DNA from: a virus | Lineage: Duplodnaviria; Caudoviricetes | Reading direction: 5' to 3' (one strand) | IMG/VR virus record: IMGVR_UViG_3300021399_003599 | DNA: 64,000 nt | Part shown: one piece after another, positions 1 to 64,000 of the stretch | Numbering within the stretch: the stretch's first letter is position 1 | Layout: each line of letters begins with the position of its first letter | The notes under the pieces: model-generated | Databases searched by the model: none | What the model saw: only the letters and a program-made list of their open reading frames with translations | What the model was told of the DNA's origin: nothing | Made by a program: the position numbers and the translations under genes

Positions 1-419
1 AGTTCTCTTTCAGAGACAATCCGTATATTCGTTATATGATTTAAATTTATATATTGCGTTTTTTGAACAGAAATAAATCCTAAATCATTAATTCGTCTAA
101 GCTTCTCTTGCCAATAAGAAAGAGCTTCTCCAAAAGACGAAAAATGTTCTTTATCAAAAACTCTGTTTTCATTTTCAAATTGATATTCTATATACCAGCA
201 ACAATCTTCATCTTTAACTCCAAGACCAGTTAACACAGGTTCTTCATTCTCTTCTATTCTTCGAGCAATTTCTCTTAAACATCTGCGGAGCTTGCTTGAA
301 CAAGAAATACTATCTCTTTCAACACCTAACACATCACATAGACCTAAAAGCGACATCGTAATGTTATCATCAACATCGATATTATCCGCATAATCTCGTA
401 GTTCTTCTTGAAGACTCAT
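1..419 (-). CDS. hypothetical protein, 3'-truncated by window edge (MSLQEELRDYADNIDVDD...)
   Basis: ATG at 419 just after the stop of ORF 423..677; frame appears open to position 1. Confidence 0.7.
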   Translation of the reverse strand, partial: MSLQEELRDYADNIDVDDNITMSLLGLCDVLGVERDSISCSSKLRRCLREIARRIEENEEPVLTGLGVKDEDCCWYIEYQFENENRVFDKEHFSSFGEALSYWQEKLRRINDLGFISVQKTQYINLNHITNIRIVSERE

Positions 420-422
420 ATT

Positions 423-677
423 TTAAATAACTCCTTTACGCTTATTCCATTTAGTGATAGCATCTTCTCTCAGAAGAGATCTAGAAGTCATATCAAGATC
501 GCATCTATTACAAGTAACATGCCAATACATAAAATGACGCCAAATTTCAACACTATCAACATCTCCGCAGAGAGGGCAAGGCTTAATTTGCTGATTTAGC
601 GCGGGATTAGCATGAACCTGTAATGGAGGAGGTGTTTGTTCTATCTGATAAGCTAATACTTCCATTTTAACCTCCAA
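423..677 (-). CDS. Lar-like (restriction alleviation) zinc-ribbon protein
   Basis: KPCPLCG...CNRC...AITKWNKR matches the Lar family pattern. Confidence 0.65.
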   Translation of the reverse strand: MEVKMEVLAYQIEQTPPPLQVHANPALNQQIKPCPLCGDVDSVEIWRHFMYWHVTCNRCDLDMTSRSLLREDAITKWNKRKGVI

Positions 678-804
678 AGAAAATAATTCTGACTAAACTA
701 ATAATCAATAACCAAAATAGCGCAGTTAAAAATAAACACATTATCCAAAAGAAACAACCAAAAGCAGTTGATTCAGAATCCCAAGGTCGCTGTTTGCGGG
801 CCAT
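667..804 (-). CDS. small membrane protein (45 aa, MARKQRPWDS...)
   Basis: read manually; AAGGAG SD; hydrophobic helix; packed between neighbouring genes. Confidence 0.6.
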   Translation of the reverse strand: MARKQRPWDSESTAFGCFFWIMCLFLTALFWLLIISLVRIIFFGG

Positions 805-816
805 CGCTTAACTCCT

Positions 817-930
817 TTAACTTCCAAACGGTCCTGTCCCCATAATATCATCATCGTCACCGAAGTCACCGACAGAAAGCATGAGCATCATTGCTAATAT
901 AAGGAAAAAACTTAAAAGAAAATAAATCAT
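817..930 (-). CDS. small membrane protein (MIYFLLSFF...)
   Basis: ATGA overlap with stop of 927..1712; hydrophobic N-terminus. Confidence 0.5.
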   Translation of the reverse strand: MIYFLLSFFLILAMMLMLSVGDFGDDDDIMGTGPFGS

Positions 931-1712
931 CGCTTTGTCTTCACCCGCCTTTGACAGTTGGGGCAAAAGCGTGGTGTGGATCCCCATTCTTTCCCGCACG
1001 CACTACAATGAACCGTGAATGGTGGTAGTAAACCATCAAAACAATCAGTCACCACCGGCTCACACTCGCACTCTTCATCGCTCCCCAGGGTAGCAATCCT
1101 AGCAATAGCATCGTCTGACGTATGTCCATCCCACTCTGGCGCACGTTCAAGCTCACGGCATCTGAACATGTCCCAGTAAGGATCAATGTTATAGTGATAT
1201 GTTGCCGGACCTTCTGGTGTATCAATACCAACTATGAACATGCCGGGATACATAGTACCATCATGATGCTGTTTTGACTTCCAAGCTCTATCTTTGTGAA
1301 TGTTTACAATCACAGAAAACAAAACGGCTCGGTGATGATAAAGTTCATTAAAAGTATGATAGCCGTCGCTTGTTTCACCAGTAACTCCAAAATCTATATG
1401 GAGTAACCAATCAGATAATCTCATGCTAGCTTCATAGCCGAATGGAATGTCATCATGGAGCGCCGCAGCTAAATCACGAATCTCTTTCTCTCCAATATGT
1501 TTAAGATTATCGTGCTCTCGTTGAAACTTTTTAAGCCATTTCTCATACGATTTTTCTTCTAAATTCTCACCAGAAACTTCTTGACTCTTATTCATAATGT
1601 CTAGTACATAATAGACATTCATAAAAAATCTATAACACTCTGATATACACATTCCTGTCTTCTCTTGGAATTCTCGGAGTTCCGCAGTCATTGGTTTAAC
1701 AATATCTATCAT
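927..1712 (-). CDS. WDGH-domain phage protein with C-terminal zinc ribbon
   Basis: SDGYHTFNELYHHR...WKSKQHHDG...TYHY...APEWDGHT motif; CSAC/CPNC pair. Confidence 0.7.
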   Translation of the reverse strand: MIDIVKPMTAELREFQEKTGMCISECYRFFMNVYYVLDIMNKSQEVSGENLEEKSYEKWLKKFQREHDNLKHIGEKEIRDLAAALHDDIPFGYEASMRLSDWLLHIDFGVTGETSDGYHTFNELYHHRAVLFSVIVNIHKDRAWKSKQHHDGTMYPGMFIVGIDTPEGPATYHYNIDPYWDMFRCRELERAPEWDGHTSDDAIARIATLGSDEECECEPVVTDCFDGLLPPFTVHCSACGKEWGSTPRFCPNCQRRVKTKR

Positions 1713-1845
1713 TTTCCGAACTGCTCCTCTCTGCTTTCATAAATTCATCTGTAACCATCTTGAGCACTTTGAATATGAACACGTTTACAATAACAAGAAA
1801 GAGAATTAAAAGACTTAAACAAACTGTTAACAAAGACTCAATCAT
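1696..1845 (-). CDS. small membrane protein (49 aa, MIESLLTVCL...)
   Basis: read manually; ATGA overlap with upstream gene; one hydrophobic helix. Confidence 0.55.
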   Translation of the reverse strand: MIESLLTVCLSLLILFLVIVNVFIFKVLKMVTDEFMKAERSSSENDRYC

Positions 1846-2198
1846 TGTTTCACCCGCCGCCCACATCCGGGACAAAGGGGCTTTAGATTAAGCTTCGTAT
1901 TGTCTTGATCGCAACTCCGCGGCTCTATGTGCGGATAACCGCACTTCGAGCAGCGCCACTTATCATAAAGTGCGTTGCTATACTCTAGCACCCACTCGCA
2001 TCTATCGTCCCCTAACGTTACTTCGATTACTTGCTCAGGGGTAAGAATGGTCGAGCAAACTAGCCCATCACGACTCTGTACAAACGTTACGTCAATACCA
2101 TTAGCGCTAAATTTCGTGCTCGTAGCACCAGTTATGCCATAATCCCATTCCACGCCCTTCTCATCGAGCAGGCGGCGCAGCTCGTCAATTACTATCAT
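1842..2198 (-). CDS. hypothetical protein with C-terminal zinc ribbon
   Basis: CSKC...CPGC; overlapping gene chain. Confidence 0.7.
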   Translation of the reverse strand: MIVIDELRRLLDEKGVEWDYGITGATSTKFSANGIDVTFVQSRDGLVCSTILTPEQVIEVTLGDDRCEWVLEYSNALYDKWRCSKCGYPHIEPRSCDQDNTKLNLKPLCPGCGRRVKQ

Positions 2199-2383
2199 AG
2201 ATATTCCCTACTAAGTGTTTTGATCGTGGCAACTATAATAGCAGACGCAGCTACCGATCTACATGCATACGCCGTAACTTCCTCTGTGCTCACAGATTTA
2301 AGGCTCTCCTTATAATCATCAATAGCATTTCCTAAAAGATTTAATATTTGATTTTCGACCGCTTCGACTTCAGGATCATTCAT
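2195..2383 (-). CDS. hypothetical protein
   Basis: GAGGAG SD; in operon. Confidence 0.65.
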   Translation of the reverse strand: MNDPEVEAVENQILNLLGNAIDDYKESLKSVSTEEVTAYACRSVAASAIIVATIKTLSREYL

Positions 2384-2398
2384 AGTTGCTCCTCTATC

Positions 2399-2707
2399 TC
2401 ATCGATTACCAACTCTTACCCAACTATTCCATCGACGCTCTGTTTCTTCTTTACTTACGCGCATCTTAAATCTTAGTCCGCAACTACACACAATTGAACC
2501 GTTCACCCAACAAACAGATCGACCGCATAATGGGCAAGGTTTCAGGTCATCAAGTACATTTAGCCAACCCATCTGCCAACATCGAAACAAGATGTTGTCA
2601 ATAACAGCCATCTCATCGGGGCTATCACTAATATTAGTGTTCTCGATCAGCAGCTCTTTTGCTTTATTGATCAGCTCGAATCGGCTATCGATTATAGCGT
2701 CGCTCAT
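2399..2707 (-). CDS. hypothetical protein with C-terminal Lar-like zinc ribbon
   Basis: LKPCPLCG...CSCG...ERRWN; ATGA overlap start at 2707. Confidence 0.65.
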   Translation of the reverse strand: MSDAIIDSRFELINKAKELLIENTNISDSPDEMAVIDNILFRCWQMGWLNVLDDLKPCPLCGRSVCWVNGSIVCSCGLRFKMRVSKEETERRWNSWVRVGNR

Positions 2708-2895
2708 CTGCACCACTGTCCTTTTTCTGACCTAGCTTTTGCTTCATCACGGGTCAAAGTCCATCCTGTCCACTGTCTACAAGAAGTACAACACCCGCTC
2801 CAAAGCTTGGTGCGGGCATCGTAAGTAAGAATCAAAGTTCCATTTATAAAATTATGTTTACAAGTAGGACGATCATAGTTTTTAATTTCAATCAT
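2704..2895 (-). CDS. hypothetical protein
   Basis: TAATG coupling to upstream gene. Confidence 0.6.
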   Translation of the reverse strand: MIEIKNYDRPTCKHNFINGTLILTYDARTKLWSGCCTSCRQWTGWTLTRDEAKARSEKGQWCR

Positions 2896-3149
2896 TATAA
2901 CTCCTGAGCAAGTTCATACATCCTTATCACAGCATATTCTGTATCTATCCGAGTCATCCAGAAAGGAGCTTTTTCTCCGACATAAAGAGTATCCATAGAA
3001 GCCTGCATCCCACTTGGAAAAAGCTTTAAGTAAGCTTTTTCTGGATATCCTTTAGACCATATCTCTACACCGTGGGGCTCATATAGCTTTTCTAGTTGCC
3101 ACCCAGAGAGTTGAAGATTTCGTATACCAGGTGTAATATTAATATTCAT
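2895..3149 (-). CDS. hypothetical protein (probable start MNINITPG)
   Basis: GGAGG SD upstream of ATG 3149. Confidence 0.6.
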   Translation of the reverse strand: MNINITPGIRNLQLSGWQLEKLYEPHGVEIWSKGYPEKAYLKLFPSGMQASMDTLYVGEKAPFWMTRIDTEYAVIRMYELAQEL

Positions 3150-3150
3150 A

Positions 3151-3369
3151 TTATAGAGCATCCTCCTTAAGAACGTCATCAAGAGTCCGAGTCTCATCCT
3201 TGCGGGCCCCGTTAGGAAAAGCAGGGCAGGAAGGATAGCTCCAGAAAGGACAAGTAGTACAATCCTCGAAGGTGTCCTGGTTCAGGCATCCCATGAGTTT
3301 AAAGGTCTCAACTGCACGGTCTGCGGTCCCAAAGAGCTGCTCCCACACGGTTTCCTGATGCTGAGTCAT
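3151..3369 (-). CDS. hypothetical Cys-containing protein
   Basis: GGAGG SD; CTTCPF motif. Confidence 0.65.
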   Translation of the reverse strand: MTQHQETVWEQLFGTADRAVETFKLMGCLNQDTFEDCTTCPFWSYPSCPAFPNGARKDETRTLDDVLKEDAL

Positions 3370-3379
3370 ATGAATCCTC

Positions 3380-3589
3380 CTAGCGAAGTTCGACCTTCTG
3401 AATGTAAGCAGTATTTGCTAAATCTTGATTTACCCAGTTGTTTGTACCTGGAGGAAGTTGATCATATCCTGCGCGAATTAACTCCCTTTCTGCATCTGCT
3501 ATCTGATAATAGACAGTTGTAAAACGATGGTCTATTTCACCAGTGAAGTTATTATAAACACAGTAAACAGGAACGTACATGAGACTCAC
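3380..3589 (-). CDS. hypothetical protein
   Basis: first gene after promoter 3621-3649. Confidence 0.6.
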   Translation of the reverse strand: MSLMYVPVYCVYNNFTGEIDHRFTTVYYQIADAERELIRAGYDQLPPGTNNWVNQDLANTAYIQKVELR

Positions 3590-3620
3590 CTTCTTTCCTT
3601 TCCTTACTTTCTATAAATAT

Positions 3621-3649
3621 ATTATATCATAAAAAAGAACGCCCGTCAA
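3621..3649 (-). promoter_or_regulatory. sigma70-type promoter TTGACG-17-TATAAT
   Basis: consensus boxes with 17-nt spacer; same motif recurs about 20 times in the window. Confidence 0.8.
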
Positions 3650-3672
3650 GTAGAAACTTGACGAGCGTTCTT
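3635..3672 (-). terminator. intrinsic terminator hairpin that contains the -35 box of the next promoter
   Basis: AAGAACGCTCGTCAAGT-TTCT-ACTTGACGGGCGTTCTT followed by T tract. Confidence 0.7.
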
Positions 3673-3673
3673 G

Positions 3674-3868
3674 CTAAGTCTTCTTTTTCTTATTCTCAAA
3701 TTTTTGTTCAAAATAATAATATATATCTTCTATACTCCAGTCTCGAGAATCAAACCATGCCACTATAATAGTTACGATTAATACAAAAAGACCAAGGAAA
3801 AAAACCGTACTAAAAGCACCTAGAAGAAGAAGACCAAGTGTCGAAATAATATTTGTAACTATATCCAT
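3674..3868 (-). CDS. small membrane protein
   Basis: long hydrophobic N-terminal segment. Confidence 0.65.
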   Translation of the reverse strand: MDIVTNIISTLGLLLLGAFSTVFFLGLFVLIVTIIVAWFDSRDWSIEDIYYYFEQKFENKKKKT

Positions 3869-4087
3869 TTATCGTCCTAACATATTAGAAAGATCTTCAC
3901 AACCAATGCGGACACCATCATAAAGCTCTGAGGCACCAAAAAACCGAAAGACAGTACCGACCTCGCCTTTCGTTAGATTATACTCATCGGCATAATCTTC
4001 AAGGGTTTCAACAACATCTTTAAAAGACCAACCATTTGCCTCCATGATCTTATAGTCTTCGTTAGTAAAGAGGAAAGCGCAAGCCAT
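3869..4087 (-). CDS. hypothetical protein
   Basis: GGAG SD before ATG 4087. Confidence 0.65.
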   Translation of the reverse strand: MACAFLFTNEDYKIMEANGWSFKDVVETLEDYADEYNLTKGEVGTVFRFFGASELYDGVRIGCEDLSNMLGR

Positions 4088-4103
4088 TTTTTTCTCCAAT
4101 TCT

Positions 4104-5234
4104 TTAATAATCTATATCAGTATAGTTAAAAGGACAAAGATCATCAATCTTACCGTACTTGCGGGCAGCGAACAAAAACTTCTTGTGCTTAGAATAGAGA
4201 GGATCACCTAAAACCTTGAGAGCATACTCCTTCTGAGTTCGATCGTTGTACAAGACAAGAGCTGAATTCCAAAGAGAAGCCATGTGATAAATCTTATACA
4301 AATGACGATCTACGACATTCTTAACCTCCTCAATGTTAGCCATAACATCATCTGAAAAACCAAAGACCTTGAGATCATGATGGTTCGAGTACTCAAGCCA
4401 CTGCGCGAAGTTAGTCTTCTCTAACTCCGCAATAAATCCCTTGTCCCAGTTATAACGCAGAGCCCGCAGGGCAAGATAAGAATCCTGCTTAAACTTAATC
4501 AGCTTTCCATCGAAGAAATGAATAACCATTCCCTCAGCGTTCTCTCGCTCAGGAAGAGCAAGAGCCTCCCCAAGAGTCTCACAGTTTAGACGCTGGGCAA
4601 CAGAAAATCCATTCTGCTCCCACTCAGAATTGAGTAAGCATCCCTCAGTCCAACTTCCCGTCTCGATATCAACATAACCAAGAAGAACAATGTCTCGGTG
4701 CGGATAATGAATTACATGCTCCTCGGGATCCAATAGCTCAAACAGAAAAGTCTTGTGCGGGAAACGCTCTATCATGTGCTTCGCGCACATATACATTCGA
4801 CTATTGGAATGAAGGAACTCAGTAAACGACAAAGCAATCTCACTATCAAGGCGTCCGCGAGTAGAAAGAGCCGGCTCTCCGTTGTCATCCCACAGAATGC
4901 CCAGAGAACCATCAAGCTTATCTACAGCAATTACATTAGCATTAAAGTTAGGCTTAAAAGTAGACTCAAAGCTTCCCTCCTCATCGCAGAGATGATAGGT
5001 TCCCTGCTCCTGCTCAATGGTGAAAAACTTAGCGAAAGGTCGAGCAATAACGTTATCGTTCTTATCGCAGATCAACCCACGACACACCGTGGTCTCTATC
5101 GTCCAGTATCCATCATAGGTAGCCTTAGGAGTATAATTATAAATAACCTTATCGTGATACTCACGAGCAGTGATGTACCCGTTCTCAATGTCCTCACGAA
5201 GCTTCTGAATGTTAACAAGCTGATCGAGCTTCAT
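4104..5234 (-). CDS. T4 Rnl1/RnlA-like RNA ligase
   Basis: IYNY...CRGLI...ARPFAKFF; motif I KLDGSLG; STRG; TFLFEL; motif IV EGMVI; IKFK. Confidence 0.9.
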   Translation of the reverse strand: MKLDQLVNIQKLREDIENGYITAREYHDKVIYNYTPKATYDGYWTIETTVCRGLICDKNDNVIARPFAKFFTIEQEQGTYHLCDEEGSFESTFKPNFNANVIAVDKLDGSLGILWDDNGEPALSTRGRLDSEIALSFTEFLHSNSRMYMCAKHMIERFPHKTFLFELLDPEEHVIHYPHRDIVLLGYVDIETGSWTEGCLLNSEWEQNGFSVAQRLNCETLGEALALPERENAEGMVIHFFDGKLIKFKQDSYLALRALRYNWDKGFIAELEKTNFAQWLEYSNHHDLKVFGFSDDVMANIEEVKNVVDRHLYKIYHMASLWNSALVLYNDRTQKEYALKVLGDPLYSKHKKFLFAARKYGKIDDLCPFNYTDIDY

Positions 5235-5265
5235 TCTTTATCCTTTCTCTTTTCTTTATAATAAT

Positions 5266-5294
5266 ATTATATCATAAAGAAAAGGCGCCGTCAA
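5266..5294 (-). promoter_or_regulatory. sigma70-type promoter for the RNA ligase gene, -35 inside a terminator-like hairpin
   Basis: TTGACG-17-TATAAT; imperfect inverted repeat about 5285-5316. Confidence 0.75.
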
Positions 5295-5322
5295 GTATTA
5301 ATTACTTAACGACGCTAGAATT

Positions 5323-5622
5323 TTATTTACCAATATAAGGAATTATTCTGGATCGACAACGAGGACAATAATCTAGTTTATTTTCTTTCTCGTCTTCACC
5401 TCTTGGACCTCGAGGATCTCTTATAATTTCGTATTCTATTTCAAAGTCACAATTACTACAGTGAAAATGTCCTGTTGGTTTATCACTCCAGCCCCATTCG
5501 TTCCAACAAACACTATCCTTTATATATTTAACTGTGCCCAGCTTCTCTTCTCCAAGAGTCATTGGAAGATCTATTTCATAAGGAGCTACGCTGTACAGAT
5601 CGAGAAAGATAGAATCAAACAT
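5323..5622 (-). CDS. hypothetical zinc-ribbon protein
   Basis: CSNC...CPRC; AAGGAG SD. Confidence 0.7.
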   Translation of the reverse strand: MFDSIFLDLYSVAPYEIDLPMTLGEEKLGTVKYIKDSVCWNEWGWSDKPTGHFHCSNCDFEIEYEIIRDPRGPRGEDEKENKLDYCPRCRSRIIPYIGK

Positions 5623-5633
5623 TCTTACTCCTT

Positions 5634-6218
5634 TTAGTAAGACTCATTCACAAGAACTAGCTCATCATTAGGAGCATCGAAGAAATAAGTATCCATTGCC
5701 TTAGAAAAACCATTAAGAAAATAACCTTGGAAACGGATAATATCCCAAAGCTCATCCATATAAGCTCCACCGGTCATAAGAGCCTTGCGCATCTCCGCAG
5801 CCTGACGGAAGGTAACCCAGCAGTCCTCCTCACTCCAATAGTCAGGATCATCCTTTACCACGGGCGGACGATCAGGATCATAAATGTGAAGACCATTGCA
5901 ACCAAACAGATCAAGGTACATCTCATACTTCTGCGCGCCCTCGGTCTCCATGTAAGCATCAAGTGCGGCAGCTAGCTTCCGCAGATCACCTACCTTTACG
6001 AAAAAAGACTGAGAATCTTTATCTTCTGTGTTCTTGATACCAATATCACGACGCATCTCACCGATAAAATCACTGAACGCCCAGCCGCAGATACCATAGA
6101 ACATGCCAGTACCCTCCATGGAAGCTCGCTCCCACTGATCTGCGGTCTGTGCGATCTTGGCTAGAGCCTCCTGCTTGCGGGCATTGTTGGTGAAGCAAAA
6201 CTCAACATCATAAGACAT
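5634..6218 (-). CDS. hypothetical protein
   Basis: 194 aa ORF with AGGAG SD. Confidence 0.75.
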   Translation of the reverse strand: MSYDVEFCFTNNARKQEALAKIAQTADQWERASMEGTGMFYGICGWAFSDFIGEMRRDIGIKNTEDKDSQSFFVKVGDLRKLAAALDAYMETEGAQKYEMYLDLFGCNGLHIYDPDRPPVVKDDPDYWSEEDCWVTFRQAAEMRKALMTGGAYMDELWDIIRFQGYFLNGFSKAMDTYFFDAPNDELVLVNESY

Positions 6219-6230
6219 AATCTATCTCCT

Positions 6231-6449
6231 TTAGTAAAAAGGTCGATGCTTTTTAAAGTAAATATGATTATAAATTTTAACGGCTAAGAGAGTTACTAAA
6301 GCAATAATCCATGAACCCCATACTGGAGCAAGCACTGCGATCCAATCCCAATCAATTATTCCTCCTAACTTCAAGCCAATGAATAGAACTCCAAGCAAAG
6401 TAAGGAATAATCCGTTATCTCCAATTGTAACCTTATAATCATCCATCAT
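6231..6449 (-). CDS. two-helix phage membrane protein
   Basis: LFIGLKLGGIIDWDWIAVLAPVW, a common phage membrane family pattern. Confidence 0.75.
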   Translation of the reverse strand: MMDDYKVTIGDNGLFLTLLGVLFIGLKLGGIIDWDWIAVLAPVWGSWIIALVTLLAVKIYNHIYFKKHRPFY

Positions 6450-6457
6450 AGCTCCTT

Positions 6458-6754
6458 TTATTTACTCGCAAAATGCTTCTTCCAGTATGCGTGGGCCTCC
6501 TCCTCGTTATGGAACTTTCCATATCCTTCCGGGTCCCAGCCCTCTTTGTTCTGAACCCAAGACCAACTCTTGAATTCATCCCAAGTACAAGACATTCGAT
6601 AATCAGCAATGGCATAAGAAGCATTGTACTTCTTATAAGCAGCGCCGCTAGGAATGTCATTACATTTCTCAGATCGACGAATTCTGCGATTAAAGATCTT
6701 CTTCCAAGTCTTATCGCCCGCGCCTTGGAATCCTTCTCGATAACTTCTGCTCAT
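6458..6754 (-). CDS. basic hypothetical phage protein (MSRSYR...)
   Basis: GAAAGG SD; directly after a promoter. Confidence 0.75.
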   Translation of the reverse strand: MSRSYREGFQGAGDKTWKKIFNRRIRRSEKCNDIPSGAAYKKYNASYAIADYRMSCTWDEFKSWSWVQNKEGWDPEGYGKFHNEEEAHAYWKKHFASK

Positions 6755-6786
6755 ATCGTCAATCCTTTCTCTCTTTTGTTAAATAT

Positions 6787-6815
6787 ATTATATCATATAA
6801 AAAAGGAGCGGTCAA
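6787..6815 (-). promoter_or_regulatory. sigma70-type promoter, -35 inside terminator hairpin 6803-6838
   Basis: TTGACC-17-TATAAT; AAGGAGCGATTAAGT/ACTTGACCGCTCCTT plus T tract. Confidence 0.75.
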
Positions 6816-6849
6816 GTATGAAAACTTAATCGCTCCTTGGGATAGTTGT

Positions 6850-6944
6850 GTGCGGGGTTGCTGTAGCTTCCGCACTGGGAGTGTCCAATACTATTAGACT
6901 TTCGGGCTGTTACTCCCGCAGCCGCGTCCTTACAGGGACGAAAG
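6850..6944 (-). ncRNA. candidate structured ncRNA with pseudoknot
   Basis: GC-rich intergenic segment with four helices and GGGAGT/ACTCCC complementarity. Confidence 0.45.
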
Positions 6945-6954
6945 AAGAGAGGGG

Positions 6955-7086
6955 CTAAAATTCGTAGTAAAACTCATTGCTCCAATAATCATAGTTATTG
7001 GGCTCATCGATATGGTCATCAAACCATTCGTCCTCTTCAAAGTAGATATTCTCGACGTCATAGAAATCAGAAGTTGAAATAGTCAT
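6955..7086 (-). CDS. hyper-acidic aromatic micro-protein (43 aa)
   Basis: MTISTSDFYDVENIYFEEDEWFDDHIDEPNNYDYWSNEFYYEF; AGAAAGGA SD; own promoter. Confidence 0.7.
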   Translation of the reverse strand: MTISTSDFYDVENIYFEEDEWFDDHIDEPNNYDYWSNEFYYEF

Positions 7087-7139
7087 AATCTTTCCTTTCT
7101 ATTGGAAATCTTATTTCTTTCCTTGCTTTCTATAAATAT

Positions 7140-7169
7140 ATTATATCATAAAAATTAAGCTATCGTCAA
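7140..7169 (-). promoter_or_regulatory. sigma70-type promoter
   Basis: TTGACG-18-TATAAT. Confidence 0.7.
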
Positions 7170-7177
7170 GAGCTAAC

Positions 7178-7606
7178 TTACCACCAAAGACTGGGAATTA
7201 TCTCCGCTAAAATAGACAGAGCTGCTTTTTCATACTCGGGTGTTCGGAAAATATTCTCGTCTTTTAATGCTTTTTCTATATATTGACAAATTAAAAGACA
7301 AGTTTCTCGTTTTGTCAGCTCAACTTTTTCTCGGATGGGTTTATCTTTTTCCGTCCATCCTGTAATTATATACGCTTCTATTTTATGAGAGTCAAGATCT
7401 ACTATTTTATCTGCAATATCAAGATAAACTTTAATGTGCTCATACAGCCATGTCATCAGAGTATAATCTAAAGAATAGGTTTCACGTAAATCAAAAGCAT
7501 GTTTCTCTTTATCTTTTTTATTAACCTTTTTGGAAGAATTAAAGACACAATCTTCCTTTGAAGATATCCCTATCTTATTTAGATAATAATGATGACGTTT
7601 TGACAT
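7178..7606 (-). CDS. hypothetical protein
   Basis: 142 aa ORF ending PSLWW. Confidence 0.75.
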   Translation of the reverse strand: MSKRHHYYLNKIGISSKEDCVFNSSKKVNKKDKEKHAFDLRETYSLDYTLMTWLYEHIKVYLDIADKIVDLDSHKIEAYIITGWTEKDKPIREKVELTKRETCLLICQYIEKALKDENIFRTPEYEKAALSILAEIIPSLWW

Positions 7607-7625
7607 ATTTTCTCTTTCCTAATCT

Positions 7626-7735
7626 ATCAAACGGACATTTTGAGAATTCTAAAAAAATGTTAGAATCGAACTAACCTTAATTGTTTTTAAGACAAAATTT
7701 TCACCTTGAAGTAAGAACTCTCCCATCACGTTGAT
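7626..7735 (-). ncRNA. Y-RNA-like ncRNA copy 1, with anticodon-like arm and T arm
   Basis: ATCAACG-T-GATG-G-GAGAGTTCT-TACTTC...AGAATTCTC-AAAA-TGTC-CGTTTGAT; internal GTTAG-TTCGATT-CTAAC. Confidence 0.7.
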
Positions 7736-7744
7736 TTTTAAAAA

Positions 7745-7915
7745 CCAGCCCGACGTCCTCTAAGAAGAAGTCAGTCTGTAAAGCGTCTATAAACATAGAC
7801 GCTTTGCATCGTTAAAAAAGCTACCAGTCTCGGTCTAGCTGTACCGAGCTTATCTCGGGGTTGACCGCGCATACACCAGCGATTTGCTCCTATCTTTCAA
7901 GATATATTCATCGTC
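7745..7915 (-). ncRNA. candidate structured RNA(s) between tRNA-like gene and Y-like RNA
   Basis: several hairpins (11-bp AAAGCGTCTAT stem, CTCGGT/ACCGAG) and T tracts; no ORF. Confidence 0.35.
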
Positions 7916-7916
7916 A

Positions 7917-7996
7917 ATCGCCAGGGTTGGACTTGAACCAACAATCTGCTGTCAGCGTTACCCGCCAGCCGTCTTGCCTTTAGACGACCCAGCGAC
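7917..7996 (-). tRNA. tRNA-like RNA with aberrant anticodon arm, no encoded CCA
   Basis: acceptor CGCTGGG/CCTGGCG, D arm GTCT/AGAC, T arm GTTGG-TTCAAGT-CCAAC; anticodon arm GCTG-GCG-GGTAA-CGC-TGA-CAGC. Confidence 0.6.
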
Positions 7997-8037
7997 CTAG
8001 AATATATTATCCAGATCGTGCTAGTGATTTTCATCAC

Positions 8038-8114
8038 TGGGGTGAATATAGGGGCTCGAACCCTATGCCTACGGAGCCACAGTCCGTCGCTCTACCAAAT
8101 GAGCTATACCCACC
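8038..8114 (-). tRNA. tRNA-His(GTG)
   Basis: cloverleaf, G-1, loop CT-GTG-GC, CCA. Confidence 0.92.
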
Positions 8115-8340
8115 TTAGTAAGGAAAATAAACCGGTTAATTATTTTAAAACGCTAACCGGAAAACGTTCAGTTAACTACTTAATTAAGGTCCCATTGCAA
8201 TCTCCTATTTTAGTGCTTTCACCAAAACGAAAATCCAAGCAATGGCATCACTCCTCTCTGAATTGAAGATTTCATCTGAAAATCTAGATCAGAACAATGG
8301 AATCACTACCTTTCTATTAATAGTAGTTTAACGAAGATAT

Positions 8341-8493
8341 TTAGTAAGTACTCTGGATCATCTGCTCTTCTGACTGAATCTCTTCTGCATAGAATTGATC
8401 CCAGAGATCATCTAGCTGAGGGGTGGAAAAGTCATCTAGATCATAGTCATTCCACTCTGCCCACTCCAGGAACAAAATCTCCTCGTCGGTCAT
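8341..8493 (-). CDS. hyper-acidic aromatic micro-protein (50 aa)
   Basis: MTDEEILFLEWAEWNDYDLDDFSTPQLDDLWDQFYAEEIQSEEQMIQSTY; GGGGAGG SD; own promoter. Confidence 0.7.
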   Translation of the reverse strand: MTDEEILFLEWAEWNDYDLDDFSTPQLDDLWDQFYAEEIQSEEQMIQSTY

Positions 8494-8527
8494 TTTTCTT
8501 CCTCCCCTCAACCTTTATTACAAATAA

Positions 8528-8556
8528 ATTATATCATAAAATTTTTTATTTGTCAA
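8528..8556 (-). promoter_or_regulatory. sigma70-type promoter
   Basis: TTGACA-17-TATAAT. Confidence 0.8.
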
Positions 8557-8564
8557 ATAATTTT

Positions 8565-9587
8565 TTAGGCTGGGACCCATAAATTATAACTGTTCTCTTT
8601 GCGGACAGCGACATAACGATATTGTCCGCTTGAGGCGCCGACATATCGACCCCAGATGAAACCGTCTGCAACTGCGGACCACCCATCAAGAACAACTCTT
8701 TGATTTGCACGATACACCGCAACAACTCCAGCGTTTAGATTAGGAGCCTTTCTTACGTTAACCGCATTAGCGACACAGCGATAGGTGCCCGCAATCAGCC
8801 GCGGAGCTTCCTGCGCATTAACAAGTTCATTTACTTTCGCCTGAACGGCTTCGTAATTTTCTCCAAGGTTTTGTCTCCGCTCAGCGCCATTACCAAACTC
8901 GCCATTAAGCACACGTCGAGCGAGATCATCAATATCAACGGAATTCTCTTCTTTCTTTTCTCTTGGGACTACACTTAATCCATTCTTACCTGCTTGACGG
9001 ATGATTGTAGGATAATCTACATAGCAAATGTTTGCGTCAAGCCCCCAGTCATCTCCATATTGCCATATCGCGCAATCAAGGGAAGGCTGGCTTACACCAT
9101 AATGCGCAAGCCACAGATCGTATTTACCAAGTTGACTGTTGTCAAAATGGTTATTAATATAATCTGGGTTTGCATAATTAGCTACATACCATCCATGACT
9201 TTCAACAACTTCGCAGAAAGTTTTTACAATAGCAGTGTTTCTTTTTACTGTTGGAGCTACTCCATTCTTTTTCATATAATCTTCAGAATCATATTCAAAA
9301 TCCGCAAACACTGGGTAGGTAAGTTTACCTTTATATGGCTCCAAAAGCTCACAGAACATCTCTGCGTTTTTGCGGGCCCCTGCTTCATCTAAAGCATAAA
9401 TAAACCAATAGGCTCCAACGTCTAGTCCCTTGGCTAGCGCGTTTTCTACGTTAGCTTTATAATGATAGTCTGCGCGCTTAGCGCCAAACCCAAATCTAAC
9501 AATAGAAAATTTCACACCTTGAGAAATTAAATAATCATAATCAACTTCTCCATTATGCTCGCTTACGTCAACACCTTTAATACTCAA
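8565..9587 (-). CDS. endolysin: GH25 muramidase + Cpl-7 repeat + SH3b-like domain
   Basis: GVDVSEHNG, DFE, LWLAHY, IWQY; DDLARRVLNGEFGNGAERRQNLG; VNVRKAPN. Confidence 0.92.
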   Translation of the reverse strand: MSIKGVDVSEHNGEVDYDYLISQGVKFSIVRFGFGAKRADYHYKANVENALAKGLDVGAYWFIYALDEAGARKNAEMFCELLEPYKGKLTYPVFADFEYDSEDYMKKNGVAPTVKRNTAIVKTFCEVVESHGWYVANYANPDYINNHFDNSQLGKYDLWLAHYGVSQPSLDCAIWQYGDDWGLDANICYVDYPTIIRQAGKNGLSVVPREKKEENSVDIDDLARRVLNGEFGNGAERRQNLGENYEAVQAKVNELVNAQEAPRLIAGTYRCVANAVNVRKAPNLNAGVVAVYRANQRVVLDGWSAVADGFIWGRYVGASSGQYRYVAVRKENSYNLWVPA

Positions 9588-9589
9588 TG

Positions 9590-9883
9590 TTATTCCTCCT
9601 TAGCGCTATAAGGTTCAACATATCCCATTGCGCGCTCAGAATCTTTCACCCCTGCCGTTGTGGGATCAACTGTAACACCTAATGCACCAAGAAGAGCCAC
9701 AATAACAACTCCGATTAAATATGGATTAGAAATGAAATTTGAGAAAATTTCTCCTAGACTTTCCCAAGTTGTTAAATCTTCATATGTTAATCCAAAATAG
9801 GTTAAAACAGGTGAAAGAATAACGCTGAGAACGCCAAGCCACCAAGTAGGTTGTTGTAACCTTAATTTCCAATTAATGTTCAT
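9590..9883 (-). CDS. holin (phi LC3 family)
   Basis: INWKLRL...GVTVDPTTAGVKDS; adjacent to lysin. Confidence 0.88.
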   Translation of the reverse strand: MNINWKLRLQQPTWWLGVLSVILSPVLTYFGLTYEDLTTWESLGEIFSNFISNPYLIGVVIVALLGALGVTVDPTTAGVKDSERAMGYVEPYSAKEE

Positions 9884-9925
9884 ATTACCATCCTCTTCTC
9901 TTTTCAAGGTACAAAGAATTTAGAA

Positions 9926-10120
9926 TTAATAAAGCTCAGCAAACTTCTCTAGCTGATTCGCATAAATCGTGTAGGAAGGAGTTTCCTCCTCAGCGACTCG
10001 AATAATATAGCACTCATTTCCAAATAGATCGACAAAGGTATCATCAATCTGATAAATAGCCTTGGACGAGAAGAAATGATTGGGCGCAAGCCGCACATAA
10101 TCATTAACCTTGAACTTCAT
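9926..10120 (-). CDS. small SH3-fold-like hypothetical protein
   Basis: MKFKVNDYVR start; GGAGG SD; promoter 10150-10179. Confidence 0.65.
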   Translation of the reverse strand: MKFKVNDYVRLAPNHFFSSKAIYQIDDTFVDLFGNECYIIRVAEEETPSYTIYANQLEKFAELY

Positions 10121-10149
10121 TTTTCCTCCTTCTTTAACCTTACAAACAT

Positions 10150-10179
10150 ATTATATCATAAAAATATAACGCCCGTCAA
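10150..10179 (-). promoter_or_regulatory. sigma70-type promoter
   Basis: TTGACG-18-TATAAT. Confidence 0.7.
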
Positions 10180-10226
10180 TAGGAAAATATTCCTTATATA
10201 TATAATTTTTATTTAACTATTTTAAC

Positions 10227-10263
10227 AAAAAAAGGTCCAATAGCTTGTGCTATTGGACCTTTT
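10227..10263 (-). terminator. intrinsic terminator ending the tRNA operon
   Basis: AAAAGGTCCAATAGC-ACAA-GCTATTGGACCTTTTTTT. Confidence 0.8.
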
Positions 10264-10275
10264 GGACTTAAAAAA

Positions 10276-10470
10276 AGGTAGCATATTTCCACTTTCGTGA
10301 GGTATATACTAGACCCACTCATGAGCTTGCCTTGTTTTTCTTTTACATCTAGAAAACATGGCTTCAAAAGACTGTCCAGACTATCCTTGGTTGCCGTCTC
10401 GCCGCAGCCGTGCATCTCTGTAGAACGTATCACCAGGCGCTTGTTGTTTTACGTGTACAAGAAAACACAA
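10276..10470 (-). ncRNA. candidate ncRNA co-transcribed after tRNA-Pro
   Basis: about 195 nt non-coding with hairpins, ending in a T tract before the terminator. Confidence 0.35.
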
Positions 10471-10546
10471 TGGTCTAGCTACGTGGACTTGAACCACGAA
10501 CCCCTCGCTCCCAGGGCGAGCGCGCTACCGATTGCGCTACAGCTAG
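10471..10546 (-). tRNA. tRNA-Pro(TGG), C33 variant
   Basis: cloverleaf; loop CC-TGG-GA; CCA. Confidence 0.85.
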
Positions 10547-10550
10547 AAAA

Positions 10551-10626
10551 TGGCAGCCCGTGCCGGGAACGATCCGGCATTTCCACCTTGAGAGGGTGAC
10601 GTCCTGTCCGATTAGACGAACGGGCC
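10551..10626 (-). tRNA. tRNA-Glu(CTC)
   Basis: loop CT-CTC-AA; T loop ATCGTTC; CCA. Confidence 0.88.
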
Positions 10627-10633
10627 TTAAAGC

Positions 10634-10708
10634 TGGAGCGGACGACGGGACTCGAACCCGCAACACATAGCTTGGAAGGCTATAACTCTACCATTGAGCT
10701 ACGTCCGC
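10634..10708 (-). tRNA. tRNA-Gly(TCC)
   Basis: canonical cloverleaf; CCA. Confidence 0.93.
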
Positions 10709-10710
10709 AT

Positions 10711-10802
10711 TGGTGGGTGCCGAGGGATTTGAACCCCCAATGTTTACCCTGTGGGAACGGGTTTACAGCCCGTCGCAGAACCGCCATCTCTGCAGGACAC
10801 CC
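10711..10802 (-). tRNA. tRNA-Tyr(GTA)
   Basis: loop CT-GTA-AA; long variable arm; CCA. Confidence 0.88.
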
Positions 10803-10807
10803 GTGTA

Positions 10808-10883
10808 TGGTAGCTGCAATTGGAATCGAACCAATGACACAGGGCTTTTCAGGCCCTTGCTCTACCTTCTGAGCTACACAGCT
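10808..10883 (-). tRNA. tRNA-Phe(GAA)
   Basis: loop CT-GAA-AA; CCA. Confidence 0.9.
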
Positions 10884-10884
10884 A

Positions 10885-10955
10885 TGATAGGCTCTGAATG
10901 ACTCGAACATTCATCTGCGGTTTGAGCGCCGATCTATCCATTGAACCAAGAGCCT
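10885..10955 (-). tRNA. degenerate tRNA-like gene with 3-bp anticodon stem (loop CTCAAAC), ends TCA
   Basis: perfect acceptor AGGCTCT/AGAGCCT and T arm GAATG-TTCGAGT-CATTC; shortened anticodon arm. Confidence 0.6.
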
Positions 10956-10958
10956 ATG

Positions 10959-11033
10959 TGGAGAACGGTGCTGGAATCGAACCAGCTTAAACGGCTTTGC
11001 AGGCCGTTGCATAAGCCAGTCTGCCAACCGCTC
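10959..11033 (-). tRNA. tRNA-Cys(GCA)
   Basis: loop CT-GCA-AA; U73; CCA. Confidence 0.9.
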
Positions 11034-11034
11034 A

Positions 11035-11112
11035 TGGTACGGCATGTAGGACTCGAACCTACGACAACACAGATTAGAAGTCTGTTGCTCTATCCTTCTG
11101 AGCTAATGCCGC
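11035..11112 (-). tRNA. tRNA-Arg(TCT)
   Basis: loop CT-TCT-AA; CCA. Confidence 0.92.
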
Positions 11113-11113
11113 G

Positions 11114-11225
11114 CTAGTTGTGATACTCTGTCCTTCTACCGGTATATCACACGTCCTTCCCTGCATATTTCCATGTATTCAGATGCCTTTCTGCTTATGG
11201 CATGGAAGGATCCCCTTCTAACTAG
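11114..11225 (-). ncRNA. candidate 112-nt multibranch ncRNA inside the tRNA array
   Basis: closing stem CTAGTT/AACTAG; TCCTTCC/GGAAGGA; ATGCC/GGCAT; GTGATAT/GTATCAC. Confidence 0.55.
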
Positions 11226-11230
11226 TTAGT

Positions 11231-11305
11231 TGGTTGCCCGTCTGAGACTCGAACTCAGATCTAACGATTATAAGTCGTTTGCCCTAACCTCTGTGCTAAC
11301 GGGCA
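11231..11305 (-). tRNA. tRNA-Ile(TAT)
   Basis: loop CT-TAT-AA; A73; CCA. Confidence 0.88.
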
Positions 11306-11306
11306 A

Positions 11307-11380
11307 TGGCTTCTTCTCCAGGATTCGAACCTGGACTAGCAGAACCAAAATCTGCTGTGCTACCGTTACACCAAGAAGAA
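11307..11380 (-). tRNA. tRNA-Gln(TTG)
   Basis: loop TT-TTG-GT; G73; CCA. Confidence 0.9.
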
Positions 11381-11381
11381 A

Positions 11382-11471
11382 TTAATCGGTGATCGCGCAC
11401 CAATCATAAAAGAAATAATCATCAAGCTCTGCTGCCCAATAGTCAAACCACTGATCTTCATTCTGGAACAT
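11382..11471 (-). CDS. hyper-acidic aromatic micro-protein (29 aa)
   Basis: MFQNEDQWFDYWAAELDDYFFYDWCAITD; AAAGGAGG SD; own promoter. Confidence 0.7.
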   Translation of the reverse strand: MFQNEDQWFDYWAAELDDYFFYDWCAITD

Positions 11472-11507
11472 AGATCCTCCTTTGACTTTCTTACTTTTTA
11501 TAATTAT

Positions 11508-11536
11508 ATTATAATATAAAAAAGCTTATCTGTCAA
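11508..11536 (-). promoter_or_regulatory. sigma70-type promoter for micro-protein and tRNA operon
   Basis: TTGACA-17-TATAAT. Confidence 0.75.
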
Positions 11537-12278
11537 GAAGAAGATAATGATCTATAACCGAAGCGTTTGTGTCTATAATAAATTGATTAATCTTTTCATA
11601 ATTAGGTGTTTGCGGCAACTTGCTAAAAATCTCTGCCTTTAAGAGACTTTCAGTTTCACGATGTTCAAGCTTATACCATTCAGGATCAATTTCAATTTGT
11701 AATCCCGCTCGTTTCACGAAACAACCATGTTTAATGTCTTTTAACTCTTCTGCATCAATATTAGTTCTATCAGTAAGAATCTCTCCTGTTAAAAGAGCTT
11801 CGGCTCCCATGCGGCAAGTGCGGCAAAAGTGATATTGACATTTGCTAATCTTTTCTGGGGTAACGCCAATTTGATTATGGATCATTTTATCAAGTCTTCT
11901 TTGTTCAGAAGTAGCAAAGCCAAAAAAAGTTGTAGCTATTTTTTTACTAATGAAATCTGCTTGATTCTCTTGGATCTTTTTTCCAACAACGCCCAGCTCT
12001 GCGTCTCGATGGATACCAAAAAACTCAATGATATTCGGGTTAGCCTCAGCTAACATCGCAACAAATTTATCAAAACTATAAAAACAAATATCTCCAGCGG
12101 ACATTCTCTTAGATTCAAAATCTTTAGATAGTAAAATATCTTCTGCAGATCTTACGATAAAACCTCTAATATCAATATCGGAATTTTCATCTGCGGTACC
12201 ATAAGCATGAGATCCCGCAAGATAAACACTATCACAACCTGTTGGACTAAATTGATCAAAGTAATTTTTGAATGACAT
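11526..12278 (-). CDS. RlaP-like (DNA pol beta superfamily) nucleotidyltransferase
   Basis: GSHAYGTADENSDIDIRG and ANPNIIE motifs; start MSFKN at 12278 with GGAG SD. Confidence 0.85.
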   Translation of the reverse strand: MSFKNYFDQFSPTGCDSVYLAGSHAYGTADENSDIDIRGFIVRSAEDILLSKDFESKRMSAGDICFYSFDKFVAMLAEANPNIIEFFGIHRDAELGVVGKKIQENQADFISKKIATTFFGFATSEQRRLDKMIHNQIGVTPEKISKCQYHFCRTCRMGAEALLTGEILTDRTNIDAEELKDIKHGCFVKRAGLQIEIDPEWYKLEHRETESLLKAEIFSKLPQTPNYEKINQFIIDTNASVIDHYLLLDR

Positions 12279-12295
12279 TTTTTCTCCATTAAAAA

Positions 12296-12559
12296 GTGAC
12301 TGAGGAGTTCCGCACGCTCCTCGCAAACCTGATGTTTATTTCTTCGTGCGGTGACACAGGCTTACCGCTTATAGCTCGTGCGCGCTATAGAAGAAGGACT
12401 TCCCTCTTGACAACGTGTAGGCAGGTGCCCCTCTAACCCTAACCTACGGAGGACCGGCGCCCTATTCTCGCCAGCCCACTCCCACAAGTATTCTTCCTCA
12501 TTAAACTAACCGCCCACGGAGGACAGTAAGGGACTCGAACCCTTATCCTTGTTTATAAA
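12296..12559 (-). ncRNA. circularly permuted tRNA-like domain fused to a structured 3' domain
   Basis: order: loop TTTATAA, ACAAG, T arm, acceptor hairpin ACTGTCC/GGGCGGT, D arm, CTTGT, then at least five hairpins. Confidence 0.65.
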
Positions 12560-12561
12560 CC

Positions 12562-12638
12562 TGGTGCGCTGTCTGGGATTCGAACCCAGGCTCTCTCGAT
12601 TAAGAGTCGATTGCTTTAACCAGCTAAGCTAACAGCGC
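12562..12638 (-). tRNA. tRNA-Lys(CTT)
   Basis: loop CT-CTT-AA; CCA. Confidence 0.92.
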
Positions 12639-12639
12639 A

Positions 12640-12715
12640 TGGTGCGTCCTGAGGGACTTGAACCCTCGCTCTTTGGATTAAAAGTCCACTGCTTTTCCAA
12701 CTAAGCTAAGGACAC
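12640..12715 (-). tRNA. tRNA-Lys(TTT)
   Basis: loop CT-TTT-AA; CCA. Confidence 0.92.
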
Positions 12716-12721
12716 AAAAAA

Positions 12722-12796
12722 TGGTCGCCCAGACGGGACTTGAACCCGTAATGTCTAGCTTATGGGGCTAGTGAGTTACCCTTACTCTACTGGGCA
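12722..12796 (-). tRNA. tRNA with CAT anticodon (Met-type), C33 variant
   Basis: loop CC-CAT-AA; U1.G72; CCA. Confidence 0.82.
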
Positions 12797-12800
12797 ATAA

Positions 12801-12878
12801 TGGTGGCGGAGGTCGGACTCGAACCGACATTAATCCTAGTTTATGAGACTAGTGAGTAGCCAATTACTCTACTCCGCA
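12801..12878 (-). tRNA. tRNA-Met(CAT), initiator-like 1:72 mismatch
   Basis: loop CT-CAT-AA; U1/C72 mismatch; CCA. Confidence 0.85.
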
Positions 12879-12883
12879 ATAAC

Positions 12884-12969
12884 TGGTGGGAGAGGTGAGA
12901 CTCGAACTCACACAACTAAAAGTTACTTGCTCCTTAGGCAAGCGCGCCTGCCAATTACGCCACACTCCC
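12884..12969 (-). tRNA. tRNA-Leu(AAG)
   Basis: loop CT-AAG-GA; long variable arm; A73; CCA. Confidence 0.9.
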
Positions 12970-12973
12970 GAGA

Positions 12974-13048
12974 TGGCTCTCCGAGTAGGGCTCGAACCTA
13001 CAACCCTGCGGTTAACAGCCGCATGCTCCACCATTGAGCTATCGGAGA
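12974..13048 (-). tRNA. tRNA-Asn(GTT)
   Basis: loop CT-GTT-AA; CCA. Confidence 0.93.
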
Positions 13049-13049
13049 A

Positions 13050-13134
13050 TGGTGCCCCCACCCGGACTCGAACCGGGACACCTTTCGGTAGCAGATTTTG
13101 AGTCTGCCGCGCCTGCCAATTACGCCATGGGGGC
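13050..13134 (-). tRNA. tRNA-Leu(CAA)
   Basis: loop CT-CAA-AA; long variable arm; CCA. Confidence 0.93.
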
Positions 13135-13150
13135 TTAATTTCTAAAATAT

Positions 13151-13179
13151 ATTATATCTTAAAAATTAAGTTTTGTCAA
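13151..13179 (-). promoter_or_regulatory. sigma70-type promoter for tRNA operon
   Basis: TTGACA-17-TATAAT. Confidence 0.8.
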
Positions 13180-13195
13180 TAAGAAACTTTGAAGC

Positions 13196-13270
13196 TGGAG
13201 CTTCGTGGCGGTGCTGCCCCGCCGTCTGAGGTTTACAAGACCACTGTAATAGCTGTTATACTAACGAAGC
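13196..13270 (-). tRNA. tRNA-Thr(TGT) with non-canonical D and T loops
   Basis: loop CT-TGT-AA; T loop GGCAGCA; D loop lacks GG; CCA. Confidence 0.8.
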
Positions 13271-13293
13271 TTCCTTGACTTAACTTAAAAAAT

Positions 13294-13322
13294 ATTATAC
13301 TCTATTTTTCTTGTTTTGTCAA
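13294..13322 (-). promoter_or_regulatory. sigma70-type promoter
   Basis: TTGACA-17-TATAAT. Confidence 0.75.
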
Positions 13323-13333
13323 GTTTTTTCTTT

Positions 13334-14776
13334 TTAACAGTACTTGTAGTTTGTATTGATATACTCTACAATACTGGTGTCGCTTGACTCCAATAGGTGA
13401 ATAAGATTGAAAATCTTCTCACTCAATGAAGTCAAAAGATGAACATTGGGGTTCTTAGGATTTGCTACCTGCGTATGATAATTACCTAGATCAAAGCTAT
13501 AACACTTACAATCACGATTATACTTCTTAGTATAACTATCAAAGCTGACAACTCCTCCACCCCAAGTATCCATAACCTGCATGTCGCTAACAATGAACAG
13601 TCGGTCATAGCGCTTCTTTAGCTGCTGAAAGGCTCCTCCAATTTCAGTCCCATAACCGAGACCGTCATTCTCGCACATATGATCAATGATTGAAAAAATA
13701 TTAACAAGCGGGTTATATCTATAAGTTTGAGCGTGAGTTCCAAACTTAACAAAAGTCAAATTTGGATTCTTAATATAAAGCATTGCCGCAAATACCGCTC
13801 CTACTTCCTTAATAGTGATGTTGCTTTTGGCGCTAATAAGATGTTCCATCGATCCAGAAACGTCCAAGAGAATAGCGGTATTACCTTCAAGAGAAGGAAC
13901 ATTCTGACAAGCAATTCGGAACGCCTTCTCCAGTGAATTCTGAACAACAGAAACACCAGGAGCATTTCGATATGCCTGATAAATTTGATAGGGGAAAACA
14001 AGCGACTTTAGAATGGCGGCTTCATTCTCAATCTGCGGGCACAGCCAATCCGTGATCCATTCAAAATTAATATTACCACAATTAAGAATGTTACGCAGAT
14101 TGCGGATAAGCGCTAGATAACCAAGCTTATGCTCTTCTACAAGACGCTTCCACTCTGCATCCTTCTCCTCAGGAGCAGCAGTTGAGATAGCAACCTCCCA
14201 AGTATCAGCCTTGGGTAGCGCATCATGCTTATAGGCGTTAATTGCGGGCGACGTAACGTGGGTAAGATTAATCAGATCATACATATTATACTGCTTACCA
14301 TTCATCTTATACTTTCCAAGAGAATGGATATTGAGAGTAGACAGATAATCTCCCGCTCCGCGCACAAGTGCGTGAGAGCGCTTACCGTTACCCATATTTT
14401 CAATAATTGAAAACACTTCTGCTACATCGTCTGGACGATGGAAGAAATTGCTAAAGTACATCCGCTTATTTTCGAACTGAACACTGTTAAGCATCGCGGC
14501 AGTGACCTGAGCGATTGACCGCATACCGAGCTCATTGCGGGCAAAGAAGCTGGCTCGTGCAACAAACTCCCAACCACACTCTTGGGCTACTTGCTCAGTA
14601 AGCTCGATATATCGGGCTAGCTGCTTGTCTGAAGTCTCATAGAATCGATCTTCAATATAGGAACTAAAAAGGAAATTAAGCCACTCACTAACAGGAGACT
14701 TAACATAATTAAGTCCACCTTCATAGCTATACTCTCGAGTAGCTTCGGCAATCTGCTTGGAATTAAACTTTGACAT
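13334..14776 (-). CDS. Ro60/TROVE-domain RNA-binding protein with vWA domain
   Basis: YEGG, FARNELGMRS, LGYLALIRNLRNI, SLVFPYQIYQAY; MIDAS LDVSGSM and IVSDMQ. Confidence 0.93.
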   Translation of the reverse strand: MSKFNSKQIAEATREYSYEGGLNYVKSPVSEWLNFLFSSYIEDRFYETSDKQLARYIELTEQVAQECGWEFVARASFFARNELGMRSIAQVTAAMLNSVQFENKRMYFSNFFHRPDDVAEVFSIIENMGNGKRSHALVRGAGDYLSTLNIHSLGKYKMNGKQYNMYDLINLTHVTSPAINAYKHDALPKADTWEVAISTAAPEEKDAEWKRLVEEHKLGYLALIRNLRNILNCGNINFEWITDWLCPQIENEAAILKSLVFPYQIYQAYRNAPGVSVVQNSLEKAFRIACQNVPSLEGNTAILLDVSGSMEHLISAKSNITIKEVGAVFAAMLYIKNPNLTFVKFGTHAQTYRYNPLVNIFSIIDHMCENDGLGYGTEIGGAFQQLKKRYDRLFIVSDMQVMDTWGGGVVSFDSYTKKYNRDCKCYSFDLGNYHTQVANPKNPNVHLLTSLSEKIFNLIHLLESSDTSIVEYINTNYKYC

Positions 14777-14791
14777 ATTATTTACTCCTTA

Positions 14792-14812
14792 CTATCACGT
14801 ATACAACGGACA
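14792..14812 (-). promoter_or_regulatory. leader hairpin mimicking the Y-RNA bulged helix next to the ro60 SD
   Basis: TGTC-CGT-TGTAT-ACG-T-GATAG immediately before T-AAGGAG. Confidence 0.6.
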
Positions 14813-14816
14813 AAAA

Positions 14817-14905
14817 AAGTGCGGATATTCTTTGTTTAGTTTATTTGTTCCTAAGATAAATTCCTATGTTTATTTTAGAAGTAACTAAACAACTATCACG
14901 CACTT
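14817..14905 (-). ncRNA. Y-RNA-like ncRNA copy 2
   Basis: AAGTGCG-T-GATA-G-TTGTTTAGT-TACTTC...ACTAAACAA-AGAA-TATC-CGCACTT. Confidence 0.8.
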
Positions 14906-14916
14906 AACACAAAATA

Positions 14917-15019
14917 TCGTGGAAATGCTTTAATTGGTTTGATTTGATTTAAAGGGTCTTGCTCTTTTTAAAGTAATATTTCCATAAAATATTGAAGTAA
15001 CCAATTAACTATCACACGA
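14917..15019 (-). ncRNA. Y-RNA-like ncRNA copy 3
   Basis: TCGTG-T-GATA-G-TTAATTGGT-TACTTC...ACCAATTAA-AGCA-TTTC-CACGA. Confidence 0.8.
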
Positions 15020-15032
15020 AGACTAACCACTT

Positions 15033-24534: not shown

Positions 24535-24916
24535 TATTAATCTTCTCCTCTATCTGTCGATACTGATCTTGTAACTGATTATATTGTTGTTCTATAGTTG
24601 CAAGACGATTTTCTAAAATATGATATTGATTTTGTTGTTGAGCTTGTTCAACTTCTTCTGCTGGTGTAATATAAAATTTATTTAGAGTAGGAAAACCACC
24701 GTCATCAGTTGTTTTTAACCATACAACAGAATCCGTTTTATCTAGTAAAAGAATAGAAGACCCAGGTGGAATACTATAAGCTTGCGCGCCATCTTTTCCA
24801 TACACTTCAGCTATATGAACTGCTAATTGTGGAACTTGATTTTGTGTCCAAGTTGGATTAGGCATATTTGGATTATTATAATTCCAATTTTGATTTGGAT
24901 ATCCTCCGTATGGCAT
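24443..24916 (-). CDS. Gln/Pro/Asn-rich conserved phage protein
   Basis: VYGKDGAQAY.I.PG...WLKTTD..G.P motif. Confidence 0.75.
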   Translation of the reverse strand: MPYGGYPNQNWNYNNPNMPNPTWTQNQVPQLAVHIAEVYGKDGAQAYSIPPGSSILLLDKTDSVVWLKTTDDGGFPTLNKFYITPAEEVEQAQQQNQYHILENRLATIEQQYNQLQDQYRQIEEKINNGKSYSSSYAGKNNSNSNSNRQQQSNSASS

Positions 24917-24931
24917 AACTCCTTCTTTCTC

Positions 24932-26101
24932 TTATGAATTTAATAAAGCTAATAATGCTTGTAATTGAGTTTCATTAATTGTGGTCGAGCCGATGGTGAT
25001 GCCGCCCGTGGAACTGACGGTGACGCCACCCGCCAGCCACTCGTTGCCGTTCCAGTCCAGCGTCCTGGCGTTGCTGCGCTTGCTATAGTCGCCGTTGCCG
25101 ATGATCTCGGCATACTTGTTGGCGGTGTCCTCGATGTTGTATCTACCGCCCGCGTGTTGATTCTGACTCGCCGCAATGGTGCCGTAACCCTCGGCGTGAG
25201 ATTTTTGGCCGCTCGCGGTCGTGTTGTTACCCTCAGCGTGAGAGCACGCGCCACTTGCTGTCGTGCCGTTACCTTCGGCGTGAGAGTAATCGTTGCTTGC
25301 GGTCGTAGATTGTCCCTCAGCGTGAGAGGATTCGCTGCTGGCAATGGTGCTGCTACCTTCGGCATGGGAATCTGTGCCGCTCGCGGTCGTGTCGTAACCC
25401 TCGGCGTGAGATTTTTGGCCGCTCGCGGTAGTTCCTTTACCTTCGGCGTGAGACCACATGTCGCTTGCCACGTTTTCGGTGCTGTTGAACACGTCCGAGT
25501 TTTTCCCCGTGCCATTTGTAACTAGATGACCTTCAAAATACGCTGAATATGGGCCAATCTTTGAAAATGATGCCGCTCCGCTGATCTTGATCGTGAGCGG
25601 TCGCGATGTGTAGCCCTCTTTTGCAAAGAGTCCGGTGTCTTTCATGTATAGGAACGGCTCACCGGTATCCACGGATGGTGACCAGAATATAAATGCCGCT
25701 AGATTCCCGATATACAGATTGCCGTTGCTTTCCTTGCACTCGACACTGTATGTCTCGCCGTCAAACTCGACCGTGTAAGTCATCCCCAATTCGATGTCTA
25801 TGCTGCCAATGTCCGCGCCACCTGGATTACCGTGAGACATGTCTGGCGCAGCTATGGTCACTTCGCCCTCGTATAGCGTGTCATATCCAGTGATGCCGAA
25901 CGGTCTGTTGGCGATGAATCCGCTCTCGCCATCGACGGCGTTCCAGTCGGCGCCGCCATTTGAACTTATTTGTTCAACAATATTAGAATCAAGCTTTTCT
26001 AAAGTAACAGCACCGTCTTGAATTTGATCTGTGCCAACACTTGTTATAGAAGATCCGCTGCCAGCATTTTTTCTAGCAAGAGCAATGTCAATAATATCCA
26101 T
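24932..26101 (-). CDS. adhesin-like fibre protein with SHAEG (YadA/Hep-Hag-type) 14-aa repeats
   Basis: seven SHAEG repeats; IIGNG...RSNARTLDWNGN; start by TAATG overlap at 26101. Confidence 0.8.
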   Translation of the reverse strand: MDIIDIALARKNAGSGSSITSVGTDQIQDGAVTLEKLDSNIVEQISSNGGADWNAVDGESGFIANRPFGITGYDTLYEGEVTIAAPDMSHGNPGGADIGSIDIELGMTYTVEFDGETYSVECKESNGNLYIGNLAAFIFWSPSVDTGEPFLYMKDTGLFAKEGYTSRPLTIKISGAASFSKIGPYSAYFEGHLVTNGTGKNSDVFNSTENVASDMWSHAEGKGTTASGQKSHAEGYDTTASGTDSHAEGSSTIASSESSHAEGQSTTASNDYSHAEGNGTTASGACSHAEGNNTTASGQKSHAEGYGTIAASQNQHAGGRYNIEDTANKYAEIIGNGDYSKRSNARTLDWNGNEWLAGGVTVSSTGGITIGSTTINETQLQALLALLNS

Positions 26102-26280
26102 TATAACATCACCCACTTTTTACTAGAATTTAATATATATACATTTCCATCCGATAATACCAAACAATTTGTTCCCATAGGAGGATTAGTTTCCAAGAGT
26201 GCAGTTAAGTCTTCAACGTTATCAGCAATATAACTTATTTTACCATCAGGGCCATTGTTTTTTAAAACAGAATAACTCAT
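26101..26280 (-). CDS. 59-aa stand-alone copy of a shared N-terminal module
   Basis: MSYSVLKNNGPDGKISYIADNVEDL...PPMGTNCLVLSDGNVYILNSSKKW; paralogous to N-terminus of 26495..27505. Confidence 0.75.
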   Translation of the reverse strand: MSYSVLKNNGPDGKISYIADNVEDLTALLETNPPMGTNCLVLSDGNVYILNSSKKWVML

Positions 26281-26483
26281 TACAAATCACTCTCGTCTTT
26301 GTCTTGATTGTCATAAATCTGTTCAATCAGTTGCTCAAGTTCTGCTACTTGTTCATCTGTTAACACTCCTGCTTCTAACTGTTCATACATTCTCATAGTC
26401 CAATATTCAACTTCTTGACCTTTAAGAATAGCAGACCGAATAGTTTTAAATACAATTCGTCTGCGGGCTTCGCTAACAATCAT
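26280..26483 (-). CDS. small hypothetical protein
   Basis: GGAGG SD; coupled to neighbours. Confidence 0.7.
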   Translation of the reverse strand: MIVSEARRRIVFKTIRSAILKGQEVEYWTMRMYEQLEAGVLTDEQVAELEQLIEQIYDNQDKDESDL

Positions 26484-26494
26484 TTTAATCCTCC

Positions 26495-27505
26495 TTATGA
26501 TTTACTTACAATATCAGCTATTGCTTCCTCAAGATTATTAATAGCAAGATTAATATCTCGATAATAAGAAATAACTATATTAGCATCAATACTTGTATTA
26601 TTTTCATCAGTTGCGACAATTTGTACCGTAGACGGATTTTCTGAAAACATTGGCATAGTAATACTAGGAATCACAAACGTTTCCACTGGTTTCCGCATTA
26701 CAACAGTTGCCCCAACTAATGCATCAAATGTTGCTTGTGTAGCACTAGACCCCGCATAAGCATAAAATCCAGTTTGTGTGGTGCCAACATATAGTCCATT
26801 TTTATCAAACGCGCACTTAGAACAATAACCTACAATAGAATCTGTTGTATTTGTTTCTGCTCGCATAGCTTCCGCACTATCCCACAAAGGAATAGGTGAA
26901 TCAAAAGTTAATAATGCAGATTTTTGTTTTCCATTTGTAACCATCGTTCCTACGCTAGTAATTGTACGCTTTGCCGCGCGTTCATAAAGTATACCTGAAC
27001 CATTTTCATCTATTATTAATTCATCACGTTTTCCATTTGGAACACTTTGTAATAAATGAACAACACCTTTATTATCTATTAATGTTAAAGGAACAGAAAT
27101 AGAATTATTAATATCTGCACCACTTATTTCTAAACTTATATTTGCGATACTCTTAATTGCTATTGGGTTACTTGCAGATGGAGTCCCAGTTTGGCTACAG
27201 CGACCATAAATAGTTAATCCTGCTAAACGGGTTCCCGCAACCACATCATCTAATGTAATATCAATACCACTTTCAGTTCCTTTAAAATTATTGTTAGAGT
27301 ATGAAGGAGAAGATCCTCCACCACCACCACTGTTTCCAAGAAGAGGAATCCATTGTTTATTTGAATTAATAATATACACTTCACCATTTGATAATACTAA
27401 GCAGGAAGCTCCCATTGGAGGATTCGTTTGCAAGATTAAAGGCAGATCATTAGGAGTGTCCGCAACATAAGTAGGTTTTTCATTATTACTTAAAATAGAA
27501 TACAT
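26495..27505 (-). CDS. probable tail fibre/receptor-binding-type protein
   Basis: shared N-module; GLTIYGRCSQTGTPSASNPIAIKS; YYRDINLAI. Confidence 0.7.
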   Translation of the reverse strand: MYSILSNNEKPTYVADTPNDLPLILQTNPPMGASCLVLSNGEVYIINSNKQWIPLLGNSGGGGGSSPSYSNNNFKGTESGIDITLDDVVAGTRLAGLTIYGRCSQTGTPSASNPIAIKSIANISLEISGADINNSISVPLTLIDNKGVVHLLQSVPNGKRDELIIDENGSGILYERAAKRTITSVGTMVTNGKQKSALLTFDSPIPLWDSAEAMRAETNTTDSIVGYCSKCAFDKNGLYVGTTQTGFYAYAGSSATQATFDALVGATVVMRKPVETFVIPSITMPMFSENPSTVQIVATDENNTSIDANIVISYYRDINLAINNLEEAIADIVSKS

Positions 27506-27530
27506 TATGTGCTCTCCTTTTGTTTATTTA

Positions 27531-28148
27531 TTAAGATACATGGCCTGGGTTAAAGGTTTGGGGAGCATACCCTGGAATTCTTATAATCATTCCAAATGGT
27601 GTTTGCGCATTGATTTGATCGATTATTTTCTGACCAAAAGATAATCCTTCAGGAGAGTCACCGGGAATAAGACTACCAGCCAAGGGCACAATTGAATGCT
27701 CAGGATCAGAAAATGCTTGAACAGGCATATCATCAAAGCCACCAATAGTAATTCCTTGATGTCTAAGTACTCCTCTTTCTGGCTCTGCATCTATTCCTCC
27801 TAATGGCTCAATTAATTGCCATTGACCAGGAATGATTACAACAAGCTCTTGAGGATTTTGTTGATATTTTTCAGTAAAAACATCCGTAGCTTTAAAATCT
27901 TTAAGATTAGCTACTTTTTGATCTTTAGAAAGAACTCCAAATTGAGGACCTTTATCTATTATATAACTATTAGGAGACCAAAGATAAAGCCCTCTAGGAC
28001 TAACGTTACCATCATCAATATTTAAATGAATACACTTGGTTCCTATTGGGAGGTCAGTTTTTATACAAATACCAAGCATATCATCCACTGTATCTGCAAC
28101 ATAAGTATTAGCACCCATTGAATTTTTATTTAATATATTATATGCCAT
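27531..28148 (-). CDS. hypothetical protein with shared N-terminal module
   Basis: MAYNIL...TYVADTVDDM...LPIGTKC. Confidence 0.7.
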   Translation of the reverse strand: MAYNILNKNSMGANTYVADTVDDMLGICIKTDLPIGTKCIHLNIDDGNVSPRGLYLWSPNSYIIDKGPQFGVLSKDQKVANLKDFKATDVFTEKYQQNPQELVVIIPGQWQLIEPLGGIDAEPERGVLRHQGITIGGFDDMPVQAFSDPEHSIVPLAGSLIPGDSPEGLSFGQKIIDQINAQTPFGMIIRIPGYAPQTFNPGHVS

Positions 28149-28167
28149 TTATATTCGCCTCCCCTTT

Positions 28168-28815
28168 CTAAAGCATCTGTTCATGACTAAAAACAAATAC
28201 TATTTGATCAGAAGCATATCCTTTAGATTGAAGAATTGGAACCCCTTCTGTCAAAAAATCAGAAGTAGAAATTTGTTTTACATTTCCAATATCTGCTATA
28301 GATACACTTTTTGCTAAATCTTCGCATGTAATAATTTCTAAGAAAGAAGTATTATCATTTACGTCTTCATATTTAGTTTTACCTATGTTTGCCCAATAAG
28401 AACTAAAGAGTGATGTTGTTGCATCTATTTTTGGGATACCTATTAAGCCAAAATAACTAGAGCCACTACTGCCTTGACGATATAAAGCATCAGGATCATC
28501 CGACATGAAGGAATCAGGTATTGAATCCAAAGTATATGTATCAGTAATCCATGCTCCTTGTCCTAAGCCTGCTATATCGGACCATATTCCACCTAACGTC
28601 CATTCAAATTGATCTAAAGGAGCTAGTTCTGCTGTTGGATTAACTTCAAAAACCTTTTGCTTTGTAAACATATAAGTACTATATGGATTCATAACAATGG
28701 CTTTAGTACCCACAGGTAGCTTAGAATCCTTGCCTAACTCAGTTAAGTCATTTGTCGACTCACAAAGATAAGTTGGTATATTAGTTGATGTACGTTTAAT
28801 TATTTTATATGCCAT
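28168..28815 (-). CDS. hypothetical protein with shared N-terminal module
   Basis: MAYKII...TYLCESTNDL...LPVGTKA. Confidence 0.7.
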   Translation of the reverse strand: MAYKIIKRTSTNIPTYLCESTNDLTELGKDSKLPVGTKAIVMNPYSTYMFTKQKVFEVNPTAELAPLDQFEWTLGGIWSDIAGLGQGAWITDTYTLDSIPDSFMSDDPDALYRQGSSGSSYFGLIGIPKIDATTSLFSSYWANIGKTKYEDVNDNTSFLEIITCEDLAKSVSIADIGNVKQISTSDFLTEGVPILQSKGYASDQIVFVFSHEQML

Positions 28816-28836
28816 AATACCTCTTTTCTCATTTGG

Positions 28837-29322
28837 TTACCAAGCACTAACTTTTTTAGATATTAAACTAGTACCGATACAAATAGCGTCACTTTCATCT
28901 TCAGTAGCTTCAATATGATAATGCTCTTTTACAAAATTCATTGAAGCTTTTTTCTGTTCAGCTCTAAGCTTTCCAAAAGCAACACCATATATATCCTTTA
29001 CGTTTTTACGCCAAACCATTGGAGGTACAATCTCATAATCCATTTTATTATTAACACACCATAACAAAATAGCACCCTGAACCTGAGCTAAAACCTTAAA
29101 AGTTTTAACATTACCATTTTGTTCTTGTATATCTTCAAATACAAGTCTATCAAAATGATATTTCTGCAGTAATTCATCCAATAGATCAGTGAGTTTCAAT
29201 AATCTCTTTTCTATCGGATGGTTTGCGGGCGAGCTTATATGACCATAATCAATTAGATGATCCTCATCAAATACACAATATCCGCTTACTTTACTACTTT
29301 GATCCAGGGCTACAAAAAGCAT
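28837..29322 (-). CDS. RuvC-like Holliday junction resolvase
   Basis: ALDQSSKVSG, FEDIQ, DESDAICIG. Confidence 0.85.
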   Translation of the reverse strand: MLFVALDQSSKVSGYCVFDEDHLIDYGHISSPANHPIEKRLLKLTDLLDELLQKYHFDRLVFEDIQEQNGNVKTFKVLAQVQGAILLWCVNNKMDYEIVPPMVWRKNVKDIYGVAFGKLRAEQKKASMNFVKEHYHIEATEDESDAICIGTSLISKKVSAW

Positions 29323-29399
29323 TATACCTCCTAAAATTATTTTAATATCCTAAGATATTTTTAATTTTAGGAGGTATCTATTACTTTGTTATGTCCTAT

Positions 29400-29600
29400 T
29401 TAGTTATCAGTTAAAACATAAATTACAGGATCACCGTCTTCATTTATTACTGTTGTTACGAGCAAATCATCATAAGGAGTTTCAAATTCATCTCTACGAG
29501 TTGTCTGATAAATCTTTAAAAGCTTCTCATCGCTAGCATCTTTTACGGTAATTACTGCATACTTATCTTTAAGACTATTAAAAACTTCTTTAAAGTTCAT
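29400..29600 (-). CDS. hypothetical protein
   Basis: AGGAG SD. Confidence 0.65.
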   Translation of the reverse strand: MNFKEVFNSLKDKYAVITVKDASDEKLLKIYQTTRRDEFETPYDDLLVTTVINEDGDPVIYVLTDN

Positions 29601-29625
29601 ACTTGTCTCCTAAAATCAATTATTA

Positions 29626-29850
29626 TTAAAACTTTCTACCGCACATTGGACAATAATGAATTAAAACATGATCTTCAATATTAATTGGATGGTCAAAAAT
29701 CATATCTTCTGCTTCATATCGAATACAAGGCACAGTAATACTCCAACCTTGATCATCACAAGTTTCATATCCAGCTAAATAAAATCTTCCTACTCCTCCT
29801 ACGGTAGGGAGAAGAGCATCTTTACTTCCACTACAAAATTGACAGCTCAT
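29626..29850 (-). CDS. small zinc-binding protein
   Basis: CQFC...YCPMCGRK. Confidence 0.7.
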   Translation of the reverse strand: MSCQFCSGSKDALLPTVGGVGRFYLAGYETCDDQGWSITVPCIRYEAEDMIFDHPINIEDHVLIHYCPMCGRKF

Positions 29851-29870
29851 TTATTAGCAGTCCTTTCGTA

Positions 29871-30317
29871 TTAAAGACCTGTTGATCCAAAACCTCCACG
29901 TGCTTCATTATGAAGATCATTTGTTTCCTGGAAACGGATTATAGGCTGAGTTGGAATTAATCTAAATTGGAAACAACGAGTTCCCGCAGGAATAGTAATG
30001 TCTCTAGTTGCATAAACGCAGACAAGCCATACATCATCATTACCATTATAAGCATTATCAATATAACCGACGCTATTGGTTAGGAGAATACCGTAACGCT
30101 TAAACGTACTTGACCTCGGCAGAATAAGTGCATCAAACCCCTTTGGCAGCTCCATCGCTACACCAAGATTCATAAAACCCCATTCGCCCTTATGCAGAGT
30201 AAGCTCATCCCTGCTATAAAGATCGACACATCCACCTTTTTTAACCTGCTCAAGTGCGGGACTGCCATGATATTTAATTGGAATATCTACTGCTCCATTA
30301 ATAGTATATGCAGACAT
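29871..30317 (-). CDS. dut: dUTPase
   Basis: PRSS, GYIDNAYNG, RGGFGSTG. Confidence 0.93.
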   Translation of the reverse strand: MSAYTINGAVDIPIKYHGSPALEQVKKGGCVDLYSRDELTLHKGEWGFMNLGVAMELPKGFDALILPRSSTFKRYGILLTNSVGYIDNAYNGNDDVWLVCVYATRDITIPAGTRCFQFRLIPTQPIIRFQETNDLHNEARGGFGSTGL

Positions 30318-30586
30318 TAAAACTCCTTTTCAAAATTATAACTGATATCTTCAATATAACGAACGATATCTTTTGGATCTTCAAAGATCTTTTTAATACT
30401 AACTATATACCAACTCTCAACTACTTCACCCTTACTCTTCCGCTCCTTGAGTGAAATATTAAAAGTGTTAATTACATAACCAATTCGATCTGCCTCTTCC
30501 CGCTGCTCTTGCTTAAAACGATTAACATCATCTTCAGTTTCAAGGCGATAGCTTTCTACAGTAGACACTAAAGCTTTTGATACCAT
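30317..30586 (-). CDS. hypothetical protein
   Basis: KERKSKGEVV motif; TAATG coupling. Confidence 0.7.
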   Translation of the reverse strand: MVSKALVSTVESYRLETEDDVNRFKQEQREEADRIGYVINTFNISLKERKSKGEVVESWYIVSIKKIFEDPKDIVRYIEDISYNFEKEF

Positions 30587-30837
30587 TACTTTCCTCCTAG
30601 CATCTTAACCTGACAAGAAATATTCTTATCTTCTGAGAGTTTGCGGAATACCTTATCACTGATCTTGCTTAGGTTATTCACTAGAACAACATCAGCGTCG
30701 TACTGCCGCACTAGTTCTTGAATCGTCTTATTCAGCTCAGAGAAGAAACTTGAAAAATGAAGATCCTCATCTGGGGTATGAACTATAATCACAATATACG
30801 TAGTAGTTGGATAAACAATAATTTCACTCTTTAGCAT
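30586..30837 (-). CDS. hypothetical protein
   Basis: coupled ORF. Confidence 0.65.
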   Translation of the reverse strand: MLKSEIIVYPTTTYIVIIVHTPDEDLHFSSFFSELNKTIQELVRQYDADVVLVNNLSKISDKVFRKLSEDKNISCQVKMLGGK

Positions 30838-31220
30838 GGAATCACAAATCCTCTCGCATCAAATAAAATATAAGCATTGGCTACCCCGCCAAGATTAACC
30901 CACAGTTGCCAAACGTCATTCTCCTCATCATAGTCTGCCGCAATCCAATGCCCACGACTATCAAGCACACTTGCTACTTCTTTTACAAAACTAGTCGCAA
31001 GGACATCTACACCATTGTACTTATTGGTGCATTCAAATACAGTATAATCGTTCTTTTCTCGACACAGTAGCATAAAATAATCAGTTGATGTTTCTAGCTT
31101 TGGATAGGCCCAATCCCAAATTTCATCCTTTGTGTTCTCCCTTTTTTCCATTTTCATTGCCGGCCAATTTGCTCTCTCCGCGCAGCAAAGAGAGTATTTA
31201 TCTGCAGAAAGCAAGTCCAT
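30831..31220 (-). CDS. hypothetical protein
   Basis: YFMLLCREKNDYTVF; AAGGAG SD; promoter 31253-31281. Confidence 0.75.
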   Translation of the reverse strand: MDLLSADKYSLCCAERANWPAMKMEKRENTKDEIWDWAYPKLETSTDYFMLLCREKNDYTVFECTNKYNGVDVLATSFVKEVASVLDSRGHWIAADYDEENDVWQLWVNLGGVANAYILFDARGFVIPC

Positions 31221-31368
31221 TATTACTCCTTTCGTATTTATCTTACAAACATATTATATAATAAAATCTATTAATTGTCAAAATAAAATACTTGGGCAGA
31301 GTAAAATAAAAGTGAACATTTGCTTTTTATATAGAATAGGACTAGACCTGAAAAGAGAGAAGGTATGA

Positions 31369-31734
31369 ATGGATCCAATGACTTCTATAACTATCGCATT
31401 AATATCTGCATCTCCCGCAGTTATTGTTGCTATTATACAGTTATTTACAAATTACAGTAACAAAAAATATCGTATCCGCAAAGAGCAAGAAGAAAAAGAA
31501 TTAATTGAAAACACAAAGAAAAATGACAAGTTGCAGCTAGCTATGGCCCGTTTAATGCTTCTTGAAGAATATAAAAAATGTATAAAACAAGGTTACTATG
31601 ATCTTGATGACCGCGCAGTCTACCATGAAATGTTTGAAGCTTATAAAGATAAGGGCGGTAATGGCATTATCGACAATATCAAAGAAAAAATACTTGCTTT
31701 GCCAACAGAACCGCCCAATTCTCATCCAGAATAA
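31369..31734 (+). CDS. membrane-anchored phage protein (holin-like, YxxKGGNG family)
   Basis: N-terminal TM helix; EAYKDKGGNG. Confidence 0.7.
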   Translation: MDPMTSITIALISASPAVIVAIIQLFTNYSNKKYRIRKEQEEKELIENTKKNDKLQLAMARLMLLEEYKKCIKQGYYDLDDRAVYHEMFEAYKDKGGNGIIDNIKEKILALPTEPPNSHPE

Positions 31735-31743
31735 GGTGATTAT

Positions 31744-32052
31744 ATGCCTTTAAATTTTTATCAAGGAATAGATAAAGCTTTACAAAAATTAGACTATACC
31801 TATGCAAATAACGGTATATTATTTTCTAAAGATGCTTTAAGAATGTATGGAAAATTTTCTGATACCTTCATGCCTTTTGGTGAAAATAGAACACTAATTG
31901 AAGAAAATAATTATAATCTTTTATCAGAAGAAAAGCAAAAAAAAGTTAGACAAACTTATTATATTCCAGATGGTGAAATAGGATATATACATCCCGCATA
32001 TATCACAGCCAATAGACACAGTTTAATTATTCTTACTAATGAGGAATTATAA
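31744..32052 (+). CDS. hypothetical protein
   Basis: in operon. Confidence 0.65.
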   Translation: MPLNFYQGIDKALQKLDYTYANNGILFSKDALRMYGKFSDTFMPFGENRTLIEENNYNLLSEEKQKKVRQTYYIPDGEIGYIHPAYITANRHSLIILTNEEL

Positions 32053-32288
32053 TGGACTACATAGATAATCTTATTTATGGTAGTACTTTAACAGGTGAAT
32101 CAATAAAATATCAATTAAAAGATAGAGTACTACGCAATATGGTTGGAGCAATACAAGCAAAGACAGAAGAAGAAGCCAATACTTTTTTCCAAGAGGCTAA
32201 ACAAGGTTTCTTTTCTGAAGGATCTTATTCGAGTGCGGCTGACGCTTTAAGTGCGGCGCTCCCTCGATGGCATATTTGTACTGAGTAA
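32052..32288 (+). CDS. hypothetical protein, paralog of 32301..32525
   Basis: YQLKD...AALPRWHICTE. Confidence 0.7.
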   Translation: MDYIDNLIYGSTLTGESIKYQLKDRVLRNMVGAIQAKTEEEANTFFQEAKQGFFSEGSYSSAADALSAALPRWHICTE

Positions 32289-32300
32289 AAAGGAGTTAAC

Positions 32301-32525
32301 ATGGCAGACATTGATACTATCAAATTAACACAAGATGGTATAACAACAACTTATTATATTAGAGACACAGAAGCTCGTAGTATCATGGAAGCTATGGGAA
32401 CAACCGCAGACCCAGATACAGAAATTGCTTTATTGCGGGCGGGCTTCACTGATAAGAACGGCGTTTATCCCAATGCGTTCGCCGCAATTAAAGACGCTCT
32501 CCCTAGATGGAAGGTGTGTGAATAA
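32301..32525 (+). CDS. hypothetical protein, paralog of 32052..32288
   Basis: YYIRD...DALPRWKVCE. Confidence 0.7.
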   Translation: MADIDTIKLTQDGITTTYYIRDTEARSIMEAMGTTADPDTEIALLRAGFTDKNGVYPNAFAAIKDALPRWKVCE

Positions 32526-32863
32526 TGGCTATTGATATTGCTACATCAACTGGTGGTTATCAAGCAATCAAAGAAGAGTCTGAAAGCAATGACGCTAGTA
32601 TCTTTATCGATACTGAAAACTTTGATCTGTTTGGACACTTTGAAGATTCGTTTGACTTTTTAAACGAAAAAACTATAATGATTACTACCGCGGATTACAA
32701 TGTGCTAAGCACCGCAGAAGAAGGCACAATAGATTATGAATTGTGGCATAATCCGCACATAACTTGGGTAGTACAAGACGACAATGAGCTAGAGACTGTT
32801 GGATTAAACACAGTAAGTGTAACAGGTTCGACTCTCAATATAACATTAAGTACTAAAAAATAA
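32525..32863 (+). CDS. hypothetical protein
   Basis: TAATG coupling. Confidence 0.65.
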   Translation: MAIDIATSTGGYQAIKEESESNDASIFIDTENFDLFGHFEDSFDFLNEKTIMITTADYNVLSTAEEGTIDYELWHNPHITWVVQDDNELETVGLNTVSVTGSTLNITLSTKK

Positions 32864-32900
32864 AAAGGGAACTAACTAAAAAAATTAGTTCCCTTTTTTT
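32862..32900. terminator. bidirectional terminator
   Basis: AAAAAGGGAACTAA...TTAGTTCCCTTTTTT. Confidence 0.8.
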
Positions 32901-33447
32901 ATTCTGTATATAAAACTACTTTACCTTGTATAAAGCTTTGTTGAACATCTATTACTCTTTGATTACGGCTACCGCGCCATTTAAGAGTAATATCTTTCTC
33001 CTCTTGGATAAAAGGACCATCAATAAGAACGTCAACATTTCCTAAAATAGCAGCTAGTGCTTGCGCACTTAAATCTTTATAATATTCTTCGTCTGGTTGA
33101 TCATACTCTTTCATTAACTGATCCCAAGTATAACCTGTCCAAACCCAGATTTTAATTTTAGGATGCCTAAAACGAACTTCATTGAGTAAAAATCTTGCAA
33201 GTTGTGGTCGGTTTTGTTTTGCTAATGGTTCTCCTCCCAATAGAGAAAGTCTAGTTATGTGCGGCTGATCGAGTAATTGTAAAATAGCTTGTTGCGTTTC
33301 TTCAGTAAATTCTTTTCCGGCTTTAAAGTCCCAAGTCTCAGGATTGAAACATCCAACGCAATGTTTATCACAACCTTGTGTATATAGAGATACACCCCAT
33401 CCTAAACCATTTACACAATCACATTTTAAAATATCTGCGTATCTCAT
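32899..33447 (-). CDS. nrdG: anaerobic ribonucleotide reductase activase
   Basis: CxxxCxxC; LGGEP; DVLIDGPF; WRGSRNQR. Confidence 0.95.
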   Translation of the reverse strand: MRYADILKCDCVNGLGWGVSLYTQGCDKHCVGCFNPETWDFKAGKEFTEETQQAILQLLDQPHITRLSLLGGEPLAKQNRPQLARFLLNEVRFRHPKIKIWVWTGYTWDQLMKEYDQPDEEYYKDLSAQALAAILGNVDVLIDGPFIQEEKDITLKWRGSRNQRVIDVQQSFIQGKVVLYTE

Positions 33448-35687
33448 AGTTTGACCTGGCTATGCTTAATTCTAGCTTCTGTTTCAGCAATTTTGCCATT
33501 ATTAAAAGCCGTCTTATAGTTCCCTGTTAAGTAGCCTGTCACTCGTCTTAGCTGCTGAATATTGTGGCTGCCGCACATAGGACAAGTATCATTAAACTCA
33601 TCTGTATATCCACAATCTAGACAAGTGTCATTAGGAACATTCAAAGCGAAATACGGTATATCTTTATCCATTGCATAATTAACTAAAGTCTCAAGTGCTT
33701 CAATATTGTTCTTTACGCTTCCGTCAAGCTCAACATATGTAATACAACCAGCACTTGAATATCCTGTTAACTGACTCTCAATGTCGATTTTTTCAAATGG
33801 AGAAATTTCTTTCCAGACAGGAACATGGATACTATTGGTGAAATAATCATGGTCACTTACATTAGGAATCTCACCATATAAAGCTTTAAATTTCTTCATG
33901 GCTGTATAGCATAGATTCTCGGCAGGAGTATAATATACACCAAAGTTTAAGCTATACTCTTGCTTAAACTCCGCACAACGATCCTTGAATAATTGTTCAA
34001 TTTGCTTAGCAAGCTTCATTCCTCGTTCTTCGGTATGATCACATCCAATAAGGATTTGAAGAGTTTCCGCGAGACCTAATTGACCAATAACAATCGTTCC
34101 ATGCTTTAAAGCAGAACGAATTCCTTCTTCTGGAATATATCCTGCCATCGTATTATTTTCATACATAAAGGATGCTGACTTAGGATCTTGCGCGCAAATC
34201 CAATCAAAACGTTCAATCAACATATCCTTAGCTTCATGAATCTTTTTATCTAATCTTTTCATAAAAGTATCAATTAACAATTGATTATCATATCCATCTG
34301 GATAAGTGATTCGATTAAGACTTTCTTTTACTTCCATTGCTAAAGTTGGCATAATAATAGTAACAGGGCAAATGTTCCCTCGACCATCTTTTAATTGTCC
34401 AAAACCATTAATATCAAAGCCATTCGCAGTTCTGCAACCCATGGTGCTAAAGTATGTGCGGGGATCGTTAACATCATAGCCCGCATTTCCAGACCAATCT
34501 ACATTAGCATAATTAGGATAGAGTCTTTGCGCAGTAGATTTAAGAGCCAGTTGGAATAGATCATAATTAGGATCTCCTGGCTTACGATTTACCCCAGTCA
34601 TGCATTGGAAAATACCACAAGGGAAAATACTAGTTTTATGAAGTTTACCAAGTCCTTCAATCGATACATTTAACAGGGCTTTAGTAACCATACGTCCCTC
34701 TGGTAAAGTACAAGTCCCATAATTAATTGAAGTAAATGGTAGCTGGTTCCCGCTACGAGACTGTAATGTATTTAAATTATGATACATACCTTCTACTGCT
34801 TGATGGGTTTCCTTGATAGTCATATCCATTGCGTATTTATAGATAGCAGAGTCTTCTTTAAAATAATCATCCTCAATAGAGAAATTCTTTTTTATAGCAT
34901 GAGCTATAATTGTATCAGCTTCATCTTCTGAAAGATTACCAATATAAATACAAGCATCTTTATAATGCTTATAAAAACTCTTCCGAACATATGGAACCAT
35001 TGTCCAATCAATATGAGTAGCACTTACACCACCAAATTGCTGAAGCGATTGTAGCTGGAAAATAACCGCTACTAGCTGCATAGCAGTATTAATACTGTTT
35101 GCGGGACGTACATCTGTTTGACGTGTGTTAAAACCATTAGCAAGTAAATCATCAAATGGTATAGATAAACAATTATGAGTACCAACAGCGTATTGATCTA
35201 AGTCATGGATATAGATTTCATTGTTTAGATGATTATCCCTTGACATCTTAGACATACAATGATTCAAAGCATAATCTTTTAACATAACAGATGTTGCTTC
35301 ACCAATTCTTCCACCAAAAGAGTGTTCATCTACATTGGCATTTTGATTGTCTATCTGTTCAGAAAGAAGCTTCGCCGCGAACAATTTACTTAATTCATTC
35401 TGTCTGCGGAGCTCATGCTCATATCTATAACGAATAAAGCTTTGAGCTACATCTTTTCTGCGGGTGCTCATTAATCCATGTTCACAAAGATCTTGACATT
35501 TTTCAACCGAGATTTCTCCACCATTTTCCTCGGTATAGTTTTCAATATAATCTGCTATATTCCAAGCTTTTAGATCTGCATATTCTGTAATTTCACCATC
35601 TACATCATAAAAAGCTGCGATAATAGCATTATAAATTCTTTCTTTGTCAAAATTTTGTCTATCACCATTTCGTTTTATTACATACAT
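33444..35687 (-). CDS. nrdD: class III anaerobic ribonucleoside-triphosphate reductase
   Basis: ATP cone; IYIHD; MGCR; TPAE; RRVTGY glycyl-radical motif. Confidence 0.96.
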   Translation of the reverse strand: MYVIKRNGDRQNFDKERIYNAIIAAFYDVDGEITEYADLKAWNIADYIENYTEENGGEISVEKCQDLCEHGLMSTRRKDVAQSFIRYRYEHELRRQNELSKLFAAKLLSEQIDNQNANVDEHSFGGRIGEATSVMLKDYALNHCMSKMSRDNHLNNEIYIHDLDQYAVGTHNCLSIPFDDLLANGFNTRQTDVRPANSINTAMQLVAVIFQLQSLQQFGGVSATHIDWTMVPYVRKSFYKHYKDACIYIGNLSEDEADTIIAHAIKKNFSIEDDYFKEDSAIYKYAMDMTIKETHQAVEGMYHNLNTLQSRSGNQLPFTSINYGTCTLPEGRMVTKALLNVSIEGLGKLHKTSIFPCGIFQCMTGVNRKPGDPNYDLFQLALKSTAQRLYPNYANVDWSGNAGYDVNDPRTYFSTMGCRTANGFDINGFGQLKDGRGNICPVTIIMPTLAMEVKESLNRITYPDGYDNQLLIDTFMKRLDKKIHEAKDMLIERFDWICAQDPKSASFMYENNTMAGYIPEEGIRSALKHGTIVIGQLGLAETLQILIGCDHTEERGMKLAKQIEQLFKDRCAEFKQEYSLNFGVYYTPAENLCYTAMKKFKALYGEIPNVSDHDYFTNSIHVPVWKEISPFEKIDIESQLTGYSSAGCITYVELDGSVKNNIEALETLVNYAMDKDIPYFALNVPNDTCLDCGYTDEFNDTCPMCGSHNIQQLRRVTGYLTGNYKTAFNNGKIAETEARIKHSQVKL

Positions 35688-35764
35688 TATATGTCCTCCT
35701 TTATATAAATTAGTTTAAGGCTATAATAGTATATATATTTAAAAAATAACATACTCCATTTATC

Positions 35765-36325
35765 CTAAAATGCAAAAAAATGTCCGATTATGCGCACCGT
35801 AGAGTCAACGTCTTTGTTTTTAATTTTGTAACAAGTAATATAATTCTTTTCACAAAATCGTTTAAACTTTCTAAAGTTAATAAAATCTGCGATACCCCTT
35901 CTAAGCATTTGCAGATTAAAACCTTTTTCTCTTTTTATTGAGCGCATTAATCTGACAAAAAAATTTTCTGTTAAATAAAAGATAGTAAAATTATCTAACT
36001 TTTTTACAACAGAATATATACCACTCGGATTTAAGACTAGAATATTTTGACAATTTTCTTTTAAATTATTAATCGGTGTGCCATATCGCCAACCTCTAAA
36101 AACTGTCTGTTCTAAATAATCATAGCTATCAAATTCTTTAAAGTTCGCGCAAAAATGATAATCTACATCTTGTTTCTCGCCTTGCCGCATTGGCCTTGTG
36201 GTATTACTAATAACTAAATTACAATTCCGCCCAGTCTTCGATATAGCTGAATAAACAGCGCGGGCCACCGTGTCTTTACCTGCGGCAGATGGCCCGCAAA
36301 GAATTATGTCCTTCCAATCATACAT
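35765..36325 (-). CDS. gmk: guanylate kinase-like protein
   Basis: GPSAAGKDT; TTRPMRQGE...DYHF; YGTP. Confidence 0.85.
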   Translation of the reverse strand: MYDWKDIILCGPSAAGKDTVARAVYSAISKTGRNCNLVISNTTRPMRQGEKQDVDYHFCANFKEFDSYDYLEQTVFRGWRYGTPINNLKENCQNILVLNPSGIYSVVKKLDNFTIFYLTENFFVRLMRSIKREKGFNLQMLRRGIADFINFRKFKRFCEKNYITCYKIKNKDVDSTVRIIGHFFAF

Positions 36326-36530
36326 ACTTTTTCTTCCCTAAAACAAATTGAATTTCTCCACTATTGGAAGAAGTTATTGCTCTTTTACATTTAGGACATT
36401 CCCACCCATAACGAGGTGGCTGTACAGGATAAACTATACCTGTTCTTTTCATTGGAGTCTTACAGCCAGGGCATAACTCAATCTCTCTATACATTTTTTT
36501 AACATATTGTCTTATTTTCTTTTTACCCAT
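36318..36530 (-). CDS. zinc-ribbon protein
   Basis: CPGC...CPKC. Confidence 0.7.
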   Translation of the reverse strand: MGKKKIRQYVKKMYREIELCPGCKTPMKRTGIVYPVQPPRYGWECPKCKRAITSSNSGEIQFVLGKKKYV

Positions 36531-39500
36531 TATAATCCTCTAATTCATCTGCTCTAGCATATTCCATCTCAATAGTTCCATTACTATGTACTTTATTTAT
36601 TTTATAAAATTGATGACTATTGGATCGCTTATAACTCTTTAAGAAAAACATATCTCCTCTTCGATATCCATTACAAACACAGAGAGTTCCCTTTTTAAAA
36701 AAACTATCTTCAATATAATGTTTATCTCCATCTTCTCCAATTTGAGAAATCTTCTTTTTACGAGAAGCATAAAAATCTTTACTCATCTTTACAGTAACTA
36801 CACCACTATCTGTTGTTAATAAACTAACGCAAGATTTCATATCATCTTTTGCAATAATCGTTCCCATTATTCGATGAGTTTTATAAATTGGAATACTTGC
36901 GGCACCCCGCTTAAACATATAATCTACTTCAGGATCTTCTGATAAACTATTAAAAGATACAATATTATACAAAGATTGATTCACATTAATAAGCTCGTGC
37001 GGTGAAGCATAAAAACTAAGACTATCCATTTCCCATTTTGCTAAGCTACCGCTTGCATACTTATCCCACATTTCATTAAACAAACTATTATTCAATTGCC
37101 GCAAAAGTTCTTCTGCGTGTTCTTTAATATATTGCTTTGCAACATCCATTGTTTTATCATACTGTTTTTTCCATACTGTTTTAGCAATAACTAAATCTCC
37201 ATCATCATCAACTTGGAGTAAATCAATGTTAAAAAACTTTTCATAAAATCTATAATAATTATCTTTGATAACAAAACTCTCACCTTTTTGAACTTCTTTT
37301 AATGCTTTATTAAAAACAAAAGTTCTCTTTTGAAGATCTAACTCATCAGGTAATAAACCTTTTTGATTTAACCCATTAAAATTCTGCATCGTTAAACGCT
37401 TCTTAGGTTCACAAACCATCCAAATATAATCTCGCATAATTTGTTCTCTGTCATCAAATTCATCAAAGGCTCCCGATTTAATTAAAGCAACTGCTTGAGT
37501 TTTATTTACTTTAACCTTATTTAGAAAATCTTCTAATGACTCATACGGACGATTATTAATTATCTCTTCAATAATCTCTCCATTAATACCAGTTAAGCCT
37601 TTCATACCAAAAATAATTTGATTCTTTTTTGAATCTGGTTCAAACATATATTGTGATTGATTAATATCAATTAAAGATACTTTAATTCCTTTGCTTACCA
37701 TATTACCAATAGCTTTCGCTACCTTACTATAATTTGTTGATGAATCTTCTTCAAGCCCTGCGTCTACCCGCAAACACGCAGTATTCCAATAGATAGGATT
37801 AAAATAAGTTGCTAAATACGCACACTGAACCGCAATCAATGAATAACTATATGTATGTTCCTTATTAAAAGCATATCCCATTTGTTCGTTAAATAAAACA
37901 TCCCAAATATAATGTCCTAGTGCGGGCGACTTCGCTTTTTCAAGAACTATCTTATGAAGTTCTGGAATCTTATTCATTAATTTCTTACCGATTGTTTTTC
38001 TTGCGTCGTTTGTTGTTTTTAGATCAAAACCAAATAATCTTTCATCCATCATCATTAGCATTAAGTCATCTTGTAGTGGCAAAGTTCCATAACTGTAAGA
38101 ACAATATTCTTTAATAATATCCTGCTCTTCCTGCGTGAGCCCCGCACTTGTCATTTCATCATACCACTCATCAGGATTATTTTGAATACGATAATATCTG
38201 TCTACAGGCGTTTCCGCGCCCTTTTCCTGTGCCATTAATCGAATTAACGCATTAATAGCTGCTAGCTCTTGGACTGATCGAGGCTTTAACTTCTTTACTG
38301 CTTGCCCACCTACTTGAGTATCAAACTGAAATAGATTTAAAACTTCTAGCTTATCAATTGCATCCCAAATCTTAGGATCCTCTAATGGTAAAACGTCTGG
38401 ATGTAGATACTTATTATATAAATTCTTTAAGGATAGATCTTTATCTATTTCATTTTTTTCTTGTAACATTAAAAGACATTGAGTAATTTTTTCCATTACA
38501 TCTGTAACAAGAGAATCAATCTTAACATACCCTGCGCTTTCAGAATCATGAAGACTCCATTGAGTAATGATTGTTCCATCAGGAGCAGTCATAACTGCTC
38601 CTCGACTATACTCTTGCCCTGGTTCGTTAAATACAATTCCCGATGCATGGATTGATCTACTGCTAATTGTACCTTCTAGCTTCCTAATAATATTCAAAAG
38701 TCCAGGATATTGATTAACCGCATTTAAGAAAGTTTTATTAGGCTTTAAATCTTTTTCTGGGTTTCCTTCAATCATATCTGTAATGGTATAAGTAAAACCT
38801 CTCTGTTGACCAACTAATGAAGTTAAATACTGAGCTTGATCAACATCAATACCATTAGGAAAATCCTCTGTTCGATATCCTCTACAAGCTGCGAGAATTG
38901 CTGCCTTGCTTGACATAGTTGAAAAAGTACAAATCTGAACTAGACCTAACTCTCCTCGTTCTTCCCTAATCTTTTCAAACCACTTAGGTCTAATTGTTGG
39001 CGGCAAATCAAAGTCAAGATCTGGTAACTCATACCTGCTTTTATTTAGATAACGGAAATAATTATTTACTCCTGCTTTAATAGGATCATACTGAGTTAGA
39101 TTCATTAAATAATTATCAAGACCCGCGGATGAACTACCACGACCAGTTCCAATGCAGCCGCCGCACTCCCAGATTAAGTCAAAATAATGCTGAAGAAAAA
39201 TCGGATAACTAAAAATACAAGTTCCAAGAGCTTCACCAATTGTTAACTGAACATCCGCTTCGCTGTCTAACTCAGATAAATATTGATCATTATCAAGACC
39301 TTTTTCCTTTAACTTATCTACACAATAATTAACCCAATATCTTTCCTGCGGATTATCGCTATTATAAAGTTTATTTAAAAAGTTATATTTACTTTCCTTT
39401 TTCTGCTTTGGAAAATCTGGAACTACTACCTGCGGCACTTGCTGATTATGTAACAGAGAATACTCTTCTACCTTATCATACATTTCCATGCTATTGGCAA

Positions 39501-40374
39501 AAAGTTGATCTACATCACAACCAACTGGTTCTAGATGTTCGCGGATATCATCATATGATTGAAGATATGTAAACCCATAAAATGAATCAATATCTTCTCG
39601 CTCACCCTGTTTACTATTTAATAATGCTTTGTGCGCAATAAAATCTTCCTGCGTTAAACGATGACTGTCATCTTGAACCGTAGCTTTAATTCCAAATACA
39701 TTACAAAGTTGAAGTGTTCTTTGATTAACAAAAATCTGATCTTTATAAGTTGCAGGTGCTATTTCAAAATAAAAATCATCTTCAAATTGTTCTTTACAAA
39801 ATAAAACATGTTTAACAATTAGATCATGAGCTGTCTTACGAGCTAAATCATCTCCAACTTTTTCAGCCTGTTTCATTGCTAAAAGCTGTTGACCAATTAA
39901 AGATCCGATACAAGCGCTCGACGCAATTAAATGACCTTTACCATACTCTTTAATAACACCAGCTAATTCATCATATAACAAAGGAACCCTTTGAAGTCCT
40001 CGATCAAAATAACTATTTAACCATGCGATTGAGGACATTTTTCTTAACATTTCATGCCCTCGAGCATCTTTCGCACAAAGAAGAAAGTGATAATATCTTT
40101 GTTTACTATCTCTTGTTTCAGTTAAATAAATTTCATTTCCTAATGCAACTTTAAAATTAGGATAATCACTTTTTAACTCTTGCGCATACTTATTTAAAAT
40201 GATATGACTTGATAAGGATTCATGTTCACTAATCCCAATCATATCAATTCCTAACTCAATTGCTTTATCTACAATCGCAGTAGGGGAAGATAAAGCATCT
40301 AAAAGACGTAAATTACTATAATAACTATGATTGTGAATTGATGCACGATGATTTGACATATTACTCCTTATCAA
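36523..40374 (-). CDS. dnaE: DNA polymerase III alpha subunit (family C)
   Basis: PHP HNHSYYS; GRGSS; PDLDFD; HASG; YAFNKEH. Confidence 0.95.
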   Translation of the reverse strand: MIRSNMSNHRASIHNHSYYSNLRLLDALSSPTAIVDKAIELGIDMIGISEHESLSSHIILNKYAQELKSDYPNFKVALGNEIYLTETRDSKQRYYHFLLCAKDARGHEMLRKMSSIAWLNSYFDRGLQRVPLLYDELAGVIKEYGKGHLIASSACIGSLIGQQLLAMKQAEKVGDDLARKTAHDLIVKHVLFCKEQFEDDFYFEIAPATYKDQIFVNQRTLQLCNVFGIKATVQDDSHRLTQEDFIAHKALLNSKQGEREDIDSFYGFTYLQSYDDIREHLEPVGCDVDQLFANSMEMYDKVEEYSLLHNQQVPQVVVPDFPKQKKESKYNFLNKLYNSDNPQERYWVNYCVDKLKEKGLDNDQYLSELDSEADVQLTIGEALGTCIFSYPIFLQHYFDLIWECGGCIGTGRGSSSAGLDNYLMNLTQYDPIKAGVNNYFRYLNKSRYELPDLDFDLPPTIRPKWFEKIREERGELGLVQICTFSTMSSKAAILAACRGYRTEDFPNGIDVDQAQYLTSLVGQQRGFTYTITDMIEGNPEKDLKPNKTFLNAVNQYPGLLNIIRKLEGTISSRSIHASGIVFNEPGQEYSRGAVMTAPDGTIITQWSLHDSESAGYVKIDSLVTDVMEKITQCLLMLQEKNEIDKDLSLKNLYNKYLHPDVLPLEDPKIWDAIDKLEVLNLFQFDTQVGGQAVKKLKPRSVQELAAINALIRLMAQEKGAETPVDRYYRIQNNPDEWYDEMTSAGLTQEEQDIIKEYCSYSYGTLPLQDDLMLMMMDERLFGFDLKTTNDARKTIGKKLMNKIPELHKIVLEKAKSPALGHYIWDVLFNEQMGYAFNKEHTYSYSLIAVQCAYLATYFNPIYWNTACLRVDAGLEEDSSTNYSKVAKAIGNMVSKGIKVSLIDINQSQYMFEPDSKKNQIIFGMKGLTGINGEIIEEIINNRPYESLEDFLNKVKVNKTQAVALIKSGAFDEFDDREQIMRDYIWMVCEPKKRLTMQNFNGLNQKGLLPDELDLQKRTFVFNKALKEVQKGESFVIKDNYYRFYEKFFNIDLLQVDDDGDLVIAKTVWKKQYDKTMDVAKQYIKEHAEELLRQLNNSLFNEMWDKYASGSLAKWEMDSLSFYASPHELINVNQSLYNIVSFNSLSEDPEVDYMFKRGAASIPIYKTHRIMGTIIAKDDMKSCVSLLTTDSGVVTVKMSKDFYASRKKKISQIGEDGDKHYIEDSFFKKGTLCVCNGYRRGDMFFLKSYKRSNSHQFYKINKVHSNGTIEMEYARADELEDYNG

Positions 40375-40428
40375 ATCTAAGAACTATATTATGTAATAAT
40401 TATACTACATATTTTAACTACTGTCAAC

Positions 40429-42216
40429 TTAGAAAATCCACTCTTCTCTTAGTTCATAATCCTCTAACAGAATTTGTGGTTTACAATTACCGTTCCATTC
40501 ATTAACGCTACAAGTACCAATAACAGTTAAAATTTTATTTGGTTTAATTAGTTCATTATAAAAATCTTCATCTGTAAAGAATCTAATAATCTCAACGCCA
40601 CAGGGCAAAACAATCTTTACTGTGTTCTTTTTTGCTCCCATTAATTGAACAGAGCAGCGACTAAGATCTATATCTTCAATGCAGATATAAGGCTCTGAAA
40701 CCCCTTGTCCCCAACATTGTTTCATATTTGCAATAGTTAAAATAGTTAACATAGCTACATTATCAATATCGTACATTGTCCAAATGTAATCAACATAATA
40801 AGTTGGTTCATGACTAACGCCTTCAAGTTTTTGATTTAAATATTTTATAAAATCAGGAACGTTTTCTACGGGGATAGAACATCCAAAAGCAGATGAATGT
40901 CCTTGCGCAAACTCTACTAAATTACTCTCTTCAATAATCTCTCTTAGATTATTAATTGAACTATAACTATTATTTCTTCCCGACCCACGATAACAATTAG
41001 TTTCTTTATCATAAGTTAAAACTAAAGCCGGCCGCTGATACTCATTTGCTATCTTTGTAGCAGCAAGCCCCGCAATTGCGGGAGATATTTCCCCAGGTGC
41101 GCATAGGCATAAAATAAAATTATTATCAGTTAATTTATCTTCTTTGATAGAATCTTCCAAGAACATCATAGACAAATCTTGCTCTTTGTTTTGTCTTGCC
41201 TTTACATTTGCGGCAACTCGCACAGCTTCTTCCCATAAAGGCACTTGCTCTCCTTTATGTCCCCTTTTGTTACTGGCAATTAATTCATTCGCATTTATCT
41301 CGAGCATAGCATCGAAAATCAAAAATCTTTCTTCGAGAGTTCCTGACCGGACGCACGCATTAATAAAAGGTGTAACATACCAAGCTACGCCATTAAAAGT
41401 ACATCCACCTTTTTTCTCCATTGAAAAACTATTCTTTTCAGCCATTCCTTTAAAGAAAGGATTTTGAATATTCTTTAGTCCAATATCAATGATAGCCTTA
41501 TTTTCAACATTATTAAAAGGCATTACGTCTGAAAGAATTCCTAGTGCAGCTAAATCTATAAATTTATTTGCATAATTATATTTAAATTTTTCATCATAGC
41601 ATCGACAAAACTGCCAAGTAACACCAGCTCCAGATAATCCTTTATTCCAATAGTCATCACTAAGTTGGTTATTAACAGTAATAACATAATCCAATTGCGC
41701 GGCTTGCCCCTCGTGGTGATCTAAAATAACAATATTCTTAATATCATATTTATCATGTAAAAGTATCATCTGATCATGGTCATTGGTTGCGGCGTCTGGG
41801 CAAAAAATAGTTGTAACATTTGAAGCAGCAGGAGGTTTGATTTCTTCCTTCTCTAGATATTCACAATAATCAGCAAGTCCATGCTCTTTTTCTTTATGCA
41901 TAAAATAATGAACGTGATGATCCGCATATACTACATCGACATTAAAGATATAATTCATAAGTATCGCCGCGGAAGAAAAACCATCTGCGTCCGCGTCAAC
42001 AATAATTAAAATGTCTTCATGATTTTGCATAACTTTGTATAAAACATCTACAGCCTTTTCCATGTTATTTAATTTTGTCCAAGGCTCAATACTTTCAAAT
42101 CCCGCATTCAACCATTGATATTGATCTTCTGATTTAATATTTCTATTATTTAGTATATATTCAACTGGACTATCAATATACTTTAAATTTTCTTCGTTAA
42201 TATATTTGTACTGCAA
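40429..42216 (-). CDS. recJ: RecJ-like DHH ssDNA exonuclease
   Basis: DADADG; LDHH; SGAGV; GSGR; GHSSAFG. Confidence 0.9.
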   Translation of the reverse strand: MQYKYINEENLKYIDSPVEYILNNRNIKSEDQYQWLNAGFESIEPWTKLNNMEKAVDVLYKVMQNHEDILIIVDADADGFSSAAILMNYIFNVDVVYADHHVHYFMHKEKEHGLADYCEYLEKEEIKPPAASNVTTIFCPDAATNDHDQMILLHDKYDIKNIVILDHHEGQAAQLDYVITVNNQLSDDYWNKGLSGAGVTWQFCRCYDEKFKYNYANKFIDLAALGILSDVMPFNNVENKAIIDIGLKNIQNPFFKGMAEKNSFSMEKKGGCTFNGVAWYVTPFINACVRSGTLEERFLIFDAMLEINANELIASNKRGHKGEQVPLWEEAVRVAANVKARQNKEQDLSMMFLEDSIKEDKLTDNNFILCLCAPGEISPAIAGLAATKIANEYQRPALVLTYDKETNCYRGSGRNNSYSSINNLREIIEESNLVEFAQGHSSAFGCSIPVENVPDFIKYLNQKLEGVSHEPTYYVDYIWTMYDIDNVAMLTILTIANMKQCWGQGVSEPYICIEDIDLSRCSVQLMGAKKNTVKIVLPCGVEIIRFFTDEDFYNELIKPNKILTVIGTCSVNEWNGNCKPQILLEDYELREEWIF

Positions 42217-42231
42217 TTGACGTCTCCTGTC

Positions 42232-43305
42232 TTATAGCATTATTCTATTCCTCCAAAGAAGTAAGAATACATCTTTTGTTCTATCTAAAGGACTTTCTTT
42301 ATAACCTAAAACTCCAAATTTGTCAAATAGAACACTTACATTAACTTTAGAAGAAAATTTATTCCCTAATTTCTCTAACTTAATAATTAATTTTTTATAA
42401 TCTTCATCACCAAGTTCATGAAAATCTTTATCAAAACCAATACATAATTCTTTGATACCGCAATCTAAAAGTAAATCAAATTGATAATTACTAATGCTGC
42501 TGCCGCAAACAGCTACACATAAATTATTTTGTAAACCAAAAAAAGTCATGCTTTTAAATACTGACTTTTCTGCTTCAACAACAATAGCGGTTTTCGCTTG
42601 CTCAATATTATTTTTACTCCAATTTAATCCAAATAAATTAAATCCAAGAGGAGAGTTATAAAGTTTTCCATTAATTCTTGCGGGACGATACTTCCCATAT
42701 TTTTCATTCTCTTTAATTAATGTTCTTTGTCTGATACCAATTAATCTATTATTCTCATCATAATGAGGAATAATTATTGCACCTTCTATTGGATTATATC
42801 GAATACCTGCATAATCACAAACTTCTTTAGAGATACCTTCTTCCATCCAAGGAACAATAACCGGTTGCGGGAAATGCTCAATAACTTTTTTATCGACTTC
42901 TGGTAAAGCAATTTTTTGTTTATCTTTTATTTGCAGATTAGAAATATCTTGATACTTTTTTAATATCTTCCAATCTTCTTCTACTATTGGATCAAATATA
43001 TCTTTTAATTTCCAAGTTAAGTTAGCTTGTTGAACAACAAAATAAATTGCAGTATTTAAATCGACATTTTTCACTTTCATGATCAATTGAAAGATATCCA
43101 TCGTTTCATCGCAGTGAGTCCAACATTTAAATAACTGTGTATTAAAATAATAATATAGTTTTCTACTATCTCCGCCATGACAAATCGTTAAACATTCAAT
43201 ATGATCATTTACTAATTGCGGCTCTGCTCCGATTAATTCAAGAATATCAAATACATCTTCATCTGTCAAAGACTCTTTAACTTCGTCTTTATTATAAGTT
43301 ATCAT
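42232..43305 (-). CDS. DNA primase (zinc finger + TOPRIM)
   Basis: CH...CWTHC; VVEAEKS; GFDKD. Confidence 0.85.
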   Translation of the reverse strand: MITYNKDEVKESLTDEDVFDILELIGAEPQLVNDHIECLTICHGGDSRKLYYYFNTQLFKCWTHCDETMDIFQLIMKVKNVDLNTAIYFVVQQANLTWKLKDIFDPIVEEDWKILKKYQDISNLQIKDKQKIALPEVDKKVIEHFPQPVIVPWMEEGISKEVCDYAGIRYNPIEGAIIIPHYDENNRLIGIRQRTLIKENEKYGKYRPARINGKLYNSPLGFNLFGLNWSKNNIEQAKTAIVVEAEKSVFKSMTFFGLQNNLCVAVCGSSISNYQFDLLLDCGIKELCIGFDKDFHELGDEDYKKLIIKLEKLGNKFSSKVNVSVLFDKFGVLGYKESPLDRTKDVFLLLWRNRIML

Positions 43306-44835
43306 TTACACCCCCACTTCTATTTCTAATGGTCTAATATCTGTAATTAATTCATAGTTATAATTTGTAACAAAAACAGTTTCAAATCTACAAGTCGCTT
43401 TATTCGCTATCTGCCAAAGATAACATCTAACAAAACCGCCTCTTCTGTTTTTATACACGGCTAATTTAGTATTAGGAACATCACAACCTAAATCTCGAAC
43501 TATATTTTCAATTTTTTCTTTGTCTTGTTGAGTTACATCAAGAAGAATCGCACCAAGATCTGCTCGGTCAGAAATAGCTTTTGCTCCTCTTAATAGATTC
43601 TGATCTGGTTGCGTGTCTGTTTTCCACTCAGAGCTTAACTGAGTACTCGTTAATACAAATACATTAAATTGATTAGCAATGTCTTTTAATTTTGCAGATA
43701 ACAAAAACAGAACATTATCTTCGCGTAATCCTTTTACACCTGCTTTACCGCTAACTTCACTTAAAATAGATAACGTTGATTGTAAATAATCTAAGAAAAT
43801 AAACTGACAACCATTCAATCTAATATTTCTTTTAATACAATTCTCTACATCTTTTAAAGAATAATCTGGCATATCAACAACATATAACAATGAATCTTTT
43901 AAAACTTGAATCGCTTTAGTAATCCGTTCACGTTCATGAAATTGAACCTGCCCATTTAATATTTTACCTTCATCTACTCCTGAGATAAAGGCTAATGCCA
44001 TTGTTTGAACTTCTGTTAAGTCTAACTCTGTGCTAATATATAATACTGGCTGACTAATACCAATGCTTTTCCACTTATTCAATTTTACATCATATATTTC
44101 ATTGCAAGCAATATAACAAGCATCCGCAATCATAGTTCTTGTTTTGCCCACGCCAGTTGCGGCGCTCCTAATATAATAACATCCTAACCTTGCTCCTCGA
44201 CAAACCGTATTAAAAAAACTATCATATAAAGGAGTACCAACATCAGGTTCTTGTTCTAGTTTTTCAAATAGTAAGTCTAAGTTTTCTCCAATAGACCGAC
44301 TCTCATCTATTGAATTATCTACTTTTTCAGCTCGAATATTTAAAATTTTATTTTCAATTAAATCTGCTAATTCATTCAAATTATATTTATCTAGAGTATC
44401 TTCTTGATGTTCTTGTAATTTAGTATTAAAAACATCATCTGGATCATATATCCAAGATACATCTACTCCTACTTCTTCATATGCACGAAGAAGAGTCATC
44501 TTTTTCATTCGAGAATAATAATATTCAAAATTATCAAGATCCGCGGATCTAGCTATTTCCGCAACCCATTCATTCCCTCTATTAGCTGAATAAATACCAT
44601 AACTATTTGGTCGATTCTTTAAATAGTCTTCTATTGATTGCGGGGTCACGTGATTAGTCCCCATTTGATGTAGATTAAAAATCGCACCAAAAACTACTTT
44701 ATGTAAATCATTTGTAAAATCTTCTTCGTTATAAAAATGACTACCATCTTCTGTTAACAAATTAGGATTTTGAATTGTGCATCCAATAACTTGGAGCGCC
44801 GCAGTCGTATCAATATATTTTGAATTTTTCAACAT
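43306..44835 (-). CDS. dnaB: DnaB-like replicative helicase
   Basis: AATGVGKT; FLDYLQ; STQLS; YKNRRG. Confidence 0.9.
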   Translation of the reverse strand: MLKNSKYIDTTAALQVIGCTIQNPNLLTEDGSHFYNEEDFTNDLHKVVFGAIFNLHQMGTNHVTPQSIEDYLKNRPNSYGIYSANRGNEWVAEIARSADLDNFEYYYSRMKKMTLLRAYEEVGVDVSWIYDPDDVFNTKLQEHQEDTLDKYNLNELADLIENKILNIRAEKVDNSIDESRSIGENLDLLFEKLEQEPDVGTPLYDSFFNTVCRGARLGCYYIRSAATGVGKTRTMIADACYIACNEIYDVKLNKWKSIGISQPVLYISTELDLTEVQTMALAFISGVDEGKILNGQVQFHERERITKAIQVLKDSLLYVVDMPDYSLKDVENCIKRNIRLNGCQFIFLDYLQSTLSILSEVSGKAGVKGLREDNVLFLLSAKLKDIANQFNVFVLTSTQLSSEWKTDTQPDQNLLRGAKAISDRADLGAILLDVTQQDKEKIENIVRDLGCDVPNTKLAVYKNRRGGFVRCYLWQIANKATCRFETVFVTNYNYELITDIRPLEIEVGV

Positions 44836-44843
44836 CAGCCCTC

Positions 44844-45347
44844 CTAATTTAACTTAAAGAATTTTAGCCTTTTAGGTTTTGCTATTGGAGTTGGTTTAAT
44901 TGTAAGTTTAATTGAATCAGATAAATTTTGTTTAACAACTTGATAATCAATATCTTTATTTAATTTTTTATTCTCAGCTTGATTTTTATAATACTGGTAT
45001 GCTTCTCCAAATACATAATCTAAAATAGCTATACCACCATTTGCTTTTTCTGGACCACCTTGACGAACTTCAACCCAATACTTTAAAGCTTGGTAAATTT
45101 CTTCGGGAGTCTTACCTTCTTTAATAAAATGTCTATATTGTATATTATATTTTCCTATATTTAAACTATCTCCTAACCATTTAGAAGCTAGTTCAAAAGT
45201 TTGTTTTTTAATTACTTCAATCTGTCCTTGATTTTCTGCACAAGTTTTATGAGCATATCTTTTCGCGGAAACCTGCACATATTCAGTTTCTTCTCTTCTA
45301 AAGCTTTCTCCGCAATAAAGACATTTAACTGGAGCTAGTCTTGCCAT
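44844..45347 (-). CDS. zinc-finger replication-associated protein
   Basis: CLYC...HKTC; directly upstream of helicase. Confidence 0.65.
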   Translation of the reverse strand: MARLAPVKCLYCGESFRREETEYVQVSAKRYAHKTCAENQGQIEVIKKQTFELASKWLGDSLNIGKYNIQYRHFIKEGKTPEEIYQALKYWVEVRQGGPEKANGGIAILDYVFGEAYQYYKNQAENKKLNKDIDYQVVKQNLSDSIKLTIKPTPIAKPKRLKFFKLN

Positions 45348-45455
45348 TATACCTCCTTAAAATATATTCTAATAAATTATAACATAATTTAAAGAAGTCG
45401 TCAAACAAAAAAGGTCTACCTTTCAGATAGAAAGGTAGACCCAAGAGAAAAGGTA

Positions 45456-46457
45456 TTATAGTCCGTTACCTACTTGTTCAACAAGTTCATTATAACATAC
45501 TTCAAGAAGTTCTACCTGATCAGGAGTAAGATCACTAACTCGCTTACCCTTACCAAGTACTCGATTTGTAATTTCTACAATCTTAGGAGCCCAAACAGTT
45601 GAGAACTTATCTCCAGTAGCTCCTTGAATCTTCTTAACAAGAGTACTAAAATCAGTCTTTAGCTGATCAAAATCAGGCTTTTCTTCAGTATAAATTTCAG
45701 CTTTCTTATCAGTAACAAACTGTCCATTATTAGCTTCTGCTTCTTTATCGATGGCGTCACCAATAGCATCAACAAGATTTTGGTAATTAAATTCAATCAC
45801 GTTAGGAGTGAATCTAAATCTTGATCCAGCAACAAAACGAGGAGTTCCGCGCATAAAGAGCATAGTCTTTACTTCTCCATCTTCATTCTGAATTGGGTGC
45901 GCGTAACCGATAATGTCTGCCATACGGTCAACAACAAGTCGAGGACTATTGCTCAACGTAGGTACAATTTGATTGTACTCATTTCCATTCTCGTCCTTGA
46001 AAGTTTTATCTTGAGCATGGCTAATCATAATTAGACCATAACCCATTTGCGGGATCGACCTTAAAGCTTCATCAAACTCTCGACGAGCTTGAGCATAACC
46101 TCCGCCATAAGGTACGTCCGCAATTTTATCTTTCTCATTCTGTTGACAGATATATTTCTCGCAAAGATCATAAGCAATATCCGCGGTATCTACAATAACA
46201 TTTTCATACATTTGATGCGCTTCATCGCTTTTAAGCTGCTTTAAAATATTTTTAAACTCAGACCATCTTGTAACAGGAGTTGCCATAACATTAGGTAGGG
46301 CTAGGTAACCAATTTCAAAACCTAGAAGAAGAGCTTTATTAAATTTTGACGCAATGGTTGTTTTTCCAGTCTTTGGAGCTCCGTAAAATAAAATTGTATA
46401 GCCCTTTAGATCTCTAGAGATTTCGTGTGGTTGAATTTTTAAAATATCAATAGCCAT
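45456..46457 (-). CDS. AAA_24/Sak4-like ATPase
   Basis: YGAPKTGKTT; IVDT; YGGGY; ISH; DIIGY. Confidence 0.85.
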   Translation of the reverse strand: MAIDILKIQPHEISRDLKGYTILFYGAPKTGKTTIASKFNKALLLGFEIGYLALPNVMATPVTRWSEFKNILKQLKSDEAHQMYENVIVDTADIAYDLCEKYICQQNEKDKIADVPYGGGYAQARREFDEALRSIPQMGYGLIMISHAQDKTFKDENGNEYNQIVPTLSNSPRLVVDRMADIIGYAHPIQNEDGEVKTMLFMRGTPRFVAGSRFRFTPNVIEFNYQNLVDAIGDAIDKEAEANNGQFVTDKKAEIYTEEKPDFDQLKTDFSTLVKKIQGATGDKFSTVWAPKIVEITNRVLGKGKRVSDLTPDQVELLEVCYNELVEQVGNGL

Positions 46458-46502
46458 TTGTGCTCCTTTCTAATTAATTAAAATAATTAAATAATTAATT
46501 AA

Positions 46503-47429
46503 TTAGAATTCAAAATTAGCCATTGAAGTCGGGGCAGCCTTCTGCTTAGGCTTCTCATCAAAAGGAAGCTCCGAAGTAAAGCTATTGCCTCCCCTATTTG
46601 CCTGATATTCATCATGACGCTGCTTTACGTCAGCAAGATGTTCCTGACGAGCCTGCATCTTCGCCTTAAACTCTTCCTGAGTAATTGTGTCTTCGTCCCA
46701 AAGATCCATCTGAGTTACAGCGCAACCAACAATATCCCATGAACGGACAGTTCTAGTAGAAACATTTACACTAGGAGCACCCCAAGCAGATTCAACTTCC
46801 TGCTTAGTCTCAATTGTTGTTGAGATAATATTGCCCCAGAGATTAGTTAACATAGGATTCGCGTTAGAAATATCTTCATCCTGGAAATACTTAATACCAC
46901 CCTTATCACGGACATTAAAGTCTACAGGGACAAGATCGTTGCGGAAGTTAAAGACATAGCCACGAATAGTTAGATAATCATCGCCATCTTCCACTTCCTT
47001 CTCAGCGGTTCCCGCAATCAGCATATCAACATCAAAATTAGCTCCAAAGTTTGGAGTTCCAGTCAGCTCATGGATAAATCCACCTTCAGGACGCTTAGCT
47101 GATACCATATTGCCGTCACGACCAATAAAGTCATTAATTCCAATAGCAGAATCAATTCTAACCTTCATTGCATTCTGACCATCAGACTGATAAGTAGGAG
47201 CACCATTAATCAGCTTCATCATAATAGGCCACTTGCTATTCGCGGTGCCGCTGTTAAAAGTCTCTGTCTCATAAATATATGAAACTGAAACTACATTCAT
47301 TGCATTTTCATCAACTGCAACTTGAATATCTCCACGAATATACTCTACACCCTTCGCGGAGACTCGCTTCTCTAGAGTATGACCAAAAACATAACCTTCA
47401 ACATGAACAGTATTCTTAAAATTTCGCAT
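46503..47429 (-). CDS. putative ssDNA-binding protein
   Basis: beta-rich, acidic C-terminal ELPF motif; next to Sak4-like gene. Confidence 0.6.
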   Translation of the reverse strand: MRNFKNTVHVEGYVFGHTLEKRVSAKGVEYIRGDIQVAVDENAMNVVSVSYIYETETFNSGTANSKWPIMMKLINGAPTYQSDGQNAMKVRIDSAIGINDFIGRDGNMVSAKRPEGGFIHELTGTPNFGANFDVDMLIAGTAEKEVEDGDDYLTIRGYVFNFRNDLVPVDFNVRDKGGIKYFQDEDISNANPMLTNLWGNIISTTIETKQEVESAWGAPSVNVSTRTVRSWDIVGCAVTQMDLWDEDTITQEEFKAKMQARQEHLADVKQRHDEYQANRGGNSFTSELPFDEKPKQKAAPTSMANFEF

Positions 47430-47497
47430 TAAAATCCTCTTTCTATATTCTCATTAAGTCAAATAATATAATATCATAAAAATTTTATTTAGTCAAA

Positions 47498-48172
47498 TTA
47501 AACTTCTTTAGCAGGATAACGTCCGCAGCTATATTCCTCTGCGCAGTATCCGTATTTATCACACTTACAAATCATAATCATATCGCATAAAGTGTTCCAT
47601 TCGTATGAATACTCAGAAAGAGCTTCAATAAGATCATGCATTAGATCCCGATATTCACTATACGCTCGAGTGCACAAACGCTGATTAGCCATATTCTCTA
47701 AAGTTCTAGCATTCATATGGACACTTGTTCCGCTATGCATTCCAAGAGGTAGGATATTTGCGGCGTCCTCTTTAGAAATACCTAGTTGTAGTAGCTCTTT
47801 AAAGTTTTCCTGAATTGAATCCATCGCAGCGAGATAATGCTTTGATGCTTCTTTATTATCTGCAATCGCTGTAGGTACATAATAAGTAAAGTCTGAATAA
47901 TTAATATAACGTGTTGACTCTTGGACACGAGTAGGCGCTCCGCCAATATGAGTATAAAATTCTCGAATCACTCTAGCAGAATAATTTTGAAGCATAAAGA
48001 ATGCATCTGCAAATTCTAGCACTCTACCATGACCAGCTTTAATACAATTAATTCCTCGTTTATAGTTTTTCTCTTGATTAGACACATCTGATCCATAACA
48101 AAGACCAATCATTTTACCAATAGTTGATATGGGATGTGTATTTGTTTCTTCCTGAATTATTACCTGACCCAT
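47498..48172 (-). CDS. thyX: FAD-dependent thymidylate synthase
   Basis: GHGRVLEF; QESTRY; EDAANILP; MNAR; RLCTRA. Confidence 0.88.
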   Translation of the reverse strand: MGQVIIQEETNTHPISTIGKMIGLCYGSDVSNQEKNYKRGINCIKAGHGRVLEFADAFFMLQNYSARVIREFYTHIGGAPTRVQESTRYINYSDFTYYVPTAIADNKEASKHYLAAMDSIQENFKELLQLGISKEDAANILPLGMHSGTSVHMNARTLENMANQRLCTRAYSEYRDLMHDLIEALSEYSYEWNTLCDMIMICKCDKYGYCAEEYSCGRYPAKEV

Positions 48173-49107
48173 TATTTATTTCCCTTCGTAATATTATAAC
48201 CGCTTGTATCACTTTGATATAAACCAATGAAATATTTTTCTTTTGCATTTAATTCAGAAGAAGAACAGGCTTCAATTAATTCAAAGGCAAAATTCTGTAT
48301 TCCATATCGTTGAATAGCTTGGTATAATTTATTTGTTACACTTGCTTCAGTTGCGCCAACGCCTGCTTTAATGTGCTCTGAAAATCTATCTTTAATATTA
48401 ACACTTTGTCCAATGTAGCATTCTTGAGTTAAAATATTCGTTATCTTATAAATGCCGCAAACTTTATCTGATGTTTTTAATCTTGCCGCGCAGAAATTAT
48501 TCATCTTCTTTTGGATGAATACACTCCATATTACTTTTCCAAGAGCAGTTGGATAATTTAATTGTGAGCGGAGATCGTTAAGTAATTTTATATCATGAAG
48601 CTCCTGTGCGGAAAACGGTATACAAAAATCTTCTGGTTTACTTTGTAACTCCGCTTCCTTTTTTAAGGCTTCAATTGCGGCCTTACGTGTTGCTTTTAAG
48701 GAATCAAGTTCTGATTGAATAAAAGTTTTTTGTATACCTGCATTAAGTCTTGCATTGTGAACTTCTTCATCGATTGACGCAATTTCTTCATCAGCTTCTT
48801 TTTGGCGGCTTTCTACTAAGTTGTGTATAACAGTTATATCATGATTAAGAGTTTCTCTATGAGATAACTGCGCTCTTGCGAATTTCTTTTCTTCTTCTTC
48901 AGTTTCATCTTTTATTAATTTTTGTTGCTCATAAAGAAGAGATATTGATGTGTTTAAAAGATTTAATTGAGATTGTAATTCTTGCTGCTCTTGCCGCAAA
49001 GGCTCATTATCAATATACTCTTGAGTTGTTTTTGCGCGCTTACCAAAATAATAACCAACAATACAAAAAACGACTATTAATATAATTAAAATAATTTCAA
49101 TTATCAC
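48172..49107 (-). CDS. membrane-anchored coiled-coil protein with C-terminal GIY-YIG nuclease
   Basis: N-terminal TM; GIYKITN...YIGQS...R..EH...E...GYN. Confidence 0.85.
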   Translation of the reverse strand: MIIEIILIILIVVFCIVGYYFGKRAKTTQEYIDNEPLRQEQQELQSQLNLLNTSISLLYEQQKLIKDETEEEEKKFARAQLSHRETLNHDITVIHNLVESRQKEADEEIASIDEEVHNARLNAGIQKTFIQSELDSLKATRKAAIEALKKEAELQSKPEDFCIPFSAQELHDIKLLNDLRSQLNYPTALGKVIWSVFIQKKMNNFCAARLKTSDKVCGIYKITNILTQECYIGQSVNIKDRFSEHIKAGVGATEASVTNKLYQAIQRYGIQNFAFELIEACSSSELNAKEKYFIGLYQSDTSGYNITKGNK

Positions 49108-49179
49108 ATGAGCACTCCTATAAAAAAAAGGAGGGCGTAATTAAACACCCTCCTTTCAAAAGTTAATATTAGTTAATAA

Positions 49180-49446
49180 TTACTCAGCGTCCTCAGACTC
49201 AGGCTTCTCCATATCGGGATCGATGTTCTCACCCAGAGAAGTGCAACGAATAACCTTCTTCTCAATACCATCAATCTCTACACGCTCAACAAAGCCCTTC
49301 TTCTGAAGGCCAGTGGCGATACCATTGATCTGACGGCTGGTGAACTCAAGGGCCTCAGCCAGATCATCAGCGGTTAGATTAGCATTGGGGTTATTCTGAA
49401 GATAACGAAGGACCGCAGCGGAATTCTCAGTAAGTAGACGAGCCAT
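49180..49446 (-). CDS. winged-helix DNA-binding protein
   Basis: LTADDLAEAL...LQKKGFVER; AAGGAG SD before ATG 49446. Confidence 0.75.
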   Translation of the reverse strand: MARLLTENSAAVLRYLQNNPNANLTADDLAEALEFTSRQINGIATGLQKKGFVERVEIDGIEKKVIRCTSLGENIDPDMEKPESEDAE

Positions 49447-49560
49447 AACACATTCTCCTTTTCCGAAAGCATTTGCTTTCAAACCGTGAGGGGGTTCTTC
49501 CCCTCTTAACTAATTTACAAACATATTATATATTATTATTTTTTAAAAAGCAAATTATTT

Positions 49561-50598
49561 TTATAATTCGCTCAACTTACAATCTTGAGCAGACTTGTCA
49601 GGACGCATCTGCTTAAAGAAAGGATGGCGCATAACGTATTGATTTGCGGCAATACCTAGTTCCATACATTGAAAAGACGCAACCTTATTTAAATAATTTT
49701 CTGGATGCTCCGCCATATCACTCTTCATAAAATCAGTGATACCTGATGATACTGTTCCTATTGGAATAAGCTTGTTATTATCATCATAAGCAGAAACTTC
49801 TACAGCATTTTTCCAACCAAAGAACGCAGCTTTGGTAATTGGAATACCATCACTATTTACATAAGGCCAATGTTCAGAATCTTTACCAGCATAATAGTAT
49901 TCAGGATCAAGTAACTTAGTAATTACGAGGTCAATGTCATCCTTCTCCTTTTTTACTTTAAAGTTATCCATAGGACGCTTATCTGGCATATATTTCCCGG
50001 TGATTAGCTTTGCTACAATTCCCTCTCCTCCTCTTGCAAAGATTGTATTTAATACCTCATTTAAATCTCCATCTTCCTTACTATAAGCTTGGAGAAGATG
50101 AATATTATCTCTGAACGAAATCTTACTTAACATATTATATCTTTCTTTAAAAGTTTTGTCAAGTAAAATTTCATTATCATATTGAATACAATCATGTACA
50201 TAATAGTGAATCCAGGGTAATGTACCTCGTTCCTGGCGCCGGACAGCTTCGGGTCCCTTGCATCCCATAATTTTTGTGGCGTCGTTGCTATGCCCCCCAG
50301 GGTATGCAATCTCGCCAATAAGCGTTGTATTGTTAGGAACATATTCTTCTGCCCAGCGCACAATATGCGGAACGTTTTCAGCTTTATTTAAATAAAACTT
50401 TGTTACAGTAGAGGGAGATCTACCAAAAAGGTAAACTTGATTATCTTCTTTCATAAGCTGGAACCAAGCACCGTCAATTTTTTCTTGAATTAAATAATTA
50501 CCACTATTTAAGCGTTGCTCAATAACAGATGGTGTCGGCTGCTTATAAATTTTCATAGCTGGTATAACATCAATACCGGGAAATAATTCTGACTGCAT
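49561..50598 (-). CDS. ATP-dependent DNA ligase
   Basis: EKIDG; LIGE; EGIVAK; KVK; OB-fold GTVSSG, RHPFF..RPDK. Confidence 0.9.
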   Translation of the reverse strand: MQSELFPGIDVIPAMKIYKQPTPSVIEQRLNSGNYLIQEKIDGAWFQLMKEDNQVYLFGRSPSTVTKFYLNKAENVPHIVRWAEEYVPNNTTLIGEIAYPGGHSNDATKIMGCKGPEAVRRQERGTLPWIHYYVHDCIQYDNEILLDKTFKERYNMLSKISFRDNIHLLQAYSKEDGDLNEVLNTIFARGGEGIVAKLITGKYMPDKRPMDNFKVKKEKDDIDLVITKLLDPEYYYAGKDSEHWPYVNSDGIPITKAAFFGWKNAVEVSAYDDNNKLIPIGTVSSGITDFMKSDMAEHPENYLNKVASFQCMELGIAANQYVMRHPFFKQMRPDKSAQDCKLSEL

Positions 50599-50656
50599 AT
50601 AATATCCTTTCGTTAATTATTAAAGATATTATATATTAATTTTTTTATTCCGTCAA

Positions 50657-52759
50657 CTAAATTTTTATACCTACTCCATTACGATGTTGCCGCACAATTT
50701 TCTTAGCAGCATTAGGAAGTAACACTTCTGCTTTAACAATATATTCATTCTCTTTTAGATTCATTGCTTGTAAGCCAGAAGCAACTTTTCCTTGTGTGGT
50801 AATTTCATCAGAACTAAAACAAATGTAGTGAGTATTAGAAGTTAACATTACATCTTCTTCATCCAATAGAAGGTAAGTAAGTAATGAATCTCCTTCTTTA
50901 AACTTAATTGCGGGAGCGCCTTTAAGGTTGCGAGTAACACCTGCATAATCCTGAATAGCAGTTTTCTTCGCTTTACCCTTTTTAGTAATAAACATTATAT
51001 ATTTATTTTTTATATTGTCAAGATCGCAGATAAAAATAATTTTTTCGTTATCTCCTAGTTGAAGAATACTGCCTGCGGCAGCACCCTTATCGCGGGGCCC
51101 GCACATAGGAATATCTTTACCCGTTAATCTATATACTTTTCCTGCGTCAGAAAAAGCATAAAACATGCTCAAAGTTGTAATTGGAATTGCGAAAAGATTA
51201 TCTGTTAAATTCTTATACTGCGTCTTAGGAATATTCCTGAAATAGCCATTCTTAGTTAAACAGACAACAACATCTTGAGCTATCTCTTTCTGTTTTTCTG
51301 CTGTAGCGTTTCGCGCAATCTGCTTCTGCTCAACCTTAGTGCGGCGAGCATCACCAAACTTAGAGCTTACCTCTTGGAACTTCTTAATCATTTCTTGCTT
51401 TAGCAGATCATCAGACCCAAGAATAGCTTCAACAATTGCGATTCGCGCAAGTAGTTGATCTCTTTCTTCAATGAATTTATCAATTTCAAGTTTAGCTAAA
51501 CGAGATAGCTTCATATCAAGGATAGCTTTAGCTTGCTCTTCATCAATCTCAAGTAATTTTTGAAGATTAATATTTGCTTCTTTAGTGCTTGCGGAGCCCT
51601 TAATGATATTAATAACTTCATTGATATTATTAATTGCTTTAATAATTGCTTCTACAATTTTTAAACGATGCTTAAGATTTGCTAGTTCTTCCTTATAAAG
51701 ATTAATATAAACTGTTTTTTCATGATTAAGGTGCGCAAGAAGAGCCTGTCTCCAACCAAACACTTTTGGAAAACGTCCATCTTCAAGCATAGTCATATTA
51801 ATACTATACGACTTCTGTAGAGAGGTATTAGCATATAAGAATTGTTTAATAAAATCTTGATCTATTCCTTTGTCAAGATAAATTTTAATACAAACATCTT
51901 CGCCTGTAAGATCGTTAATACCAATAATTCCTAGCGCGGAGTTATCCTCGACTAACTTCGCAACCTCTCCACAAATAGTATTAGTGTAAACTCCATAAGG
52001 TAGTTCTGTAACGACTAATGCATGTTCTTTTTTATCATATTCAATTGTAGCTTGAAGCACGCAAGCACTACCCTTACCGGCTTTCAAACTTGCGGCGACT
52101 TCTGCTTTATTAATAATAGTAGCTCCAGTAGCGAAATCTGGATAGCATAAAATTTCATCATCAGAAATTTTATCGTCTTTAAGTAATGCAATTAAAGCAT
52201 TATTAACCTCAGTTAAATTAAACTGAGGAATGCTTGACGCAAGACCAACAGCAATTCCTGTTGACCCATTTACAATATTATAAAATCCAAGAGAAGAAAG
52301 AACCCTTGGATATTGTTCAGTGTCATCATAATTATCTATCCATTCATCAATGGTAGCTTTATTCGTATCTTGTAATAGATAATTAGAAATTTGAGATAGA
52401 CGAGAAGAAGTATAACGACTTGCCGCCCAGTTACCTGTTTCAGTTAGCGTACCATAAGAACCTTCTATTTCAATAAGCGGATACCGCATAGCGAATGGCT
52501 GACCGGATCGCATGATAATACCTTCGCAAGAAGCATCTCCATGAATATAAAAACGCATAGCCGATCCAATAGCCTTGAGTGTTTTCTTAAAAGGTTTATC
52601 CGCAGTAAACTTATCTGTAAAAAGACTATAATACACCTGTCGCGCGGATGGCTTAACGCAATCTCGTACATCAACAAGAGCTCGTGATTGAATAACAGCT
52701 CCGGCATATTGAGTAAAAGATTGTTTGATTACATCTTCAAACTCTAATACTTCGTTCAT
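50657..52759 (-). CDS. type IIA topoisomerase subunit A (GyrA/ParC-like)
   Basis: RALVDVRD; HGD; AASRYT; NGSTGIAVG. Confidence 0.93.
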   Translation of the reverse strand: MNEVLEFEDVIKQSFTQYAGAVIQSRALVDVRDCVKPSARQVYYSLFTDKFTADKPFKKTLKAIGSAMRFYIHGDASCEGIIMRSGQPFAMRYPLIEIEGSYGTLTETGNWAASRYTSSRLSQISNYLLQDTNKATIDEWIDNYDDTEQYPRVLSSLGFYNIVNGSTGIAVGLASSIPQFNLTEVNNALIALLKDDKISDDEILCYPDFATGATIINKAEVAASLKAGKGSACVLQATIEYDKKEHALVVTELPYGVYTNTICGEVAKLVEDNSALGIIGINDLTGEDVCIKIYLDKGIDQDFIKQFLYANTSLQKSYSINMTMLEDGRFPKVFGWRQALLAHLNHEKTVYINLYKEELANLKHRLKIVEAIIKAINNINEVINIIKGSASTKEANINLQKLLEIDEEQAKAILDMKLSRLAKLEIDKFIEERDQLLARIAIVEAILGSDDLLKQEMIKKFQEVSSKFGDARRTKVEQKQIARNATAEKQKEIAQDVVVCLTKNGYFRNIPKTQYKNLTDNLFAIPITTLSMFYAFSDAGKVYRLTGKDIPMCGPRDKGAAAGSILQLGDNEKIIFICDLDNIKNKYIMFITKKGKAKKTAIQDYAGVTRNLKGAPAIKFKEGDSLLTYLLLDEEDVMLTSNTHYICFSSDEITTQGKVASGLQAMNLKENEYIVKAEVLLPNAAKKIVRQHRNGVGIKI

Positions 52760-52760
52760 A

Positions 52761-54617
52761 TTACTCCCTTACTTGGCTGAAATCGATCTTATTAAACACG
52801 AACTCTTTGCGGGCAACGCCTGAGCTGCCCATCAAATCTTCAAGAAGTTTAGTTGCTTGTTTAGTTGGATTAAGAATATCCATTCGTTGATTCTTACCAA
52901 ACATAGACGCTTTAGCTTGGTCCGCGCTCAACGAACCCAAACCCTTGTTACGTTGTACCTCACCATTAATCGTCCCACGAGCAGCATCCATCTCTTCATC
53001 AGTGAAATAATATTCTTCACCTTTCTTTGTCTTTACAATATAGAGCGGTGACCGCAACCAACATAGACGCTGTTCCTCAATAAAATCAGGACAGAAATGT
53101 TGAAGTGCGGTCGCAATTAGAAGAGCGATATGATATCCATCGCTGTCTGAGTCTGTACAAATAGCAACTCGGCCATAACGCAACTCTGTAGGATCATAAT
53201 TATTAGGCGTGATATTAAGTGCCTTTAGTAAAAGCTGAATTTCTTCATTCTTACTTAACTTTTCATCGCTATTGGAAAAAGCATTAATTAGCTTACCGCG
53301 CAACATTAGAATCCCATATTTCTTTCTATCTCGAGCAACCGCCATACTCGCTCCAGCAGAAAGACCTTCTACGACCAAGAGAGTGGAATCTTGTCCAAGG
53401 TACTCAGCATCCTTTAATTTATCTGGATGAAGAATTTTAATTTTACTAGTAGCTTTTTTCGCTTTTCCTTCTCGTACCGCTTCTCGAGCTTTCTTTGCGG
53501 CTTCTGCTGCTTTGCGCGCAATGATCGCTTTCTCTAGGATAATCTTACCTTCATTTGGATTATTATCTAGCCAAATCTCAAAAGCGTCACCAAAGTTTGA
53601 AGAAATAAAACTTGTATCAATTTTTGTAACATTTGTCTTTACTTGCGCGTCATACGCTACACCTTCTGCGGTGATATTACAAACAAGAACAAGCCCTTCT
53701 TGTAGAGCAGATCCTTCAAGATTTTTATCTTTTTCTTTAAGAATTCCTTGCTCTTTTGCCCATTTATTCAAGACTCTTGTCAAAGTACTTTTAATGCCTG
53801 TGATGTGCGGACCATTTGTAGTTAAGCCGCAATTAACATAAGCAGAAAATTCAGAAGAAGTTTTAGAAGTATAAGTTAAAGCTAAATCGATTTTCTGTTT
53901 ATCTTTTTGCTTTTGAACTACTAATGGTTTATTAATGATCTCAATACTATCACCAATATTTTTCTTTAATAGATCAATAATCCCATTATTATGTTCAATT
54001 AATTTATCATTGAAAATAATTTTTAACCCAGGACAAAGACAAGTGATATCTTCGCAAAAGTTATAAAGTTTCTTCTGATTAACTCTTGGATCTGTAAAGA
54101 ATTTTTCGCTTGGTTGAAATGTTACTTTTGTTCCATCAGGGATATCTTTTCCTGAAAACAACGTCCTTCCAACACAGACGCCTTCCTTAAAATTAACTGT
54201 TTCTCCTTGACCATCATGAAAACTATTAACAGTTAACCAATGGGAAAGAAAGTTAGCAAGCTTTGCGCCAATACCATTCAAACCAATTGCGGTACCTTCA
54301 TATACTCCATCATCACGATATTTACCAGAAGTATTAATTACGTCAAAAGAAGCTTGAAGGACACTTTCTCCATCTTCACGTATAACGTTAATAGGAAAAC
54401 CTTGTCCGTTATCCGCAATCATAACTTCTTTATCTGAAACATTTACATGAATAGTATCTCCATGTCCAATATTATATTCATCAATAGCATTACCAAGAAT
54501 TTCAATAGCTAGCTGGGTAGCATCAGCTGTATCTCCTACATACATACCTGGTCTAAGTCGAACATGCTCTAAAGGAGATAAACTTTCAATAGAATCTTTT
54601 GTATAAGTATTATTCAT
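52761..54617 (-). CDS. type IIA topoisomerase subunit B (GyrB/ParE-like)
   Basis: EHVRLRPGMY; DNGQG; VEGLSA; LRGK; DSDSDG; KGLG. Confidence 0.94.
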   Translation of the reverse strand: MNNTYTKDSIESLSPLEHVRLRPGMYVGDTADATQLAIEILGNAIDEYNIGHGDTIHVNVSDKEVMIADNGQGFPINVIREDGESVLQASFDVINTSGKYRDDGVYEGTAIGLNGIGAKLANFLSHWLTVNSFHDGQGETVNFKEGVCVGRTLFSGKDIPDGTKVTFQPSEKFFTDPRVNQKKLYNFCEDITCLCPGLKIIFNDKLIEHNNGIIDLLKKNIGDSIEIINKPLVVQKQKDKQKIDLALTYTSKTSSEFSAYVNCGLTTNGPHITGIKSTLTRVLNKWAKEQGILKEKDKNLEGSALQEGLVLVCNITAEGVAYDAQVKTNVTKIDTSFISSNFGDAFEIWLDNNPNEGKIILEKAIIARKAAEAAKKAREAVREGKAKKATSKIKILHPDKLKDAEYLGQDSTLLVVEGLSAGASMAVARDRKKYGILMLRGKLINAFSNSDEKLSKNEEIQLLLKALNITPNNYDPTELRYGRVAICTDSDSDGYHIALLIATALQHFCPDFIEEQRLCWLRSPLYIVKTKKGEEYYFTDEEMDAARGTINGEVQRNKGLGSLSADQAKASMFGKNQRMDILNPTKQATKLLEDLMGSSGVARKEFVFNKIDFSQVRE

Positions 54618-54639
54618 TAGACTCCTTTCTTTTATTTAT

Positions 54640-54845
54640 TTAATTATATAATATAAAAGAGATGTTGTCAAATGTTTTATTCTTATCATGAAACAATCGA
54701 TGTTTTGATATTATATAAAAATTTTTATTATTGTCAATTTATGTGCTTTCTTGACAAAATATAAAATAATATATAACTTATTAATAGATAATCACGGTCC
54801 TAAGAAAAACACTTGACAGTACATCTACTTTTATGATATAATATA
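54640..54845. promoter_or_regulatory. divergent promoter cluster (two leftward, two rightward TTGACA boxes)
   Basis: 54643-54671(-), 54710-54737(-), 54751(+), 54813-54842(+); very AT-rich. Confidence 0.7.
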
Positions 54846-54875
54846 TTTGTAAACAAAGAGGAAAGGAAAATAAAA

Positions 54876-55166
54876 ATGCTTATGAACAACCAGCCGAATC
54901 TTACTCTTGCAGCTTTTTGCGCGAATCTTGCTTATGTAGATATCGCATCATATGTGCAGATTACACTTGTTCTTCCAAACAAGACGATAAATAGTCGTGG
55001 TGACATGGAAGAGGAGTATGTTACTCTGGAGAAGGGAGCTACCGCACGAAACATTGCTATTTATGGACAGTGGTTTGTGACCTCAATTGATTTTACTGAC
55101 TCAGGATTTGATATTATTGTTGAAGCGAATCCCGCGTATCCTGTAACTTTTTATAACAAGGAGTAA
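54876..55166 (+). CDS. hypothetical protein
   Basis: SD; first gene after promoter. Confidence 0.7.
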   Translation: MLMNNQPNLTLAAFCANLAYVDIASYVQITLVLPNKTINSRGDMEEEYVTLEKGATARNIAIYGQWFVTSIDFTDSGFDIIVEANPAYPVTFYNKE

Positions 55167-55169
55167 GTA

Positions 55170-64000: not shown

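What the first reader, a model, noticed from the sequence alone, without database searches (positions are those of the whole stretch)
7626..7735. Fourth, remote Y-like RNA carrying an anticodon arm and a T arm
Seen: 7 kb from ro60 the same scaffold recurs (CG-U-GAUG-G-GAGAGUUCU-UACUUC...AGAAUUCUC-AAAA-UGUC-CG). Its loop contains UUGU-CUUAAAA-ACAA (7-nt anticodon-like loop, UAA) and GUUAG-UUCGAUU-CUAAC (T arm) in normal tRNA order, without a clear D arm. Established: YrlA RNAs mimic tRNA with T arm, closed acceptor stem and D arm. Inference: this is a different mimic topology that displays an anticodon loop, possibly a Ro60-tethered decoy for anticodon nucleases.
Basis: partly seen in the sequence, partly recalled or inferred. 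Interest (0 to 1): 0.78.

Follow-up and report, generated by a model that had tools for sequence, protein, structure and literature searches.

The report
Phage Y RNA showing anticodon loop
This phage gene makes a small RNA whose ends form the docking site for the ring protein Ro60 and whose middle copies most of a tRNA, anticodon loop included; the design recurs in many Ro60-carrying phages and may bait host enzymes that cut tRNA, but that role is untested.

Summary
Real. The minus-strand element at 7626-7735 carries the same Ro60-type handle as three RNAs before ro60; the motif occurs 4 times in the window, 0.04 expected. Correction: a D-loop remnant with GG is present, and the handle motif UACUUC doubles as tRNA positions 8-13. 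The RNA is therefore a tRNA body (D-like, anticodon, T arm, normal order) whose acceptor stem is replaced by the handle, so it should not be chargeable. I found 35 RNAs with this arm order. Stems covary. Of 26 seven-base loops, 23 keep U33 and all keep purine 37, but they show 19 different triplets, and 9 loops have other lengths. Ro60 is in 17 of 20 records found by RNA alone. The layout differs from YrlA but matches the published model of Deinococcus Yrn1 (6-nt loop), and a nuclease-inhibitor role was already proposed for YrlA. Best reading: Ro60-held bait for tRNA-attacking enzymes, shape-based rather than Leu-specific (0.4); rivals are a PNPase tether or a relic. Expression and binding are untested, and this copy's anticodon arm is not its predicted most stable fold. 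This scan noted anticodon-displaying Y RNAs on other genomes before.

The parts
7626..7735 (-). Y RNA gene with tRNA-like loop (about 110 nt; true ends not mapped)
   Evidence: identical in five near-identical records (about 99-100% over this region), one of them identical to the window over 9.6 kb
7708..7735 (-). 5' strand of the Ro60-type handle: lower stem, GUGAUGG with bulged U, upper stem, UACUUC
   Evidence: shared with three ro60-proximal RNAs; resembles the Rfam YrlA consensus ends
7700..7710 (-). D-like arm: 3-bp stem that reuses the UUC of the handle motif, loop with GG (G18/G19 equivalents)
   Evidence: GG in 13 of 13 short-interior homologs against 2.8 in shuffles; stem itself weak (P about 0.05)
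7681..7695 (-). anticodon-like arm, 4 bp plus 7-nt loop; triplet UAA (Leu) at 7689-7687
   Evidence: 4 of 5 model pairs change on both sides in homologs
7659..7675 (-). T arm, 5 bp with canonical T loop
   Evidence: pairing probability 0.98-0.99; all cells paired, 2 pairs change on both sides
7626..7650 (-). 3' strand of the handle (upper stem, A-rich bulge, UGUCC, lower stem); joined to the T arm by an 8-nt U-rich linker; no acceptor strand, no CCA
14816..15133 (-). three sister Y RNAs without T arm, directly before ro60 (14816-14905, 14914-15021, 15035-15133)
13334..14776 (-). Ro60/Rsr gene, 480 aa, TROVE plus vWA
   Evidence: Pfam TROVE E 7.5e-14; family profile hits Thermus phage Ro60 9KOP/9L5Y at E 1e-37 and Xenopus, human and Deinococcus Ro60
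8528..8556 (-). perfect sigma-70-type promoter, the likely source of a transcript running through tRNA-His and a tRNA-like gene into the element (inference)
   Evidence: 12 of 12 matches with extended -10
11526..12326 (-). RlaP nucleotidyltransferase (RNA repair), inside the tRNA cluster
   Evidence: Pfam PF10127 E 6.9e-11
4104..5234 (-). T4 Rnl1-type RNA ligase (RNA repair)
   Evidence: Pfam PF09511 E 3e-11

Best explanation
A phage Y RNA derived from a single tRNA gene. Its 5' and 3' ends form the handle that the phage's Ro60 binds and protects (inferred from homology and co-occurrence; about 0.9 that it is a Y RNA). The middle keeps the tRNA elbow (D-loop GG plus T loop) and an anticodon stem-loop but lacks acceptor stem and CCA, so it should not be charged or used in translation. 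Most likely it is processed out of the tRNA-cluster transcript and works as a Ro60-held bait or competitive inhibitor for host enzymes that attack tRNA, recognised by shape more than by the UAA triplet, alongside the phage's tRNAs, RNA ligase and RlaP. Shown: anatomy, covariation, Ro60 co-occurrence, conservation of loop shape. Inferred: expression, binding, folding of the arm in this copy, the bait role.
For: Covariation in 7 close homologs: 14 of 25 pairs change on both sides, 93% of cells paired against 42-56% for slid registers. In 35 RNAs with this arm order, 21 have a canonical 7-nt loop on a stem of 4 or more Watson-Crick pairs against 0.24 in shuffles; U33 in 23 of 26 and purine 37 in 26 of 26. 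No search pattern specified the loop, although the hairpin parser mildly favours 7-nt loops (the shuffles use the same parser). Y RNAs that lack T and D arms still show anticodon stem-loops, 9 of 62 against 0.22, so the loop can be kept on its own. Ro60 is in 17 of 20 records found by RNA pattern alone and in 6 of 6 near-complete virus records; in L230 this type lies directly before ro60. RNA repair genes are neighbours. Literature: YrlA proposed as competitive inhibitor of an anticodon nuclease (PMC7790460); a Ro60-like phage protein counters the Ppl defence (PMC11482910).
Against: The anticodon arm is not the predicted stable fold in this copy. Nine of 35 loops are not 7 nt, including a 90%-identical relative of L169 (L168, 8 nt) and one member of a 98%-identical pair (L341, 6 nt), so the loop is dispensable in some lineages. 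Only 6 of 13 short-interior RNAs have a canonical loop. Some triplets (AUU, AUC, UCA) are rare or absent in ordinary bacterial tRNAs (own knowledge), which fits drift. Homologs are related, so counts are not independent events.
Confidence: 0.4

Rival explanations
1. PNPase tether or inhibitor (RYPER-like): the RNA links phage Ro60 to host PNPase or another exonuclease, and the tRNA-like domain serves as a stable binding platform; the anticodon loop is kept only as part of the fold.
For: The closest solved relative of this Ro60 family is Thermus phage Ro60, which forms ternary complexes with its Y-like RNAs and host PNPase and dampens PNPase (PMC12135203). Yrn1, the same layout, is the proven PNPase tether (PMC4201824). 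D-loop GG is present in all 35 homologs while the loop varies.
Against: Does not explain U33/purine-37 conservation or anticodon hairpins retained in T-less Y RNAs. Deleting the Yrn1 T arm did not change complex assembly (PMC4201824).
Confidence: 0.3
2. Recent tRNA-to-Y-RNA fusion in slow decay: only the handle is under selection, the arms are leftovers.
For: A graded series exists, from a full cloverleaf inside the handle, to no acceptor, to a shrunken D arm, to no T arm. Loop losses occur between close relatives. This copy has a more stable alternative fold.
Against: Compensatory changes in the anticodon and T stems, at 67% identity between this copy and L169; loops keep U33 and purine 37 while the stems have turned over to A/U-rich pairs.
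Confidence: 0.15
3. Triplet-specific decoy that protects host tRNA-Leu(UAA).
For: The loop equals the usual Firmicute tRNA-Leu(UAA) loop (own knowledge). UUA is the commonest Leu codon in the 13 genes counted (199), and no tRNA-Leu(UAA) gene is called in the window. A single-base triplet swap occurs in a 98%-identical pair.
Against: The closest homologs show UGA, CUU, CAG or non-canonical loops; fast change fits drift as well as an arms race; more than half of the genome was not seen.
Confidence: 0.1
4. Cis-acting leader of the 142-aa gene that starts 20 nt downstream, or a working tRNA.
For: The element ends 20 nt before the start codon at 7606.
Against: Homologs are followed by a tRNA, another Y RNA, a promoter or ro60, not by this gene. 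No acceptor stem or CCA; below the tRNA cut-off and not called by ARAGORN.
Confidence: 0.05

Closest known systems
Deinococcus radiodurans Yrn1 (Chen et al. 2014, PMC4201824)
   Same: Ro-binding stem closes a domain with D-like features, an anticodon-position arm and a T arm; no variable arm; Ro60 partner.
   Different: Yrn1's loop has 6 nt and its handle resembles the metazoan helix. Here the loop is a canonical 7-nt anticodon loop and the handle is of YrlA type; the class is spread over many phages. I could not align the Yrn1 sequence itself.
YrlA (Rfam RF02553; PMC4201824; structure 10.1101/312249)
   Same: Handle resembles the YrlA ends (GNCGAA-like 5' motif, YUAY, 3' UGUC); tRNA-derived elbow; same strand as Ro60. 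YrlA-order RNAs with the same handle occur in related phages (31.7 bits).
   Different: YrlA has T arm 5' of D arm, a closed acceptor stem and no anticodon loop. This RNA has D, anticodon, T in normal order and no acceptor; no RF02553 hit; 5.6 kb from ro60 against the usual 4 kb or less.
Thermus phage phiLo Ro60 with Yrl1/Yrl2 (PMC12135203; PDB 9KOP, 9L5Y)
   Same: Phage-encoded Ro60 of related sequence (E 1e-37) with Y-like RNAs on the same strand.
   Different: Those RNAs carry CGAA and were not described as having tRNA arms; PNPase binding was shown there and not here.
Phage tRNAs and RNA repair genes that counter anticodon nucleases (PMC7824862)
   Same: Same neighbourhood: tRNA cluster, Rnl1 ligase, RlaP, TROVE protein.
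   Different: Those replace or repair cut tRNAs; this RNA should not be translated and could only compete or tether.

Membership tests
Y RNA (Ro60 partner, general) | 80-130 nt RNA whose 5' and 3' ends pair into a long stem with a bulged Ro-binding helix and a large loop domain | tested here: met
   about 110 nt; both handle helices covary, 8 of 15 pairs change on both sides
Y RNA (Ro60 partner, general) | Ro60 ortholog in the same genome, same strand | tested here: met
   ro60 at 13334-14776 minus strand; 17 of 20 homolog records
Y RNA (Ro60 partner, general) | Expressed as a discrete RNA and bound by Ro60 | not testable with these tools
YrlA (RF02553) | 5' motif GNCGAA(N0-1)G | tested here: inconclusive
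   variant CGUGAUGG, not an exact match; followed by the same UACUUC as GCGAAGG-type RNAs in L060, L063, L066
YrlA (RF02553) | T arm 5' of D arm with a closed acceptor stem between them; no anticodon loop | tested here: not met
   order is D-like, anticodon, T; no acceptor
YrlA (RF02553) | Covariance-model score at or above 69 bits | tested here: not met
   no YrlA hit at E up to 10 over the element
Yrn1-type Y RNA | T arm with an anticodon-position arm 5' of it and D-like features, closed by the Ro stem | tested here: met
   against the description in PMC4201824
Yrn1-type Y RNA | Metazoan-like Ro helix and sequence homology to Yrn1 | not tested
   Yrn1 sequence not available (no supplement held); the handle looks YrlA-like, so the shared layout may be convergent
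Yrn1-type Y RNA | Pseudouridine 55; tethering of Ro60 to PNPase | not testable with these tools
   T loop has the U55 position; no experiment possible
tRNA | 7-bp acceptor stem stacked on the T stem, discriminator and CCA | tested here: not met
   8-nt linker after the T arm, no acceptor pairing
tRNA | 7-nt anticodon loop with U33 and purine 37; T loop; D-loop GG | tested here: met
   the Levitt pair is not kept (A15 faces G48)

The most novel reading that the evidence does not exclude
Ro60-encoding phages keep a repertoire of Y RNAs that display swappable anticodon loops, in normal-order, permuted and arm-only layouts, as Ro60-held decoys that soak up or inhibit host anticodon nucleases; this RNA is the Leu(UAA) member.
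Probability: 0.2. Interest if true: 0.8.

Novelty: new variant of a known kind. Interest (0 to 1): 0.5.

Why it matters
What the tRNA-like domain of bacterial and phage Y RNAs binds is an open question in the papers read (PMC4201824, 10.1101/312249). A widespread phage class that keeps a canonical anticodon loop, with natural variants that swap or lose it between close relatives, gives ready-made test pairs for the decoy versus PNPase-tether question. It also shows a second route from tRNA to Y RNA (one tRNA in normal order, beside the dimer route proposed for YrlA). The class has no Rfam model.

Tried and rejected
No whole genome held; the nearest record G001 is a 19% fragment without a match; the 145-kb sister contig could not be searched, so Y RNAs outside the window are unknown. 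Rfam gave no family hit. A single-sequence Ro60 scan of viral contigs found nothing; the alignment did. Following the downstream 142-aa gene gave no diverged orthologous RNA (the syntenic contig had no DNA). Strain variants are identical over the element but too close to be informative. The alternative GAAA-capped hairpin of this copy was rejected as the family structure because homologs cannot form it. Sim and Wolin 2018, Sim 2020 and Boccitto 2019 are not held, so I cannot exclude that they describe this layout. T-loop conservation in my set is by construction and is not used as evidence; GG was required by two of the search patterns.

Full report
Setting. The window is part of a phage genome (DNA polymerase, helicase, topoisomerase II, anaerobic reductase; holin and GH25/CW_7 lysin; a contig identical over the 9.6 kb compared is 145.6 kb long). 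A Firmicute-type gut or rumen host is an inference from the lysin and from the sources of relatives. The minus strand carries a cluster of about 19 tRNA genes, Ro60 (13334-14776), RlaP and an Rnl1-type RNA ligase. A profile of the Ro60 family hits Thermus phage Ro60 at E 1e-37 and also Xenopus, human and Deinococcus Ro60.

Observation. The handle motif occurs four times in the window, three before ro60 and one at 7729, against 0.04 in shuffles. A model built on this RNA and six homologs recovers the three ro60-proximal copies as the best independent hits in the window, with one tRNA region scoring among them. Rfam's tRNA model scores 7651-7720 at 23 bits and places UACUUC at tRNA positions 8-13, followed by a D loop with GG. 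So there is a shrunken D arm that shares its 5' strand with the handle motif. After the T arm comes an 8-nt linker and then the 3' handle strand; there is no acceptor stem and no CCA. In this copy the anticodon arm is not the most stable predicted fold (4.4 kcal/mol worse, P about 0.01), but two real tRNA-Lys genes behave the same in that test.

Homologs. Loci around related Ro60 genes and DNA-pattern scans show one handle with several interiors: YrlA order (T, closed acceptor, D), normal order without acceptor (this type), a full cloverleaf inside the handle, and T-less forms. Seven close members give 14 of 25 pairs with changes on both sides, including 4 of 5 in the anticodon stem and 2 of 5 in the T stem; slid registers pair 42-56% against 93%. 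The sequences are related, so this is supportive and not a probability. The close members also lie 6-9 kb downstream of ro60, so the remote position is normal for the family; in a Bacilli genome bin the same type sits directly before ro60. Of 20 records found by RNA pattern alone, 17 encode Ro60, and all 6 near-complete virus records do; for scale, 66 of 50,697 GenBank phage records match this protein (a different method).

The anticodon loop. In 35 normal-order RNAs every one has a stem of at least 4 Watson-Crick pairs at the anticodon position (13 expected), 26 have a 7-nt loop (3 expected) and 21 a canonical loop (0.24 expected). U33 is kept in 23 of 26 and purine 37 in all 26, while 19 different triplets occur. 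The triplet changes between 98%-identical copies, and the loop is lost in some close relatives (6 or 8 nt). Among Y RNAs that have no T arm, 9 of 62 still show an anticodon stem-loop against 0.22 in shuffles, and many YrlA-order RNAs of these phages carry an anticodon-like loop right after UACUUC. The shape of the loop is thus usually conserved, its triplet is not, and it is not essential everywhere.

Mechanism. Shown: anatomy, covariation, co-occurrence with Ro60. Inferred: transcription from the promoter at 8556-8528 through tRNA-His, release by tRNA processing, Ro60 binding, and function. I rank a shape-based bait or competitive inhibitor of tRNA-attacking host enzymes first (0.4), because the loop consensus is kept even when the rest of the tRNA is gone and the neighbours are tRNA replacement and repair genes. 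A PNPase tether or inhibitor follows (0.3), being the only activity shown for a Y RNA of this layout and for a phage Ro60 (PMC4201824, PMC12135203). Then a decaying fusion (0.15), a Leu(UAA)-specific decoy (0.1), and a cis leader or working tRNA (0.05).

Comparison and novelty. It is a Y RNA by structure and context. It is not a YrlA member, since arm order and model score fail. It works like Yrn1 in layout, but membership of that lineage was not tested and the handle looks YrlA-like. The layout (PMC4201824) and the inhibitor idea (PMC7790460) are both in print in some form. What I did not find in the papers I could read is a widespread phage class with canonical, variable anticodon loops; three reviews were unavailable. 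Earlier notes of this scan report anticodon-displaying Y RNAs in other genomes; I reached the loop statistics for T-less RNAs before reading them, and they are not counted as support. Verdict: real, new variant of a known kind, interest 0.5.

Noticed in passing
window 12475-12560, minus strand: Handle-less circularly permuted tRNA look-alike (T arm, closed acceptor-like stem, D-like arm, ends pairing as an anticodon stem), followed by about 250 nt of GC-rich non-coding sequence before rlaP. Single-sequence fold is not significant.
   Followed up: partly
window 7917-7995, minus strand: tRNA-like gene with an enlarged, bulged anticodon arm; ARAGORN calls it Tyr, Rfam gives no hit.
   Followed up: partly
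window 7745-7805, minus strand: Two strong hairpins directly upstream of the element (z -6.3); possible processing or termination signal.
   Followed up: partly
window 14792-14798, minus strand: Lone 5' handle motif directly before the ro60 ribosome-binding site; possible autoregulation by Ro60.
   Followed up: no
window 10888-10955 and 13199-13270, minus strand: A shrunken tRNA-Leu(CAA)-like gene, and a tRNA-Thr(UGU)-like gene with a non-canonical T loop.
   Followed up: no
window 11115-11230 and 10265-10470, minus strand: Further non-coding stretches inside the tRNA cluster without Rfam hits that may be structured RNAs.
   Followed up: no
L001 9820, L011 659, L038 9835, L091 8026: T-less Y RNAs repeatedly show the same Ser(UGA)-type loop, also seen in L163, L169, L170 and in the YrlA-order RNA of L035.
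   Followed up: partly
L321, L332, L358, L367, L372: tRNA-like genes in gut phages of about 100 kb where the UUACUUC motif sits in or before the D loop and the 3' acceptor strand is kept; a different Y/tRNA hybrid.
   Followed up: no
L436 3614-5339, L437, L438: Near-identical strains carry an AAA_28 (NadR-like) gene and an NMN transporter inserted in the tRNA cluster, absent from this window.
   Followed up: no

Follow-up and report, generated by a model that had tools for sequence, protein, structure and literature searches.

What kind of RNA occupies the interval between the last gene of a phage tRNA array and the nucleotidyltransferase gene that follows it? The DNA analysed here (the window, 64,000 nt) is part of a phage genome of ~145 kb in which 19 tRNA genes were called, and the identical sequence is present in L001. 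A first-pass annotation read the minus strand at 12296-12559 as a circularly permuted tRNA-like domain fused to a 190-nt structured RNA, and proposed either a new tRNA mimic or a precursor circularized by a phage RNA ligase.

All elements of the permuted cloverleaf were found where that annotation had placed them, with the 3′ half of the tRNA first and the molecule opened at the anticodon loop. The 69-nt module (12484..12552, minus strand) is tRNA-Ala-like but has no anticodon. A closing stem (ACAAG at 12552-12548, CUUGU at 12488-12484) takes the place of the anticodon arm, and it encloses, in order, a 3-nt GAU linker, a T arm (12528..12544; 5-bp stem, UUCGAGU loop), an acceptor hairpin (12509..12527; ACUGUCC, loop UCCGU, GGGCGGU) and a D arm (12490..12506) with a 4-bp tRNA-type stem, GUUU/GAAU. 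The acceptor contains the G3.U70 pair seen at first pass (12513 and 12523) and also a second wobble pair, G5.U68 (12511 and 12525). CCA is absent, as had been claimed; U73 followed by CCG stands in place of A73-CCA. The module does come right after a tRNA-Lys gene: the CCA of tRNA-Lys(CUU) and the closing stem are separated by a spacer of just 9 nt (12553..12561) that contains UUUAUAA. After the module, on the same strand, come a GC-rich 190-nt region (12293..12483) and a gene for an RlaP-family nucleotidyltransferase (PF10127; 11526..12278).

Seven tRNA genes (Leu, Asn, Leu, Met, Met, Lys and Lys; 12562..13134, minus strand) are predicted to share the transcript of the module, which probably starts at a sigma-70-type promoter at 13151..13179 (minus strand). 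The perfect match at this promoter, together with the absence of a terminator-like site downstream of the module, suggests that one transcript runs from the seven tRNAs through the module and the 190-nt region to rlaP. A tRNA-Thr(UGU) gene with an atypical T loop (13196-13270, minus strand) is missed by both ARAGORN and Rfam; at the equivalent position of L308 a tRNA-Thr is called. The module region is absent from the nearest virus record, G001 (a 19% fragment).

The module alone folds no better than shuffled sequences (z −0.93), and the Rfam model for YrlA (RF02553) gives it 14.0-18.5 bits against a gathering score of 69, about the score of an ordinary tRNA pair on the same model (16.9 bits). 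Homologues were therefore needed to establish it. The checks named at first pass, ARAGORN in tmRNA mode and Rfam cmscan, assigned it to no known family, and at gathering and E-value thresholds Rfam had none for either the module or the 190-nt region. Because it escapes both programs, such a module is missed in annotations of tRNA arrays.

A family of permuted modules with a recurrent acceptor stem

BLAST against phages and plasmids returned nothing meaningful. The search patterns were confined to the acceptor strands plus the beginning of the D arm, and the T arm was not part of the query. An acceptor-only pattern gave 47 matches (9 viral, 37 metagenomic and 1 genomic), with one match among 185,579 prokaryotic genomes; a T loop and stem stand at the exact offset in 46 of the 47, across 16 unrelated flank groups. 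On these comparisons, the window module is one member of a conserved family of putative phage RNAs. A free-standing permuted family of alanine type was not described in the literature that we searched, the coverage of which was incomplete. Model R1 was built with the window copy included, and its 63-bit score is not independent evidence.

Covariation shows the secondary structure. The T stem carries compensatory changes at all five pairs, with which RNAalifold agrees, and a closing stem of at least five pairs forms with 83% of own flanks but with 16% of cross-matched flanks. The D stem is a 4-bp GUUU/RRAY helix throughout the family. Neither the UUUAUAA loop nor the 5′ flank is conserved across the family, and in some members a single base separates the start from the upstream tRNA. 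A comparison of strains of this phage showed zero variable sites in 79, and this, together with the covariation, excludes decay to an inert remnant. The homologues and their covariation support the first-pass idea of a new tRNA mimic with the topology of YrlA, G3.U70 and no Ro-binding helix, and widen it to a phage family.

The 7-bp acceptor in the family is GGGCGGU/ACUGUCC. Ordinary phage tRNAs with this stem are tRNA-Ala in 19 of 19 distinct cases, all with A73, and by this comparison the module is a permuted tRNA-Ala derivative. Its ancestor was probably a phage tRNA-Ala(UGC) with the same stem: the genes in L240-L263 share with it the identical 7-bp acceptor and a UAG at the start of the D arm, whereas in the module the halves are swapped, the anticodon loop is lost and a capping loop replaces A73-CCA. 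The acceptor type of L240-L263 is itself a phage tRNA-Ala type with two G.U pairs.

Counts of acceptor invariance come largely from patterns that fix the acceptor sequence. A pattern permitting Watson–Crick alternatives retained both G.U pairs in 9 of 9 matches, and one with a free acceptor turned up this stem in five phages unrelated to one another, together with permuted modules that have different stems. Close variants in L187, L191 and L308 have drifted or valine-like acceptors, so alanine identity is not required by every free-standing module. A helix with a fixed sequence, on which the loop and the other stems drift, implies that the helix is read sequence-specifically. In a sample of 301 bacterial genomes from one phylum, no tRNA was found with this acceptor type; on that sample, the tRNA-Ala that the module copies is of phage rather than host type, which fits poorly with a decoy for toxins that attack host tRNA.

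Other permuted modules were seen along the way. The L308 copy (4455-4530, plus strand) is free-standing and has its own promoter; its T arm is degenerate and its acceptor, with G3-C70 and U4-A69, is valine-like. Several 140-kb phages (L266, L267, L272-L274 and L277) have promoter-proximal permuted modules whose acceptor stems vary freely and which share a conserved downstream region.

The acceptor end and its possible roles

Position 73 is U or C in 31 of 34 members and A in 1 of 34, and in 29 of 34 it pairs with position −1 to form an eighth pair. CCA occurs in none of the 34. Acceptor loops of 4-6 nt predominate, capped in a UUCG- or GNRA-like manner, and 4-nt UUCG or UUUG caps are present in 4 of 34. 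To judge from its sequence, the acceptor end looks sealed, and the capping loops and the lost A73 favour a ligand or decoy that stays uncharged.

We tentatively favour the view that the module is a sealed, non-chargeable look-alike of tRNA-Ala that binds an acceptor-reading protein. It would have arisen by circular permutation of a phage tRNA-Ala gene, would be transcribed together with the tRNA cluster, as the promoter suggests, and would have its 5′ end released by the processing of tRNA-Lys. By analogy with YrlA, it may adopt the tRNA L shape, with a T/D elbow and an acceptor helix but no anticodon loop. If its acceptor end is sealed in vivo, the module would be neither charged nor consumed, and could occupy, as a stable ligand or decoy, a protein that recognizes the alanine acceptor helix by its sequence; candidate partners are host AlaRS, some other enzyme that reads acceptors, for example a defence toxin modifying tRNA ends, and a phage protein. 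AlaRS alone would not need all seven acceptor pairs to be fixed, a point against this view. The 190-nt region would be a co-transcribed neighbour in this lineage, outside the family. A decoy, if true, would be an RNA-only route by which phages handle host tRNA enzymes. That several kinds of phage encode a protein-free RNA sponge, a portable module whose sealed alanine acceptor helix acts against a specific host enzyme that reads acceptors, be it AlaRS or a tRNA-end-attacking defence toxin, is possible if doubtful; if true, it would represent RNA counter-defence or translation control apart from Y RNAs and tmRNA. The partner of the module and its fate, sealed or opened and charged, are approachable with one short transcript and two point variants.

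The hairpin might instead be a precursor, although we consider this unlikely. RNase P would cut at G1, the loop would be trimmed, a host enzyme or an RlaP-type enzyme would add CCA, and AlaRS would charge the resulting two-piece, anticodon-less alanine acceptor, which could then act like a message-less tmRNA or as an alanine donor outside decoding. AlaRS ignores the anticodon, and the acceptor is exactly 7 bp long with G3.U70. YrlA of M. smegmatis is cleaved by RNase P at its 7-bp acceptor and gains CCA (PMC4201824), which speaks for processing and against a sealed end, and RlaP adds nucleotides to damaged RNA 3′ ends (PMC12776372). Moreover, L002, the closest relative, lacks the module and has in the equivalent cluster an 80-nt message-less tmRNA (4285-4364, plus strand; 71 bits on RF00023), as does DS6A (PMC4131195). 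The same proposal has to contend with an A73 that survives in 1 of 34 members as against 19 of 19 parent tRNAs, with the eighth pair and the 4-nt caps, and with an RlaP gene that neighbours the module in one lineage only. In two carriers, L086 and L087, the module coexists with a full tmRNA, which counts against a tmRNA-like substitute and led us to reject mutual exclusion of module and tmRNA.

Message-less tmRNAs (DS6A; PMC4131195, PMC11915505; also L002) resemble the module as small phage RNAs in tRNA clusters, with G3.U70 and neither anticodon nor tag, but their order is unpermuted and they have A73-CCA and a D loop of tmRNA type, whereas the module is permuted and apparently sealed, with a tRNA D stem and a tRNA-Ala-derived acceptor. 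L296 also has a message-less tmRNA, of the DS6A form (64 bits on RF00023).

Genomic contexts and the phage Ro60 locus

The module is found in several settings. It is flanked by tRNA genes on both sides in L086, L087, L109, L112 and L122, and has its own promoter in L041, L091, L104 and L117; a structural scan of Ro60 loci had shown the same acceptor hairpin, without a tail, in L041. In L083, whose 40-kb phage locus has no tRNAs, it is followed by a lysin-like gene. It also occurs inside other RNAs: a large non-coding RNA of L103 has ~77 extra bases, including the module, that its L091 homologue lacks, and CAGCAA-handle repeats are topped by the same alanine acceptor hairpin. Such grafting is what a generic protective or processing module would produce, in which the compact tRNA fold caps and stabilizes an attached RNA (here the 190-nt region or the rlaP message), and Chen et al. 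suggested nuclease protection for YrlA (PMC4201824). We regard this role as improbable, as it explains neither the copies with nothing attached nor a fixed acceptor sequence with two destabilizing G.U pairs.

The larger RNAs merit description of their own. CAGCAA-handle repeat RNAs with the alanine acceptor occur in the large phages L138, L142, L143, L150, L153, L154 and L161. In L085 (9100-9300, minus strand), L119 (2780-2960, plus strand) and L135 (12280-12470, minus strand), the module lies within a conserved ~170-nt RNA with an extra T-arm-like hairpin. The large structured RNA of L103 (2500-3200, minus strand) and L091 (~2150-2900, minus strand) is unannotated and matches nothing in Rfam; the alanine module is in the L103 copy, and the L091 copy has a different tRNA-like insert. 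An identification of the L103 RNA as ROOL was dropped, as neither Rfam nor BLAST confirmed it. L006 (~13650-14250) and L017 (~13720-14300, plus strand) share a further large non-coding RNA; it is conserved, contains a permuted tRNA module and matches no Rfam family at gathering score.

Upstream of the module, at a distance of 780 nt that takes in eight tRNA genes, lies a Ro60/Rsr-like gene with a TROVE and a weak vWA domain (13334..14776, minus strand); the first-pass annotation overlooked this gene, and also the tail-less module copies elsewhere. Like YrlA (RF02553; PMC4201824; bioRxiv 10.1101/312249), the module has the order T arm, closed acceptor stem-loop, D arm, lacks both an anticodon loop and a free CCA, and in this genome is near a Ro60 gene. 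It could thus be a Y RNA of the phage Ro60, a tRNA-like domain split from its Ro handle and still working in the Ro60 particle. Consistent with such a split, the first handle RNA of the relatives L004, L005, L014 and L057 bears a permuted tRNA domain, whereas the three tandem handle RNAs of this phage (GUGAUAG...UUACUUC...UUUCC; 14817..15133, minus strand), upstream of Ro60, have no tRNA-like module.

We nevertheless judge a Y RNA to be a distinctly poor candidate. A motif search of 12286-12561 found neither GNCGAAN0-1G nor the phage handle motif, in line with the earlier statement that the Ro-binding helix is absent. A Ro60 relative was found in one of three near-complete carrier genomes, and in 2 of 21 mostly partial records, and L132 carries a free module beside a handle-borne Y-like RNA. 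The handle RNAs at 14817-15133 are likelier Ro partners than the module and would be the Y RNAs of this phage; binding of Y-like RNAs by a phage Ro60 has been demonstrated for phiLo (PMC12135203). The module further differs from YrlA in its 69-nt length without Ro-binding helix or motif, in having a fixed acceptor and a free T stem where YrlA has conserved D and T stems and a free acceptor, and in carriers that do not regularly have Ro60. In YrlA, the tie to Ro60 is one obstacle to working out what the tRNA-like domain is for; the present family offers a YrlA-type fold as a stand-alone ~70-nt gene in many phages, with one fixed identity element.

The 190-nt region and the remaining alternatives

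The module does lie directly upstream of the RlaP gene, as first described, but this adjacency is limited to the present lineage, and L002 has RlaP without the module. The description of the module as fused to a 190-nt RNA fails for the family: the tail is missing from 15 of 16 flank groups, and several modules are bounded by tRNA genes or promoters. Across the loci compared, the module does not regularly occur with Ro60, RlaP or the 190-nt tail and is independent of all three.

The 190-nt region is probably a real RNA element, either a separate RNA or an rlaP leader, tied to the module family by nothing beyond the inferred co-transcription here. It has 56% GC against 36% for the genome, and its fold z is −2.16. 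Ten strain sequences differ at 2 of its 190 sites, compared with 9% in rlaP and 8-9% in the tRNA blocks, which points to selection; a recent sweep is possible. Variation among strains includes a 7-nt insertion in the first hairpin loop and a substitution that breaks a pair in the second hairpin, with no compensatory change in the region. The helices and the 6-nt loop complement proposed at first pass exist as sequence. The nested ensemble favours only the first two hairpins, with pair probabilities of 0.83 and 1.0; the junction, the two inner hairpins and the last hairpin reach 0.00-0.07. Leaving aside any kissing-loop bonus, the proposed 3′ fold is 12 kcal/mol less stable than the minimum. 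The junction might gain stability from two possible loop pairings, CGCACG/CGUGCG and AAGCCUG/CAGGUUU.

The exact 190-nt pattern had no match in viral contigs, nhmmer over all fetched loci returned strains of the same phage only, and 49 related virus records gave only chance matches of 15-23 nt. Resemblances to known RNAs were rejected in turn: an RNase P-like reading of GAGGGAAGUCC (its matches are unrelated and P2 is lacking), an HDV-like (theta) ribozyme (a descriptor search found no nested double pseudoknot P1-P4 with a catalytic C, and Rfam gave no hit), a hammerhead (the core is absent) and likenesses to cobalamin, SAH, c-di-AMP, pistol and SRP RNAs (no Rfam support).

Could the whole 264 nt form a two-piece tmRNA-like RNA, with the 190-nt part as the message piece and the tag VVKREVLLL? 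The module has the permuted order and G3.U70, along with a 3-nt GAU linker and a near-CCA loop; the tail is strain-conserved, with 2 of 190 sites variable while rlaP varies at 9%; and one tag-like frame has UA at −5/−4. Such a frame also appears in 15% of shuffles, however, no other member has such a tail, and neither ARAGORN nor the Rfam tmRNA models call the module (beta_tmRNA, 10.3 of 84 bits), which makes this reading very improbable. In tmRNA the D loop is stemless, for SmpB, unlike the family-wide 4-bp D stem of the module, and U73 is a further discrepancy. Known permuted two-piece tmRNAs (RF04321, RF01849-51) share the gene order and the alanine wobble pair with the module, which differs by its D stem and by having no A73-CCA and no conserved message piece. 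The module family is thus distinct from YrlA (in Ro-module, score and conservation pattern) and from tmRNA (in A73-CCA, D loop and models).

Least credible of all is a permuted tRNA gene that is circularized at the anticodon loop into a tRNA with anticodon UAU, or an inert recombination remnant: despite the UUUAUAA before the closing stem and an Rnl1-type ligase gene at 4104-5234, the loop is unconserved and in some members a single base precedes the stem, an alanine acceptor with an isoleucine anticodon would mistranslate, the phage already carries tRNA-Ile(UAU), and covariation and strain invariance speak against a remnant. The ligase-circularized precursor offered at first pass is likewise not supported, and the module differs from circularly permuted tRNA genes in its unconserved flanks, down to one base, which on joining give no complete conserved anticodon loop. 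A tRNA-like gene of another build is present in L002 (~3590-3750, plus strand), where an insert of ~100 nt takes the place of the anticodon arm.

What the first reader, a model, noticed from the sequence alone, without database searches (positions are those of the whole stretch)
14774..14812. Inverted copy of the Ro-binding helix next to the ro60 ribosome-binding site: possible translational autoregulation
Seen: the mRNA leader reads UGUC-CGU-uguau-ACG-U-GAUAG-U-AAGGAG-8 nt-AUG. This rebuilds the same bulged helix as the Y-like RNAs with strand order swapped (UGUCC first, GUGAUAG second), ending one base before the SD. Inference: free Ro60 not saturated by Y RNAs would bind here and block its own translation, coupling protein level to RNA level as ribosomal proteins do by rRNA mimicry. 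I know of no such operator described for Ro60.
Basis: partly seen in the sequence, partly recalled or inferred. Interest (0 to 1): 0.85.

Follow-up and report, generated by a model that had tools for sequence, protein, structure and literature searches.

The report
Phage TROVE gene's self-repression hairpin
A gut phage copies the conserved "handle" of its own small RNAs next to the ribosome-binding site of the gene for their likely binding protein, so spare protein probably switches off its own synthesis; the protein and RNAs look more like the animal TEP1 protein and vault RNAs than like Ro60 and Y RNAs.

Summary
The hairpin is real (14812-14792, minus strand): a strand-swapped copy of the U-bulged helix of three upstream RNAs, ending one base before the SD. 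Alone it folds no better than shuffles (z -0.56). Comparison is what supports it. The same helix abuts or covers the ribosome-binding site in 25 of 34 homolog clusters, against 1 of 150 other genes. It occurs in three forms: inverted hairpin, direct mini-hairpin, or the last full RNA. Inverted stems covary (16/20 paired, 6.7 expected) and persist where no partner RNA lies nearby. The closest relatives use the last RNA, not the inverted form. Binding and repression are untested. The naming needs correcting: the protein profile scores TEP1 far above canonical Ro60, and the RNAs lack GNCGAA but share vault-RNA geometry (terminal stem, 13 nt, GUUACUUC). Best reading (0.68): an autogenous translational operator by RNA mimicry in a phage TEP1-type TROVE / vault-like RNA system. 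I found no paper on either point.

The parts
15143..15171 (-). sigma70/sigmaA-type promoter, TTGACA-17-TATAAT with extended -10 TG; the predicted start (~15136) coincides with the first base of RNA 1
   Evidence: 12 of 12 match; start site inferred
15033..15136 (-). vault-like handle RNA 1: 10-bp terminal stem, bulged U, GAUA:UUUC, 9-bp upper stem, GUUACUUC at 15113
14917..15019 (-). handle RNA 2: 5-bp terminal stem, same core, 10-bp upper stem, GUUACUUC at 15001
14817..14905 (-). handle RNA 3: 7-bp terminal stem, core GAUA:UAUC, 10-bp upper stem, GUUACUUC at 14885
   Evidence: (z -4.19 for 14818-14925)
14812..14818 (-). U7 run after RNA 3; possible 3' end or partial terminator; its last U is the first base of the operator
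   Evidence: not called by the terminator scan; function inferred
14792..14812 (-). candidate operator: strand-swapped U-bulged helix (4 bp, bulged U14797, 3 bp, 5-nt loop), positions -36 to -16 from the AUG
14785..14790 (-). Shine-Dalgarno AAGGAG, 8 nt before the AUG
13334..14776 (-).
7626..7735 (-). handle RNA 4, with the same ACG-U-GAU / UGUC-CGU helix as the operator and a T-arm-like hairpin; ends about 20 nt before the AUG of an unknown 142-aa gene (7606-7178)

Best explanation
An autogenous translational operator that works by RNA mimicry. One promoter drives three handle RNAs and, by read-through past a U7 run, the TROVE gene (inferred). New TROVE protein binds the full RNAs first (inferred: they also carry the upper stem and GUUACUUC). 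When protein exceeds RNA, the free ring binds the minimal copy of the handle helix beside the SD and blocks 30S loading sterically, so protein output follows RNA supply. Strand swapping changes which end of the helix is looped, not the helix itself. Shown: the sequence, the predicted fold, enrichment at this gene's RBS, covariation, and persistence without adjacent RNAs. Inferred: transcription units, binding, order of affinities, repression.
For: Strict helix ending at -26..+6 in 25 of 34 clusters (70% aa identity), against 1 of 150 other genes in the same loci (Fisher p 3e-22; clusters are related, so p is overstated), 1 of 59 window genes (that one is RNA 4) and 15 of 3086 background windows. 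Widened definition: 30 of 36 against 12 of 548. With only the two core words required, the next two pairs form in 16 of 20 inverted leaders against 6.7 in permutations (0 of 20000) and 12 of 49 RNA-RNA junctions that have the same word order; four Watson-Crick pair types occur at the second position. Inverted, mini and full-RNA forms are interleaved on the protein tree. Seven inverted clusters have no partner RNA within the up to 450 nt held upstream; in the L015/L023 cluster the gene has its own promoter and the RNAs lie elsewhere on the same contigs. In L084, L086, L038 and L040 the SD lies in the loop and the AUG in the stem, where stabilising the helix should block initiation. In L006 a 251-aa gene separates the last RNA from the TROVE gene, and a 7+4-bp inverted helix lies inside that gene's last codons at the TROVE RBS. 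In L044 and L110 the last RNA and the operator both have an A:U closing pair. The nearest solved homolog, phiRo60, binds a minimal stem-bulge-stem RNA at KD 16.6 nM (PMC12135203); its K142 aligns with invariant R139 here (numbering offset inferred).
Against: The operator lacks GUUACUUC and the upper stem; mouse vault RNA is reported to bind TEP1 best when the central loop is single-stranded (PMC7916137), so the helix may not be the main determinant. The frozen strict definition scored only 1 of 6 held-out loci; 5 of 6 pass only after widening it post hoc. Six clusters stay negative. GUGAU also complements the anti-SD, which may inflate hits that overlap the SD (though only 1 of 16 control genes with GTGAY had the partner strand). 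The full-RNA form could reflect genome compaction, and full RNAs also abut other genes (window 7606; L006). Outside this clade there is no enrichment: own-handle mini-copies in 4 of 37 against 64 of 660 with foreign handles. SD accessibility barely changes with the helix (0.28 against 0.37 unpaired), so a structural switch is not supported.
Confidence: 0.68

Rival explanations
1. Autoregulation at the level of the transcript rather than the ribosome: bound protein stabilises RNA 3's terminal stem before the U7 run and promotes termination, or recruits a nuclease that cuts or degrades the message at the operator.
For: The layout last RNA, U run, inverted helix, SD recurs in the window, L044/L110, L384/L386 and L054. 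phiRo60-RNA complexes bind host PNPase (PMC12135203).
Against: Many operators have no upstream RNA or U run, and several enclose the SD and AUG themselves. phiRo60 complexes slowed PNPase rather than speeding it. The terminator scan does not call the U7 site.
Confidence: 0.13
2. The bulged helix is a processing signal for another factor (a host or phage nuclease) that releases the RNAs from the precursor; the copy at the RBS trims the mRNA 5' end or sets a fixed translation rate, with no TROVE feedback.
For: The RNAs are tandem under one promoter and must be separated. GUUACUUC, absent from the operator, is more widely conserved than the helix core and could be the true TROVE site.
Against: The helix is kept at the TROVE RBS where there is nothing to release and is not seen at other genes.
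Confidence: 0.09
3. A neutral relic or chance: remains of a decayed fourth RNA or of an RNA-RNA junction, helped by GUGAU resembling an SD and by tight gene packing.
For: z -0.56; only 3 bp above the bulge; the inverted form is missing in the closest relatives; junctions give the same word order.
Against: Junctions pair in 12 of 49 (2 of 49 Watson-Crick) against 16 of 20 (15 of 20) for leaders; several different stem sequences solve the same structure; control genes score at or below about 2%.
Confidence: 0.06
4. Positive control: bound protein protects the processed 5' end of its own mRNA or frees the SD from the upstream U run.
For: In a 71-nt fold the U run pairs with the SD; phiRo60 complexes attenuate PNPase.
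Against: In the full transcript RNA 3's stem and downstream coding sequence win, and the helix does not free the SD. Operators with the AUG inside the stem could hardly activate.
Confidence: 0.04

Closest known systems
Autogenous translational operators by RNA mimicry: ribosomal-protein leaders (S15, S8, L1, L20) and the E. coli thrS operator (from my own knowledge, not looked up here)
   Same: A reduced copy of the protein's presumed primary RNA site lies at the protein's own RBS, and the primary RNA would titrate the repressor.
   Different: The mimicked RNA is a small phage RNA, the protein is a TROVE ring, three interchangeable topologies occur, and in one of them the partner RNA itself is the operator. 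Not shown experimentally here.
TEP1 (TROVE-vWA region) with vault RNAs, vtRNA1-1/1-2/1-3 (PMC7916137; sequences in PMC10087102; Rfam RF00006)
   Same: Protein profile hits TEP1 at 188-221 bits against about 100 for Ro60, with a full-length HHalign match. RNA: 7-bp terminal stem, 13 nt, GUUACUUC, and a pyrimidine run before the 3' stem; similar length.
   Different: No NADase, NACHT or WD40 regions; no MVP among the window proteins scanned; inner core is U-bulge GAUG:UUUC, not CUUUA/CUCU; no Pol III A box in the handle; Rfam Vault is not reached (best 14 bits against a cut-off of 34).
Canonical Ro60/Rsr with Y RNAs: Xenopus and human Ro60, Deinococcus Rsr-Yrn1, YrlA/YrlB (PMC4201824; RF02553)
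   Same: Ring fold (TM 0.63-0.74); small RNAs encoded next to the gene; a bulged helix near the RNA ends; many relatives carry a T-arm then D-arm module that matches YrlA weakly (E 1e-5 to 1e-6).
   Different: Canonical phage Ro60s score only 27-40 bits on the clade profile and lie across a long branch; no GNCGAA motif in the RNAs; no operator described in the papers searched.
Thermus phage phiLo phiRo60 with Yrl1/Yrl2 (PMC12135203; PDB 9KOP, 9L5Y)
   Same: Best sequence hit among solved structures and on the same side of the tree as TEP1 and this protein; binds a stem-bulge-stem RNA.
   Different: Described as Ro60; its upstream region lacks GUUACUUC; its RNAs were chosen by CGAA; no autoregulation in the parts I read.

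Membership tests
TROVE-vWA ring proteins (Ro60/TEP1 superfamily) | TROVE HEAT ring plus vWA domain with metal-binding motif | tested here: met
   PF05731 above cut-off, vWA_Ro60 weak; D305, S307, S309, T377, D398 invariant; model pLDDT 86.5, TM 0.63-0.74 to Ro60 structures
Canonical Ro60/Rsr | Full-length sequence kinship to Xenopus, human and Deinococcus Ro60 | tested here: not met
   Profile A1 scores them 25-39 bits over part of the protein, whereas canonical phage Ro60s score about 260-306 bits
TEP1/p80-type TROVE | Closer to the TEP1 TROVE-vWA region than to Ro60 | tested here: met
   A1: TEP1 68-112 bits against canonical phage Ro60 27-40; A3: 188-221 against about 100; 426 aligned columns, probability 99.2
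TEP1/p80-type TROVE | TEP1 nested within, or sister to, the prokaryotic family | tested here: inconclusive
   Quick tree puts TEP1 on the phage-family side of the long branch; holding TEP1 with canonical Ro60 is not rejected (p-AU 0.41)
Y RNA / YrlA | GNCGAAN0-1G motif on the 5' strand | tested here: not met
   Core is G-U-GAY-N in most of 67 RNA copies; no Rfam Y or YrlA hit in the window
Y RNA / YrlA | tRNA-like T-arm plus D-arm module | tested here: inconclusive
   Absent from window RNAs 1-3; present in some relatives, 34-38 bits against a cut-off of 69
Vault RNA | Terminal stem, 13-nt spacer, GUUACUUC, pyrimidine run before the 3' stem | tested here: met
   vtRNA sequences compared with window RNAs (closing G15127, motif at 15113) and relatives (13-14 nt); the comparison was post hoc and by eye
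Vault RNA | Match to Rfam RF00006 at the gathering score | tested here: not met
   No hit in the window; 14 bits, E 9.2, on one L127 copy
Vault RNA | Bound by TEP1-type TROVE; associated with an MVP shell | not testable with these tools
   Only co-occurrence: motif upstream in 8 of 10 named TEP1-type phage loci against 0 of 5 canonical Ro60 loci
Autogenous mimicry operator | Copy of the partner RNA's motif at the protein's own RBS, absent from other genes | tested here: met
   25 of 34 against 1 of 150; 30 of 36 against 12 of 548
Autogenous mimicry operator | Structure kept by compensatory change | tested here: met
   16 of 20 against 6.7 permuted; four pair types at the second position; leaders are partly related
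Autogenous mimicry operator | Protein binds the operator, represses initiation, and is titrated by the primary RNA | not testable with these tools
   Needs binding, reporter and toeprint assays

The most novel reading that the evidence does not exclude
Phages and bacteria carry a widespread TEP1-type TROVE protein with homologs of animal vault RNA, and one gut-phage clade has repeatedly evolved a minimal copy of the RNA's handle as a translational operator. That would be the first autoregulation known to me for any TROVE protein, a natural map of what a TEP1-type ring recognises, and a prokaryotic origin for the TEP1-vault RNA pair.
Probability: 0.45. Interest if true: 0.9.

Novelty: new variant of a known kind. 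Interest (0 to 1): 0.8.

Why it matters
No autoregulation of Ro60, Rsr or TEP1 turned up in the papers searched. A stoichiometry sensor would mean that free TROVE protein is costly and that the functional unit is the RNP. The operators are 20-30 nt natural minimal ligands and give direct mutational tests. The link to TEP1 and vault RNA (no paper found) offers a small, single-gene bacterial model for an RNA whose function and origin are still open, and suggests that many phage genes annotated 'Ro-like', including the solved phiRo60, belong to the TEP1 branch.

Tried and rejected
Folding z-score of the hairpin: uninformative. Rfam at gathering and E<=10 on the window: nothing relevant. A single-protein scan of viral contigs found no relatives; alignments did. 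DNA for the two closest homologs P0002 and P0003 was not available. The DNA pattern scan was mostly chance: 7 of 80 loci examined held full RNAs. An SD-sequestering switch was rejected by ensemble calculation. Generality beyond the clade was tested and not supported (1 of 40 with the clade motif; 4 of 37 against 64 of 660 with each locus's own handle). The AU test did not place TEP1; the careful tree did not finish, so quick trees were used. Four papers sought by id were not held. Complex prediction was not used: it does not take an RNA partner.

Full report
Setting. The window is part of a phage genome: replication genes, an endolysin and 19 tRNA genes. Relatives come mainly from gut or rumen-type metagenomes and from bins labelled Bacilli or Clostridium, so a Bacillota host is likely (inference). 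The gene at 14776-13334 (minus) encodes a 480-aa TROVE-vWA protein. A perfect extended promoter lies at 15171-15143. Between it and the gene are three RNAs of 89-104 nt with one handle: terminal stem, G:C, bulged U, GAUA opposite U(U/A)UC, an internal loop, a 9-10 bp upper stem running into GUUACUUC, then a variable body. Their stems differ in sequence and still pair. A fourth copy lies at 7735-7626.

Observation. The leader is as described. After RNA 3 and a U7 run comes a helix of 4 bp, bulged U, 3 bp and a 5-nt loop, with the two strands in the opposite order to the RNAs; it ends one base before AAGGAG. It is predicted to form with P>=0.97 in every context tried, but it is no more stable than shuffles (z -0.56). 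On its own it would not convince.

Comparative test. I fetched about 180 homolog loci and took the core from 67 RNA copies. A strict copy ending between -26 and +6 of the start codon occurs in 25 of 34 clusters with at least 38% identity to the window protein: inverted 13, last full RNA 11, direct mini-hairpin 3 (some clusters have two). Controls: 1 of 150 other genes from the same loci, 1 of 59 window genes (RNA 4), 15 of 3086 background windows. Six loci fetched later gave only 1 strict hit. Inspection showed variants: a UUCCUUC signature in the last RNA, and a UUAC partner strand. With the definition widened after the fact, 30 of 36 clusters and 5 of 6 held-out loci pass against 12 of 548 controls. 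The held-out result is therefore weaker than the main one.

Covariation. Requiring only the two core words and leaving the flanks free, the next two pairs form in 16 of 20 inverted leaders; permutation gives 6.7 and never 16 in 20000 trials. RNA-RNA junctions, which have the same word order for free, pair in 12 of 49. At least five different stem sequences occur, and the three forms are interleaved on the protein tree. The clusters are related, so the p-values overstate independence.

Independence from the RNA array. Seven inverted clusters have no handle RNA in the upstream sequence examined. In the L015/L023 cluster the gene has its own promoter and a leader of little more than the helix, while RNA arrays lie elsewhere on the same contigs. 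In L084, L086, L038 and L040 the SD is in the loop and the AUG in the stem. In L006 a 251-aa gene lies between the last RNA and the TROVE gene, and a 7+4-bp inverted helix sits in its last codons at the TROVE RBS; this is one case. The closest relatives (L160-L163, 57-63% identity) lack the inverted hairpin, but their last RNA ends 1-6 nt before the SD. What is conserved is a handle helix at the RBS, not its topology.

Mechanism. The helix does not change SD pairing much (0.28 against 0.37 unpaired), so the likely action is steric: a ring of about 55 kDa bound at -36 to -16 next to the SD (inference). The nearest solved homolog binds a minimal stem-bulge-stem RNA at 16.6 nM (PMC12135203). The main weakness is that the operator lacks GUUACUUC. 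That fits a deliberately weaker site, but it also fits the helix not being the TROVE site at all. Termination or decay, processing by another factor, a neutral relic and activation are the rivals, in that order.

What the system is. A literature search for GUUACUUC returned vault RNA papers. Human vtRNA1-1, 1-2 and 1-3 have a 7-bp terminal stem, 13 nt, then GUUACUUCG, and a pyrimidine run before the 3' stem (PMC10087102). The window RNAs have the same 13-nt spacing, and relatives 13-14 nt. Vault RNAs are bound by TEP1 through its TROVE domain (PMC7916137). The protein agrees: a profile of distant relatives scores TEP1 at 188-221 bits and Ro60/Rsr at about 100; the clade profile scores TEP1 68-112 and canonical phage Ro60 27-40; HHalign covers 426 columns. 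The motif lies upstream in 8 of 10 named phages with this protein type and in 0 of 5 with canonical Ro60. Limits: Rfam Vault is not reached, the inner core differs, the comparison is post hoc, and the tree does not say whether TEP1 is nested in or sister to the family (p-AU 0.41). Some of these RNAs were probably listed earlier as putative YrlA: PMC12135203 cites Y-like RNAs in CcrColossus and phage G, and the T/D module gives weak YrlA hits.

Range. The operator is a feature of this gut-phage clade. In distant members the clade motif is at 1 of 40 and own-handle copies are at background.

Novelty and verdict. Mimicry operators are a known kind; none was found described for a TROVE protein, and no paper linked phage TROVE RNAs to vault RNA; the library lacks most subscription journals. 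An earlier scan note proposed a similar operator in another phage, where relatives lacked it (e1-5339578; not checked here). Observation confirmed; interpretation partly supported, with the family names corrected. Translational autorepression 0.68. New variant of a known kind; interest 0.8.

Noticed in passing
window 7735-7626 and 7606-7178 (minus): A fourth handle RNA ends about 20 nt before an unknown 142-aa phage gene (no Pfam or PHROG hit; only unnamed viral clusters in the Atlas); it may be a second regulated gene or just packing.
   Followed up: partly
window 11526-12326 (minus) and 4104-5234 (minus): RlaP-family nucleotidyltransferase and T4 Rnl1-type RNA ligase in the same tRNA-rich region; Rnl1 follows the TROVE gene closely in L383, L384, L386, L387, L388. 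Suggests an RNA-repair role.
   Followed up: partly
window 16136-16579 (minus) and 12884-12969 (minus): Zinc-dependent deaminase upstream of the locus and a tRNA-Leu with anticodon AAG; already noted by the scan (e1-5687577).
   Followed up: no
window 15171, 13322, 13179 (minus): Three perfect TTGACA-17-TATAAT promoters within 2 kb, driving the RNA array and the tRNA cluster.
   Followed up: no
window 7917-7995 and following, to about 7740 (minus): Structured non-coding stretch of about 180 nt between tRNA-Tyr and RNA 4, with several hairpins and a U run; not identified.
   Followed up: no
L397:1040-1070 (Rhizobium phage RHph_TM39): A direct mini-copy of that phage's own, different handle (6-bp stem plus UUGCGA) ends about 21 nt before the TROVE start; a single case, not above background as a class.
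   Followed up: partly
L389:657-685 (Thermus phage phiLo): The phiRo60 gene has a perfect host-type promoter and a short leader that is almost entirely one stem with an internal loop, ending about 11 nt before the AUG; it could be an operator in an experimentally tractable system.
   Followed up: no
L390:366-438 and 511-584 (phage csAssE-Sib): Two features annotated as tRNA-Tyr and tRNA-Lys lie inside GUUACUUC handle RNAs and may be mis-annotated tRNA-like bodies.
   Followed up: partly
L094:2970-3670: An array of five or more handle RNAs downstream of the TROVE gene, besides one fused to its SD.
   Followed up: no
L168 and L184 (Lentzea, Dactylosporangium): Bacterial chromosomal TEP1-type TROVE genes also carry GUUACUUC RNAs upstream, so the family is not confined to phages.
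   Followed up: partly
P0121: A 1127-aa TROVE-TerD fusion with a weak RING-family (SCO0854) match.
   Followed up: no
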